The notes under the pieces were generated by a model. It was not told where the DNA came from. It made no database searches and was given only the letters and a program-made list of their open reading frames with translations. Positions 1-64,000 of a stretch of 64,000 nucleotides of DNA are shown here, in pieces; the stretch's first letter is position 1, and every line of letters starts with the position of its first letter. This DNA is from Chlorokybus atmophyticus (Eukaryota; Plantae; Mesostigma and Chlorokybus algae). The position numbers and the translations under genes were made by a program. The stretch lies in assembly GCA_009103225.1 (NCBI GenBank), contig RHPI01000575.1, positions 295,527 through 359,526 of the forward strand, given 5' to 3'.

Positions 1-399
1 TGTGCGAATGGCAATGACGGTGAAAGCTGTGCTGAGCCGCTCAGCACAACTTGAGTAATCAGCAGATTGAAAGGAGCGCCGCAGCATGGCAACTTGCCAT
101 GCTCCATTGGCAAGGGCCTACGAATTCGCGTACCGTACATTGGCAGCGCTCTTGAGGAGTCAAAACCATTGCCGCTACCGTCTTAGATGAGGCATGATGC
201 AAATGGGGTCGTACGATTGGGGCCGCTGATTGGCACCGCTGCTTTCGTGTCTGCCTTCTCTGCCACACAATGCATATACGAGTACTCTAGTGGTAGCCTC
301 CGATCATCTTTTTAAGAGCCAATTGCTGGTCACCATTTTATTGCTTCTTTTGCTGCCAGCCATCGGGGACACACGGTGGTCATCTTATTGACGTCAATC

Positions 400-1640
400 T
401 AGTGGCCCAATATGGCGCTCTCGCCCTGCGGGGCGAGCGTCGAACTTGATGTGTACAGTGGCCCCGTCCGCTTCGTTGCAAGCGCAACTGAGCTTTGACA
501 CTACTATTGAGCTTGCTTTTATGGCATTCTCAACTTTAAGGCGTTGGCATTGATATCTATCTATAGATGGTGCGCATGCCGTTTTTGTTACCAGTGGCAA
601 CAGGGGGTGGGCTTGTGTTATATGACCACAGTAGCCCTTGCCACGCCATCTATGACCGTGACATTTGGCACCTTGCAATTCTCGTCCGACATCCGTTCAG
701 CCCTTGTCGTGTTTTTTGACTCACTGCAGCACACCATCTCGCCGTCTTCAGCTAGCGTACGTGCAATTGCAATCCCTTCAGCGGGACATTACGGAGGTGT
801 TGGATGGCCTCACTCGCCACGAATGTTGTACATCATTGCTGATTGGGGCACTAGCTCGTGACATCGCACGTCTTCAATTGGCATTGGGGTTGGAAGCAAA
901 TGCGTGGCTGCTTGTATTGTCATTTTTCCTTGCATTGCGCATGTCTAGTCATCTCTTTCGCACATTGTAGGCTAGTGCGCTTGCTGCTAAGCCTACCTTA
1001 TCCCATGCTTGCACACGTACTACATAGTATGGCACCGTGCTTGTGGTGCGGCCTTGCCCGACCAACGAGGCATACACCTATTGCGGTGTTCGTTCAGTCC
1101 TCTGCGCATTTCCATGCACGATGTGCTGCGTGATGAGGTTGATCATATGTGGCGGGAGGCGGGATACACGGTAAGCCGGGAGTGCTGTGGTTTCATGCCA
1201 ATCCTGCACGCGAAGTTGCTGAGACGCCGAGTGCACTTGGTGGCCTCTAAGCTAGGCCACAACCTGCGCCTACTATTTGACACCACTGTCACCTCAAGCA
1301 GCGCTCAGTTCGGAGGATTCCTGCTCAGCAAGTGTAGCTAAGTTGGCCAAGTGTTGAAGGTACGGTGATCTCGTCGGGACACAAGTTCAACTCTGAGCGA
1401 TGGCATCTCTTTGGTGGCAGAATCGTCTAGCACTCAGGCGTCCTTCCTCGCACTCATCAAGGATTGCGCGCCCTATGTGGTTCAGCACAGGGATTGCATA
1501 CAACCCATAGGTTCGGATTCGTGTCCATGTATAGTCAGTGGTTGCATAGAATTCAACCTCGCAAATCGGCACTCTTTGCCCTGCCGCTCGTGCCTAAGCA
1601 GCCACGCACTTAGCCGAACTGCGTACATAGTCAGCACCAA
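400..1640 (+). mobile_element. Degenerate non-LTR retrotransposon 3' part (CRE/R2-like, restriction-like endonuclease type); boundaries approximate
   Basis: Frame-broken fragments in the expected order: 'RLQLALGLEANAWLLVLSF..LRMSSHLFRT', zinc knuckle 'ACGAALPDQRGIHLLRC', 'HDVLRDEV...AGYTVSRE', 'RRVHLV...LLFDTTVT' (degenerate PD-(D/E)xK), then 'LVAESS...FLALIKDCA'. Confidence 0.6.
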
Positions 1641-2113
1641 TCACCATGCAGTCAGTGGTGAGCAGTCAGTCACGCACGCATTGCTTCATTCACATGCACG
1701 GCTTGAAGTAGCTATTCTGCACTACTACCTCAAATAGTACAGCAATTGTAATATATGAAGAGCACAATGTGACTGTTGACTAGCTGACTCAGTCGCACGA
1801 TCTTAGCCAGATCTTTCTGTTTAGGATTGTATATAAAACAGCAGCCAGCAAGCGAGCAAGACGCGTTGGCTGCTCTGGGCAGTGAGCGCGATAATGTCAT
1901 ACTCAAGTTCATGCCATGCCTGAGGCGCGGAAAAGCTCAGCGGGATTGACAGTAGAAGTCCACAACCACAACGAGTTGCAACATGCTGCTGCGCTTACAT
2001 GCTGTACATGTGAACACCGCAGCTTTATCTGACTGCACACTGTGCATGTGAACACAGTTCACACACGCGAAGCACACCTTCTTTGTACATAGCCCCCAAA
2101 GCATTTGGTGAAC

Positions 2114-3140
2114 TCACGCTGCGCTGTACGTGGTCTGGAGCAGCGCTGAGGGCCAATCCTTGGCAGCGGTGTGGGCGGAGCGCGGGTATACGTCCCAGTG
2201 CGAGGTGGTCCAGTTCTCCGCGGCTGCGGGAAATGTGTTGGTGTAGAGGTGCACCTGGCGCGGCTCCACCAACCAGTGGAACAGCTCCTGCACATGGGAC
2301 TTGTACAGACGGCTGCTCTTGTGGGCCTCCATGGCACTCTTGCTCGTGAACGCCTGCGTGAACGTTGCATTGTACTGTCAGCACAAGCTGTGGGTAGTTG
2401 TATGCAACAATCTATATATAGGCACCTGTATCAGCAGGTAGCGGTATTTGTTTTTTTGTTGTCGATATAGGTCGCATCTTGCAGCCCCAGCCTGGGTGTA
2501 AACACAGTACAAGTCTGTGTTGTGGTGTGATGCTACCAGCAGCCCAAACCATGCGGAGCATTGCTCTACTAGTACCTCGACTGTTTGTAGCGTGTACTGG
2601 ACAAAGTGCTCCTCAAAATCTACTGCTCTCGATGGGTCCACCACAAGGATTGTAAGCTGGACGTGCACGTGATGCGAATCATCTGCATACCACTCGTATG
2701 TCAACAAGCATGCTGGCAATATTCATGGGCACATTGTCTGATGTATGCAAAACTCACCCTCACTCACCCTCATCGTTGCCCTGCCTCAAGCCAACAGGAA
2801 CGCCAATTGTATCAGGTCCAAGCGGCAGGACAACATCAAAACGCAAAGATTGCGTCTGACTGCAATCCGCCAACCTACTCAACTCCTGCTGAAACTGCTT
2901 ACAAGCACCGTTGGCTTGTGCAGCTTCATACGCTGCATCATTCTCAAACACTTGCGCGAGTGAAAAATGCGAGTGCTTGTCGTCTCCTTGCAACACGTCA
3001 AAGCGAAGCACGCCTGGGGTTTGAAGAGTGTTGGCGGCGGCCTTCTTTGCTATAGCTTGAAAATCGTCAACGCAATCAGGGTGGATTGATAGGTTTGTGA
3101 GAAGCAGGAATGGGAAAAGACTGTTACTTTGCGAGTGCAT
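2114..3140 (-). CDS. Multi-exon protein with two ABM/LsrG-like (dimeric alpha+beta barrel) domains; 5' exons not resolved
   Basis: Domain 1 'LSIHPDCVDDFQAIAKKAAANTLQTPGVLRFDVLQGDDKHSHFSLAQVFENDAAYEAAQ'. Domain 2 'VHVQLTILVVDPSRAVDFEEHF...' spliced to 'MEAHKSSRLYKSHVQELFHWLVEPRQVHLY'. Confidence 0.65.
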
Positions 3141-4673
3141 GGCACCAGGTGAAAGAGCATCTGCTGGCGCTGATCAAGCATGCGACCTGCGTGCAATGGG
3201 GAATGAGTAGAACAATAACTCAAAGGAGTAGTGCCGGGCGACTCTCGACTTGACTCAGACAAACATGACTTGTAGAATGTGCAGCACGAACTCTGGCGTC
3301 ACACAGCTGTGGCACCGCTAGCTACCAGTTTGCTGACTAACAGGCTGTGATACTGCAACAACAATCAATCACTGGAGGTAAGCCACTGGTTGTGCTGCTG
3401 TGCAGCCCGCATTGCATGTGGACGGCTCGGCAAATCTGGTTTCGGTGGTTACCACTGTACCACCCTATGCAAACACGCGTGCAGCTTACACGGTTTGCTA
3501 TGCGCCACATGACAGCCGTCAGACACGCATTAAGAAGTGGTTCATAGCGTGCACGAAGCGTTTGATCTGTGCCACATGTGTACCTAACGTCACCGTGGCA
3601 GTAGGTTGCAACTGCACATCGTGCATGTCACTGCAAGCAATATAGGTTGCTATGCTTCAGCAGCACAGTTGTCACGCATGCAGACACCTATGGTACTAGA
3701 ACATGGCAGCCTGTGGGCATATAGAGTGCGTTGGGCTCATCAGCACATCGCATGCTGAAACGTGCCACCACGAGAGAGCATGGGCCTGTTCCTACGCAGA
3801 AACAAGCCAGCTCCACATCACCTGCTTCTCATGCACCGCGTGCCACGACACAAACCCTTCCAGAACGGCATATTTCACCTCCGCCACCACCGCCGCCGCC
3901 GCCACCACCACCGCCGCCAAACCGTCGAGCAAGCAAACGGCTGCGCATGCATTCAGACAGATGCTGCTTTTCAAAGCTACAACGCAAGCAGTTGAAGATC
4001 CGATTTTGCGAGCCAGAATACCGCGGTTACTTGACCGGCAACGTCGGTCGGGTTGACCGCTCGGTCAAACACCAAGCCACGAAACCCCTACTGAACTCAG
4101 CGGTTTGTTCACCCAGCATGGTCAGCTACCCTAAGTTATCACGGGACTAAAACGAACCACTGGACTAGAGCGGACAGCAGCAATCTGTGAAAGCCTGCGT
4201 GCTGCTGTTTTGTCAGCGTCTGTTGCATTATGCCGGTGACCTGCGCACGCAGGCGAGCAATGATGACGATGATGACTGTGCTTGTCAACATTGCTGGTAC
4301 ACTTGTTGCTGTCGGTAGCAGTGGTGTCGGTGCGGATGTTGGTTGTCTTGGAGGCCGTGGTGACACGAAGGTTAGAGCTGGTGCTACGGTACAGTTGCTG
4401 GGTCACCTTGCTTCTGTGGCAGTTGCACATGTTTTCACTGTTTGTGCTGCAAGGTTAGGTGGTGAGATGCGCAAGCAGAACTTGCTGCTTTGGGGCTGTC
4501 AGCATGCTGTTGCGGTTGGGCGCTTGCGTGTGTATGTGCTTGCGTGCCTATGTGCACACGCATGCACACAGGCACAAACAGAAGCTTATGTACGCATGCG
4601 TGTGCCTGAATGCGCGTTTGTGGGTGCTTGCTGGAGACACTCTATATTTGCTTCAGATCGTGGATCATCAAGC

Positions 4674-7084
4674 ATGGTGGATGCGCGAGGAGACAGTGAC
4701 TCTGGCAGGGGCGGGAGGGCTGAGCAGCAGCAGCAGCATGCTCCTGCGCAGAAGCACGATCACGGGCATCAGGAATCCCATCAGGTGGACAAGTTCGGGC
4801 GTGTGGCTGATCCGCACAAGGCTCGCCAGCGCACAGAAGCCAAGCCTGGCGGCATTCCTCCTTCATCCAAGGCAGGCAAGCATGCACGTCCAGATGATGC
4901 GTGTTTGCTTGCTTACAGTATTTAGGCAAGCGTACCTTTAGGTCATTGTGTCCATATGGACTTCCAGGCTGCAGACAGAGTGACGCTGCATGTAACACTG
5001 ACTGCGAGGACAGATAAATGCATGCCAACTGTTGTCGCATGAGCTCAAGTGCATTCTCAGCTCGTTTGTGAATTGTAACCACTGTTGTGCGCTTATAGAG
5101 AAGCACATTCAACTTGCCTCATCACTGTTGCAGGCTTTGATGGTCTAGAAAAGAGTCGAGAAGAAGACAGTGCTGAAAGCGAGGGCCAGAGGCAAGCTGC
5201 GCCTGCCGGGCATTCTGGTGGAGCGGAACAAGCTAACAAGAACGAAGATGGTAATGATGACCAGAAGCCTGAAGGTCATCCTTCAGACGACTACCTTAGC
5301 GTGACAGCACCTCCCGGCCCGGATGGAGTGCTGCGCTGCGAAGACGAGGATAATGTCACGCAGCCTGATCAGCAGGATGAGCACACGCCAGACGCCTGGA
5401 TTTGCCGCCATCCAAAGCTCATCCGGCTGACTGGTATGCACTTGCACGCTTGATGTTGGCATGTGCTTGTCTGCTGGCATGCGTGCAGGCTGCACACATA
5501 AGTTGATGGCATGGTAAGAAGTAAAACATGGTCACAAATGCAAACAGCTGGTATACCATGCATACGTCATTGTGAATGATAGTAAAGCATATGGTGTAGA
5601 GTACAAGTTTTATGACGGCGGGGTGATTAAGCTTTAGAACAACAGGTAAGCATCCGCTCAACGCTGAAGCTCCGCTGGATCTGACGTTGTCGCGAGGTTT
5701 CTTGACGCCCACGTCGCTGCACTATGTGCGCAACCACGGCGCTGTTCCAAAGCTGGACCAGAATCTTGCGTTTGTCATCAAGGTATGTATGCTGCAAAGA
5801 GTTCATATCAAACCTGCTAGCATAATACACAAATTTAACTTAACATTGTACAGGGTATGGTCAAGATTGAAAAGACACTGACAGTCAAGGAGCTGAGACA
5901 GCAGTACCCGCCTCGCGAACTTGCCATCACCCTTGTGTGTGATGGCAACCGCCGCAAAGAGCTTAACACCATCAAGAAGACGCACGGTTTCAGCTATGGC
6001 GCTGGCGCTGTTTCATCCTCTGTATGGAAGGTATGCTTGCACAAGAGTTAATAGAGTAGTTCACTGTTGTAGCATTGTCACTGAGCGACTTTGTTGCAGG
6101 GCACCAGGTTGTGCGATGTTGCGTAGCTGCGGCGTAGTTGAGCCTACACACCGCAGCAAGCAGCTACATGTTTGGTTCACAGGAGCTGATTCACTGCCAA
6201 AGGTATGCAGGTCTTGACATGGGTTTTTTTGTTTTCTTATTTGCATTGGTAGGCTCATGTCCCAGGCACAGGGTTCATATGGGACATCCATTCCTCTCGG
6301 TAAAGCGCTTGACCCCGCTGAGGATGTCTTGCTGGCGTATGAAATGAATGGCGAGCCTCTACATCCTGACCACGGGTGAGACGAGAGAGCTGAAGAACCA
6401 CAAGGCTGTGTGTGTGTGTATGATTATCTTGATAATTCTTCTTATGATAACTGTCATGCCATACCAGCTACCCGCTACGCGTGGTTATTCCTGGTTATGT
6501 TGGAGGACGCCAAGTCAAGTGGCTGTCGGAGATTCGAGTGGAAAGCCGCGAAAGCAACTCGTGGTATCATTTTCATGATAACAAGGTGCATGTCTATGTC
6601 CGCGTGCGCGTGTGCACGCCCTTGCGTGTGTTTATGCACTTCCACAATGTCACACATATCATTGGAGCAATATGGATCGATTGTTGGATAGGTGCTTCCA
6701 CCGGATGTGGATGATACCATAGCAAAGCAGCAGAACATGTGGCTCAACCAACACTACATGTTGACCCAACTCAACATCAATAGTGCCATCGCATATCCCA
6801 TGCACGGAGAAGTTTGGTCTCACAAGTAGGTCACCTGTGAGATGCAGATTGCATGCCATTGTGCCGAAACTAGTGCAAATGAGCTGCTCCTTTGCGCAGA
6901 AAAGCCGATGAGACGTACGCCATCAAGGGGTACGCTTACACGGGAGGAGGTCGGCCAATCCAGCGGGTTGAGGTGTCTCTTGATCAGGGAAACACCTGGC
7001 GCACATGCCGCTTCATTGCTCAGGTGTGTGCCTTGCTACTTGCTTCACCACATCATCCCATAAGAGCGCAACTCTAAGGACTGG

Positions 7085-7149
<65 letters not shown>

Positions 7150-9308
7150 GCCTGTCGTCTGAAAGTTGACGCCTTTGCCAATAACCATCAGAGCTAAGCA
7201 ACATTTGACCAAGTTGTTGTGACTGTGCTTGTCAAGGCGGAGCCGACAGAGTATGGTCGCAATTGGTGCTGGGTGCACTGGCAGCTTGAAGTTACTGTGG
7301 AGGAAGTGTTTGCCAGCAAGGATCTGATAGTGCGGGCGGTCGACGAGGCGTTCAACATGCAGCCCGAGCGGCCGACGTGGAACCTCCTCGGCATGATGAA
7401 CAACTGCTGGTACCGCGTGCGGGTCAACACCGTCAAGGGCCCGGACCAAGAGCTTGCGCTGTCCTTTCAACATCCCACCGTGCCCGGCACCGGCAAAGGC
7501 GGCTGGATGGAAAAACCAGAGGAAGACCAGCCTGAGGTACGTGCGCAGCTCAGAGTGTACTTGCAGTTAAACTAGTATGACAGTGTGCACAGTGATGTGT
7601 GCACGATGGCTGCGTGTGTCGACATACACGCATGGATGTAAGCCTCCACAGGCTTCTACACTCACTGGTCTTCATGAATGCGTGCACCCAGCAAATTGAA
7701 GTCATCCTTGCACTGTGCTTAGCACAACATCCCCACTTGCTCTGCTGCAGATTGCTGGTGGCAAGCATGGTGCGAAAATCAAGATGGCGGAGGTGCGCAA
7801 GCATACGAGCGAGAAGGATGCATGGTTAGTGCTCGCTGGGAAAGTGTTCAACGTGACGGATTTCCTGAAGGATCATCCAGGCGGCGCCGAGCCTATCCTC
7901 ATGAATGCCGGACAGGACGCCACGGACGAGTTCGACTCCATACACGACGCCATGGCCCGCCAGATGACAGCAAAATACTACATTGGTGATCTTGACCCTG
8001 AAGATCAGGTCAAGGAGTGTCACGTGTTTGTCGCATGTGTGATGCGTACTGTGTGTGAGCGCGCGCACTCGCATGCATGTACATGCGTGCGTGCGTGTGT
8101 GTGTGAGTAGTGAATTGTATGGCAACTCATGTCGTGGTCAGGATGAAGAGGTTGAGGAAGTCCCGAAGCAGGATGACAGGGGGAGACCGATCGCATTGAA
8201 CCCACGCAAGGCGCAGCCGTTCATGCTTGAAAAGAAGACGCAAGTGTCTCATGACACGGTGCGACTGCGGTTTGCGCTGCCCTCAAAGGAGCATGTCATG
8301 GGCTTGCCGGTCGGGAAACACATCACCGTCAGCGCGCGCATAGACGGAAAATTGATCGTCCGGCCTTACACGCCTGTGTCCAACGATGACGAGGACCAGG
8401 GCTTTATACAGCTAGTTGTCAAGGTGAGAAGACGTTATTGTTCACACCAGTCTTCTTCGAGCTGTCATGGTCAGATGTTATCATCGCTCTCTTCGAGATG
8501 ACATGAACTGCCTGTGGGAATAGGTGTACCCGCAAGGGCGCATGAGCCAGCGCTTGCACTCGCTGAAGGTCAGCTGTGTTTATCACTCCTTTTTGTTGGA
8601 TACTTCTGGTGTCTTACGTCACATGTTGTGTACTTGCTTCCAGGAAGGTGATACCATCGACTTCAAAGGGCCTGTCGGGCGGTATGTCTACAAAGGCAAC
8701 GGCGAGTTTGACTTGGGCTCCAGAACGTTGCATGTGAAGCACGTCGGCATGGTAGCTGGCGGCACTGGCATCACTCCCATGTATCAGGTGTGGTATTGCT
8801 GCCAATTTGCTTTCAAATGGGTGCTATAAAACTTGGCTGCAACAACACTCACACACAACATGCACATGCACATGTGCGCACATGCGTATGCCTACCCAGG
8901 CACATATGCACACGTGTGCACGCATGTGGAGGGCACGAGTACAACATGTTGTTGCATGTGGTGCAGGTCATGTCGAAGATCGTGCGGGACAAGGATGACG
9001 CACCGGACGTGAAGCTCGTGTTTGCAAACAAGACGGAGGATGACATCCTTCTACACAATGAGCTGGACCAGATGGCATTGGACAACCGCGACAAAGTTGG
9101 CGTGTATCACGTTATCAGCCACCCCAAGGCGGATGATTGGTCGCAGGGCAGAGGACACATCAATGCAGACATAATCAGGGATCACCTGCCTCCACCCGGT
9201 GAAGACACTCTTGTGCTTATGTGCGGACCTCCAGGCTTGATTGAAAAAGCCGTCAAGCCTGCACTCCAGAAATTGGGCTACCTCAGCAACAATGTTGTTT
9301 CTTATTGA
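4674..9308 (+). CDS. NIA: Assimilatory NAD(P)H nitrate reductase (Moco, dimerisation, cytochrome b5, FAD and NADH domains), about 16-17 exons; start codon tentative
   Basis: Ordered exons: '[17 protein letters not shown]|KHPLNAE', '[11 protein letters not shown]', '[11 protein letters not shown]', '[14 protein letters not shown]', '[16 protein letters not shown]', 'WCWVHW', '[14 protein letters not shown]', b5 'FLKDHPGG', 'GLPVGKH...RPYTP', '[14 protein letters not shown]', 'CGPPGLIE'; stop at 9308. Confidence 0.96.
7087..7145. repeat. (CT)n microsatellite in an NR intron
   Basis: About 29 CT units seen directly. Confidence 0.95.
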
Positions 9309-11429
9309 ACACTCCAATCGTTCTTACATTCTTGTAGCTGCACATTAGGAGTACATTAGGTCATGCTGTTTGATCAAGTTGTTGCGTATGTATCAAAGGG
9401 CATGCAGCTGTGGGAAACTAGCACAATCGCGACGTCATCAGCGATGCTTTGAGCCATTGTATAAGGTATAAGTCATAGGGCAAAGAAGCAGTGTATGGTG
9501 AGTGTGGCATTCACCCATTCGTGTGTTCCGTCATGCAACATGAGAATTATGTGGCTGATTATGTGGCTTCCAAGACCCACATGTCGGCACACATGTGGGT
9601 CTTGGAACCACAATTGGGTACCCAGACTGCCAGCAGTCGTTGTTGTTATTATTATGTTGCTGCACTCCTACAAGCGCCCGCCCAAACAACATTGCCCGTA
9701 GGCTACGGGCCTTAGTGGCATTCGGCTTTACATACAGCAGCAATTGAATGCTTGCACAAGCGCCACATGCCAATGCCGCGCCTATCACAATCAAGTCGCA
9801 CACTGGCAATGTTGCCGGTTATTGCACATGCATGACTGCCTTACTACTTGCTAACTCAATGACTGTGTGGACATCATTCTCAGCGGCATTCGCGCTGGCA
9901 CCTTCTGATTCCCTGCAGCCATGGCTTCCGTCATACCACACAACTTACAAGACCTGCTACACAGCCTCAGCCGCCATCGCTGGCGCTCATTTGCACAGCA
10001 CTGCAAGCATCCCCGCCCTCCGCCCTAACCTGCCTGCGCTTACTGCTGCTACGCTCTATCCATTGTCTGGCCCTCGGCCTGCAAAGCCTGCGTCCTTACC
10101 CCTACCGCCTGTTGTACAAGCCTGCTTTGCAAACTCGACACTACTTGCCCTTAGCCTGCCCTGCTGCCTCTGCCCCTCCCCTCCCCTCCGCCTTGCACCA
10201 GCACTTAGCTAGTGCACATAGGTTACTTAATGCCCTTGCCCTTTTGATTGAGCTGCCAGTGCCCGTGTGCTTGCTGGTGCTTGTGCTGCCTGTGCGTGCG
10301 TTGTGTCAACGTTGGGAAAGCCTATGCATGCATGCCTGTATGTTTAATAGGGTTGGGTTCAAAGTTTGTTGTGATGAGATAGGTAGGCAGTGAGTAGGTT
10401 GACAGCCTAGTGGTGAATGTAAGTAACTTGGTGGTGTGTGGCTTGCGTTGCATGTCTCACACTCTCATGCAACACAGTGCATGTCATAACTTTTTGCTTT
10501 GCCTATACTGTACATTAGGGTAACCGGATCTTAATTGGGACAATATCTCAATGTTGATTGCGGACGGCGCCTGCTAGGACCAATTTTCGCGTGTGGTGGT
10601 GTGTGTTGGCGGCCGATGGGTCCTCTATTGGTACATGCTAATTGCTGGTGACCAATGGGTGATTACGACCAAACAATAGCGTAATTGGTTACATATTGGC
10701 GCCAATACAGCTTGTCAAGCACACACATTGTTGGTCATGCGTGCAAGGTTGACTTCACTTTGAAGTACCAACAATTCTAGAGTGGTTAGTCAAATGTGTC
10801 GCTTTTATGCTGACATGACTGTAGCCCTTGTCATTTAGAATGTGTGTGTGTCCCTTAAGAGGTTTATGTAGCTGAAAAACCATATAAAGATAAAGGCGGG
10901 CAAAGTGCGATTCTAGCTGTCCAGATTTAAGAGTCGTAAGATAACAACGTCTGCAAGGTCGGTTGCTTGTAATAGTTGTGCTGTGTTGTGCTGGGGGTTG
11001 TAATTGCAGAGGAGGTGTTGGGGGTTGTTGCTGCAGGTGGTAGGTGTAGCTGCTGAGGCGGTGTTCATTTTCCCATTGGTAGTTACCACTGTATTGGCTA
11101 CGAGCTCGTGATAAGCATGCAAAAACTCCCCGCCAATCACAGAGATACATTGCAATGTGTATACACATCAACATGCATACACGCACATTGTTAATCATAC
11201 ACAACCGTGGGTTAGTAACCACGCTATACAAGTTGTTCCGCCTGCTGACCGGGTGAGTGGATAAACTCAATGGCTGATCACAACTATGCTATCACCAGGC
11301 CTGCCCTTTTAAAAAAGGTAAGACATTAATGTAGCAAAGTGCATGTGTGTGTGCATGTGTGCGCAGACTCTAGACGAGCTTGATGAAGAACCCTTGGCGT
11401 ACGTACAACGCAGAGAAAACGGGCTTTGA

Positions 11430-11466
11430 CCCCCCCCCCCCCCCCCCCCCNCCCCCCCCCCCCCCC
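11430..11466. repeat. Poly-C run containing an N (possible assembly join)
   Basis: C homopolymer with an n at 11451. Confidence 0.9.
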
Positions 11467-11719
11467 ACCACCACCACACACACACCGTGTGTATGTGACA
11501 TACACAGCTTGGGTTAGTGCATGTGCATGACTCCGGAGTTAAAGGTTGGTAGCGAAGCTAATACAATTGTGTGCATACAGAGTTTGTGAAGGTGATACTA
11601 CTAGTGACGTATGTACAAATGTAATGGATATAAAAGTAACGTATGTAATGTAATGTATATACTACACAGCTCCGTATATATTGGTTATAAGAACCCTTAT
11701 CACAGTCAAATTGACAATT

Positions 11720-12700
11720 GCAAATACATGAGTGTCATGGCTTGTGTCAATGCATCTGGGCAGTACAAGCCACCTTTGTACATCCAGAGCAAGCAGCTCA
11801 CGAACAACTACATGCATTCCGCCCCTGGCAGCATAATGAGGATGCAAGAAGATGCATACATAACTCTTGACATATTCGCTAGTGGTTGACTTTTTCATTT
11901 TGCTGCCTGCGTACCTTGGGGGTGCAGTGTTGAGCCTGTTGCTGGTGCTCAATGGCTATACTTCACGCATGAATGGCATCACCTTCCTCACCTTCCCTGC
12001 ACCGCACATGATGCACCTAATGCACGTACAAACGCTGTTAGTGTGTAAGTTCTTACACATGCACAAACTTGCATAAACATATGCACACACAAATGCACAC
12101 CTGCGCAACACCAACACCAACAAAGCACAAGTCCTGATTGTCTGCTGCTTCAAGTCTTTAAAGCAGCAGAACAAGATAGAGTTCTTGCGCTGGCGCATGA
12201 AATCCTCTAATGCACCCATCAGTAAGATTGGATTTGTACAGCTGACATTTGGGTCACACCTCTAAGCCATGACGCCCGAGAGCATTTTAAGTGGGTTGAA
12301 AAGGACAAGTACTTAAAAGCTTACATGCTTACGTTACCAATGTTGGCATGACAAACACACACGCACTTACATATGGCATGTGCACAGGAGTATGGCCCAT
12401 GTCGCCTCATGCACTTGACCATACATTTACGGTCCTCGAATGCCTGAGTTGCCAATCCTGGAGGAGTGCACTCCGGAGCTGGCTCATGGCGAAGCTTAGC
12501 ATGGGTTTGGAGGCTCTGCACTAGATGGAGAGAGCTTGCCCCATTAGTTTGAGGATAACGACTCCAATGCCACAAAGGACGATGGCGACGATAGCGACAA
12601 GGGGAATGCTCCTCCACCAGCCACCCTGAACAACGTCAACAACCACATCAGCAACAACACAGCCCCTACTGGCAACATCAACTTTGGAATCAACCAGCAA
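11720..12700 (+). pseudogene. Degenerate pogo/Fot1-type (DDE_1) transposase relic
   Basis: 'MSVMACVNASGQYKPPLYI...MQEDAYITLDIF', 'LLLVLNGYTSR...ITFLTFPAPHMMHLM', 'FKSLKQQ', 'GVWPMSPHAL' match the DDE_1 motif order, with stops and frameshifts. Confidence 0.65.
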
Positions 12701-12949
12701 TAGCTAGCTCAGGAGGGTTGGCATCAGAAGTCTAGCAGGAGTCCACAGGTGCAGGCCCGGGGCTCTTAAGTTTGGACTTTGGTCGGACCTTACAAAAGTA
12801 TAGTCAAACATAGTTGCATCATGCGGCATGCGGGCATGCATCACAACACAATGCATACGCGTGTGTGCGGGCATGCATTACAAAATGTTATTGCATGCGG
12901 CAGTAATGCGTGCGCATAATGCTGTTACACTAGAGGTAATCCCCCATTT

Positions 12950-13096
12950 TGGCAAAGCCCCACCGCCAGAAAGATGCCCCTGCCCCGAAGGCAGGAGCAT
13001 TTCGAACCGCGCGCCACCAGCAATTCACAACTTGGTGACGCGCGGTGCATTATCGCCCTGTACTCGGGGCAAGGGCATTTTTCTGGTGGGCCCAAA
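12950..13096. repeat. Imperfect nested inverted repeat (foldback, MITE-like)
   Basis: Arms 12958-12987 (cccaccgccagaaagatgcccctgccccga) and 13064-13090 (tcggggcaagggcatttttctggtggg), plus inner arms cgcgcgccacca / tggtgacgcgcg. Confidence 0.6.
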
Positions 13097-13479
13097 CATG
13101 CGCGCGCATGCAAGAAGAATGCATTTGCGTTTGGAGCCGCTGGTGCAACTAGGCAATCAAACGCCGTTATAAGCATACCTTCTATTCACAACAATTGTAT
13201 GCTACTATTGGTGTTATGCAACTACCGACGTAAGCATTTTGTATGCTACTAACGGTGCAAGCAATGCGGTTACAAGCATAAAGTATGCTGCTATTAATGA
13301 AGCTTTAACGGGCTAAAGCATGCAATCTGATGTGCTCGCGTAACGTTGACATGCATGCAACATGTTGTATGTACACACAACAATTTAATACACATGTCTC
13401 TATGCTTCACTTATGTCTTCTTCCTCGCTATCTGCATCATTATGAACCACGCAGTAATGCGGTAAAGTAGTTTACTGGC

Positions 13480-13735
13480 GCGCGCCGCGAAATTTAAACA
13501 ACTTGATGTGGACGAGTCGTGACCACAACTTGCATAATGGCAGCTGCTCGACCTCTATGAAGTTCTCTGCATTAACAACTAGATAAGCCTCAAATTTATT
13601 GAGCGCGTCCATGCCCTCTTTCAATGGGACATGCTAAGGTGGTTCATTGTTAAAATCCCCATCATCTGCATGAATAGCCACAATCCAATCAACAAACCAA
13701 GCTACATCAACAAGGGCAAAGACGACGAGAAGTTC
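13480..13735 (-). pseudogene. Probable 3' tail of the Tigger/pogo transposase split by the Gypsy insertion
   Basis: Minus frame 'ADDGDFNNEPP*HVPLKEGMDALNKFEAYLVVNAENF' resembles pogo C-terminal tails and abuts the AATG duplication. The rest of the gene lies at 24835-26720. Confidence 0.5.
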
Positions 13736-13739
13736 AATG

Positions 13740-14345
13740 TGTCATGCCTATCGCCCCAGCATGCCAGTCATCATCGGGCATGCCTACAGCGAGACCCTCG
13801 CCCGGCTTACCAGCATGGCAACCCGCGCGCGTCTCTGACCAGTAGCTAGGTCATGTCTCTAGAGTAGCTCATGACCATAGCCTACATAGGCACCGCGCGT
13901 AGCTGTTCAGTTGTGAGTTCAGTGATAAGTCAGGTTCTATATCAAGTGGGAATTTCCTGTGGAAATAGCCTAAATATGACCGTTAGCTTATGTTCTAGAC
14001 AGTCACGAGTTTACTTGTATAAGTAGGCACAGTGTTCATCGGATCAGCTGGTGACACTGTAAGTGAGAAAGCCAAGAGCTTGTGAAGCGACTTGAACTAC
14101 GAAACACACCGTCCTGGTTCTCAAGAATCCCCTCACCGTGTGAGAGCCTGTGCATGTTCTTGTGCACTGTGCTTGTCCGTGCTGTGAGCTTTGTGTACTT
14201 GGTCGCGGTGTGCTTGTGGGCATCAGTCAGGGCATAGCATCCACGTGTTGCTTGCTCATTCACCTCACTTAACAGTGTAATTTCTCTTCCACTCACGCAA
14301 AGAACTGTGTAAACAGCACTACCTATAGTAGTGGCTTGTTGACTT
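13740..14345 (+). repeat. Terminal repeat A1 (606 bp)
   Basis: Direct repeat of 23997-24602; 19 substitutions counted by eye, no indels. Confidence 0.93.
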
Positions 14346-14555
14346 ACAATGTCACCCTCTTTGCTCAAGTGAGTGTAGTTGCAGGCTATACATCAGCATC
14401 GCAATCTGTAGTTGTACACATCACAGTGCAGTGTTGTCACCGTCATCGCATAGCGCGCACAAGCGCTAGTGTGTTGGGTGATAGCAGCACTGGAGATCCC
14501 ATTGTAGAGCACAAACACTCTACCCTTCATCCACTTTTACCATCGCATCAGCTGT

Positions 14556-17500
14556 ATGAGCAGGCGCACCCCTTTCTCGCTAATAGAAGAAGGGGACCTC
14601 AACAGCTGGAGCCCAACCTCTAACCTTACCTACGAGCGCGCAAGTGAAGGGAGCGATTACCGTAGCAGCAGAGGCTCACGCCCCGTCTCCGGCTTCACCT
14701 CCTCTCACTCCACTCCTCGTCAACGAGCATCGCCATCACCGTCGGACAGTGACGAAGAGATGGAGCCTTCCAGCTCAACCAACTCCCTACGCTTCTCCGG
14801 ACGCACTGGCACCACCTCACTTGACGAGTTCATCATCAAGTTCCACTCCAAGATGCGGCAGCAGGCCCTCAAGAGCAAGGACTGGACAGATGAGGTATCG
14901 TTTCATGTGTCCGCTCAATACCTTGATCACGAAGCACATGATGTGTGGAAGTCCGTCGCTGAGTTGCACAGGATTGATGGCTATGGCGAGTTGGCCAGCA
15001 CAATAGCCGCCACGTCACTGCTCAGCCCATCGGTTACTGTCCCTGTAGCAGCGGCCCCGCCCGCCTCAGTCACGGGTCTCACTCTAGCTGCAGTCATGGA
15101 GAAGGCAGAGAATGAAGAGGTTGAGGTGGTAGTGGCCTAATTGACTCCTGCGGAGATCGAAAGCAAGAAGGCCGAGCGCCGGATCAGGATACTCAACCGC
15201 ACCGCTGCCATCATCAGGGAGCAACAAGAGGAGCAGCAAGCTGCAGCATTGCAGATGGGTACGCCCCTGCTACCAACACCGAACTCGCGTGCTCTAGCGG
15301 GAGCCAGTGTTTTCACCCTCGACTCAGTGGCATTGCGTGCACCCGCGCTTACGGTGGGCGCGGCCATGTCGGACTCCCCGTTGAAGGACCTCTATGCCGC
15401 ACTCCGGCGCACCTTCCTACCTCAAACCAACAGTAAGGTGGAGGAGTTGAGGCGTTTTCGACGGAAGCCCCACGAGGACCCTCTCCGACTGTATTCACGG
15501 TTGGAAGGGTTGCTTAAATACACTGACTACAAGATCGTCAGTGAGGAGGCGGCAGCAGTGGTGTATGTGGCCGAGTTGGATCCCACCCTGAGTGAGTCAA
15601 CGCGCCTGACGCTGAACTACAGCAGGCCCCTCGGCTACACCCTCAAGGAAGCTTTCGAGACTGCACAAGCCATCCATAAGCGTGCAGTGTATGAGAAAGC
15701 GGTGCTGGACACCAACCGCAGTGCCTTACGGCCTATGGCAGGCACCAGTGCAGAGCCTCTTTGGCAGGACCGCAGCCGAGAGCCGCAAGGCATTCATTCA
15801 CAAGGATAAACGGTCAGCTCATGCTGCCCTTGTGGCTGCAGTGCTGTGTCACCGGTGTGGTCGACATGGCCACTACCAAAAGGAGTGCACCGAAGATTAC
15901 GGCAACCTTGTGTGCGACCACTGCCACAAGACGGGACACTTGGAGACAGTATGCTGGCTCAAGTTCCCGGAGCTGCGGCCCTCTATTGGCTACAACAACG
16001 GCAATAACGCTGTTGGCTACCGCGGCAACAACAACAATAACAACAACAACAAAAACAACGGGGGCTACAACAACAGCAACCACGCTGGCGGCTACAACAA
16101 CAGCAACAACGCTGGTGGTCGCAACAATGGCAACAACGCTGGTGGCCACAACCTCAACAACAATAACCACGCTGGCGCCCGCAAGGAAGAAGCTGGCTAT
16201 AGAGGGAAAAACCGCCCTCCACAGCACAAAGGACTTGAGGGACGTCCTCGCGCTGGAGCTGCTGGTGTAAAGGCACCAACCAATTCACCGGCTATTGACC
16301 AAGTGGCAGCCCTAATGGCGCGCGTGGCACAGCTGGAGGAGAACAAGGAGCAGGACTATCAAGCCTGCTATGCTGCTAGGTGGGCACTGGTGGCACCGAA
16401 ACGGGATAGGGACACTCCCACGCCGTCACGCGTACAACCATCCAAACGTGCGCGCGGGGAAGCTGGCGCGTCGTCAACAGCGGCATCGTCGGACGCCAGA
16501 AGTGGTGCTGCCTCGGCAGCCACAACCACCGCTGGGACGACGCCGTCGACAACACCGTCGGCATCCACACCGACCACGACAGCAGGTGTCAGCACACTTG
16601 GCACCACGCTGTCCCCGGTGATGGAGAGCACCCACGCCGCAACAACTATGGTCGTTGAATTCGTAAGTGGTGAATCCACCACTTTTGCCTCCATCGAAGC
16701 GACCACATCAACAGCAACTGCTACCACCCTCACAGCCGCCACCTCAGTAACGACGACTGCTGCAGGTGCCACCACCATCGCCTCCAGTAGTGCTGCCATA
16801 CCCACTGCACTACTTCCTGAGGGACGAACGGCACCGCCACCAGCGTTGGACGTCACACAGCAAGTGCCACGCGGGCCACAAGCAGAGCGCGCCTGGACGT
16901 CGATTCTACGCAACGTGGAACCCACCACCATTGCGTACGGACCAGGGGGGCAACGCACCACGCGCGTGGCACGCGATGATCGCATCTTGCCCCTACCACC
17001 TCCAGAGTACCACACACTGCCGGAACCCACACAGCAACAGCTGAAGGATGAAATCCTCGCCGGCACTGCACCAGAGATGAGGGGTCGTCTGTTCGGGGTC
17101 ACCTACCGACGACCCGCGGTATTAGAGCTGGCCATCCAGTTGTTCCTGGCATTACACGCACGATTGCAGGGCGCACCCAGTCAAACGCAGCAACCCATGC
17201 CCGCTAAACAGATCGACTTCGAGCCCTCGCCACTGGACCCACTCGGCCTCCAGCAACACAAAATGCAAGACCTCGTGGTCGCCATGTTTGACATCGCGCT
17301 GGGCGCTGATCCCGCTCTCCCGGGACTCACTCCAGGCAGTCGTCAAGAGCGTTTCTCTGCACTCGAACAGGCCCGTCGTTATCGCATGGACCAAGCTGCC
17401 CAAGTAGACGCGCGCCGACAAGCGTACGACGCAGCACATACCTTTATCGTACCGACCGGAACGCCAGCAAATGTTGCCAGCGCCTCTACGGCGCTGACCA

Positions 17501-18600
17501 CAGCGTACTCCACGGCAATCGCCATGGAGCAGCCAGGACACGCAACTGTTGCAGACCAAGCGAGGGCGTTGGCGCAACAACTGAGGGGGGTAATCGCCCC
17601 GCTGCTGCCTCCTTTGGTCGAAGACATGTTTGAGGATCAACGCGATGCAGGGAGAGGGTACCTCACCCCGCAAGGGGACACCACACAACGAGGAGGAGCT
17701 GGTATGGTGGGGGAGCAACAACTCCGTACCGCACTCATCCGGCAAGCAGTCATGTTGCACAGGCCTGAGGGCAACACAAGACAGATGATGGGGATGCAAG
17801 AGGGCGGCGCCGCTCGAGCCCGTCTCGTGACATGGCTCGTTGCTAATCACCCTGCTGTCCCCCTGCTTGCCTTTGGCAACCGAGCATCATGGTTGGGGGC
17901 ATTCGTTCGTTCGCTGCGACAAGCATACGACGAGGCTGCCACCACGGCCCCGGACACGCTGGAGGGAGTGCAAGAGGCAATGCTGCGGCTGCCAGGGGTG
18001 GAAGCCGCACGGCAACGGCGGCGCATCGCCATTGCTCATGAGCTACACGCACAGCAGACTGACCTCCAGCGCACCCTACGTGCTCGATGTGGGAGTGGTA
18101 CAAGGAAGGTGGGATGCCTACATGGCAGGGATCTTGCGAGTCCCCACCATTACTCACGACATGCGGCGACAGCTACTACGCGCCATAAACCAGCAGCCCA
18201 TGCCTCAATATCATCATTGGACCGACACGGACACCGAGCCCACGGCCACGTGGGAAGGGACATTGGTCAGAGAAGCGGCTCATGCTGTTCGATGGACGTA
18301 CGCCGCGGAGCAAGCTGAACGCGAGGCAGGCCCACAAACACCGGGTCCGCCGGGGTTTCCTCCACAGCCATTGGGGACACCCGCGGGCATGATTCCAGCT
18401 TTGCAGAGGCGTCATCCACCTGCGCCGCCACCACAACCAGCGCCGGAACCTCCAGCACCGAGGCCCCCCCGTGTCTACCAACCACCACGACAAGGTCGGT
18501 TCGGCAGAGGGAGAGGGCAAGGAGGGGGTTCTCCGGACCCAGCAGGCAGAGGAGCTCTGGCTGCCATGCGCTCAGCACCTCCAGCTGAGACAACTGAGTC
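14556..18600 (+). pseudogene. gag: gag region: capsid-like part, two CCHC knuckles and a long low-complexity/unknown extension; in-frame stop at 15138-15140, frameshifts near 15800 and 18080
   Basis: 'LKDLYAALRRTFLPQTNSKVEELRRFRRKPHEDP' and knuckles 'CHRCGRHGHYQKEC', 'CDHCHKTGHLETVC'. Confidence 0.85.
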
Positions 18601-18679
18601 AGAGGTACAGACACCTCACATGAAGAGGCTGCGTATCGACGCCAATGCTGCCATGGTGGCCAACCAAGGCAAGCACATC

Positions 18680-19050
18680 ACCATCAACGGTCTGGCACCC
18701 AAGCGGGTAATGTTGGACACCGGAGTACAGCCTGTCATCATTGGGCGCTTCCTCGCGCGGTCCCTCGGCATTACCAGCTCCGACTTGGTGCCTTGCCCGT
18801 ACGTGTTGGACACTGCCACAGGTAGCCGAGATAAGGTGATGGGAGTCACCAGGGAGGCCTTTTGCATTCGGTTGACAGGGCTGGACCCAACCCACACGAC
18901 CGAGATCGTCCAGCAATGTGTGGTTACCAATGCCGGCTCCTTCGACTTTTTGCTCGGGCAGGACTTCAACTTCCCTGTGGGCATGGGCCTCGCCTGCTGG
19001 ACAGAGCGAGCGTGGTTTCGGCCACATTGGGATGAGGATGATGGAGAGGT
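18680..19050 (+). CDS. Retropepsin aspartic protease domain of pol
   Basis: 'RVMLDTGVQPVIIG' and 'FDFLLGQDF' in ORF 17840-20074. Confidence 0.85.
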
Positions 19051-19453
19051 ACAGGGTTTCCTGCCTCTCGAGTTGGTCTCGCGCACGCGCGCCCAACGCA
19101 AAATGGCTGCCATGGCCACACGCAGCCACGCCCGCACCCGGAAGGCTGTAATGGCCACATACGACGGCGCTCGGACGCAAGTCGCTGCTGGTGCCACGGC
19201 CCCGTGTCGAACCGTCGACTCCTCTCCCATCCGTTATAACGAGGAGCAGGAGGATGCCACCGTGGAAGTAGCATTACAAGACCCATCTGAACGGCGCTGG
19301 CGCGCACAGGTGGACGCACACATCTTGCTCAGCCATCCACTGATCACCACGCGCTTCCCCAACTACCGAAGCCACGTCAAGGTGCAGGACCACCATATGG
19401 TGGCCATCGGAGTGGTGGAGTTCCACACCTTTCGCAGGCAACAGGGCATCGCA

Positions 19454-20395
19454 GTGTTGGAGCTGTTTGGAGGCATTGGCAGTGGTCTTGCTGCGGTCCT
19501 CGACACGGGCGTGAAGGTTGTCAAATACTATTACTGCGACCCAGACCCACACGCGCAAACAGTCCTCAAGCACCACTTACGCCAACTCCACGCCAGGTAT
19601 CCACGTCAACTACCCCTCTCGGCGTTGCAAGGCAGCCTTAAAGCATTGCCACAGGACATCTGGCTGATCACTGAAGATCACCTACTGTCCCTCGGCAACG
19701 TCGACCTGTTAATAGCTGGATGGGAATGCCAAGGGCACTCCAGGGCAGGCAAGGGGCAAGGCCTCGAAAACCCTCGCTCCGGGCTGTTCTGGGAGCTGAT
19801 GAGGATCATCCACCTCCTTCAACACCACCAGATCTCCAGACCCCTGGGGTACGTCATCGAAAATGTGCATTTAGAGGACGACAAGCGTCCGCACGTGGCC
19901 TCTAGCTACGGACAAGTTTGCTCCATTCTGGGGCACCCACTCAAGGTGAACGCGGCACGACATGGCTCGCGCGCGCATCGTGTACGTGCCAAATGGACAA
20001 ACTTGGCCACCGTGGAGGAACTCATGACCGCCGAACACGCGCAGCGCCTGGCCGCGCAACCTGTTGGTCGATAACATCCTTGACCCCGGCCGCACAGCAC
20101 AACCTGTCCTGCGTCATGACCACAACCACTTCTACCAGTGCAATCAGCCCGGTGAGCCCCGTCGCGCACTCCTCACATTGGTGTCCTACCCGGGCTCCTA
20201 CGCATTTCACAACGGTGGTGACGGGATGGTATTCGATGCGACCACCAACAGGCTGGAAGAACCCAACGCACGCGAACGCGAACGCGCCATGGGATTCTTC
20301 CCCAAGAGCATCACAGGTTCATCGCTGCCGGACAGTCAGCAATGCCAGCTGCTTGGTCGCGCCATGGACCAGAACAGCATGGTATGGTTGCTGGA
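19454..20395 (+). CDS. C5 cytosine DNA methyltransferase domain (DNMT3-like) inside pol; frameshift near 20065
   Basis: Motif I 'VLELFGGIGSG', II 'YYYCDPD', IV 'IAGWECQGHS', VI 'YVIENV', VIII 'AHRVRAKWTNL', IX 'EPNARERERAMGF', X 'LLGRAMD'. Confidence 0.92.
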
Positions 20396-20599
20396 GCTGA
20401 GCTTCGCGTTGCAGGACCGCCACGTGTCTTTCGAAGATCTCGAACACTTGGCTGGGGGGTGGGCTGATCGCGCAGCCGACACCAAGGCAGCTCACACAGC
20501 CCTCGAGGTGATCCACATGGAAGAGCGAGCAGCAGTGACAGTGGAGGACATTCTTGTGGTTGCCAATGCAACCTCCTGGGACCATACCATTGGCCCGTT

Positions 20600-23310
20600 G
20601 GCCACAGAAGACACTCGAGAGAAGCTGGAGGCTCTCCTCAACAAATGGAGGAGCCAATTCAGCTGCAATGTGAAGGAATTGGGTACATGTTCAGTGTACC
20701 AGATGGACATCGAGCTGGTGGACACTGAGCCGGTGTTCCGACGACAATACAGGCTCTCCAAGTTGGAAGAAGACTTGGTGGAACAGAGATGTAAGGCGCT
20801 GCTGGATGCAGGCCTTATCGAAGAGTCCACATCGGACTTCGCAGCAGCAACCGCCATGCCCCTGAAGAAGGATTCAGCAGGCCACTGGACAGAGCGACGC
20901 ATGTGTGGCGACTATCGCCCCCTCAACAACAAGACCAAGCAAGACCGGTACCCCATGCCCACAGCAGAGGGTATCTTTGATGATGTGGGAGACTGCACAG
21001 TCTTCAGTATCCTGGACATGCGTCAGGGGTACAACCAAATCGCCATCAAGGACGAGGACAAGCACAAGACCTCCTTCTGGGGCAACCGACAGTTGTACCA
21101 ATGGAAGGTAATGCCGTTCGGGCCGAAGAATGCCCCCTGTCAAGTTTCAACGCGTCGTGCACAAAGCCTTGAAGGGGCTGGACTGCGCGCGGTGCTACAT
21201 CGATGACATCCTCATCTTCAGCCGCAGCAACGAGGAGCATCTTCAGCACATCGAAGCGGTGCTGGAACGACTCAAGGGAGTGGGGATGACCGTACACCCC
21301 GACAAGTGTACCTTCTTCACCCACAAGGTGCCGCACTTAGGGCACATGATTGTGCCCCATGGTGTGTATGTGCAGCAGGCAAAAGTAGAGGCTCTGGCAG
21401 CTATCCCTGCCCCGTCAGACCTCACACGCCTGCGCGCTTTCTTGGGACTTGCCAACTACTATCGCCGGTTCGTGAAGGAACTCGCGAAGATCGCAAGGCC
21501 CCTCAACGAGCTACTGAAGAAGGAGGTGGAGTTCGCGTACAAGGAGCCGCGACAGCAGGCCTTCGAGGAGCTGAAGAGCAGACTCACCAGGGCTCCCATC
21601 CTGCAACGTCCGGACTACGCCAAGCCTTTCCTCCTTCACACTGACTGGAGCAAGCTGGGGATGGGAGCGGTGCTGGTGCAGCACGATGAGAACAAGAAGG
21701 AGCGGGTGGTGTCATACGCCAGCCGAAGCAACAACAGCGCCGAGGCCAACTACAGCAGCTACGAAGGGGAGTGCCTCGCTGCAGTGTGGGCCATCTCCTT
21801 CTTCCGACCTTTCCTCTTTGGTCGACAGTTCCAACTGATCACCGATCATCAGCCCCTCAAGTGGCTGATGACCAACCAACATCTGACAGGGAAACTTGCT
21901 CGATGGGCCCTGCTGTTACAGGAATACGACTTCGAGATTGACCACCGCGCTGGCCTCACCAACCAAGACGCCGATGGCCTCAGTCGCAACCCTCACCTCA
22001 GCACCAACGACGCAACCGGAGCGCGGCATGAGCTCATCCTTGCAGCAACAGCCCCCACCATGTTAGCCATGTTTGCTGCTGCCGCGTTGCGCTCAGGGTG
22101 CAAGAGCAACACCACGGCCTCAGCAGTGGTAGAGGAGATTCTTGCCCTTGAGTCTATCAACCCTGCGGCAACCACACCCTTGGGAGACGCCCACGCAGCC
22201 GACATTGACGTTGATGACACAGAGCTGGCGCCCACTGACACCAGGCAGGACATATGGCAGGACAAGCCATCACTCTCCTTTCTTCAAAGTGGCCAGCTTC
22301 CCTCCGGCATGAGCGCTCGAGAGAAGGACCGGGTCAACCAACGCACCCGTCACTATCGATGGGCAGGTGACAAGCTGTATCGCCGCTTCCACGACGAAGA
22401 CAAGGAAGTGCCGACACCAGTCACGCGCGAGGGCATCATCACTTCCCTCCACACTGAGCTTGGACACTTCGGTGTCAAGCGTACAGTTAGCATAGTGAGG
22501 GCACAATATTGGTGGTATGGATTAACAAAACAGGTGCAAAGGTTCGTCAGCCACTGCCAGCAGTGTGACATGGTGCGCGCCAGTCTCAACACGCGTAGCG
22601 CCTTCTTGCACCCACTCCCCATCTCCGGGCTCTTTTACCGCTGGGGACTCGACATCTTGGGGGACTTGGCACGTGGCAACCGTTACATCCTGGTCATGAT
22701 CGAGCACTTCTCCAAATGGGTGGAGCTGGTGCCATTACCCGACAAGAGCAGCAGGGGGGTGTCTCAAGCCTTCCTCTCTCACGTTCTCAGCCGATTTGGC
22801 AGTTGCGCCGAGGTTATCACTGACCAAGGTACGGAGTTCAGAGGTGGATTCGACACCCTCTTGGACAAATGTTACATCGACCACCGCCGTACCTCGCGTG
22901 ATCACCCTCAAGCTGACGGCCTCGCCGAGCGTACGGTACAGACCATCAAGAAGGCACTCCGCAAATACGTGCTGGAGTACGAGAAGGACACTTGGGATGA
23001 CCACCTCCCATGGGTGGCCCTTGGATATCGATCGTCAAAGCGGGCGGCTCTGCGGGAGTACAGCCCGTACTACCTGCTGTTCGGGCGACCACCATTGCTC
23101 CCCTTCCGTGCGCAGCAGGAGGTGGATCGCGTCGTGAACAACCTTGACGACCCTGACTGGATGCACCACGACATCACCACGCGCGCCGCGCTTTTTGAGC
23201 GCACCGTCCCCAAGGCCTTCAACAACCTGCGCATCGCGCAGCATCGCGACACGCTGCGCTATGAGCGCGTACGCAGCGGCTTCTACAAGGAGCGACAACG
23301 GCGGTTCTAA
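20600..23310 (+). CDS. pol: Reverse transcriptase - RNase H - integrase; frameshift near 21140, stop at 23308-23310
   Basis: 'RMCGDYRPLN', 'FSILDMRQGYNQI', 'MPFG', 'YIDDILIFS'; RNase H 'LHTDWSKLGMGAVL'; integrase 'GHFGVKRT...HCQQC', 'WGLDILG', 'ITDQGTEF', 'DGLAERTVQT'. Confidence 0.95.
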
Positions 23311-23334
23311 TCGGGGGACTTTGCCTATCGCATG

Positions 23335-23577
23335 TGTCGGGTCGAGGGGAGTCGAGGGTCACGCTGTCTCGGACAGCTTCATGGACAGCCATGCTGTGCT
23401 GGACATGCTGCTGCGCCACCTGTGTAATGCGTAGCAAAAACAGAAAGATGACCTCCACCCTCATGGTGACAAGTGCTTCGCGCAGCTGGTGTGCTGCTGC
23501 TGGGTAGTACGGGCAGATGGAGTCGGTGTTCTCCCTGCGAACATGCTGTGCTGTAGCATACAAAGTCAACAAGCCAC
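23335..23577 (-). repeat. Repeat B1 (243 bp, inverted copy of B2), preceded on the minus strand by a PPT-like AGGGGGGG (23577-23584)
   Basis: Reverse complement of 24588-24830 with 5 substitutions counted by eye. Confidence 0.92.
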
Positions 23578-23623
23578 CCCCCCTGGGCTCTGGGGAAGGT
23601 TCCAGCTCCAGATTTCAGCTCTG

Positions 23624-23995
23624 CTAACGCAAGTGAGGAGGGCCGTTGGTACGGCAATCGTCGCACCAATACTCTTCCATAGGTATCGTGTCCAAAGGTG
23701 GCTCCAGGCAGTAGCAATGCAGGCCCTTGTTGCAGCCATCGCAGAGCATCATGAGTGCGTCGTCGCCGGCGCTGCCGCAGTGTTCACAGCGTGTGCTGCG
23801 CGCGGGACGAGGGTGCTGGATACGCCCGAAGCCGGCTACGTAAGGAAGGTGACATGGCGCACATTTCACCATGTTGTCCTTCAACCTTTCTCCGTTTTGA
23901 CCAAGGAGGTCCAGCACCCCTGTGGAGTACACTGTGAGTACCTTGTAGACGGTGCGGCCTACGGAGGTGTTAAGCGTGTCTTTGGTGGCTGCCAT
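23624..23995 (-). pseudogene. Inverted integrase C-terminal tail (GPY/F-like region plus PHD finger)
   Basis: 'CAPCHLP...RCEHCGSAGDDALMMLCDGCNKGLHCYCLEPPLDTIPMEEYWCDDC' (C4HC3). Reversing the segment restores 'GDFAYR-MAATKDTLNTSVGR' in frame with the integrase. Confidence 0.9.
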
Positions 23996-23996
23996 G

Positions 23997-24830
23997 TGTC
24001 ATGCCTATCGCCCCAGCATGCCAGTCATCATCGGGCATGCCTACAGCGAGACCCTCGCCCGGCTTACCAGCATGGCAACCCGCACGCGTCTCTGACCAAT
24101 AGCTAGGTCATGTCTCTAGAGTAGCTCATGACCATAGCCTACATAGGCACCGCGCGTAGCTGTTCAGTTGTGAGTATTGTTATAAGTCAGGTTCTATATC
24201 GAGTGGGAATTTGCTGTGGAAATAGCCTCGATACGACCGTTAGCTTATGTTCTGGACAGTCATGAGTTGACTTGTATAAGTAGGCACAGTGTTCACGGGA
24301 TCAGCTGGTGACACTGTAAGTGAGAAAGCTAAAAGCTTGTGAAGCGACTTGAACTACGAAACACACCGTCCTGGTTCCCAAGAATCCCCTCACCGTGTGA
24401 GAGCCTGTGCATGTTCTTGTGCACTGTGCTTGTCCGTGCTGTGAGCTTTGTGTACTTGGTCGCGGTGTGCTTGTGGGCATCAGTCAGGGCATAGCATCCA
24501 CGTGTTGCTTGCTCATTCACCTCACTTAACAGTGTAATTTCTCTTCCACTCACGCAAAGAACTGTGTAAACAGCACTACCTATAGTAGTGGCTTGTTGAC
24601 TTTGTATGCTACAGCACAGCATGTTCGCAGGGAGAACACCGACTGCATCTGCCCGTACTGCCCAGCAGCAGCACACCAGCTGCGCGAAGCACTTGTCACC
24701 ATGAGGGTGGAGGTCATCTTTCTGTTTTTGCTACGCGTTACACAGGTGGCGCAGCAGCATGTCCAGCACAGCATGGCTGTCCATGCAGCTGTCCGAGACA
24801 TCGTGACCCTCGACTCCCCTCGACCCGACA
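23997..24830 (+). repeat. Composite terminal repeat A2+B2 (834 bp; A and B overlap by 15 bp, GTGGCTTGTTGACTT)
   Basis: A2 = 23997-24602, B2 = 24588-24830. Starts TGTC, ends GACA. Confidence 0.92.
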
Positions 24831-24834
24831 AATG

Positions 24835-26720
24835 GCTTTCACCTTCCACGTTGACCACGCCATCATCTTTGTTGGCCTTAGGCTCAAGCACCACCCCCAC
24901 ACTAGCAAGTATCGCCTCATCTGAGTCTTCTGGCTCTGTGGGTAGATGAGCATCAGCTGCCACGTACTCTTCAGTCGTCTGCAAGTCATTAGCTGGGATA
25001 TTAAGCCTACCCATCTCCCCAAGGTTATCAAGGTCTTGCATCGATCACACTTGCATGTGTTAGTCACCAGCTGGCGGCGATGCATACGTGCGCACACTTG
25101 AGCGCATGTTGTCATACATGTATGTATTGTTGCTGATGTAGCTGATGTAGAGCCTTGCTCATTGAAAGCACACGCTTGGGTTGCCCATACTTGAGGGATG
25201 ATACGTGTGTGGCGCCAGCAATTGCGTATTGTTAAGGGAGTGATCTCGCCCCATGCCTCCTTGCTCCACGTAAATGCATCGCGCGCATTGACTGGAACCT
25301 TCCTTAAGTCCATTGTGGGGTCCGCTTCATGGTGTTGAATAATGTATGTCAGCAGCTTGCGCTTGTACCTATAAGAAGATTGAACGCCCATCAGGGCTTG
25401 TGCATCATTACACACTGTGCATGTGTTCTCACCTTGTATGCGGCAATGATGCCGGCATCAAGAGGTTGCACCTCAGCGGTTGCGTTTGTTGGCAAGAACA
25501 AGCAAGTCACATGAGACAAGTTTAAAGTCCTAAACCCTTTCTGCGTGCCCGCCATGGCCTTCGCGCATTAATGTGTCGATGAGTTATCCATAAGCAAGAG
25601 CACATTGCGCTTGGCCTGCTTCATCTCTTGATTGAAGCTTAGCAACCAGGATGAGAACACCTGCCAGCAAGCATACAAGCATAATTGCAGCTACAATGCG
25701 GCAACAACAATGCATACGCTATGGTGCACGCATGCATGTGTGCGCGCCAGCTGCAAAGCATACACTACGCACGCATGCAACAAACATGCACGCACACATA
25801 CAAGGTGCTATGCTGCAGCATGCATGCAAGTGCGCACGCACACGCGCATGCGGAGGTGCTGTGCTGCAACACTCATATAACTTTAAGAAACTCACCTTGC
25901 TGTTCATTCACGCAGTAGCATTGTGCGTGTACATGACGCGTACTTGATTTAGACGCCATGCTCCAAAGCAATGCGGCTTCTTTGAGGTTCCAATCAACAA
26001 CATAGGGCACTTGTTTAATGCGTTGCAGCATAGCATCAACGTGAAGCGAGTGCGGCCTTTCTTCAAACCTTTTACTTTCTTCCCTATCTTTGCTAGCGTC
26101 TCTGATGGACGCAGTCGAATGTACAAAGCCGTCTCGTCTATGTTATACACATCCTTTAGGTCCTACTCGGCAAGAATGACAACAACGATGCATGAACACA
26201 TGCTACTTCGCATAGGCAGGTGCATGCAACATTTACCTAAAGGCAAGTCTATCAATGCGTGCTGCACTCCCTCTTGATCGGCGTCTTCACTCTCTCCATG
26301 AGCAGTCAAAAACTTAATGCCGAAGTGATTCTTCCATCTTCTCAACCAACCACTTGAAACGCTAAATGTATCTGGCAGCTTCATGAGGCTTGCAAACACA
26401 CGCGCATTCTCCATCACAAGCAGATCCGAGATGCATGCATTCGTTGCCATAGCACGCTCGAACCACACATTCATAGCATTGTGCAGCACTAGATAGCAAC
26501 CTAGACGCATGCGTTTGCTGTTGGTTGCCATGTGCCCAGCGGTGCTGGGACGTTCAATGATGACATCATCATCCTTGAGCAGTCAAGAGAGAACAGACTG
26601 GCATAGCTCAAAGCTAAAGGCCTTCTTCATCAGCGCAAGATAATCAGCCTGTTTCGTAACATGCAGATTAATTCTGCACAATTCTGCAAACCGCTTCTTA
26701 TCTCTTAGACTTAATGCCAT
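24835..26720 (-). pseudogene. Tigger/pogo (CENP-B/jerky-like) transposase, degenerate, interrupted by the Gypsy element
   Basis: HTH 'MALSLRDKKRFAELC', CENP-B HTH 'FSVSSGWLRRWKNHFGI...HGES', 'YNIDETALY', 'RFTLMLCCNA', 'AWGEITPLTIRNCWRHT'. Confidence 0.88.
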
Positions 26721-28467
26721 ACATTTTTACGCTATGCCTGCTGTGCAAACTATGGCTAGAATGATGCATGCCAATGTGACGAACATCGGCGGCAAAATGC
26801 ATGCAGCATGCGCACCTTACATCACACGACGCTCATAGCAGAGTCAAACAGATAATACATGTGCACGACAAAGCTGCATGTTAATGGAGCACAATAACGC
26901 ACTGGCCCAGTGAGATAGTTCACTTGCAAATTGCAGGCGGCAGCACACACAACTCATACAACATGTACACTACACACATCACTACTAGGCAAAAGTGTTA
27001 CCTTTGATGACTGCCTCCACTCCTGGGCCCAAACCCTCCTCCTGCCTGCTCCGCTGCCGCCGCAAGGTTGGGCCACGACGTGCAGGGGACACAGGATGCC
27101 GCCGCAGACACGAAAACACTAAGTTGATATTGATATTGGCAAAGAGTCTTTAGATGTGATTGATAACTGCATGCACTTATAATTTGTGTGTGAATGAATC
27201 TGAATTCTCATTGATAAAAGCATATAAAGTTGGTTTGTATATGATCTGGATTATATTACAACCGATACTAACATTGCTTATATTAGCGATCAAATAGCTG
27301 AAGGGCCGTTTGGGACGCAGCAAATTATGCGAGTAACGGCAAAATGTCACTATCGGTCATGCTTGTAACGGCGCTTTACTGTACATCGACATGCTGTGAC
27401 AAAAGAGGGAGGCACAGGTATTGCTTGACTGGCAGTTAAGGTTGCAGCCATATTATAGCGCAAGCAAAAAGCTGCTAGCGGGGCTGAGCAAGAAGGTCAA
27501 AGCTGCAAGGAAGAAGGAGGTAGCCTAGTGAGAGAAGCAAGCAGCCCTGGAAACCGTGAAGCATGAGGCCTAAGAGAAGCATGCTGTAAAGACTGCCAAG
27601 GAGGCTGCCACGGCAGCCAAGAAGCCATAAAACAAGCAAAGCTGCTGGTGCAGCCGAGAGTTGTGCAATAAGCAGGGCCAACACACACCTGCAGGTGCCC
27701 ACCCTTGCATGATCAACCATAGCACCCAAGGGGAACCTGCAGTGGCTTACGCCAACGCCTGCAGCAATCTCACTCGCATGGCCAGCCCTCACTCCCAGCG
27801 GTTCCTGTCCTTGTCACCCACTCCCTCCGCCCAGCAAGGCTTGTAAAATGTCGACCACACGCTGTATGCTACACTGGCAACTGCCACGCAAGCTTTCAAC
27901 CTCATCAACCTCATAAGTGCAGCTAGAAATAGGAACTTGCAATAAGTTCATGTACATAATAGCCAGACCACCGTGGTACGACCGCCAAGTGATTGCCATG
28001 ATGCCATGCAACACGCAATGCGTGAAAAGCACAGTTGCTTCACACACAAAGGATGGTCAGCGTGTGAAAGTATTAAGCAAGGGTATTGCACACGCACTGT
28101 ACCCGGCAGAGGCCACACACAACACACACATAATCACAGTCACCACACATCCACCTTAGTGATACTCCACTCAGAGGGTAGGGTGCTCATCCACACAGAA
28201 GCGTAGTTGAGCGCGCTCGTGCAAACTATGCTCCACAACTAGCACGTGCACCATGACAAACCTGCTTTTCAGCTGCTTGACACGATACATATTGAAGCGA
28301 AGCCCTGCATCGAGGCGGATGACAACGTGAGCGTGGGCGATCCTCATCCTGCCCAACCCCAAAATTAGGGAGGCCAAGGGAAGCAATCAAAGGCACTTGT
28401 GAGAGCAAAAGTGCAACAATCAGCACGCTTATGCACGCACATGGACGCCTGCGGGCATGCATACAGG

Positions 28468-29843
28468 CATTGGGACAGTTGGACACATGCAAGCAAGCAT
28501 GCAAAAAAGCAGCCATACCATGTGCAAGCATATAGCAGGTATGGAGTGAAGAAAAAACGGATGTACACCACCCCTCGGCTAAGAATACTTATTAATACAC
28601 CAATTGTCTTTGAAAGGTATGTGGCCATAGATTGTGGTTTAAGATAAAAAATCACGAGTTTATGAGATTGTCTTGCAATCTCAATGGTTGATCACACCCA
28701 AAGATAAAAATCGTTTGAAGATGATTGGTTGGATAAATGTTAAGTGAGATCACATGTTACAAGTTAGTTGGCCGCCTTCGATTACACTAGGGTCTAAACA
28801 ACTTGTGCCAGAGGCACCATTGCTGGAGACACCCACCACTCCAGAGGAGTAGATAAGCTACAAGCGTATACAGAAATTGTTGGCACGCTACCAGGTATAA
28901 AACTTGGGGCAATGTGCCCATGTACCATTGGGACAGTTGGACACATGCAAGCAAGCATGCAAAAAAGCAGCCATACCATGTGCAAGCATATAGCAGGTAT
29001 GGAGTGAAGAAAAAACGGATGTACACCACCCCTCGGCTAAGAATACTTATTAATACACCAATTGTCTTTGAAAGGTATGTGGCCATAGATTGTGGTTTAA
29101 GATAAAAGATCACGAGTTTATGAGATTGTCTTGCAATCTCAATGGTTGATCACACCCAAAGATAAAAATCGTTTGAAGATGATTGGTTGGATAAATGTTA
29201 AGTGAGATCACATGTTACAAGTTAGTTGGCCGCCTTCGATTACACTAGGGTCTAAACAACTTGTGCCAGAGGCACCATTGCTGGAGACACCCACCACTCC
29301 AGAGGAGTAGATAAGCTACAAGCGTATACAGAAATTGTTGGCACGCTACCAGGTATAAAACTTGGGGCAATGTGCCCATGTACCATTGGGACAGTTGGAC
29401 ACATGCAAGCAAGCATGCAAAAAAGCAGCCATACCATGTGCAAGCATATAGCAGGTATGGAGTGAAGAAAAAACGGATGTACACCACCCCTCGGCTAAGA
29501 ATACTTATTAATACACCAATTGTCTTTGAAAGGTATGTGGCCATAGATTGTGGTTTAAGATAAAAAATCACGAGTTTATGAGATTGTCTTGCAATCTCAA
29601 TGGTTGATCACACCCAAAGATAAAAATCGTTTGAAGATGATTGGTTGGATAAATGTTAAGTGAGATCACATGTTACAAGTTAGTTGGCCGCCTTCGATTA
29701 CACTAGGGTCTAAACAACTTGTGCCAGAGGCACCATTGCTGGAGACACCCACCACTCCAGAGGAGTAGATAAGCTACAAGCGTATACAGAAATTGTTGGC
29801 ACGCTACCAGGTATAAAACTTGGGGCAATGTGCCCATGTACCA
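28468..29843. repeat. Exact tandem triplication of a 458-bp unit
   Basis: 'cattgggacagttggacac' recurs at 28468, 28926 and 29384; the units are nearly identical. Confidence 0.95.
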
Positions 29844-29908
29844 CTTACGATCATGTTTGGAAATGAAGGCTGCAAGCGAGGAACCCTTTGTATGTGCGTG
29901 AAAAAAAT

Positions 29909-29909
<1 letters not shown>

Positions 29910-29947
<38 letters not shown>

Positions 29948-29956
29948 TTATATGTA
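29910..29956. repeat. (AT)n / ATATTT microsatellite
   Basis: Seen directly. Confidence 0.85.
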
Positions 29957-31029
29957 TATGAATTTCCTTATTATGCATGTTGACCATTTGCTACGTAATA
30001 TCAAGCTCTTAATGCTGAAAAATGAAACTTCTATTGAGCAAATTACTGGACTGATTACATGCTCTTTGACTTTACACAAGTACATCATGCAATGCATGAT
30101 GGCCCCGTGGCTGTTACAAGACCTTAACGCATGCAGTTGTGCGTGGTTTGCGTGAAGTAGCCACCGAAGATAAGGCTATTCAGGCTGCGTAAAGGGGCCA
30201 TTAAGAGACTGTTGTGCAGTGTTGCCTAGTGCAATCCGTTGTAACTGACATCAATGTACTATGACATTAATTTACTATGTTTGGTAAAGCCACACCTCTA
30301 CCCAGCGTGTATCAGAATATAGTATTGATATTTACCGTTTTCTCTGATTTCGCTAGGAATGCCCTATTTCCCATGGTTGTCCCCGATCCTCCTATACTTG
30401 GGGTCGGGGCACTGTAACTTACACTGCCCCCCAAAAGTTTTGGAGGGGCACTGTAAGTCGGGGGGGCCGCTGGGGTCGGGTTACGGGATTCGCTGTGATC
30501 ACTGCTTCCTTACTGTAAACGGTTACTTTGGATGCATGCGTGACGTGTGGTATGAACAAAGATCCGTTCCTGTACTGGTACCGGTATTCCTAAGCTTTGT
30601 CATGTTGTGAGGCCGGAAGCTGATCAAGCTGGACCCGTCGCATTATTTCTGACAGGATATTTTCAACTGGGCATGCAACCTGCAGGCTGGCAATAAAGTG
30701 TCGGGTTAATGTCGCCAAGTTCACACTGAGCTTACAAGAGTGAGTACAGTATGGGAGCACAAGGTGCTCGCTCTAAACAGTTGCATGCGATGATGTGGCG
30801 TGCAGCCACTTGTTTCATTATAGATGTAAGCAAGTGATGAGGCTGAGAATGCATATTACATTCTTTGAGCAGTGAAAATCCGTTGCTTTAGTATGCCAGG
30901 AAAGCCACGCATTCTTGAGGCGCCTGGCTTGCTAAGGGCAGGCGGAATACTACTTGACCAGAGCTGCTGCGTGTGGGACTGCAAGGTAGCAGTGGCAGAC
31001 CAGAGGCGGCAGCGTTGACGGCGGTCGGC

Positions 31030-34000
31030 ATGGCGTCGTTGTTGTCGGTGGCGGGGGTTCTGATAGCGAGTTTGCTGCTGCTGGTGGCGCCGGCGGCCCG
31101 CGCAGCCAAATGGACCGTGATGTTTTACCTGATGGGGGACAACAGTCTGGACTGCTACGCGCTCTATGTAAGTAGGAAACACACAGCAGCAGAAGCTTAG
31201 TAGCTCGCTTCTGCCTTAGTTGAGCAGATTGTACGTCGCTAAAGTTGCACGCAAAAACGCCTTTCTTGCACAAGCTGTGGTTCATGTCAGGACGTTGACT
31301 CCGTCAGCAAGCACCTTGCATTGTTTTCTCAAGCAAGCAACGCAATTGCTGCTGCAAGACATAGACCGCTGGCATGCTTCACGAACAATGGCTGGACAAG
31401 CTTGAGCTGGCTTATTTGGTTGCTGGCTCTGCTTTCAAGCCTGTCCCATCACCTTGAAGTTGTTGCACTTGGACTTCATGTTTTACTTACCGTTGGCATG
31501 GAATGTCACAGAACCTCAACGCTCTGGCTTCTGTGAAAAATGCGGGCTCAGAGGTGAGTTTCAATACGTGCTATGCTCTGTTGACCTCGAGAGCTACATT
31601 GCAAGTTGTTGGCACTTTGAAGCTTGAGCAAGGCGAATGCGAGCTGTTTGTTTATCTTGGTTTGGATGGACAGGTCAACTTCTTTGTCTTGGCGGATTTC
31701 GCCTCTGAGCAGACCTCGTGCACTGGGGTATGCTACATACAAACCACAAGCGTGCACTCATTCAATCGTGCTGCCAGAGGTGGTGGGTCCATTGCTTCAT
31801 CATGCAGGTGTTCGATGGAAAAAGTGTTGGTGGCATCCCATTATGGGCTGGTGCAAAGGCAAGCATAGCGGAAGTGATGTCCGAATGCATGCATGTCTAG
31901 TAGTGTGTCCTGCCAGATATTGAAGAGTTACTTCTTGTGCACAGGATCTTGTGCTGCAGTCAGACGGGTCACTCGAGACGCTCCAGACATATGGTGTGCT
32001 TGATCTGTAAGTGCTGTTGCTTGTCACTTGTTCTTGGACTAGTAAACTGTCTGTACCCTCTCAACAATTGTGAACAATTGTTTTGCAGAGCTAGTCCTAT
32101 TATATTGAAGGCGTTCATTGCTCGGGGCATTCAGAGCTACCCTGCTGGTATGCCGCTGATTCAAGTACCATTTTGCAATCGGTTGCAGAACAAGCAACTG
32201 ATACTTCAGTACAGTTGCATCTCGCTCACGCGTTACGGCATGCAGATCACTACATCTTGATCCTTTGGGACCACGGTGGTGGGTAAGGACGACTCTTGTT
32301 GACTGTGATGTATTATTGTTTTGCCAAAAGACAGCCACAGTGTGGCTTTCTTTGGCTTGTTCCAAGCTCAGGCTCGCTGCAGGTGGTCAGGATATGGTTC
32401 GGATGACACACCCGGGCAGCAATACCAAGACTCTCGTACTGCTTTTATGCACGAATGTTGCTATCCAGCAGATTGCTCGCTTGCTGAAGCGGTTGCTTTT
32501 GCACAGAGGGACAAACACACACAGGGCCTACCGGAACCCTGACCTTGCCGCAAATTGCCAGTGTGGTGTCCGGTGCGCTGAGCGACGCTGGAGTTCAGCA
32601 GCTGGACATCATTGGCTTCGATGCTTGCCTCATGCAAACATACGAAACGAGCAACGCCTTGGCACCGTACGCCAACTACATTGTTGGGTCTCAAGAGCTG
32701 GAGCCTGGCAAAGGGTGGAACTACAACGTGTTTCAACAACTCGTTGACAATCCTGACATGAGCGCGCTGGTACGCATCGTTAGTCCTGCGGCTGGCAGCA
32801 TAGTGTAGTTTCTAGTTACCCCACTCGGCGCTAACGTGTGCAAGTCGATCGGCAGTCAACCGCTCTGGCAGGTGTTGCTATGTACTCTCAATTCGCAACT
32901 AACCCTTTCACACGGATGCGTGCAGGATCTGAGCAAGGCTATTGCGGATGGGTATCTGGCTTTGAATTCTGACGCCACTGCCATATCTCTTGCTGTCGCG
33001 GACATGTCAAAGTTTGCGACGCTGGCATCTGCGATGGACACCTTGACCAACAGCATGTCCAAGGCATTCAGCAGCTCTCTTGCACCCTTGACCATTGATG
33101 TGGGCCTGGTTCGCGGTGCGGCGGTTGAGGTCAGTGTTGCAGACCGTGTGATGCATATCGTGTATGCAAACTGTGCTCGACATGCCGTCGTTGTTGACGT
33201 TTTGTCGCGCTCGAGATTTTTCAGATTTGTTTTGTCATGCTCAGATGGTGGAATTCTCCGCTTCGCTCAACGCTCAGGTCAGCTCAATCGACCTTGGAGA
33301 ATTTCTGTCAAAGCTGCAGTCAAGTTATGGTGGGCTCGATGCCAAATCAACACAGGCACTCGCAGATGCCGGCACCTCCGCCTCCAAGGTGAGGTGCAGC
33401 AGGCCGCTATAGGTGCATATGCATGGACAGCGCTTATGCGGTCAACATATGCGCTTTTCATTGCAGGCCTACAATGATACCATAGTGTATCTAGTGCGGG
33501 ACCGCTTCGAAGCGTTTCAGGGAGCCACGGGCATGAGCATCTACTTCCCCAGAATAGTGTCAGACTACACCCCTTCATACCCAAGTTACGTGGGTGGAGG
33601 CGGTCGTTGGTTGAGCACTCTGACAGCCTTCTTTCATTCAGCAGACATCTTGCAGGTATGACAACTTGGCAGAACGTGTGCGCCGGGCGTGTTACTCGGG
33701 AGTCGTGGGGAGTTGTCTTGTGCTCGTGGTACGTGTGATTAGCAACACAGTAACCCTCACCCTCTTGTTGCATATTGCAGAAGACAGACGCGAACCCACT
33801 CTCGTGGGGCCCCGCACAGCAGATTCAGATTGTAAACCTTCCTGACTACCCCAACGAGCCAGATATCACTGTTCACGTTAACTTAACGAACCCAGGTGTG
33901 TGGCTAACGCTCTTGTAACACACAGGTTTCCTTCCAGTATGAAGCATGCTGACCTTTGTATCTGCAGATCGTGCTGGTTTTACCCTGCTGTACTCGGGGT

Positions 34001-35028
34001 ACAGTGACAACAACCAAATCCTGTTTCTTGCAAGGAGTTACGCTACAGTCGACCTACAATCTGGTGTTGTGACGGGCACGTGGGACGGGTACATCTTCGA
34101 GTTGCACCAGAATGGCGGATCGAAAAAAGCTACAGTGTATGCCAGCCAGCAGGTGGGGATTATACATGACTTACGTGAACACTTGCCTTATTGATCAGTA
34201 GATTCTCAAGGGCTATGTGTTGCGACAGGTTGTGGGCACTGGCGTGGATGAAGTCCTGCAGGTCACGTGTGACGTGGAGTACTACCCGCCGGGATCTTCC
34301 CAGCAGACTCTGGCGGGAACTTTGCAGCTGCAGTACAACTATACTTCCCAGACATCGTCTCCATTGATTCTCTACGTGTTGCAGGGCGAATCCATCTCTC
34401 AGGTGCACTTGGCTCCCAATGCATGCGCTGTTGCTTGCATCCAATCAACACGCATTGGTAAATGAGATTGTGGGTGTTGTGTGTTCGCCCGCTTGCATGT
34501 GTGTGCTATCATGCGCTTACTGGCGTCAATGCACGTGTGTGATGCACGCACAAACCAGCAAACCGACACACATGCGACGTTTCGTGGTTGCACTTGGCAA
34601 TCTGGCAGATCCCTTCCTCGCAAGGCGGTACTCTCCGCCCGCTGATATACGCGACCGACCCGGGCACTGAGGACTTCTCAACGGCCTCGACGGCATATTT
34701 CCCAGCTGAGGATGTGCTGGACTGGTCGGCGGACAACCCGCTCACGCTCAACAAGCATCACGTCCTCAACAACGACGTGAAGTCGTACACGTGCGGCGAC
34801 TTGCGCCTGGTGCTGTTGACAAATGATTGGGCGCAGCGCGGGCTGGCTTCAACGGTAGCGGGTTCGAAGGTCGGCTGTGTCACGGTGACCTCGACCTCGG
34901 ACACGTCCGGCCCGCGCTTCACCGGCAACTCGGCTGCTGGTGTGCAACCTCCGCAGACGCCGCTGCTGCTGCTGCTGCTGCTGGTCTTGGTGCTCTCGTG
35001 CTTCACTATGCTAGGTGGGGCACTGTAG
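31030..35028 (+). CDS. Clostripain-family (peptidase C11) cysteine protease with signal peptide, C-terminal extension and hydrophobic tail; more than 12 exons
   Basis: Signal 'MASLLSVAGVLIASLLLLVAPAARA', then 'KWTVMFYLMGDNSL', 'AFIARGIQSYPA', catalytic His 'LILWDHGGG', catalytic Cys 'DIIGFDACLM', 'SQELEPGKGWNY', tail 'PLLLLLLLVLVLSCFTMLGGAL'. Confidence 0.9.
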
Positions 35029-35479
35029 GCCTACTCTTCCACCAGGGCAAAGGTTCTTCGGCTGTTAGAGTTGAGCCTTGTTGGTTGCTCGACACCACGG
35101 TGCTGCCCCCTCTTAACTTAGCAGACAGTCAATCTGTGTCTGGTAATTGCTCTCAAGAGTATTTCTGTATCTTGCCGAGTGGGTGTGTTGTGAACAGGAA
35201 GTTACACCCTAACAGCTGCCGCAATGTGGGGGCATGCACAACACAAGTAACCGCCAGACTGACTTGGTAGTGGAATCTTGGGTGCATTGAGTCATTACAA
35301 ATTGAAAGTTGCTTACGCAGCACTGTGGTAATCAGTGCGTGCAGTATAAATGAATATATATACATGGGTGCCAGTTGGCGATTGTGGTGTATAGTGTTCA
35401 ACGCTACCCTACTCAAACACAATCATACAGAAGGTAGTACACAAGCTATGTCCTCAAGTGTGCTATCTATCGTGCACAC

Positions 35480-36600
35480 GCAAAGAGGGGGCTGCGTGCA
35501 CTGCAGCTGCAGCTAGTGCCATAATGGTTGTGGCCTGTGCGCGCTGGAACGTGGCAGATATGCGCTGACGGAAGGCAGTCACAGTGCATGATAGATACTG
35601 CATCTCCAACTCACGAGCACCCAACGCTCGGTCCGCACAAGTGGCCAACAAGTCTATCAACGGGCGGCACATCCAACCGTGCGACTCAATCGCCAACGGG
35701 ATCAGCGTGTCGGTTACAAAATGAGCCGAGTACTTAGAGCACTTCTCGTGCTTCGCACTCTGTGCAGCTGATCCCGCTAGGTAGTGGCTGCTGATGAGGG
35801 TGACGCTGAGCAGCGTGCGCGAGTTATAACACCGCTCTGAGCCAACGATGTCCCTACAACGTCCCTGACGCCGCGTCCGGAAAAGGCTCCCCCTTTCGTA
35901 CAGGCAATACCCCTGTCTGCTCGCAACGGACGGTGTAGCTCGCCTCTCTCATGATGGCAGCAACAGCGCCGCGCACAGCATTGTGTCACAATGCAATGGC
36001 GCATACAAGTTGTCATATGCTCGTTTCGGCTGGTGAGCTGATAACCACATGAACAAAGCTGCACGTGTGCCAGGAGCGGGTGTGACCAACCAAGCAAGTG
36101 CATGGCTGTGCGCATGCCTGTGAGGAAGATGAAGTCTGAAAAGCGATGATTTGGGAGCGCGGGAACGGCCGTTGACCAAGCACCTGCGACTCCTCTCGAA
36201 GCCGACTGCAAAGTGCGTGCAGTACTGCTCAAGTTTGGCACCCCAACAGCGTAATGCTTCCTCCCCTTCAAGAACCATATTTGCCACTCTTGCTGTTGCT
36301 ACCTCCGCTGGCCGAATATGTCTATGGCTACAACATCACGCACACCCCTTTCAAGCACGCATTACACAATCCTCGATATGATAAAGTGTGGCGGGAGCTG
36401 AAAACCACATAATCCAACGACATTTGCGCATCCGCAGCTGGGCGAGCATAGTGGGCAGCCCCACCGCCTGTGCCTGGCACAGTGTGCCCAATGTTGATGG
36501 CAAGAGAGCAATGGATAAGCGTAACAAGTTGGTCAACTGCACAAACAACCTGGTCTATAACCATGGTTAGTTGGTTACCGCTCGGCGTTGGCTCTTGAAA
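35480..36600 (-). mobile_element. Degenerate non-LTR retrotransposon 3' part (CRE/R2-like, RLE type)
   Basis: 'LQSASRGVAGAWSTAVP...FSDFIFLTGMR', 'CSCGYQLTSRNEHMTTC', 'AAQSAKHEKCSKY', 'PLAIESHGW...RQRISATFQRAQA'. Confidence 0.7.
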
Positions 36601-38309
36601 CCAGCTTTGCAAAAGGGCGTTGCCAACGTATTGTATATCTCCATCATCGTGTGATCAAAGGCACAAAGCCGTCGTCTAATTCTAGCGAAAAAACAGCGGA
36701 AACATCATATACGTCCGCGTATCTTCATGCAGAAACAAATTCAAGTTGGAACACGCAGCACAACCACAACGCCGTGCCACATCGCTAAGCTCACCGGGTG
36801 GCTATATGTAGCATTGATTTGTTGTAATAGCGACTTCCTGTACATTGGTTGTGTACTTGTATGGGGGCCGTGCAACCACATGCGTTAATCACATGTATTC
36901 AACTTCGTACCGTATAAATTTTAAACAAGTGATTTCATAAAGGCTATTTTAATTATGCTCACAACACTGCTCAAGTGATTACGTTATGACTTTAGTAGAA
37001 GGCGGTGCACTGCACCGCCACTTGTTGAACACACTAGGTGCAACACCACTTGTGTTTTTGGTTTGTGAACTTGCAGTTGTAGAGGACATCTCTCCTGCCC
37101 AGCAGCCTGCATGTGCATGCTGAGCAGCAGTAGCTCACAGTCATCGCGTGGAATTCATGCCATGGATTCCGTGCTAGCTCGTGCTTGCTCCCAAGCTCAC
37201 CCCTTGTTAACATTGCCGTGTGCGTCGCTCAAGCATTTTCTCACAAATAAAAATACGATACAAGCACGCATGGTCGCGAGTGCTAATGTTGTGATTGTGG
37301 AGTCCGCCAACAACAGTCTTTGCCATGCACTTTAGCCATATTGTTGGCGTACATGCATTATAGACAGAAGGCAGTATACACACCTGCAAGAGTGTGGGTG
37401 CATTGTGAACGAATGTGGAGGGTAATGTTGGCATGGCTGCATGATGTTTGTTGAATTATTGAATATTGAAAACAAATGCTACATGCAATCAACATTATGA
37501 GTTTGTTGATTGTACGGCATGGTATCTACACAGTCAAGTAGTTGTGTGCATGTTGGCTACACCATACGGTAATATAAACTACGCCGGCTGCAAGCGTCTG
37601 GCAATGCACACCACTCCAACATGTTGGTGTTAACACAAGATTGTCAGGCTGATTGTCTCATATAAGGGACACTTGCATTCAAGCATGCATATGCATGCTC
37701 AATAACCGTAGTGTTTTTGTACAAAGGGGCAAGCCACTACAGCCCCAACATGCAACCACATCCGATTCTGCAATGTTTGAAAGGAGCAAATGCAGGAGCA
37801 AGGAGAAGCCGCTTGAACCCACATTAAGTACTCACAATACCGCCGTTCATGTTAGCCTCTCGCTGGGGCAGCCCCCCTTTTTAAAGTACCTTGTCCTCAG
37901 TGTGATGTTAGTGAAGACAGCATTGACAGCAACTGCTGCTCCCACTAGAGAGCCTCACACGGTGTGGCAGGCCGCACCTGCAGTGGCTTGCAAGGAAGAA
38001 GTTTTTAACGCAGGAGCTTTTGTGTTCCGTTCGATCCTCAACTACGTCTCGTGTAAGTCCCTTGCGCTGGCTGAGTGATACGGGCATTATCACTGAGCTA
38101 CCAGAAGGGCCACAACAACTCAAGAGCATAAGTACATATTGATTAACTCTTAACATGTTCATGCAAGCGTACCAGTTATAAATTTTGATTACTGCGGTAT
38201 ATGGTGTGAGACATATTATCGAAATAGGCTTCCAATTATGTGAATGACTGTTATACTCAGAGTAATAGTTAAGGCCCCGGGTGGATAACTATATACAAAC
38301 AAAGTAACG

Positions 38310-39612
38310 CACAATAACGGTCTGTGATGTATATTGCTTATCCTATTATCAATGTGTAAGTACGCATGACATGTATGAATTGAAATAAGTTGTTGGCAAC
38401 AACTCTTTATCAAACATTATGATACAAATTGTTTTGCATCATGTAAAGCTGGTACACATGCATGCTTGTTTATGAATACGTGCAAATGCATTCATGTTTG
38501 TCAGTCACAATATCAACGACATGCGGAGGTACTTAAATCAGGAAATGCACCCATCATTACACTTGAGCACGCATGACAGACATCATGATTCAACCCCTGT
38601 TGTTTTCTTTCTCCTTTCCACACAACATGCAAGTATGCGACCGTTTAACACTATTATCAACTACAATGCATATCCAACTACAACTACTACTACTACAACT
38701 ACAACTACAATGCATACACGAGCGGGTCCGACATTACTGCGCGCGCTCTGGCCAAACTGGGGATCAACCGCAATTAGCGCTTGATAAGCAGCAATAACAA
38801 GTTTACATTTGCAACAACAAGCATAACAACACCAATAACAACCCTCCTACCCACCCTACCTTTACACTACTACCTAACGGCCACGCCAATGGTGTAAAAA
38901 AGTTAAAGCAACAACCATACTGTATGTGTCTGGCATGATATCANNNNNNNNNNNNNNNNNGGGGGAGGGGGGGGAGGTCTCACAATAACGGTCTGTGATG
39001 TATATTGCTTATCCTATTATCAATGTGTAAGTACGCATGACATGTATGAATTGAAATAAGTTGTTGGCAACAATTCTTTATCAAACATTATGATACAAAT
39101 TGTTTTGCATCATGTAAAGCTGGTACACATGCATGCTCGTTTATACATACGTGCAAATGCATTCATGTTTGTCAGTCACAATATCAACGACATGCGGACG
39201 TACTTAAATCAGGAAATGCACCCATCATTACACTTGAGCACGCATGACAGACATCATGATTCAATCCCTGTTGTTTTCTTTCTCCTTTTTACACAACATG
39301 CAAGTATGCGACCGTTTAACACTATAATCAACTACAATGCATATCCAACTACAACTACTACTACTACAACTACAACTACAATGCATACATGAGCGGGTCC
39401 GACATTACTGCGCGCGCTCTGGCCAAACTGGGGATCAACCGCAATTAGCGCTTGATAAGCAGCAATAACAAGTTTACATTTGCAACAACAAGCATAACAA
39501 CACCAATAACAACCCTCCTACCCACCCTACCTTTACACTACTACCTAACGGCCACGCCAATGGTGTAAAAAAGTTAAAGCAACAACCATACTGTATGTGT
39601 CTGGCATGATAT
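38310..39612. repeat. Two ~632-bp near-identical copies (38310-38941, 38981-39612) flanking an N-gap (38944-38960)
   Basis: Same sequence with roughly ten substitutions, offset 671 bp. Confidence 0.85.
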
Positions 39613-40430
39613 GAGTGGGGCTATCTGAGAACACATTTTATCATTGAGTGCGGCACATGCTGCTAATGATAGTAGTGTCTTTTTTGCATGCAAACGTTAT
39701 GGTCTACCAACGATTGAGCTCATATGCACCCTGCTGATCAAGTATACCTTGGGTTGATTAATTGATGGGTTGGTGAGTTGATTGTGTTTGTGCGCAGGTT
39801 GATCTTGTGCTTCATTTTTAAATGCGAATGCAATCTGAACTTCTACATGTACCTGTCACTCTGCGCACTTTGTGCGAGAGTGATCAATACGCTGGCATAC
39901 GCATTCACCAGGCAAATGCAATCTTAACGTCTGCGCGTGCTAAAGCCAGAGTGACATGTATGCTCGCCTACGCATTCTGCGAGCCAGGCAGTTTCAATGG
40001 CGATGTGTGTGCGCACGCGCACACTTTTAGTAGTACTAACAGTAACAGAGTGCACATGCAACGAGATCCTCCAATTTACTAGCATGTGGAGTTGCCTACT
40101 CAGTATACACACGCACGCACGCGCAACAGGACGGTAATAGAGTGCACATGCAACTATTTTCTAGCATGTGAAGTTGCCAACCCAGTCACACAATTCCGCA
40201 TTGCATGTTTTGTACACAAAGTGCGAGAGAGAGAGCTGCATTCAACAAAACGTAGCTGCACGCACCCGCCAATTCACGTCGTGGTAGGCCCACCCTCCAC
40301 AACACCTTTCCTGGTATGAGCCAACAATTCATGCTTGCTATGTACTCACCCGAGCATGCCTTCCCCGTCGCCGTCGCCGCCGCCAACAACGATGACATTG
40401 ACGCAGTCATGAAGTGCAGTCGTGTCAGCC

Positions 40431-42297
40431 ATGGCGGCGGCAGCGGCGGCGAGCAGGACGCTGAGGGATGACTTGGGGCAGGCGCTGGATGACGGCGGCG
40501 ACGACAGCAGCAGCAACCTGAAGAAGGTGCTGCTCGCCGTTGCCGACGCCGTCGCCCACATTGCAGGCAAGCAAGCAAGCGGGAAAGCAAGCAGGGTTTC
40601 GTCTGAGCTTGTTTGAGACACATGCACACACGTATGACTGAACGTACTCACGCTCAAGCATGCTGACGCATGCCTGCGCATGCAATCAAAACGGTAACAT
40701 GCAGGTGCGTTGAGGGGTGCTGCGGTGGACAAGGCTGGCAGCGTCAATGCCTTTGGGGACGAGCAGCTCGCCATTGACATACTTGCAGACAAAACGGTGT
40801 GTGTGTAAGTGTTTGAGAGAGCAGCAATATAGCATTGCACCCTCATGCTTTTGGGCAGGTATTTGAGAAGCTTCGGCAATGCGGTGCGGTAAGCGCAGCC
40901 GCAAGTGAAGAAACACCTCACGTTACACGCTTCGACACCGCTGCCCCAACCCAAGGGTGAGCAGTTTCATACCTACGTGCTAGCACCACATACACGAATA
41001 GTACTATACGTCTCAGCATTTCACCAGCAAGCAACTCAAGAAGTATACTGCTTGTGCTGCTTATGCTGATTACGTTACAGTTGGCAAAGTATTTGTACTG
41101 TTACGTTGCTGTATGGCATACTTTTATCAAACGAACACAAAGCGTTGCTGATTAACATACCTAAAAACAGCAAGGCAACGGCACATGATGGGAATCGCTG
41201 TTGTCTCCTTGCAGGTACAGTGTGGCATTTGATCCGTTGGACGGCAGCAGTGTGGTGGACGCCAATTTTGCTGTCGGCAGCATATTTGGCATCTGGCCCG
41301 GAGACGGCTTTATCAACCGCACCGGTACAATGCATGCATCAGTTGCATTGAAACGACGTTGACAGCGCGAGAGTGTCGTTGATATTAATCATATGATATC
41401 AATCGTAGTGCAGGGGCGGAGCAGAGTGCAGCTGCTTATGCTATATACGGCCCGCGCACGGTGTTGGTTGTGGCATTCGCAGGCAAAGTATGAGCATGCG
41501 CATATACACACTATCATTCGCAGTGTGTGCCAACAATGCAGCATTGTCAACAGCCGCAGCCTTGCAGGTGCACGAGTACGTGTTGACGGACAACAATGAG
41601 AAGTTTATGTTGGTGAGAAAAAACATGCGCGTCGCAATGGAAGGAAAGACGTTTGCACCCGCAAACCTGCGAGCTGCGGCGGACAATCAAGCCTACAGAG
41701 ACTTGGTGCACAGGTTAGGAAAGGCATATACTGAACACGCATAAGCGAACACACAGGCACGCACGTTCTTCCACACTCATGCACGTGCGCGCGCACACAG
41801 ACATGCGCACAAATACACTCACACAACCATATTTACACACACCAACATGCGCGGATGCGCGTCTGCGCAGATAGATGCACACATGCATACACACAGTCCT
41901 CCTCAGGTGGATGGACGAGAAGTTGACGTTGCGTTACACGGGTGCGATGGTGCCCGACATCCACCACATATTGACCAAAGGTCACGGCGTGTTCTGCAAT
42001 CCGGCCTCGCCATCCGCCAAACCCAAAATCCGGCTGCTTTATGAGGCAGCACCCCTCGCATACATCATTGAAACCGCCGGTAAGGGGATGTGTTAGTACA
42101 TCTTTTCTCTCACGTGTCATGATGCGTGATGTTGTTGGGCATTTGTGTGGTTTTCAGGTGGGGTTACTTCCGCTGGAAATGGTGGGTCCATTCTTGATCT
42201 GAATGTGAGTGACTTGGAGGTGAGGACGCCCGTTTGCCTCGGGAGCGAGCAGCTGGTGAGGCAGGCTGAGGATGCCATGCGAGCCAGCGGCGGGTAA
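40431..42297 (+). CDS. Sedoheptulose-1,7-bisphosphatase-like enzyme (FBPase class I superfamily), multi-exon
   Basis: '[16 protein letters not shown]', '[28 protein letters not shown]', 'AYAIYGPRT', 'TFAPANLRA', '[15 protein letters not shown]', '[10 protein letters not shown]', 'RTPVCLGS'. The first intron appears to be GC-AG. Confidence 0.9.
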
Positions 42298-44746
42298 ACG
42301 TAATGAAGTAGTTGAGTTGGCTAACAAAACTGTCATTGCTTTAGACAGTGATCGTATTGCTCACCTCGTGTGTGGTGCACTGTTGTTGGATATGTAATAA
42401 GAATCGTCCTAGAATGGTGACATGACAGTTGAGGTCTTGTTGGTTGGCGCAGATCTAGCAACCTTCTTGTGCCAAGTGGGAATGCACTCCGGCACAGTCA
42501 GCACATGCCCCTGTCTGATGGACTACTATTTTATTGCCCACAATATCATCACGCCGATAAGGTGTTGATTGTTTTCAACAGCAGTTGCAGCAGTCTGCAG
42601 GAGTGCATGAGCTGTCATGAGCTCAAACGTTGCATGTGCGGACATGAGCTCAGGGACAGTTCAACCGAAGGCGGCGCTGGACATCATCAGCGTGGGGTGC
42701 GGTGTATGTACAATGTGGTGTGGTGTGCGTGGATGCGGTGTATGAATGTGTGGTTTGTAGTTGCGTGTGAGTAAGCGAGACACACTATGCACACCCATAC
42801 GTACATATGCATCAGGCATGGATCGTAGGCAGTCGCACCAGGCACAAGGCAGGCTAGCAGGCAGACGACATCAGTTACACCAAGGGCCTACGCTAAGTGC
42901 GCTACGTGTACCAAGTGCAAATGTGGATGGGCAATAGGCAGCAGCAACAAAACAACCCTCTATTACCATTGATTTGCAAGTGTTGGCTATCACAGCAGCA
43001 AGCAGTATGTGAAGGACCAACCCGTAGCATAGCAATGGACACACTAGTATGCAACATCGTCACACCAAGCTACGTACTGTCATCCCTGCCTATCACTGCA
43101 CAAGCATACTCACACGCATGCCAGCGGCATGCAAGCACGCCTACACAACTACACTGCCGCAGCCGCCAGCACAGCGTCCGCTTCCGCCGTTGGCGCCGCC
43201 GTCTGGACCGGGCCCCAGCCTGGTACCGCCGCTACGACTGCCGCCCCCCGTTCCAGGATGGTGAGCATAGCGGCTGCTATAAGGACCCGGCAACTGGCAG
43301 GCAGCAGCACGACAGCAAGGTGGGGAGGTGGGGGAGAAGCCAGCGAAGCGAGAGTGCTGTGCGGTGCTGTGTAATATGACCGCCGCCAAGCGCTGTTAGG
43401 GTTTTGGTAAGAGGTCCGTCAGCCAGGCAGCGTGAGGCCAGTGTTGTGACGCAGCATGTATATGGTACAAAGATGTATGTAGGTGGGCTGCCATGTAAGC
43501 TGTCATCGCCTCTGCCTGCACCTGCCTCGCTGCAACTGTACTTGTGTGTGTACAGGATCAAGGCAAGGAGACTTTGGTTGTGCCAACTTGCAGTCCATAT
43601 GCACATGTGTGCAGTTCATTGCAAGTTGCAGCCGTCAGGGGCTTAGGCCAGCCCATTGTTCTGGTTCAAGTTGCTGTTGTTGTTGTTGTTAACCTTGCTC
43701 CCAACACCCATTGTTGTGGTACCACTACCTTGTACCTTGGCTTGTGTGCTGCTGATTGCATGCCGTGCTGTTTGGCTGCAGCTGTGCACACATTTGCGTT
43801 TCATGCTTATATGATTGCGTAGAGGGACGCTTTAGGGACAGCATGAGGTAGCCCACAAGGCAAGGAATAAAAGTTATCCGCTCTCGCAAAGTTGGTCAAA
43901 CGCTGGGTCAGCTGCAGTAGACAGACGCGGTTATCTTGTGCATAAAGGAATGCGATGCAACATTGTGGCATGCGTCCCCACCATTGGCAGGGGCTCTTCG
44001 CTCCCACTTGACAGAGTATTGTATTCTTCCGTTAAGATTATAAAGCCGGGTAGCTGATCAGCAAGCGATGCTTGCGCCCACACACGTGCATGCCTGCGCG
44101 CGCCTACACGCATGACCTCTATGCGGCTGCCCGTACACTTGCATGTAGCCCAACATACATGCTCACACACACGCATACACACGCACACATCATGGTCGTC
44201 GTGCCAGTGCTACTACGGCCGGCAAAGTGGTAAGAATTGAGCATGCCTGCATGCAGACCCCAACGTGGTATGGGCTGTAGTGAAGGTAGGTAGCTAACTT
44301 GCATACATAGCCCGGTGGTTATCAAACGCTGTTCCTGCGTTTGATGTGTGGTTTGCTCATATCTGTGTCATAAATGTCTTGTTGATCACAGTCTTTACGT
44401 ATATTCAACATAATCTTGCTTGTGCATGTTGATATGGCGTGTCACTCATTGCGGCAGGTTTGAAACCTAAACACACCGTCGTGCATGCATAACACGCGGG
44501 GTAGCTTCTCTAAGTTTGTAACGTGCCCTGCAAAAATTTTCAACATATTTCGGGAGTCAACGGAAGCAGGAGCATTTTTGACAATTATAAAATGTTTCAG
44601 TGTTTGAACAGAATTAGGTGAGGACTTCTATTAAACAAATTTGATCAAAGCTGACATACATGTATAAAATTTTGATGTTTATACAAATTCACAAGCAATG
44701 CATGCACCAACCATTTTCAATTGGTAAAACCTGCGCGCTCACCCAC

Positions 44747-45203
44747 GCGTATCTCAACATGCTTGCTGATGTGTTGCGTGCATTTGGCCCCTTTTTATAA
44801 AAAATTTGCTACAGTTTGCTGTATATAGCAGCTGTTATGCATGCACGTAGTGTGAACCATGCGTATCTCAACATGCTTGCTGGTGTGTTGCGTGCATTTA
44901 GCCCCTTATCAAAAAGTATTTGCTACAGTTTGCTGTATATAGCAGCTGTTATGCATGCACGTAGTGTGAACCATGCGTATCTCAACATGCTTGCTGGTGT
45001 GTTGCGTGCATTTGGCCCCTCTCCGAAAGGAGTTTGCTACAGTTTGCTGTATATAACAACTGTTATGCATGCACGTAGTGTGAACCATGTGTATCTGAAC
45101 ATGCTTGCTGGTGTGTTGCGTGCATTTGGCCCCTCTCCGAAAAGAGTTTGCTATAGTTTGCTATATAGGCTGTAGCAAATGTTATGCATGCACGTAGTGT
45201 GAA
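44747..45203. repeat. Tandem repeat, 4 x 114 bp (minisatellite)
   Basis: Unit starts at 44747, 44861, 44975 and 45089. Confidence 0.93.
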
Positions 45204-46198
45204 ACAACGCATATGGGTGCATTGCGTTTATTGCAAAATGCATGCCACTTTGGAAGTCTAGCTAGCCGCAGCTGACGTCAGATTCCTCTGCCTGTCCACG
45301 GGAGACGAACAACAACAAGGTGCCGGCTGATGTGACTTTGTAACGGGTTACGCCGAGTCGCCGTTCCGTACTCCTGAGTCAGGAGTCCTGACACAAGTTT
45401 CAGGGCGCGGCGGTTCAGCGCAGGCTCTAGCAACCGGCCAGCGTCCGGGCAACCAGCCGCTCAGCCGACAAAGACTCCCAGCAACGCGTGTATACCAGGT
45501 TATACGACTGAGCAACTTAGCAAAGTAACATTATTATTGTTCACATCAAATACCGACCGGTATGTGTATATGATGGCCGCTGCATCTGCAAATTGGCCGA
45601 TAGTGTCGTGCCCTGACAGTAAGGTACCATGGGATACGATAGGTACTCAATACCATGATAATGCAGGCCTTCACGGTTAGCTCTCCGCGTACAAGCGTCA
45701 GTAGAAGACTGAGTAGAGCGACCAAAAGAGTTGGATAAAGCAAAGATTGCGATATCTAACCGCAATTCTGACAGGTGAAGAAGCGCAGTCAGGGGAAGGT
45801 CAATAAACTGTGTAGAGTCGCACTAAACAGTAGTCAAGTCAGGCATAGCCCGAGTTTGCGATACATAACTGCCGTATTGCAAGTACGCCCTTGAATCCGA
45901 CGTCAGCAGTATTTGGATAACATACACTATGCTACGCGCAATGGCGTCACCATCGCCGTTCAATTTAAGCTTGAGAGCCCTCGTATAAAACCCCCTCCTG
46001 CATGCAGTATGAGAGCCTGCAAGCATTGCGCAGCAGAGCGTTGATACATTGCGAACAAAGCAAGGCAAAGCTTGTGTGGGAGTGCTTCTGCGAACTTGTC
46101 GCCTGAGTTGCTAGCAAGGTGGTTTGGCCTCGGTTGTGTTGGAATTGAGTGACTTGCAGCCAAGTTGACAAGAGAGAGCGGTTGGTACCCTCGCCAAC

Positions 46199-47316
<1,118 letters not shown>

Positions 47317-48839
47317 ACAACGGCACCAACAGTGGTGAGGAGTACCAATTGGGTGGAGATGCAAGCGTTAAGTGACTTGGCATTGAGATAAGCTGAGTCC
47401 CCCACTCTAAGCCAACCAGCAGGTTGGCATGTAAGTATTGTACTTTAGGGTATGTATGGAGGCGTAACAAGCAAGCATAGTTGAACATGGCTTGCCCTTG
47501 TGCCTTGAACGTGTACAAGGTACTTGTATCATACAGATTGGAGGCTTGTTCTTGCGTGGGCAGTCCTCATGCTTATACATATGGCATAGTATCTCTATGC
47601 TTTACATGCTGGAGGGCAAGTGTTGTTTTGCTTTGTGTTCTTTTTCACATTGTTTTTCCTGTACCCAGGCAACGCTGTTTTGGTTGCTGTCACAAGTGCG
47701 AATTGCCGTTGCCAATGCCAGTTTTAAGCAATGGCGCTGCCACCAGGACAACATGCATTGACTTTGACGTGTGCGACATGCACAACGCACCCGCAGTATG
47801 CATGTCGTGTTGGTCCAGTGCGCGTGTGACAGTTGAAGCAAGTTGCCGCCAAGAATTGCACACGCATGAATGTAATGCAGTGCAATTGGTATTGAGGACG
47901 TTATGCAGAAATATCAAGTGATCAAGTTGTGGTAGGACGTGATAGCTGTTGTAAACACCAAGCTGGTCCATGTCATTACGGCAGGGGCGAAACATCACAC
48001 CTGCTGCCCCGCGTTGACTTGGAAACGTGTTTGAGCAACCACAAGGGCACGCAACTGACAACATTGGCTGTGCTGCAGAGCCTCTGCACAGGTGTACCCC
48101 AGTAATTTGTTACTTGAACACTATAGAAATAGTAGAATTTCTGACAAGATAAGTTGCTGACATGTGCACATATGCACCACATTGCATATCTTCTACACGT
48201 ACATCCCCACCCGGCAATTGCTCGAACTGCATGGCTAGTGGCAACAAGCGCGACCAGTGCGGACTTGCTGCAAACAACAACAACAACAACAACGATGATG
48301 ACAATATCACGCCCCTAACCTCCACGCAAACATTAGGTGACAACAGCACTAGCTAAGTGCAACCAAATCATTGTTCTCCCGTCAAAAAAAACTTATTTAT
48401 TATTTTAACACTCCCTGACCTGAAAGAAGATCATGTCTGGGTCTGGAAAAACCGCAAAAAGGGAACAAACAGCTACATTGCGAACCCACTATGGAAGTCG
48501 TGGACTCGTCATCACTTGTTTGTGTCACAGCACCGCAGCAGTCGACACACGCACGCACCAGCCACACAGCGCGCCCTATATTCGTCGCGCAATGGCGGTA
48601 GAACATGGTCGTGGCTGACGGCGGCGCTGTACAGCAGTCACTGGACTGCCGTAACGTGTGGGTGTTGTACGCACAGTGTTCTATGGTATTCTACAATCAT
48701 TCTACAATCGACATACCTATATGACTACGCTGCAACGGTTAACGTGAATACGTCAATATACGCACTGGATAAATGAATCCCCTTCTCCCCTGTCTCTCAA
48801 ACCCACAACTGAGCTTTTGGAGGCAAATGCCATGAACTG

Positions 48840-51800
48840 CTATCCAGCTCCTGCCGGCGTCAATCTCCGGCAAGCCAACTCGTGGCTTCTTGTCAGCGCG
48901 CTGATAAGCGTTCGCGGCTCAACAGGTTTGCAAACATAGCTGCAAACACATCAGATAAGCAACGCGCAAGGCGAACAACAAGGTCACATGACCGACGGCA
49001 TGGGTGTAACCACCGCGCACGCGCGCATGTATATAAAGATCTAAGATACTACTGTGTGTGTATACATGTGCGTGTCTGCGGCCACATGCATACATACTGC
49101 GGTACACTTACAAGTCCATTCCAGCGGCCAAACACGCATCAATCTCATCACGCATGGCTGCCGCAGTCACCGCGACGATGACAGGCAAATTGCCCTCTTG
49201 CCTGATGGCCTGCGTGGCTTCGGGGCCGTCGCATAAAGGCTGCAAACCAAAAGATGTTAGTTGCGCACACAGCGCAACTACCAGCAGCAAAACCAGAAAC
49301 ATGCTACATTTCCAGTGGTCAACTAACACAACACATTCACATACCATGTGGTTGTCCATCAAGATGACCTGTCAGCCAGAGACCAGTCAGTGGGCCAGTT
49401 ATGTGCGTTGCAAGGCAGGCTTGTGCCCAAATCGACAACACCAGCACCCCAAACGTACATCATATCGCTGCTGCTGTGTAGCTGCAATGGCCTCCAAGCC
49501 GTTGGCGCAGATGTCGGATTGATAACCCAGCCTGGAAAGCATTCTTCTGAGCACCTGCTGGTTGATGACGTTGTCCTGCGCCGAAGTTGCTGCGTGTCAA
49601 AGCACGGGAAGAGAAGCGCACATGCAACACTCAACACGTGACTGTATGATCGCATTCATGGCTTCAACATTTGAACTCGTACCTCAGCAACGAGGATGCG
49701 AAGCGGGTAGCGAGAGGCCATTGTCTCATCGAATACTGGGATAGAGGCTTGACGTGTGTGCACGCGCGGCGAATTTGGTTTGCCGCTCAGCACGCATTGT
49801 TGCAGAGCATTGAACAACTGCGCACCGCCGAGTATGAGCAGCGCTTGTGAGAACATCCGACCATGTGCGCGTGAGCACACACACAAACACACCTGAGAAG
49901 AGCGCAGCGGCTTGAAAAGGTGCTCCGCTTCAGTGTTGATAGCCTCTTGGCGAACCCCGCCTTGGGGTGTGAGCACAATCAGCTTGCATGCAGCGCCCAC
50001 CTTGGCTATGTCTTGAGGAGTTACCACTTGCGCATCCTTAAGCAGCAAACAGCATGGCACATGTCAGTCGTGCACGCTTGTACCGATGCAAGGCTCTAAG
50101 TCATATGCTTGACACCGTCTGCGCACGCTTCACTTACCAGAATGCACGCAGCAGGACGCCGGTTTTGCAGCATATCCAAGGCATGATCCACGGATGATGC
50201 ATGCAACGGGTGGCAGCCCCATCGTTCAAGAAGCGAGGAAGCAACCCTTTCACTCGCCGGTGCGGTCAGCTGTGAGTGGTCAATAAATGCAACACAAGCA
50301 CAGCATCAGAGGTGATAAGAGGGACTTTCTGAGGAAGCCAAGGCATGGATGCCTTGGCTTCCTCCAATGGCAAGCATAAGAGTGATGGTATCATTACCAG
50401 CAGCACATGGCAGCCAGCGAAGCAGGCTATATGAGTTTGATCTGCACTCGGCCTTCTAACATCCCCTTCCTTAGCTGGGCCCACTTCCAACTTGACATTG
50501 AATGAGAATGTTGCCCCTGTACAGGGTGGTGTTAGTGTCACAAGACATAGTACCTTTGTTCAGCATACACGTCCATACAACGTTCAAGAGCTGGCTGCTG
50601 ACCTGGTTTCTCCTCAGGGTTGCTTTCTATCCAAACTCTTCCACCCTGTCCGTGAAGCATACATCAGTATGCATCTCATCAGCTGAACTCAATATCAGGG
50701 GCAGGCATGTACTCAGTAGTACGCTACTGTGTTGGCCTAGTGTACCTACCATCAGAGTCGCAAGCTTTGCACAGATAGCAAGGCCCAACCCTGCAAGAAC
50801 AGGTGACATGATGTGTAACAATAAGCCAATATCACGACACGATTGGCAACACAAAGATGGGATACAAGGCAAAAAAGCTATTGCGCCCAATGTCTCTCAC
50901 CTGTTCCTGCGAACCTGAACACGCATGCACGCACCCGTGAGTTGACACACCAAAAGGTCCCCCACACGCACTTCAAGTACATGCAATGTTCAGAACCAAT
51001 CAGCAACTCACCTGCGAGTTGTGGATGTGTCGACTTGACTGAAAGCAGTAAACAGCACATGCTGGAATTCTGGAGGGTAGTGACAGAAGGAGCTGAGCTC
51101 AGTACCAGATTGATAGTGCAAAGCACAGCAGTCTTATGTACAAGTGATGCGGTTTGTTCCACTGCACCTAGAGGAACGCCAATGCCGGTGTCGCGCACGG
51201 AAAACTTGAGGACCAACTCTGGCGCAGCTGGTGTAGAGGAGGATGCGTGCTGCTTGGTAGCCGCCTCCAATGCAAGTTGCTCATGATCAACTTCCACTTC
51301 AACGACAACCGCTCCTTCAGAAGTGAACTGTACCCACGGCGGTTCAGGCTTGGTCGCCACAATTGGCATTTGGGTGCTACATATTGCGATTATGTTCTGG
51401 CCGAAACGTACCTTTACTGCATTGCTGACCAGGTTGACCAGGATCTGAACATATGAAAGAGTCACCGTAAGCCTCAACGTGTTGTAGAAAACAGACAATG
51501 GTGCCACACTTGCAGTACTGCGTTGCGACTGAAGCTGCACACCAACCTGGCGTAACCTGCTGACATCACCGCACAGCGATGCGGGGACATCAGGCTCCAC
51601 ACGGTAAGCCAGATCCAGCCCTTTGTCAGCGGCTTGCGTGGCCACGAGATCCAGGCTATCTTCGACGCATCCAACCACATCGAACACAGACTTCTCCAAC
51701 ATCAGCTTGCCCGCCTCAATCTTAGAAAAGTCTGCAGATGACGCATCCAGCAAACAACATTCACGCACACGTTCAAGACGTAGCCAACACGACATAACCA

Positions 51801-54520
51801 CACGCATCAGCGCCTTACCTAGGATGTCGTTCACAAGCGTCAATAGCTGGTCACTTGAGCTGCATAAACCAACCAATCAGGCAGGCTGCAGTGCTTTACG
51901 GCGGCCTGCATCAAGCAGATGGTGCTGCTGCTGACCTGCGGATAATTGTAGCATACATACGTTGCTCCTCTGCGAGAGGCTGCGTTTCGAGCAAACAATA
52001 AGCGTAACCCAGGATTGCATTAAGCGGCGTCCTGCAAAATTCAAGGCCTTCAATGCGACAGACAACTCACAAATTACAACACGAGCACATTCTAAACTGA
52101 CAGCTCGTAACAGCTGGCAAATGCAACCTGCACCAACACGCTCCACCTACCGAAGCTCGTGCGACATCTGCAGGCGCAAATGGGAAACGTGTGAGCTGAA
52201 ACAACCCATGACTGGTTGACATGTTCATAATGCAGCGGGTTGATCATTGCAAACGTTGCACTTACATTGGCCAAGAATTGTGCCTTAGCACCAGCAGCTC
52301 GCGTGGCTGCTTCCAGCGCTACTCGAAGTGCTTCTTCTGCTTGTTTGCGATCTGTGACATCCGTCACGGTACCTGCAGGCCACGACATGCCAGGGTACTG
52401 TTATTGAGTTTGGCATGCAACACACGATGGTCATGTTTAAGAGTGCCTGATTTCAACTGCGTACCTGACATGCGTATTGGTTTGCCATCCTGATCGCGAA
52501 TCGCTGAGCCTCGACCGCGAAACCACTTGTACACGCCACTCTTGTGTTTCAGTCGGAACTCACAATCTAGCCAGCCAACACAGTTATAACAGCCAGCCGT
52601 GCCCACGCGGACACTGAGAAGAGCCTGAACTCAGCTTACCATACTCAGCTCCTTGCTCAAGGTGATCGCGTAGTGCCTCCTCAACACGCGGCGCATCCTC
52701 GGGATGAATTCCATATGAGTTATTCAGGTCAATGGGGACACCGTCCAAATCAAAAATCTGCAGCCATCAGCATCATCATATACACATACATACAGTTGCA
52801 ACTGTTGAGCGTACTGCGATTACCGAGCAAACGCTACATGATCACTGCTAATAACCGCATGAACCTGATCTGTGGTTTCCCAAGTCTCGCCCACAGCGAA
52901 GCCCAACAACTCAAGGTATCGCTTAGATCGATAATCCTGCAAAGTTGCGAGTTTTCAGGCATCAGGCATGCAGCAAGTGACTGCCGGAAAGTATAACAGT
53001 CACGCAGACAGTCCTACCTTGCCATTCACCATGTCTATGTCCCACCTGGGCATCGCACACACAAAGTTATGGCGGATGCGCAGGTTGCAATGAGAAAAAC
53101 ATACCACCACAAAGCCTTAGGTATGAAACAGTACTCACATGCCATCTGTGCTGCCACTGACTGCGAGCGACATCCTTTCCTCGCTCACTTGCAATGCCTC
53201 TTGTGTCTGCACATAACATGGCAGTGGTCAAGCTGTCAGACAAAGCCGTTGCTGGAGCCATTTCCAGTGATTTCCCTGCAATGCGTCTGATTTGATAACA
53301 GTCACATCACTGCTGCTAGGGAAAGCCAGAGATTGTTCAATTGAGAGTGTCTGCAACAGTGTAACTCAACAACTAAACTTGCTTTTCACGAGTTGACTAT
53401 GCCACGCAATTGCACGCACCTTCTGCATTTCAGTGTAGTCCACGTCGACTCCGTGCCATATCTGCGCACCTGATGCATCCTTTGGCTGCGCTATCGTGCG
53501 GCATCTGACCCACACAACCTGAGTACGACAATCATCCCAAAGCTCAGTCTATGGTTGTTAACTACGCAAACTGCAAAACATGACAAAGAAGCTCACCTCT
53601 CCATTGGGCCGCAAGTCACGATGCTTAAAGTCCAGAGGCTTGAGAGTTTTCCCGCACTCCTCGAGCTGACGGTAAAACTCCGCCTGCACAGTCATGAGGG
53701 TAGCACATCGTTAATAATCAACGAAGGTGAATTATCAAGAATAAGTACCAAGAAGCCTAAATTTGGCCTTCTCTCCCAACAGCAGTTAACAGCTGAACAA
53801 CATTGTGGGCTTGGTGGTTTTAACATCGCATGTGATCAGGAGGTTTACTTTATCATCGGGATGGAAATGGTCGCCCCGCTCCAGACTTTCTGGCGTGTGG
53901 CCAGTGTGTTCGAGTGCGCCCGCCGAAACAAACAGCAGGTTTACTTTCCCCGTCGCATCAACCCTGGCTTTGTACATCCCACCGGGCATCGCTTCCGCAA
54001 ACCGCAACAGGTCCAACTCTGCCTCCCGCAGCTTGCATTCCAGATCCCTGATTACATCCGCCTAGCAGATGATAAAAAGCATGAGGTTGAACCTTCAACA
54101 CCAACTTCAGAATTATTTCTATGGCTGCCTATCAACTCACCTGGCGATAGATGGTTCTTGTTTCAACAGCCCGTGTGGCAATCCACGACATCACAGACGC
54201 CGCATTGGCGCTAACGACATGAGCCGCTTGAAGGATCCACATGAGACACTGGGAGTACTGACTGATGGGAGCCTTTCTGTGATTTTTGGCCGCTAACGCA
54301 TTGCGCACCGCAGCTTGAGCCATTTGTAACAGCGTAACTCCAGCCACTGCAGGTTGTAACATCGCTTATTGCAAGTTAGTGTGCGTACACACTTGCTGTA
54401 AGCAACAAACAAGACTGAACGTACCTGCAATGAGAATATGCACTGTAATGCCTGCACGCACAAGCTCCGAAACCGTGCAGCTGCATGCTGGACACTCCAC
54501 AGCTGCAGCTTCCATCTGTG
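48840..54520 (-). CDS. Hybrid sensor histidine kinase: PAS - PAS/PAC - HisKA - HATPase - degenerate REC - REC; 5' end uncertain
   Basis: 'FAEAMPGGMY...HFHPDD', 'HPEDAPRVEEALRDHL', 'EFRLKHKSGVYKWFRGRG', 'KAQFLAN|MSHELR', 'DFSKIEAGKL', 'NLVSNAVK|FT', 'VRDTGIG', 'GLGLAIC', 'RILVAE|DNVINQQVL', 'ILMD', 'AVTAAA', 'KPVE'. Confidence 0.92.
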
Positions 54521-56653
54521 TGAGCATGTTTCCGTTCCGGTTAGCAAATACAGGTGTATGCTAACCATCGACGTTAGCAAACTGCACGTACAAAACAGTG
54601 GCTACAGTCGTCACTGCAATCCACCAGCATACGAGCAAAACCACAAGCAAGAATTGGCAAAGTTTAACACGCACGCAAGGCCAAGCTGGCTCACTAGCGC
54701 TCACCTGTGCAACTCAGAATGGACGAATGGGGACAATTGCAATGCCTGTCGACCCTGGCTGCCAGGGCGCAGCAATAGAGATGAATGTTCTCTAACTGCT
54801 TTATTTGCTTTCACACAGCTATGGCTCTACTTTCAACTGAGCGCTACTAAGCATGCCAATGAGCTCATTAAGCTGCCATAGCAAGCAGCTGGCTCACTGC
54901 CAATATCACACAAATCCGCCCACGCAATGCGGCCAACATATTTTTACGCCACCTGAAGCCCTAAAAGCTTAAGCCGTAAGCCGTAAAAGCTTAAGCCTTC
55001 GGTCCATTTTGTGCATGCTGCCGATGTACATGCTTCACTGCAAAGCTTGCGTGGTTAGGAGAGGGAGTGAAGCTCGCCCTCCAGCAACAGCTATGACACA
55101 ATGGGACGAGGCTCTGCTGCTGCTCTCTCCTACAGTATCCTGCCTGCCTCTCCCTCCCCGTACACCAACACCGCCGGAGGCGGCGGCGGGCAGCTTACAG
55201 CTGTAAGCAGACTCAGCTAAACCCTAGCCCCGCTCCACACCTCCGCCTCCGCCGCCTCCTCCTCCTCCTTAGCCGCCGCGGCCCTGCTTAACAGACAGTA
55301 CCTCGCGACTACTGCGCTCCCCGGCACGCACACCAGCGCCCCGTGCCTATAACGGGACGGTTACTGACGCTGCTAAGCCGTGCCGTCACAATCACCGGCT
55401 ATAAACATATCCGGGCACTGAACGTTCATTCGTGCCGAGTTGCGCCCGTTTCAGGACACGTTCTTGACTACCTGGTACATGTGTACTGCAATGTGGGCCT
55501 CTATTGCCCACTCAGTGCCAGTGGCAGCTTAATGCAAGTCTGACACTGACAGTCATCGATTGCGACGGCAGGGAAACCGTTTAGATGCACACGGCAGAGC
55601 GGATACGGTGCGCGTGACAGTGACATTGTGACACGGAGTTGACGTTGTAACGTTAAGGGTGCGTGACCCGCGGATTGAAAATTAGGCATGCTCGTACTGA
55701 GTGCAAGCCAATATGGCCGTGTACTATTGGTTGAGAATGACTATTCACGGACGGCTGCCTCAATGACGGCTCTGTGACCGTCTTTCTGACGGCCCGTGTC
55801 AAAGGCTGACAGAGCCTCATAGGCGCCTTCAATCAATCAATGCAGCAGAGGACCAGGTAGTACCGCTGGCGGAGGTACTACCTTGCTTGGTCACCCGCAG
55901 GAAAATCGCTGACAAGGATACCATCGCAGGTATCGCGGTACTACACTGACAGGGTCTGTGTCCCGTAGCCTACCGTAAATAGTGTGAGAGACAGATCCTG
56001 TCGTGATGCAGAGTCACAGTGGCATGCAATGCACGCTTGAACTTGTCCATTCTTTGGCCTTTAGCCTTTGCACCACACCCGTTAACATACCACAAAAGTT
56101 TAGGGTTTGGTACGCGCGCGGTACAGGCGGTGCCGCAGACGCGTACTGTACTTTAGTGAACTGAACTGAACTGAACAGCGTACTGCTCATGCCTTGGTAA
56201 ATTTCTTTCCGGCTTGGCAGGCCTTCTGGCGATTGTTATTGTTGGCGGCGGCGGCAGCGGCGGCGTGGAGGAGCAGGAGGTGGGAAGAAGGTGGGGAGCA
56301 GAGGAGGGTCAAATAAGCAGGGATTTATTTGCATAGCTTAACGCCCAGAAGAAGGTGGCGGGGGGTGAAAAGGGGTCGGTGGGTTGTGAAGAGGAGGAGG
56401 AGGAGGGAGGTAGGGCGCCGTTAGAGCAGGGGGTGCGGAGGAGGGCGGGAAGATATGCCAATTCACCTGCTTGGACAGGTGGGGAGGAAGACATGACAAT
56501 CAACTGGCACGGTTCAACTAATGTATGCTCGCACCGTCCGCTCTTACTAGATGCATCTGCTGTGCAGATTGTACGCATGTTTGCACAGTATGTTGTTTGG
56601 AGAAGTTTATGTACATTGAGCTTGATGTGTAGCATACATTTGCAGGGCCGAAA

Positions 56654-59600
56654 ATGCAGTCTTCATCAGCTCATGACTCACTCAACATTACAAGCGCACA
56701 ACGAGTCGTTGTGGAGCGTTTGGGGTTACAAACAACGGAGGAGGCACGCGCACAACTACACGCATTGCAGCAAGGCACACCAGAATGGTTGACAGCTCGG
56801 GTTCGTCGCTTGACTGCGTCCAACTTCGCCGCTGCCATCAATAATTATCCCGCTATGAATGCACAAACACTAGCAACCTACATGCTTGCAAAGATCAAAG
56901 GTGAGTCCGCATTCGCTTCTCTTCTCCTGACCATCTCGCGCAATGGTTACATATTCACATATGCAACTCTCCTCATATGTGTGCAGACCCTAGCGATGAA
57001 CCGCCGCGCACCCCGGCAATGGTCTTTGGGATCAACAATGAAGAAATAGCGGCGCAAGCATACTATGCACATGTGCAAGCGCAAGTAGAAGCAAGTGTGG
57101 GTTTGGAGATGCGTAAGACGGGGTTGCACGTGCACTCGAGGCACCATTGGTTGGCTGCTAGTCCTGACCGCGTTGTCTCGCACAACGATGAATTGTGGTT
57201 GTTGGAGGTGAAGTGCACCTTGGACCCTCAACCATGGAGTGCATTGCCGAATCATGTGGTGGATCAAGTGGTCGGCCAAATGGCCATCACGGGGTACAAG
57301 CGTTGCGACATCATTTGCTGGAGCAAATCCGGCAAGTACAGCGTGTTCAGCCTGCTCTATGATGAATGGCATAGGCGACATTGGGGCTGCACGCTGCTTC
57401 CCAAGCTTCGGCATTTTTACTTTACTTTCTTTGCTCCGCACGCGGCGGTGTTGTTGGAGCCGCCGCGACAACATCAAGACGCATGTCCTACTGCGCCACA
57501 ACGCAAGTGGAGTGCGCAAATAGATACGCCTCGCATCGTCGAGGAGCTTAGGAGCATGAGAACTTCTGGTATGTATCACATACAGTAGATGCATCTGAGA
57601 GGTGCATCTGTCCCTGTGCATCTACACGGATGCATCTACTCGTTACAGGCACATGCGTCCGCACAGTAGATGCATCTCGTTGAATGTTTTGCATAGATGC
57701 TTCAACTAGTTGTAAGGTAGTAAATCGTGTGACTGTGGTAACTTTGTATGCTCACTTCACCGCTTCACAGTGCCTACCTCACATACCAAGCCTCTTCCCC
57801 CGCAAGACATCCCCCCCTCCCCCCCTTGTCACCAGCAGGTGTATCTGTGAGAAATGTGGTTGCATGGATGCATCTACTGCGTGATTGACATGCTTTCATG
57901 TCACATGCATGTAAGACAACGGGGCAAGTGACTGAGTATTTACTTGGCAGCTCATAGTCCCTTTTGCAGGAGATTACAACCTACCTGCCCTCGCTGTAGG
58001 GCAATGCGTGCGCTTGAAAACAAAGTTTCAACAACGTGGGACAATCCATGCCGTGCAACCAAACGGTAAAGTGGTAGTCGCTTGGGAGTACACGGGTGGT
58101 TTGCCGAGCACGAAAGCCATTGCAGCCACATCCATACATGCGTCAATTGCAAGTGAGTCGTTGATGGAATGCCTTGTCTTGGTAATGGTGCAAGCTTAAT
58201 GATCATTACGCCTCGCCTCGTAGGTGAACACAACACTCCCAAACACGAGGGTGACAAAGTGCAAGTGATTGGAGGCTGTCACGTGGGCATAATTGCTGAG
58301 GTGGTGAGATTGGGACCACTACAAAGCCATGTGTGTTTGGAAGGCGCATCCATTGTGCAGATACGCAACAAAATGTTGCAACACATATCACAAGGTTCGT
58401 GTATGTTTTATCATTACGCACATGCCCATCGAGTGACCATAGCATGTTGCTTAAAGACACATTGCACACCGCTTGTTGTCACTCAAAGTGCTGCATCCGA
58501 AGGTCACAATACGTCTTGCAGAATTAGATGATGACAGTGAACCGCATGTGCAACATGACACTTTGGAGGAGCATGTTGTAAAGGTGACCGAGTTCGAGCA
58601 ATGGTTGCACGAGTACCAAGTGAAGAATGGAGTTGATGTGGTTGTTGTACAACGGCGGCAAGCACGTGGCGATGCCCCCTACATCAAGGCGCGCACGTTG
58701 TATGCTTGTCGAAGGTATGTATTTGGTTGCTAGTAAACAGCAGATGCATCTATTGTGTGCCTGCATGTCGGGGCATTCGTTAGGATGCATCTAGCTGGAT
58801 GCATCTACTGGTTGTTGGGATACCCACAATCTCTCACCGCTTGTTTAGAGGGGATGCACGGCAATCAAGGCAGCTGTCACATCACAAGCCCATTGATTCT
58901 GCCAAAGTTGGGTGTCGGTTCAGCATGACAATGACGGAATACGTGGACCAAGAGGAGACATGCTACGTGCGTATAGCAACCCGGCACACCAACCACGAGC
59001 CAGGTATATGATAATGTGTTGCCTGCTTGTCTTACATGCAAACACGCCGATACGTTAAGAGATGTATCAGCTTGACTTCGTGGTAGGCTCTGCTGAGGAT
59101 CAAAAGTACCTGCTACCGCATCCAGGACTCCGTGAGGAGACGCGCATGTTGTTGGAGTTGGGACTTAAGCCACAAACGGTGTTGAACAGTGAGTTGATCA
59201 CAGTAGTTGTGCATGGTGCCATTGTGTAACAACCTCGAGCGCGAGTTACTAGAGGTTCAATGTGATGGTGGGCTGATCTATGCCAATGTGTACAGTGCTC
59301 GATCGTAGAAGCACTCAATTTGATGGAGTGACATCCACGATGCGGGAGGACTATTCCAATCGACGCTGTAGACTTAGCAAAGAAGACATCAACAACATCT
59401 ACAAAGAAATGAGGAGGGCTAAAGCAATTGCCCCCTCAGATGCTGTTGCTGTTGCCAAGCTAGTAAACTCTCTACCAGATGGCATTGTTTTGCATTACAC
59501 GGCACCCGGTGTTGATGAGACACACGAACAGCACACACCTTTCGTCATCATTATGCAAACAGAGTTTCAAAAACGCATGCTGGGGCAATTTGGCTCTAAC

Positions 59601-62275
59601 ACGGTGCTCTTAGACGCTACAGGCGGCACAAACTGTTGGGGCTATCAGTTTTGGGCAATGGTGGTCAAAGACGACTTTGGAAACGGTACGTGTGCGCATG
59701 GAGCTGTACAGATGCATCTAGCTGTTGGCATACTACGTGCTATGTGTTGCTTGCTTGGAATAGTCTGCATGTATACAACTCGAAGGCACGAACGCATTCA
59801 ACAAAATGACATCAAGCGCATTCACCTTATGTAGTGCCCGCACATGTAATTGGACGAGTGCATGTGACTCTCACATACCTTAAGCTTCAATCCACGGTTA
59901 GGTGCATTCACTGGTGTTGTGGATGAAGCGCGCATAAAAGACCAATCCACCTTTTGTAGGGGTTCCGGTAGCTTTCATGGTGAGCGAGCACGAAGATTCT
60001 GAAACAGTGAAGCTGTTTCTCAATACAGTATACGCGCGCATCCCAAACTTCAAGCCTCGTTGTGTCATGATGGACAAGTCCCTAGCGGAGATGAAAGCGG
60101 TCGAGGAGATCGGCTCGACAGTGTTGCTGTGCTACTTTCACTTGCTACAAGACTGGGAACGCTTTTTGCGCAAGGGGACAACCCATGTCGTAGGCAAAAA
60201 GATGCGCTCGGATGTGCTGGCAAGCGTGAAGCTGCTTAAGCGGTCCGGCAGTGTGGACCTGTTTGCACACAGAGTAGAAGCGTTCATGCAGGAGTATGCT
60301 GATTACGCGGAGGTGATCAAGTATCTCAAGCAAGAATGGCTTCCTGATCGAGACAAGTCAATAAAGTCATAAATTACAGTTATAAGCATTCTAGTTTCAC
60401 TATGGAACACGCATGTTTGTACGCACTTACAAGCTGTTGCTAGATGCATCTACTGCTGAAACGCGTTAGCGCACTAGAATGGCCTCAATCTTATAGTACC
60501 GTGGTTTGCATGCAGACAAATGGGCTGATTGTGGACGTCAATTTGAGCACGAAGGCATTGAAACCAACAACCTATTGGAAAGGTTCTTTCATAGTTTGAA
60601 GTACACTTTCCTTGGGGGCAAAGTCAACCGCTGCATTAGCGATTTGATTGTTAAGTTGCTTGAAGACGTTGTTCCTCACTTTATCCGCGAGCGCAAGCTC
60701 AAGGTGTCTGGACGTGGCGGCAAGAACGAGGCACTGCGCGCTCATGAGCGTAGAGCTCATGAAGTCGACTACCTTGTCAAGAGTGATAAAGTGCAGATTA
60801 CTGATGCCACCATAGGCATGTGCATGGTTGCCTCCGTACCAGACGGCACGAGTGTCGTCTCAGAGCGCTGCTACACTGGATGTATTGCGGAGCTGACTTG
60901 TGAATGCCCTAGCACAGACACGGCATATGCCAAATTTTGCAAGCATATGGAGGCGGCATTATTAGTGCATCCGTTTACCTCTGAGATGCGGACGGCCGCG
61001 GCGGATTATCTGTTGCGTAACAACGGCATACGTTTGCAGCCAAACGGTCTCATAGCCGAGGTGGCTAGCATGCTAGACGCCAACTTGATGTTCACTTGCG
61101 ATCTCGCGAACACCTTCTGTACCTGCGCCGATCACGATTTCAATGGCGTATGCTGTCACTTGCTTGCTGCAGCTCGGGCGAGCCAATCAGCTGACGTATA
61201 CGCGGGTAAGTCCATTACAACAGATGCATCTGATGTATTTGGTTGTCATTCATGTATGTGTAACACGACTGTTGTGTCACACATACGTACGCACAGAACT
61301 GAAGCTTAGGAATGAAGAGGAGCCAACACTCAACCTTCGGCGATCGCCACATGCACCAAGCCGTCAAGACCCGCGTCTTGACCCGCTTACTGACGATGTC
61401 GACCCTTCCATCGATTGCGCACGCAGCGTGTTGGATGACTTGCATGACGGCCACTCAAGTACGGTGCATAAGTTGCTGACATGTAGCTTATTGATCATGC
61501 ATATGCCATTGCATACAAGTGCGGTTGCAATTATGGCTTGCTTGCATTACGTGTATAAATACTCACACACGGCATGTTGGTTTTAGGCGCGGAGCATGAC
61601 GAGGACTTGCGCTGCAGCATCCTGACATCGGTATCCACCATCAAGCAGCGTGTCAAGCATATGTCACGTTCCACAGCTGCTGAGGTGGATGAGTCTCTTA
61701 AGGCTCTCATTCAGCAGTTAGACGCTTCCTTGCCACGGCTTTTTACAACTATCCGGCGACAACATAAGCAATGGAGACGGCAGCAATCGGACAGAGTTCA
61801 ACGGTCGTTGTATAACCGCACTACACCTAACTCTGCACAAGAAGCTCGAGGTGCAGAGGCACCAACAAATGTGGGTGGCTTTCACAAGACTCAGGGACCT
61901 GGAAGACCCAGAGCTCAAAGTCGCAACGACTTTGGTGCTTACCAGCGCGATGGAGCTGGTAAAAAGGCGTATCCCCTCAGACGCAAAAGAAACAAGAACG
62001 AAAACCCTCAGCACGCTGCAGTGCCTCCGGATGTTACAACAAGCAAGGGTGGTGCCAAGCGTAAGGTCAAAAACGTCTCGGCTAGGGCAGAGGCAAACGC
62101 CTCCACCCGTTGTGCATCACAGCCCGTGCCCACAGTTACGACACCGCAACGCCCCATTTTCTCCACTCAGGTGTACAGCCCAATGCCAGGCTTCTCTCCG
62201 GCAGCAAAGACGACTTCGCAAGGGGTGCGGGGCAACATGCGGCCTACCAACTTGAACTTCGATGCAGCAACATGA
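56654..62275 (+). CDS. Predicted spliced fusion: YqaJ/lambda-exonuclease + KOW-like repeats + WRKY/FAR1-like zinc DNA-binding domain + MULE DDE transposase + 2 SWIM fingers; start uncertain
   Basis: YqaJ 'QGTPEWLTARVRRLTAS', 'LAASPDR', 'LEVKC', 'QVVGQM'. MULE 'VLLDATGGTN', 'VMMDKS', 'LCYFH', 'ETNNLLERFF'. SWIM 'CECP...FCKHM' and 'CTCA...VCCHL'. GT-AG junctions keep frame at all but one checked intron. Confidence 0.8.
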
Positions 62276-62570
62276 ATATCATAAAGTGGTGGTAGAGGAG
62301 GTGTGCTGACTGCTCATACATCCGCACATGAACTCAACTTTCTCTTGCAACTTCGACCACAACCAACTGTAGGTGCTTCTAACCTCTATAACCTCATGAG
62401 CATGCGGTTTATATATGGCGACAAACTCAAGTCATCCGAGAGGTGAATGACGAGAAGTGGCAAATGTTCTTGTTTACACTTGCACAAACAGTTCATTCAT
62501 GAATGCTATTGTTGGTTACAACATGCACGATGCTTGATGATGTCTACTTAGATGCAAAAGCCACGGTTTA

Positions 62571-63020
62571 GGTAGATGCATCTGCAGGACAACCAGCGAG
62601 ATCTACTTAGATGCATCCCGTTCTGGGTCTAGTTAGATGCATCTTGTCATACCCTGCCAATTTGCTGAAGAAACCTCCTCTAAGGCAGGCTTTGAGCAAG
62701 ACCCTGCCTGGTAAAAAGTTAGGGTCTAGGTAGATGCATCTGCTGAACAATCAGCGAGATGTACTTAGATGCATCCCGTTTTGGGTCTAGCTAGATGCAT
62801 CAAGTCATACCCTGCCAATTTGCGGACGAAACCGCCTCTAAGGCAGGCTTTGAGCAAGACCAAGCCTAATAGAAAGTCAGGGTCTTGTTAGATGCATCTA
62901 CTGACTTAGTGACGTCTTTTTCGATGCATCTCGTTATACCCAAGCCAAATTGCTGATGAAACCGCCTCCCAAGCACGCTTTGAGCCAGACCCTGCCTAAT
63001 TAGAAACCCGGGTTTGGGTA
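62571..63020. repeat. 158-bp tandem repeat (two full units plus one diverged), each carrying 2-3 GATGCATC palindromes
   Basis: Units start at 62571, 62729 and about 62887. Confidence 0.9.
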
Positions 63021-63119
63021 AATGCAACCATAAAGATGCATCTTGTTGGATGCATCTACAGCAAAGCTGAGTGCTACGTGTGGGAACAGATGCATCTACT
63101 GCAAAGCAACATGTCAAGG

Positions 63120-64000
63120 CTACTCAGAGTCGGAGGCCGCCTTGCCCACTCGCCTCACATGCTTTTTGAAACACTTGTTCTCGCAAAAGAAGCGCCATCC
63201 GCCCTTCTCTTTTTCACAGCACCCGCAAAACCAAGGTGTACTGTTGGGGCACAAGCCACAACGCTTGCGTGCCGCCTGCCGTTCCATCCCAGTCAACTTG
63301 CGGCCTTTCTCGTTGTACACAAGTTTGCAAAGCCTATGCTCCTGAACGCACACACACATACGCACACAATGAGCGGCATGGGCAGCATCCCCACAACATG
63401 CACGACTGAACTTGATTGCTCAATGGCAGGGGTATATAGTTACAGCATGTTGCCGCTGACACTCACATGCCCTTGCGTATCTTTCAGAGTCAGGTGCACT
63501 TCCTTCAAATTATGATCGATAGGCTTGACAATGACCTGCTTGTCCCCCTCGCGAGATGCCTTCTTGACCGACCGCCCGCCACCGGCGGCGACAGCTTTCT
63601 GCATTCACAACTTTTGCATCTAAGGCATATTACAAGTTCACATAATGAAAATGATATCCACAACACTCACCGTTGGAGCCTCTTGTTGTTTTGTAGATGC
63701 ATCAGCACCAGTATTATCTGCCCTTTTAGCACGCTTGCGGCCGGCCTTGTTCTTCTGCTGCATTACATATTGATGTTTAGCAACACATATACGCATGTCG
63801 CATACGTAAGCAGATACTCACCGTGGGAACCTCTGCCTCTGCCTCTGCCTCCGCCTCAACACCCTCATCGACTTTGACTTTAGCAGCGCGCTTGCGACCT
63901 GTTCGGCACTTCTCCTGCGTAACAAACGTGGGTAAGGATGTTACAATGGCGCCGTTTGCAAGTATGCACGCGACCAATTTTGACAAATACATACACAAGC
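63120..64000 (-). CDS. 3' exons of a convergent gene: basic NLS-like repeats and a C-terminal piggyBac-type Cys-rich zinc finger; 5' part outside the window
   Basis: Phase-0 exons 'EKCRTGRKRAAKVKVDEG...VPT', 'QKNKAGRKRAKRAD...APT', 'KAVAAGGG...TQGH', 'EHRLCKL...RKRCGLCPNSTPWFCGCCEKEKGGWRFFCENKCFKKH...*'. Confidence 0.7.

Follow-up and report, generated by a model that had tools for sequence, protein, structure and literature searches.

The motif

Why should one short palindrome recur throughout the non-coding parts of a single transposase gene? The question arises in a 64,000-nucleotide window of Chlorokybus atmophyticus DNA (the window being the whole stretch analysed), where the initial annotation had listed 23 exact copies of GATGCATC at 56550-63703 and one at 53472, and had likened them to the sites recognised by Arabidopsis VANC anti-silencing proteins. 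The reading that we favour, tentatively and with somewhat less than even confidence, is that the copies may be a homotypic cluster of sites for a protein that binds as a dimer, through which the element would recognise itself.

Enrichment. All 23 listed positions are exact matches to GATGCATC, and the copy at 53472 is the only other one in the window, for a total of 24. About 0.2 copies would be expected in 56550-63703. The excess over chance, which had been judged against uniform composition, persists under nulls corrected for the composition of the window: dinucleotide shuffles of the whole window gave 1.83 copies on average and never more than 6, and Markov models of order 1-3, fitted to the remainder of the window, predict 0.20-0.23 copies per 7.25 kb. 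GATGCATC is the most frequent 8-mer of the locus region; in other 7.25-kb blocks of the window the top non-simple 8-mer reaches 4-10, peaks that are due to longer duplications.

Symmetry. The base before the core is A in 17/23 copies and the base after it is T in 19/23, in agreement with the description of the motif as usually AGATGCATCT. The 12-bp site consists of the halves TAGATG and CATCTA and is weakly extended towards CAGTAGATGCATCTACTG; with up to two mismatches allowed, the 12-letter palindrome TAGATGCATCTA has 25 matches in the locus versus 0 in the other 56.5 kb. The profile of 40 half-sites is symmetric (A in 32/40 at -5, T in 23/40 at -6), which is what a homodimer site would show. 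A literature search for GATGCATC returned only primers and unrelated uses.

The transposase gene

The genes of the locus are as follows.

56654..62275, + strand: 12-exon transposase gene, 1318-aa ORF (spliced ORF with a single terminal stop)
56654-56900, 56987-57568, 57970-58152, 58224-58394, 58522-58714, 58849-59003, + strand: transposase exons 1-6
59087-59188, 59296-59685, 59960-60352, 60516-61205, 61297-61458, 61587-62275, + strand: transposase exons 7-12
58522..59003, + strand: C..C..H..H finger of WRKY/FAR1 type (YACRRG .. VGCRF .. RHTNH), exons 5-6
60353..60515, + strand: intron 9, 163 nt, with ACAAGT at the expected GT donor and ACAA at both edges
63120..64000, - strand: convergent gene of at least four exons, cut by the window end

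The 1318-aa ORF is made up of a YqaJ nuclease, two small barrels, a WRKY/FAR1-like finger, a MULE/ZSWIM RNaseH-like DDE core and a SWIM domain. YqaJ is matched in Pfam at 1e-12, ZSWIM1-3_RNaseH-like (PF21056) at 29.1 bits (cutoff 27.2) and SWIM (PF04434), which follows the catalytic core, at 21.3 bits (cutoff 19.6), while PF10551 (MULE) at 20.8 bits falls under its cutoff of 27.6. The DDE triad is intact, with D (LLDATGG), D (MMDKS) and E (NNLLERF) aligning with relatives. Pfam makes no call on the finger of exons 5-6, which was assigned to the WRKY/FAR1 type by pattern; its Cys and His positions are kept in relatives P0004 and P0025, and it is the transposase's own candidate DNA-binding domain, at about aa 395-545. 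Exact removal of intron 9 is required by the homologues, and this copy of the transposase may be defective, the intron 9 donor being non-canonical. A literature search for YqaJ together with MULE returned nothing relevant.

Placement of the copies

Copies and the repeats that carry them are given below, with no strand.

56548..56559: copy TAGATGCATCTG, 104 bp upstream of the ATG, in promoter or 5′UTR
57586..57705: intron 2 proximal cluster, exact copies at 57588, 57629 and 57669 (41 and 40 bp spacing)
57865..57876: intron 2 distal copy, TGGATGCATCTA(CTG)
58741..58807: intron 5 cluster, copies at 58743, 58784 and 58798
59709..59720: intron 8 copy, 25 nt 3′ of the 5′ splice site
60441..60452: intron 9 copy, a perfect TAGATGCATCTA
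61221..61232: intron 10 copy, 17 nt 3′ of the 5′ splice site
62573..63098: eleven spacer copies, between the convergent stop codons at 62275 and 63120
62556..63030: 158-bp tandem repeat of two complete units plus a third that has diverged
63694..63705: copy in a putative convergent-gene exon, coding G-A-D-A-S-T

Exact copies thus occupy five introns (2, 5, 8, 9 and 10), one upstream site, the 3′ spacer and one putative convergent-gene exon. The last of these (63696) is the single coding copy that the initial annotation had allowed for. Its count of seven introns has to be lowered: the gene model gives five, plus the site 104 bp upstream, and seven is reached only by including introns 4 and 6, whose copies all have one mismatch and occur at background frequency. 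Transposase exons (3,959 bp) contain 0 copies versus 22 in 2,661 non-coding bp (P=2e-9). Degenerate copies at 57601, about 57614 and 57696 accompany the intron 2 proximal cluster, and the intron 5 copies 58784 and 58798 form a 14-bp micro-tandem. Units 1 and 2 of the 158-bp repeat have three copies each and unit 3 has two; the unit also has a conserved block with CCAAT.

A motif acting in RNA is an unlikely explanation, though one that speaks to several features of this placement. In it, GAUGCAUC in the introns and 3′UTR of the pre-mRNA would be a splicing enhancer near the 5′ splice site, working through an RNA-binding protein, or the copies would base-pair among themselves and fold the long introns, bringing the splice sites close to one another. 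In introns 10, 2, 8 and 5, that is, in 4/5 motif-bearing introns, the first copy does follow the 5′ splice site by 17, 19, 25 and 28 nt (permutation P=0.011 in a post hoc test), and the upstream copy is possibly within a 5′UTR intron starting with GTATGC at 56523, which would place it 27 nt past the donor. Copies in the gene body are all in transcribed non-coding sequence. For intron 2 and the spacer, folding is much stronger than for shuffled sequence (z-scores -4.0 and -6.5), but low fold energy is automatic when any self-complementary word repeats, and the perfect arms of 4-6 nt are too short for hairpins, for which reason a hairpin or cruciform was rejected. Symmetry of the flanks on both sides is not needed by the site of an RNA-binding protein. 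Eleven copies, moreover, are in tandem arrays past the stop codon and one is 104 bp before the ATG, copies are missing from six of the eleven introns, which have normal GT-AG sites, and no Rfam family matches.

Origin and signs of constraint

When every intron was compared with the window by blastn, the sequence common to copies of different introns was 14-16 nt, centred on the motif, and the introns had no homology over most of their length. The copies are therefore not remnants of inserted elements or pieces of a longer repeat, and an origin from introners or miniature elements was rejected.

The copies could instead be a functionless by-product of DNA turnover, which we consider quite improbable: a 13-14-bp minisatellite unit (GGATGCATCTACT) and the 158-bp repeat would have grown through slippage or unequal exchange, and the motif would have been scattered by repair that templated short insertions. 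Micro-tandems with 13-15 bp spacing are indeed found at three places (57588-57629, 58784-58798 and 63035-63049), several copies are explained by the 158-bp tandem repeat (about 6/23 stem from that duplication and are not independent), and intron 9, edged by a 4-bp direct repeat, could be an insertion. Turnover of this kind fits poorly with the at least 12 copies that have unrelated flanking sequence, with the lack of the 12-mer from the other 56.5 kb, and with the divergence pattern in the tandem units, where flanks differ by 12-33% and motif cores are invariant. Core columns of the 158-bp units were invariant in 24/24 cases versus 115/134 for other columns (Fisher P=0.035), and a second comparison gave 16/16 versus 76/114 (Fisher P=0.0026). 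Nor are decayed copies in excess; one-mismatch cores in the locus number 5 versus about 3 by chance, so that exact copies far outnumber decayed ones. The CpG observed/expected ratio, ~0.75 and uniform across the window, is uninformative as a methylation footprint.

The element, its neighbour and its relatives

Inside the window no terminal inverted repeat (TIR) pair was found, and no inverted repeat except the motif itself joins 50000-56653 with 62276-64000; the right end of the element is probably beyond the window. Because the window has no TIR pair and no target-site duplication, which in a MULE measures 9-11 bp, we infer, rather than observe, that the motif domain is the interior of the element.

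The best relatives of the transposase are 30-36% identical, and a HMMER search of 1.84 billion representative proteins gave at best 36% identity. A homologous-protein search with the 270-aa exon-10 ORF found nothing, and protein-guided scans of metagenome and viral contigs found no close relative of the transposase. Scans for clustered motifs (three in metagenomes, two in viruses) turned up nothing but unrelated repeats, tandem or coding, which had neither AGATGCATCT flanks nor a MULE, the viral spacings being multiples of 9. The motif evidence comes from one locus. Contigs of the distant relatives (L001, L002 and L123-L128) lack both GATGCATC clusters and any enriched k-mer of their own; these relatives, at 30-36% identity, are compact and intronless, and two (L125 and L128) have TIRs of 30 and 46 bp. 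That the distant relatives are missing a private motif counts against the self-recognition reading, as do the single locus, the lack of a TIR pair in the window and the possible defect of this copy.

The N-terminal exons of the convergent gene are rich in K and R, and its C-terminal exon (63342-63120) is rich in Cys. Neither Pfam nor PDB has a match for the gene, no homologue was found beside related transposases, and the AlphaFold model of its product (single-sequence, pLDDT 52.8) was unusable.

Sites for a host factor would suit a locus in which no TIRs or second copy have been seen and in which only the protein marks a transposon. Palindromic site clusters are, besides, typical of host dimeric transcription factors. 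The locus would then be a transposase gene that has been domesticated and has a cluster of enhancers within it, or the target of a host repressor that recognises the element. We judge this as improbable as the by-product explanation. The DDE triad is intact and the relatives are TIR-bounded mobile elements, a repressor target should be lost with time rather than accumulated and conserved, and the 12-mer is absent near the host genes of the window.

Proposed self-recognition

Under self-recognition, the reading that we prefer, each motif copy would be a double-stranded DNA site bound by a sequence-specific protein as a dimer, and selection would keep these sites in the non-coding parts of the YqaJ-MULE locus (upstream, in five introns and in the 3′ spacer). 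A protein made by the element could find the high-density clusters, which would be present only on the element, and the bound clusters would keep the element transcribed or unsilenced, in the mode of VANC or TnpA, or would load the transposase. Candidate readers are the WRKY/FAR1-type finger of the transposase and the Cys-rich product of the convergent gene. The enrichment, the non-coding placement, the palindromic symmetry, the conserved core and the finger in the transposase are observed; binding by a protein, its agent and its effect are proposed.

How far does the likeness to VANC extend? The motif is private to the locus within the window, non-coding, carried partly in tandem repeats and marked by a signature of constraint, with an anatomy like that of VANC21 targets (PMC5735166), and to this extent the proposal of the initial annotation stands; its treatment of the convergent gene as a member of the element drew no support from Pfam, PDB or the neighbourhoods of related transposases. 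The fullest form of the proposal remains doubtful: that an algal YqaJ-MULE evolved its own system of self-recognition or anti-silencing, separately from Arabidopsis VANC, in which the element has spread the 12-bp palindrome over its introns and 3′ spacer and the finger, or a new Cys-rich partner, binds it as a dimer and so marks the element for activation.

Element-private motif arrays that are read by element-encoded proteins have so far been documented mainly in Arabidopsis (VANC, TnpA and AtMu1). If the reading is true, so dense a case from a distant lineage would point to a strategy that recurs among transposons, that of seeding their own non-coding DNA with docking sites, distinguished here by the palindromic architecture of the site and an unusual nuclease-fused transposase. 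The locus makes a simple test system, having a single 12-bp site and two proteins that might read it. The bias towards 5′ splice sites is not predicted by the DNA-binding model; if real, it would raise a link between such motifs and the splicing of transposon transcripts.

Comparison with known systems

Introner elements resemble this locus in that several introns of one gene have common sequence and in the short direct repeat at the edges of intron 9. They differ in that only 14-16 nt are shared here, the other introns have no common ends, TIRs or target-site duplications, and about half of the copies are outside introns.

Maize En/Spm has subterminal clusters of motifs. TnpA, like the transposase of AtMu1, binds clusters of its cognate motif and activates the element that encodes it (preprint 10.64898/2026.08.24.746577). 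As with TnpA of En-Spm (CACTA), where an element-encoded protein recognises clustered short motifs and density gives specificity (10.64898/2026.08.24.746577), our locus offers a candidate reader, but the TnpA clusters are at the termini rather than in the gene body and 3′ spacer, and the superfamily is another. AtMu1/MuDR, like our locus, has a MULE transposase whose N-terminal part includes a zinc finger, here a candidate for DNA binding; in AtMu1/MuDR this transposase is a sequence-specific binder and activator of its own element; the known sites there are in TIRs, whereas those described here are internal and no TIRs were identified.

YAGTATTAY, the motif bound by VANC21, has built up within VANDAL21 in introns, between genes and in the terminal non-coding parts, frequently in tandem repeats (Hosaka et al. 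2017, PMC5735166). That sequence is asymmetric and runs one way in its arrays, whereas the motif here is palindromic; no VANC-like gene was recognised at our locus, the transposase carries a YqaJ nuclease, and the organism is a different one. In both cases, VANDAL21 (PMC5735166; Sasaki et al. 2023, PMC10398659) and the present locus, the element belongs to the Mutator superfamily and the motif, here private within the window, is dense in introns and in intergenic or other non-coding parts and has been multiplied in part by tandem repeats.

Motif abundance and distribution

The palindromic 8-bp core GATGCATC is found 24 times in the 64-kb window, 23 times within 56550-63703 and once at 53472. 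The dinucleotide-shuffled window holds a mean of 1.83 copies (maximum 6), and Markov models (order 1-3) fitted to the remaining 56.5 kb of the window predict 0.20-0.23 per 7.25 kb. GATGCATC is the commonest 8-mer of the region; in other 7.25-kb blocks the top non-simple 8-mer reaches only 4-10 copies, traced to longer duplications. With its flanks the motif forms a site of about 12 bp, TAGATGCATCTA, matched 25 times in the locus and never in the other 56.5 kb (two mismatches allowed). The flanks of the 53472 copy are unrelated to those of TAGATGCATCTA, and this single outlier is as many as chance predicts. All 23 positions listed in the initial annotation proved exact, 53472 being the sole further copy in the window, and the enrichment of the motif in the locus, far above chance, is confirmed. 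Three IMG/VR contigs (L206, L214 and L196; two are giant-virus bins) carry 12-22 copies of GATGCATC spaced by multiples of 9, 18, 36 or 90 nt; there it evidently belongs to a coding repeat, unrelated to the motif of the window.

The copies in the locus, which holds a transposase gene (+ strand) and a convergent gene (- strand), lie as follows.

104 bp upstream of the transposase ATG: 1 copy
Transposase introns 2 (four), 5 (three), 8, 9 and 10: 10 copies
844-bp spacer between the convergent stop codons: 11 copies
63696, putative exon of the convergent gene: 1 copy

The transposase exons, 3,959 bp in all, contain no copy, whereas non-coding DNA (2,661 bp) has 22 (P=2e-9). Seven introns had been proposed to carry the motif, but exact copies occupy five; that all copies but one are non-coding holds, the exception being the copy in the convergent gene's putative exon. 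A distance of 40-41 bp between neighbouring copies recurs (57588-57669, 58743-58784, 63049-63089), about four helical turns, and no 40-bp tandem repeat is detectable at these copies. A degenerate form of the motif, the 14-mer CTTAGATGCAAAAG, is found once where the spacer array begins (62547-62560, + strand) and once, inverted, within a convergent-gene intron (63611-63624, - strand).

Every intron and the spacer were compared with the window by BLASTN. Longer matches come only from a spacer tandem repeat of 158 bp and from one double site of 25 nt; all others are 14-16 nt long and centred on the motif. The copies are therefore not fragments of a longer dispersed repeat, and introner-like or miniature-element remnants are ruled out. 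Hairpins were rejected as well, the perfect palindrome arms measuring only 4-6 nt, and Rfam gave no family match.

Transposase gene and relatives

The transposase gene model was built by hand and then checked by translation. Its 12 exons span 56654-62275 (+ strand) and encode a 1318-aa ORF with one stop, which is terminal.

Exon 2, + strand: YqaJ (Pfam, 1e-12)
Exons 5-6 (window 58522-59003), + strand: candidate C..C..H..H finger, YACRRG .. VGCRF .. RHTNH (pattern)
Exons 8-9, + strand: ZSWIM1-3 RNaseH-like/MULE core (Pfam)
Exon 10, + strand: SWIM (Pfam)

The catalytic residues in LLDATGG, MMDKS and NNLLERF all align with relatives. MULE transposases usually carry a WRKY/FAR1-type finger; by its layout the pattern in exons 5-6, kept in two relative proteins (P0004 and P0025), would be of this type, an assignment at pattern level only since Pfam gives no call. 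The finger region covers about aa 395-545 of the transposase.

Among 1.84 billion representatives searched, the closest proteins share only 30-36% identity with the transposase, and their contigs are compact and without introns. Terminal inverted repeats of 30 bp and 46 bp lie at the contig ends of L125 and L128 (the 30-bp repeat could partly reflect assembly k-mers). A YqaJ ORF is fused with or adjoins the transposase in three contigs.

L001:995-4010: YqaJ and MULE, overlapping adjacent ORFs
L002:8001-12515: YqaJ and MULE fused in a 1504-aa protein
L125:574-4416: YqaJ and MULE, convergent
L128:1-5123: relative with terminal inverted repeats

The YqaJ-MULE association is thus conserved across relatives at only 30-36% identity, and a literature search for YqaJ nuclease with MULE returned no description of it. 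Terminal inverted repeats, together with YqaJ beside or fused to the transposase, indicate that a MULE clade with a YqaJ nuclease is real and mobile, and that the window holds an intron-rich member. No terminal inverted repeat pair was found inside the window, and no close relative or second copy of the element was retrieved from the protein or DNA collections searched.

Intron 9 (window 60353-60515) has ACAAGT at the place of the GT donor and ACAA at both edges. In alignment with relatives EWLPDRDKWADCGR has to be contiguous, so exactly 163 nt, intron 9, must be removed. It would be either a non-canonical or mutated intron, in which case this element copy would be defective, or a sequence recently inserted with duplication of 4 bp. 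The only perfect TAGATGCATCTA of the gene body lies within it.

Other features of the window

In the convergent gene, successive exons at 63671-63757 and 63822-63916 (- strand) look duplicated: both are K/R-rich and finish with ...PT, after which comes GTGAGT. The 63696 motif copy is in the second of the two. For a 744-aa ORF at 17840-20071, none of 8000 word-sharing candidate proteins reached E<=1e-20, which would be surprising if the ORF were a retrotransposon pol. Three repeats lie elsewhere.

28484-29440: tandem repeat, period about 458 bp
38658-39373: local duplication, about 671 bp apart, with (CAACTA)n-like runs
44759-45101: tandem repeat, period about 114 bp

Symmetry, conservation and interpretation

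The copies may form a homotypic cluster of protein-binding sites through which an element-encoded DNA-binding protein recognises the element; we hold this reading tentatively, at somewhat below even odds. When 40 half-sites are folded together the profile is symmetric: the core GATG never varies, 32/40 have A at -5 and 23/40 have T at -6, and the site extends weakly towards CAGTAGATG. A homodimer site on duplex DNA is expected to have this form. Action of the motif at the RNA level is unlikely: symmetry reaches into the flanks, eleven copies lie in the spacer, and six introns are motif-free yet have normal splice sites. It would account for the place of the first copy in four motif-bearing introns out of five, 17-28 nt downstream from the 5′ splice site (permutation P=0.011, post hoc), and for the upstream copy, which would sit 27 nt inside a possible 5′UTR intron at 56523-56645. 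Folding z-scores (-4.0 for intron 2, -6.5 for the spacer) also point that way, but a repeated self-complementary word gives such scores automatically.

One-mismatch cores number 5 in the locus versus about 3 from the background rate, so exact copies vastly outnumber decayed ones. In the 158-bp repeat, core columns are invariant at 24/24 (units 1 versus 2) and 16/16 (all three units), against 115/134 and 76/114 of other columns (Fisher P=0.035 and 0.0026). The few decayed cores and the invariant cores of the repeat units point to purifying selection acting on the core, as opposed to neutral decay of duplicated DNA. A neutral by-product of repeats, for which micro-tandems of 13-15 bp and the 158-bp repeat speak, is quite improbable, since the core is conserved and at least 12 copies have unrelated flanks. 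The 158-bp duplication generated about six of the 23 copies, so these do not count as independent. A CCAAT-containing block (CCTGCCAATTTGC ... GGCAGGCTTTGAGCAAGACC) is also well conserved among the repeat units (62650-62710, 62808-62868, 62938-63000) and may be another cis element. That the copies are sites of a host factor, a reading helped by the failure to find a terminal inverted repeat pair in the window or a second copy of the element, we also judge quite doubtful: with its DDE triad intact and its relatives mobile, the gene is less likely to be domesticated, and sites targeted by a repressor would be expected to disappear, not to accumulate.

Self-recognition by the element, proposed in the initial annotation, draws partial support from the anatomy and core conservation and is the best available reading, although putative. 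An element-encoded protein would bind the clustered sites, whereby the element is recognised; here the reader protein, its binding and the consequences are all our inference. The finger within the transposase itself is one of two candidate readers; the other is the Cys-rich C-terminal part encoded by the convergent gene, whose product has no detectable relatives or fold.

Comparison with known systems

VANC21 localises via a short motif to VANDAL21 introns, intergenic and terminal non-coding regions, and this motif accumulates by tandem-repeat formation (PMC5735166). In two further cases, TnpA and the AtMu1 transposase, the protein binds to clusters of its cognate motif and switches on its own element (preprint 10.64898/2026.08.24.746577). 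Because the copies span the gene body and not the ends only, the VANC mode fits better than transposase loading. Like VANDAL21, the locus has a short motif in introns and intergenic DNA, with tandem repeats, but no VANC homologue; it differs further in its palindromic site and in a transposase that carries a nuclease. If true, self-recognition at this locus would be a variant of an already known type of system.

What the first reader, a model, noticed from the sequence alone, without database searches (positions are those of the whole stretch)
56654..62275. Lambda-exonuclease (YqaJ) fused N-terminally to a MULE transposase
Seen: the YqaJ exon ends at a GTATGT donor (57569). Both possible splice routes (direct to 57970, or via 57771-57838 and 57951) stay in frame with the downstream exons through to the MULE DDE and two SWIM fingers. 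Nuclease motifs (SPD, EVK, QxxGQM) and D-D-E/CxxH look intact. Established: MULEs capture accessory domains such as Ulp1, and YqaJ-like nucleases occur in some other DNA transposons. I do not know of this N-terminal YqaJ-MULE-2xSWIM arrangement. Inference: a transposase with a built-in 5'-3' resection activity that could steer donor-site repair, gene capture or copy-number gain.
Basis: partly seen in the sequence, partly recalled or inferred. Interest (0 to 1): 0.8.

Follow-up and report, generated by a model that had tools for sequence, protein, structure and literature searches.

The report
Exonuclease fused to a Mutator transposase
This algal jumping gene encodes one long protein that joins a phage-type DNA-end-chewing enzyme to a Mutator cut-and-paste transposase. 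Related elements elsewhere have the same layout, and I found no description of it, so the element may carry its own tool for steering repair of the breaks it makes.

Summary
A two-exon YqaJ/lambda-exonuclease domain (56654-57568) with intact SPD, E-x-K and Q residues lies upstream of a MULE transposase on the same strand. The transposase has D, D, CxxH, E and two SWIM fingers.

The fusion therefore rests on comparison with relatives:
- A metagenomic relative (P0045, 1504 aa) encodes YqaJ, two KOW-like barrels, MULE and two SWIM fingers in one uninterrupted ORF. That ORF sits between perfect 250-nt terminal inverted repeats.
- Two intron-bearing relatives (L002, L008) join the YqaJ exon to the first barrel exon by a 103- or 107-nt phase-1 intron. 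This is the same alignment position and phase as window intron 57569-57969, and it leaves little room for a separate promoter.
- Exon 3 of the window has no start codon of its own.

One caveat applies to this copy. The junction at 60353-60515 has no canonical splice pair that keeps both the frame and a conserved segment, so the copy may be slightly defective.

More distant MULE relatives (Tribonema, L010) show no YqaJ. The papers I could search mention YqaJ only as a separate ORF of ISL2EU transposons.

I rate it a new variant of a known kind. A role for the nuclease in resection and repair steering is inference. The scan had already flagged this stretch and two other copies in the same genome.

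The parts
56654..56900 (+). Exon 1: start codon and the N-terminal YqaJ motif (GTPEWLTARVRRLTASNF). It ends in phase 1 at G|GTGAGT.
   Evidence: tblastn of P0045 residues 112-162 matches it. It also matches the L002 YqaJ ORF (E 1e-10).
56987..57568 (+). Exon 2: the YqaJ/lambda-exonuclease core (SPD, E-x-K, Q) plus a linker of about 50 aa. It ends in phase 1 at G|GTATGT. If the intron is retained, a TAG follows 6 codons later.
   Evidence: Pfam YqaJ, E 1.1e-12. All invariant columns of 15 relatives are kept. A profile of the domain hits LHK-exo 3SYY at E 2.5e-19 and lambda exonuclease 1AVQ.
57569..57969 (+). Intron 2 (401 nt, GTATGT...TTTTGCAG, phase 1). It links the nuclease exon to the first barrel exon and carries four GATGCATC words.
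   Evidence: Relatives have an intron at the same alignment position and phase: L002 2177-2279 (103 nt) and L008 430-536 (107 nt). In P0045 the same region is continuous ORF.
57970..58152 (+). Exon 3: KOW/SH3-like barrel 1. It has no in-frame ATG.
   Evidence: It aligns with barrel 1 of L002, L007, L008 and P0045. One search shows there is no unspliced start.
58224..58394 (+). Exon 4: KOW-like barrel 2 (GDKVQVIGGCHVG).
   Evidence: Alignment. The P0045 counterpart folds with pLDDT 91-95 and matches Spt5 KOW pairs. The Pfam KOW match is only sub-threshold.
58522..59188 (+). Exons 5-7 (58522-58714, 58849-59003, 59087-59188): a WRKY/FAR1-like C..C..HxxH finger and a short helical linker.
   Evidence: Collinear with P0045 residues 560-746 (weak HSP). 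Exon 7 matches Tribonema L006 at E 5e-7. There is no Pfam hit, so the domain name is my inference from the residue pattern.
59296..59685 (+). Exon 8: first half of the MULE RNase-H-like core, with the first catalytic D (LLDATGGTN).
   Evidence: PF21056 at 29-30 bits against a cut-off of 27.2. D, T, G, G, T and N are invariant.
59960..60352 (+). Exon 9: second catalytic D (MMDKS) and the CxxH motif (CYFHLLQDWER). The 3' end of this exon is uncertain.
   Evidence: PF10551 MULE, E 5e-4, below threshold.
60353..60515 (+). Problem junction (163 nt). AGACAA stands at both edges and one GATGCATC lies inside. No canonical splice pair sits in the register that homology requires.
   Evidence: Enumeration of splice pairs. 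Relatives are continuous here.
60516..61205 (+). Exon 10: the catalytic E (TNNLLER) and two SWIM fingers.
   Evidence: Pfam SWIM at 21.3 bits against a cut-off of 19.6. T, N, N, L, E and R are invariant in five loci.
61297..62275 (+). Exons 11-12 (61297-61458, 61587-62275): a C-terminal tail with basic stretches, ending in TGA.
   Evidence: Exons 10-12 are closed, with only the terminal stop. The LDPLTDDV motif is shared with P0045 (read).
62556..63026 (.). 158-bp tandem repeat, each unit carrying three GATGCATC words. It may be a subterminal repeat of the element.
   Evidence: That it belongs to the element is not shown.

Best explanation
The locus is a nearly intact copy of a Mutator-like DNA transposon. 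Its single 12-exon gene encodes a composite transposase of about 1,320 residues. Reading from the N-terminus, the parts are:
- a YqaJ/lambda-type 5'-3' exonuclease;
- two KOW-like beta-barrels;
- a WRKY/FAR1-like zinc finger;
- a MULE DDE/CxxH core;
- two SWIM fingers;
- a basic tail.

What is shown:
- The domains are present and collinear on one strand, and their catalytic residues are conserved.
- The fused layout recurs in four independent loci.
- The intron joining the nuclease exon to the next exon is conserved in position and phase.

What is inferred: the DDE core excises the element in the way shown for Muta1, leaving hairpins on the flanking DNA. The tethered exonuclease then resects 5'-phosphorylated ends at the break. 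This would push repair away from end joining and towards annealing or homology. Two routes fit that picture: single-strand annealing between the two target-site duplicates, giving scarless excision, or copying from the sister chromatid, which restores the donor copy and gives a net gain in copy number. The KOW-like barrels and the zinc finger would supply nucleic-acid or chromatin contacts.

This particular copy may not make full-length protein, because one junction (60353-60515) cannot be spliced canonically in the conserved register.
For: Domains:
- Pfam YqaJ, ZSWIM1-3 RNase-H-like and SWIM all score above their cut-offs.
- The nuclease profile hits LHK-exo, mimivirus R354 and lambda exonuclease structures.
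- All invariant nuclease residues are kept.

Fusion:
- P0045 is one 4515-nt ORF with YqaJ at residues 116-289 and MULE at 853-952. Two SWIM-type CxC...CxH motifs follow. It is collinear with the window exons and lies between perfect 250-nt inverted repeats.
- L002 and L008 carry YqaJ, the barrels and MULE on one strand.
- In both, a 103- or 107-nt phase-1 intron sits 7-8 residues before the 'VG..VR' start of barrel 1. Window intron 57569-57969 has the same position and phase.
- Window exon 3 has no start codon.
- Eleven of the twelve exon junctions are canonical GT-AG, and about 1,320 codons are free of stops.

Mechanistic background:
- Muta1 forms hairpins on flanking DNA, and its precise excision depends on the target-site duplication (PMC5499845).
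- The unrelated ISL2EU transposons also carry a YqaJ gene (PMC4122938).
Against: - There is no transcript evidence for this copy.
- The 401-nt spacer could in principle hold a promoter and a short first exon. One search lists 34 ATG-donor combinations that are in frame, for example ATG 57748 with donor CAG|GTGTAT.
- The junction at 60353-60515 lacks a canonical in-frame splice in the conserved register.
- No terminal inverted repeats or target-site duplication were found in the window. No duplication was found around the L001 repeats either.
- The exonuclease activity and its role are untested. Hairpinned donor ends are not substrates for a lambda-type exonuclease until they are opened.
Confidence: 0.75

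Rival explanations
1. In this genome the element has two genes. A stand-alone YqaJ gene ends at TAG 57586. A separate MULE gene is transcribed from a promoter inside 57589-57969 and uses a short first coding exon spliced to 57970. This would resemble the layout of ISL2EU, where YqaJ is a second ORF.
For: - A stop lies 6 codons past the donor.
- The spacer is 401 nt, against about 105 nt in relatives.
- Thirty-four ATG-donor combinations reach exon 3 in frame.
- Another first-stage note read a sister copy as 'bipartite' (s1-177361, unchecked).
- ISL2EU is a precedent for a separate YqaJ ORF (PMC4122938).
Against: - The intron position and phase are conserved in L002 and L008, where 103-107 nt leaves little room for a promoter.
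- P0045 is a continuous ORF.
- Donor GTATGT and acceptor TTTTGCAG are as good as the gene's other splice sites.
- Exon 3 has no ATG.

Both products could coexist, through intron retention or an internal start.
Confidence: 0.12
2. The locus is a dead relic. The architecture was once a fusion, but this copy is a pseudogene that makes no full-length transposase.
For: - No canonical in-frame splice exists across 60353-60515 in the conserved register. The 163-nt stretch is flanked by AGACAA repeats, as an insertion would be.
- No terminal inverted repeats were found in the window.
Against: - About 1,320 codons contain no stop.
- All other junctions are canonical.
- Every catalytic residue of both enzymes is intact.
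- A weak in-frame alternative exists (60312|60497).
- The right end of the element may lie beyond the end of the window.

This rival concerns the state of this copy only. It does not bear on whether the fusion is real.
Confidence: 0.4
3. It is a domesticated host gene derived from a MULE, like FHY3/FAR1 or ZSWIM genes, and not a mobile element.
For: - No terminal inverted repeats or target-site duplication were found in the window.
- The best Pfam match is to the ZSWIM1-3 RNase-H-like family.
Against: - Relative L001 has perfect 250-nt terminal inverted repeats.
- Other first-stage notes report several copies in this genome (unchecked).
- The distribution is patchy, and copies in different samples are highly divergent.
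- The full DDE triad is kept.
Confidence: 0.05

Closest known systems
Mutator-like elements (MuDR/MULE superfamily; FAR1/WRKY finger + DDE with CxxH + SWIM), for example Muta1 and MuDR MURA
   Same: - RNase-H-like DDE core with a CxxH motif.
- SWIM finger after the core.
- A WRKY/FAR1-like finger before the core.
- Long terminal inverted repeats in relative L001.
   Different: - It carries an N-terminal YqaJ exonuclease and two KOW-like barrels.
- It has two SWIM fingers.
- A survey of 1,631 MULEs mentions only extra zinc fingers and DNA inserts as structural variation (PMC6446971).
ISL2EU (IS4EU) transposons of the PIF/Harbinger-ISL2EU-Spy group
   Same: A eukaryotic cut-and-paste DDE transposon that carries a YqaJ exonuclease (PMC4122938).
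   Different: - In ISL2EU the YqaJ is a separate ORF, and the transposase is of the PIF/Harbinger type with a THAP finger.
- Here the nuclease is part of a MULE-type transposase polypeptide.
- I could not test whether the two YqaJ domains are related.
Lambda exonuclease / LHK-exo / mimivirus R354 (PD-(D/E)xK, YqaJ family)
   Same: A profile of the domain matches these solved structures (E 2.5e-19 to 1e-7). The SPD, E-x-K and Q residues are conserved.
   Different: - It is fused to a transposase rather than paired with an annealing protein.
- It has no annealing-protein partner in the same ORF.
- Its oligomeric state and activity are unknown.
MULEs with captured accessory domains (Ulp1 protease in KI-MULEs, PHD in Rehavkus). 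I cite these from my own knowledge.
   Same: A Mutator-superfamily element that has gained a non-transposase domain.
   Different: The gained domain is a DNA-end-processing nuclease, and it is conserved with an intact active site in four divergent loci.

Membership tests
MULE / Mutator superfamily transposase | RNase-H-like DDE core recognised by family profiles | tested here: met
   PF21056 scores 29-30 bits against a cut-off of 27.2 on exon 8. PF10551 MULE is below threshold on exon 9 because the domain is split by an intron. Relative P0172 scores 38 bits.
MULE / Mutator superfamily transposase | Catalytic D, D, E with a C/DxxH motif between the second D and the E | tested here: met
   DATGG, MMDKS, CYFH and TNNLLER are all present. 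The first D and the E lie on columns invariant across relatives. The second D and CYFH are identical in the window and P0045. The E lies beyond the problem junction at 60353-60515.
MULE / Mutator superfamily transposase | Long terminal inverted repeats and an 8-11 bp target-site duplication | tested here: inconclusive
   No inverted-repeat pair flanks the gene within 50000-64000, but the window ends 1.7 kb after the gene. Relative L001 has perfect 250-nt repeats and no obvious duplication.
MULE / Mutator superfamily transposase | SWIM zinc finger C-terminal to the core | tested here: met
   PF04434 scores 21.3 bits against a cut-off of 19.6, with two stretches. Both CxC...CxH motifs align with P0045.
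MULE / Mutator superfamily transposase | WRKY-GCM1/FAR1-type DNA-binding finger N-terminal to the core | tested here: inconclusive
   A C..C..HxxH pattern is present in exons 5-6 and in P0045, but there is no Pfam hit.
YqaJ / lambda-exonuclease family | Match to the family profile above the curated cut-off | tested here: met
   PF09588 scores 48.9 bits against a cut-off of 22 on exon 2 alone. A profile hits 3SYY, 5YET and 1AVQ.
YqaJ / lambda-exonuclease family | PD-(D/E)xK active site (D of SPD, and E-x-K) | tested here: met
   SPD at residues 58-60, E73, K75 and Q93 of exon 2 lie on invariant columns.
YqaJ / lambda-exonuclease family | Processive 5'-3' exonuclease activity on duplex ends | not testable with these tools
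   This needs a biochemical assay.
ISL2EU transposons | PIF/Harbinger-type DDE transposase with a THAP finger, and YqaJ as a separate ORF | tested here: not met
   The transposase here is MULE-type. YqaJ is in the same ORF in P0045. The feature definition comes from PMC4122938.

The most novel reading that the evidence does not exclude
A subclade of algal Mutator transposons has built a lambda-type resection nuclease into the transposase itself. The enzyme that cuts the element out would then also dictate how the donor break is repaired, by annealing or by homology instead of end joining. That would give scarless excision or replicative gain. ISL2EU elements would have reached the same solution independently.
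Probability: 0.3. Interest if true: 0.8.

Novelty: new variant of a known kind. Interest (0 to 1): 0.62.

Why it matters
Cut-and-paste transposons are thought to leave repair of the donor break to the host, and that choice decides whether the element gains copies. A transposase with its own end-resection nuclease would be the first case in which a eukaryotic DDE element visibly carries the repair-steering activity in the same polypeptide.

Two further points add weight:
- An unrelated superfamily (ISL2EU) also recruited a YqaJ gene, which suggests a general selective benefit.
- The L001-type element has an intronless ORF and perfect inverted repeats, so it offers a directly testable system.

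The finding also adds a new domain architecture (YqaJ, two KOW-like barrels, MULE, two SWIM fingers) that current transposon annotation would split or miss.

Tried and rejected
- Metagenome scans with the YqaJ exon and with a MULE alignment found nothing. A viral-contig scan also found nothing.
- Word searches with P0045 returned only P0045 itself.
- The Atlas search gave only generic MULE clusters, with scores of 0.77.
- phmmer of exon 2 against PDB found nothing. The profile search was needed.
- A global MAFFT alignment of all exons against P0045 was too messy to use.
- Stand-alone YqaJ relatives on contigs L003, L004, L005 and the P0019 contig have no MULE neighbour, so I set them aside.
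- The tree of the MULE core does not resolve whether YqaJ-bearing elements form one clade, so I make no claim about a single acquisition.
I think it less likely, because relatives place the junction 7-8 residues before barrel 1.
- The joined spliced model was never sent to any search or fold tool. Exons were searched one at a time by reference. In scripts they were concatenated only to check frame and stop codons.
Full report
**What is in the sequence**

The region is eukaryotic, with multiple exons and GC near 50%.
- Pfam recognises a YqaJ domain in 56989-57567 (E 1.1e-12, 48.9 bits; cut-off 22).
- It finds a ZSWIM1-3/MULE RNase-H-like core in 59298-59684 and 59962-60354.
- It finds SWIM fingers in 60518-61204.

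GTATGT starts at 57569 and TAG lies at 57586-57588. The direct route 57568|57970 and the mini-exon route are both in frame and free of stops.

**Gene model**

Using GT-AG sites and reading frames, I obtain 12 exons:

| Exon | Coordinates |
|---|---|
| 1 | 56654-56900 |
| 2 | 56987-57568 |
| 3 | 57970-58152 |
| 4 | 58224-58394 |
| 5 | 58522-58714 |
| 6 | 58849-59003 |
| 7 | 59087-59188 |
| 8 | 59296-59685 |
| 9 | 59960 to about 60352 |
| 10 | 60516-61205 |
| 11 | 61297-61458 |
| 12 | 61587-62275 |

Exons 1-8 close without a stop. Exons 10-12 close with only the terminal TGA. Most introns are phase 1.

The exception is 60353-60515.
- Relatives read straight through here. L002 has 'NWLPCATHWAHWGRA' where the window has 'EWLPDRD K WADCGRQ'.
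- The 163 nt that would have to be removed begin with AC or end with AA in every register that preserves this join.
- AGACAA stands at both edges.
- The only canonical pair that stays in frame and keeps most of exon 9 is a weak GTGATC donor at 60313 with the acceptor at 60497. It deletes 15 conserved residues.

This copy may therefore carry a recent defect, a lineage-specific insertion, an assembly error or an unusual intron. I cannot tell which.

**Is the nuclease fused to the transposase?**

I relied on comparison with relatives.

A HMMER search of exon 2 against 1.84 billion representative proteins gave no close relative; the best hit was 36% identical. I Pfam-scanned ten of the longer listed hits, and one of them, P0045 (1504 aa), has YqaJ at 116-289 and MULE at 853-952.
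- P0045 is a single uninterrupted 4515-nt ORF on a 49.7-kb metagenome contig.
- It is collinear with window exons 1, 2, 4, 7, 8, 9 and 10.
- It sits between perfect 250-nt inverted repeats (L001 8104-8353 and 15239-15488).

A second relative, L002, was reached through YqaJ hit P0012/P0157.
- It has a YqaJ ORF, both barrels and the MULE core on one strand.
- The YqaJ exon ends in phase 1 at G|GTGGGT (2177).
- A 103-nt intron ending TTTGCAG leads in frame into barrel 1.

A third relative, L008, has the same arrangement with a 107-nt phase-1 intron (430-536).

In all three intron-bearing loci, the junction lies 7-8 residues before the conserved 'VG..VR.K' start of barrel 1:
- window: 'G|DYNLPALAVGQCVR'
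- L002: 'V|LPAPTFQVGSTVR'
- L008: 'G|PAVFQVGSIVR'

An intron of about 105 nt leaves little room for a promoter. Window exon 3 has no in-frame ATG and cannot be entered unspliced.

This makes the fusion the ancestral and most likely present state, and it favours the direct splice route. A two-gene reading of the window copy is not excluded. The 401-nt spacer offers 34 ATG-donor combinations that are in frame, and intron retention would give a stand-alone nuclease.

**Domains**

Nuclease:
- It keeps every invariant residue of 15 relatives, namely E18, S58-P59-D60, E73, K75 and Q93 of exon 2.
- A profile of the domain hits LHK-exo 3SYY (E 2.5e-19), mimivirus R354 and lambda exonuclease.

Between the nuclease and the transposase:
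- Two small barrels are conserved in all the loci.
- In a model of the P0045 segment, barrel 2 has pLDDT 91-95. The pair matches Spt5 KOW2-3 and KOW6-7 (E about 1e-4), and single KOW or Tudor domains.
- Exons 5-6 carry a C..C..HxxH pattern like the WRKY/FAR1 finger of MULEs, but no profile hit supports the name.

Transposase:
- Of the transposase motifs, DATGG and TNNLLER lie on columns invariant across relatives. MMDKS and CYFH are identical in the window and P0045.

**Distribution**

A profile word search with the MULE core found 32 relatives.
- One is a partial Chlorokybus atmophyticus gene model (P0192). It is the window's nearest neighbour in a tree (94/84 support) but only 32% identical.
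- Another is a Tribonema minus fragment.
- The Tribonema locus and the L010/L011 clade show no YqaJ in the available flanks.
- L007 begins at barrel 1, at the end of its contig.

The YqaJ-bearing loci sit in an unresolved part of the tree, so single versus multiple gain is open. Other agents' notes name the genome as probably Chlorokybus. I did not verify this.

**Comparison with what is known**

Full-text searches found YqaJ in eukaryotic transposons only as the second ORF of ISL2EU (PMC4122938). No paper links YqaJ or an exonuclease domain to MULEs. A survey of 1,631 MULEs reports only extra zinc fingers and inserts (PMC6446971). The locus meets the tested criteria for MULE and for YqaJ. It is not an ISL2EU element.

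**Mechanism (inference)**

Muta1 transposase makes double-strand breaks with hairpins on the flanking DNA. Its mostly precise excision depends on the flanking target-site duplication (PMC5499845). Lambda-type exonucleases resect 5'-phosphorylated duplex ends to 3' single strands; this is established knowledge.

A nuclease tethered to the transposase could therefore resect the break ends once they are open. That would favour annealing between the duplicated target sites, or homologous repair from the sister chromatid. Nothing here tests this.

**Verdict**

The fusion is well supported by four loci, but no transcript was seen for this copy. The architecture is a new variant of a known kind.

Noticed in passing
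window 53472-63703: The palindromic word GATGCATC occurs 24 times against 1.8 expected, and all 24 lie in this 10-kb stretch. It sits in introns 2, 5, 8, 9 and 10 of the gene, upstream at 56550, and in the downstream repeats. Relatives L001 and L002 have none. Another note reports a different private word in another transposon of this genome.
   Followed up: partly
window 62556-63026: A 158-bp tandem repeat of about three copies lies just downstream of the gene. Each unit carries three GATGCATC words. It may be a subterminal transposase-binding array.
   Followed up: partly
window 60353-60515: A 163-nt stretch is flanked by AGACAA on both sides and is absent at this position in L002, L008 and the Tribonema relative. 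It looks like a lineage-specific insertion or a young intron without canonical ends.
   Followed up: partly
window 63120-63365 (- strand): A convergent ORF with a Cys-rich CxxC...CxxC...C..H tail was flagged by another note as piggyBac-like. Pfam gave no hit.
   Followed up: partly
L001 8104-15488: This 7.4-kb element has perfect 250-nt terminal inverted repeats. Between the left repeat and the transposase ORF it carries a second ORF (8360-9412, 350 aa) with only a weak DUF7047 match. No target-site duplication was seen.
   Followed up: partly
P0001, P0002, P0004 (best YqaJ relatives, 600-835 aa): These proteins join a similar YqaJ domain to a long C-terminal region with no Pfam match. This is a different and also uncharacterised YqaJ fusion.
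   Followed up: no
window 45965-47066: A long (GA/TC)n microsatellite contains an N. It produces spurious ORFs of about 300 codons on both strands.
   Followed up: no
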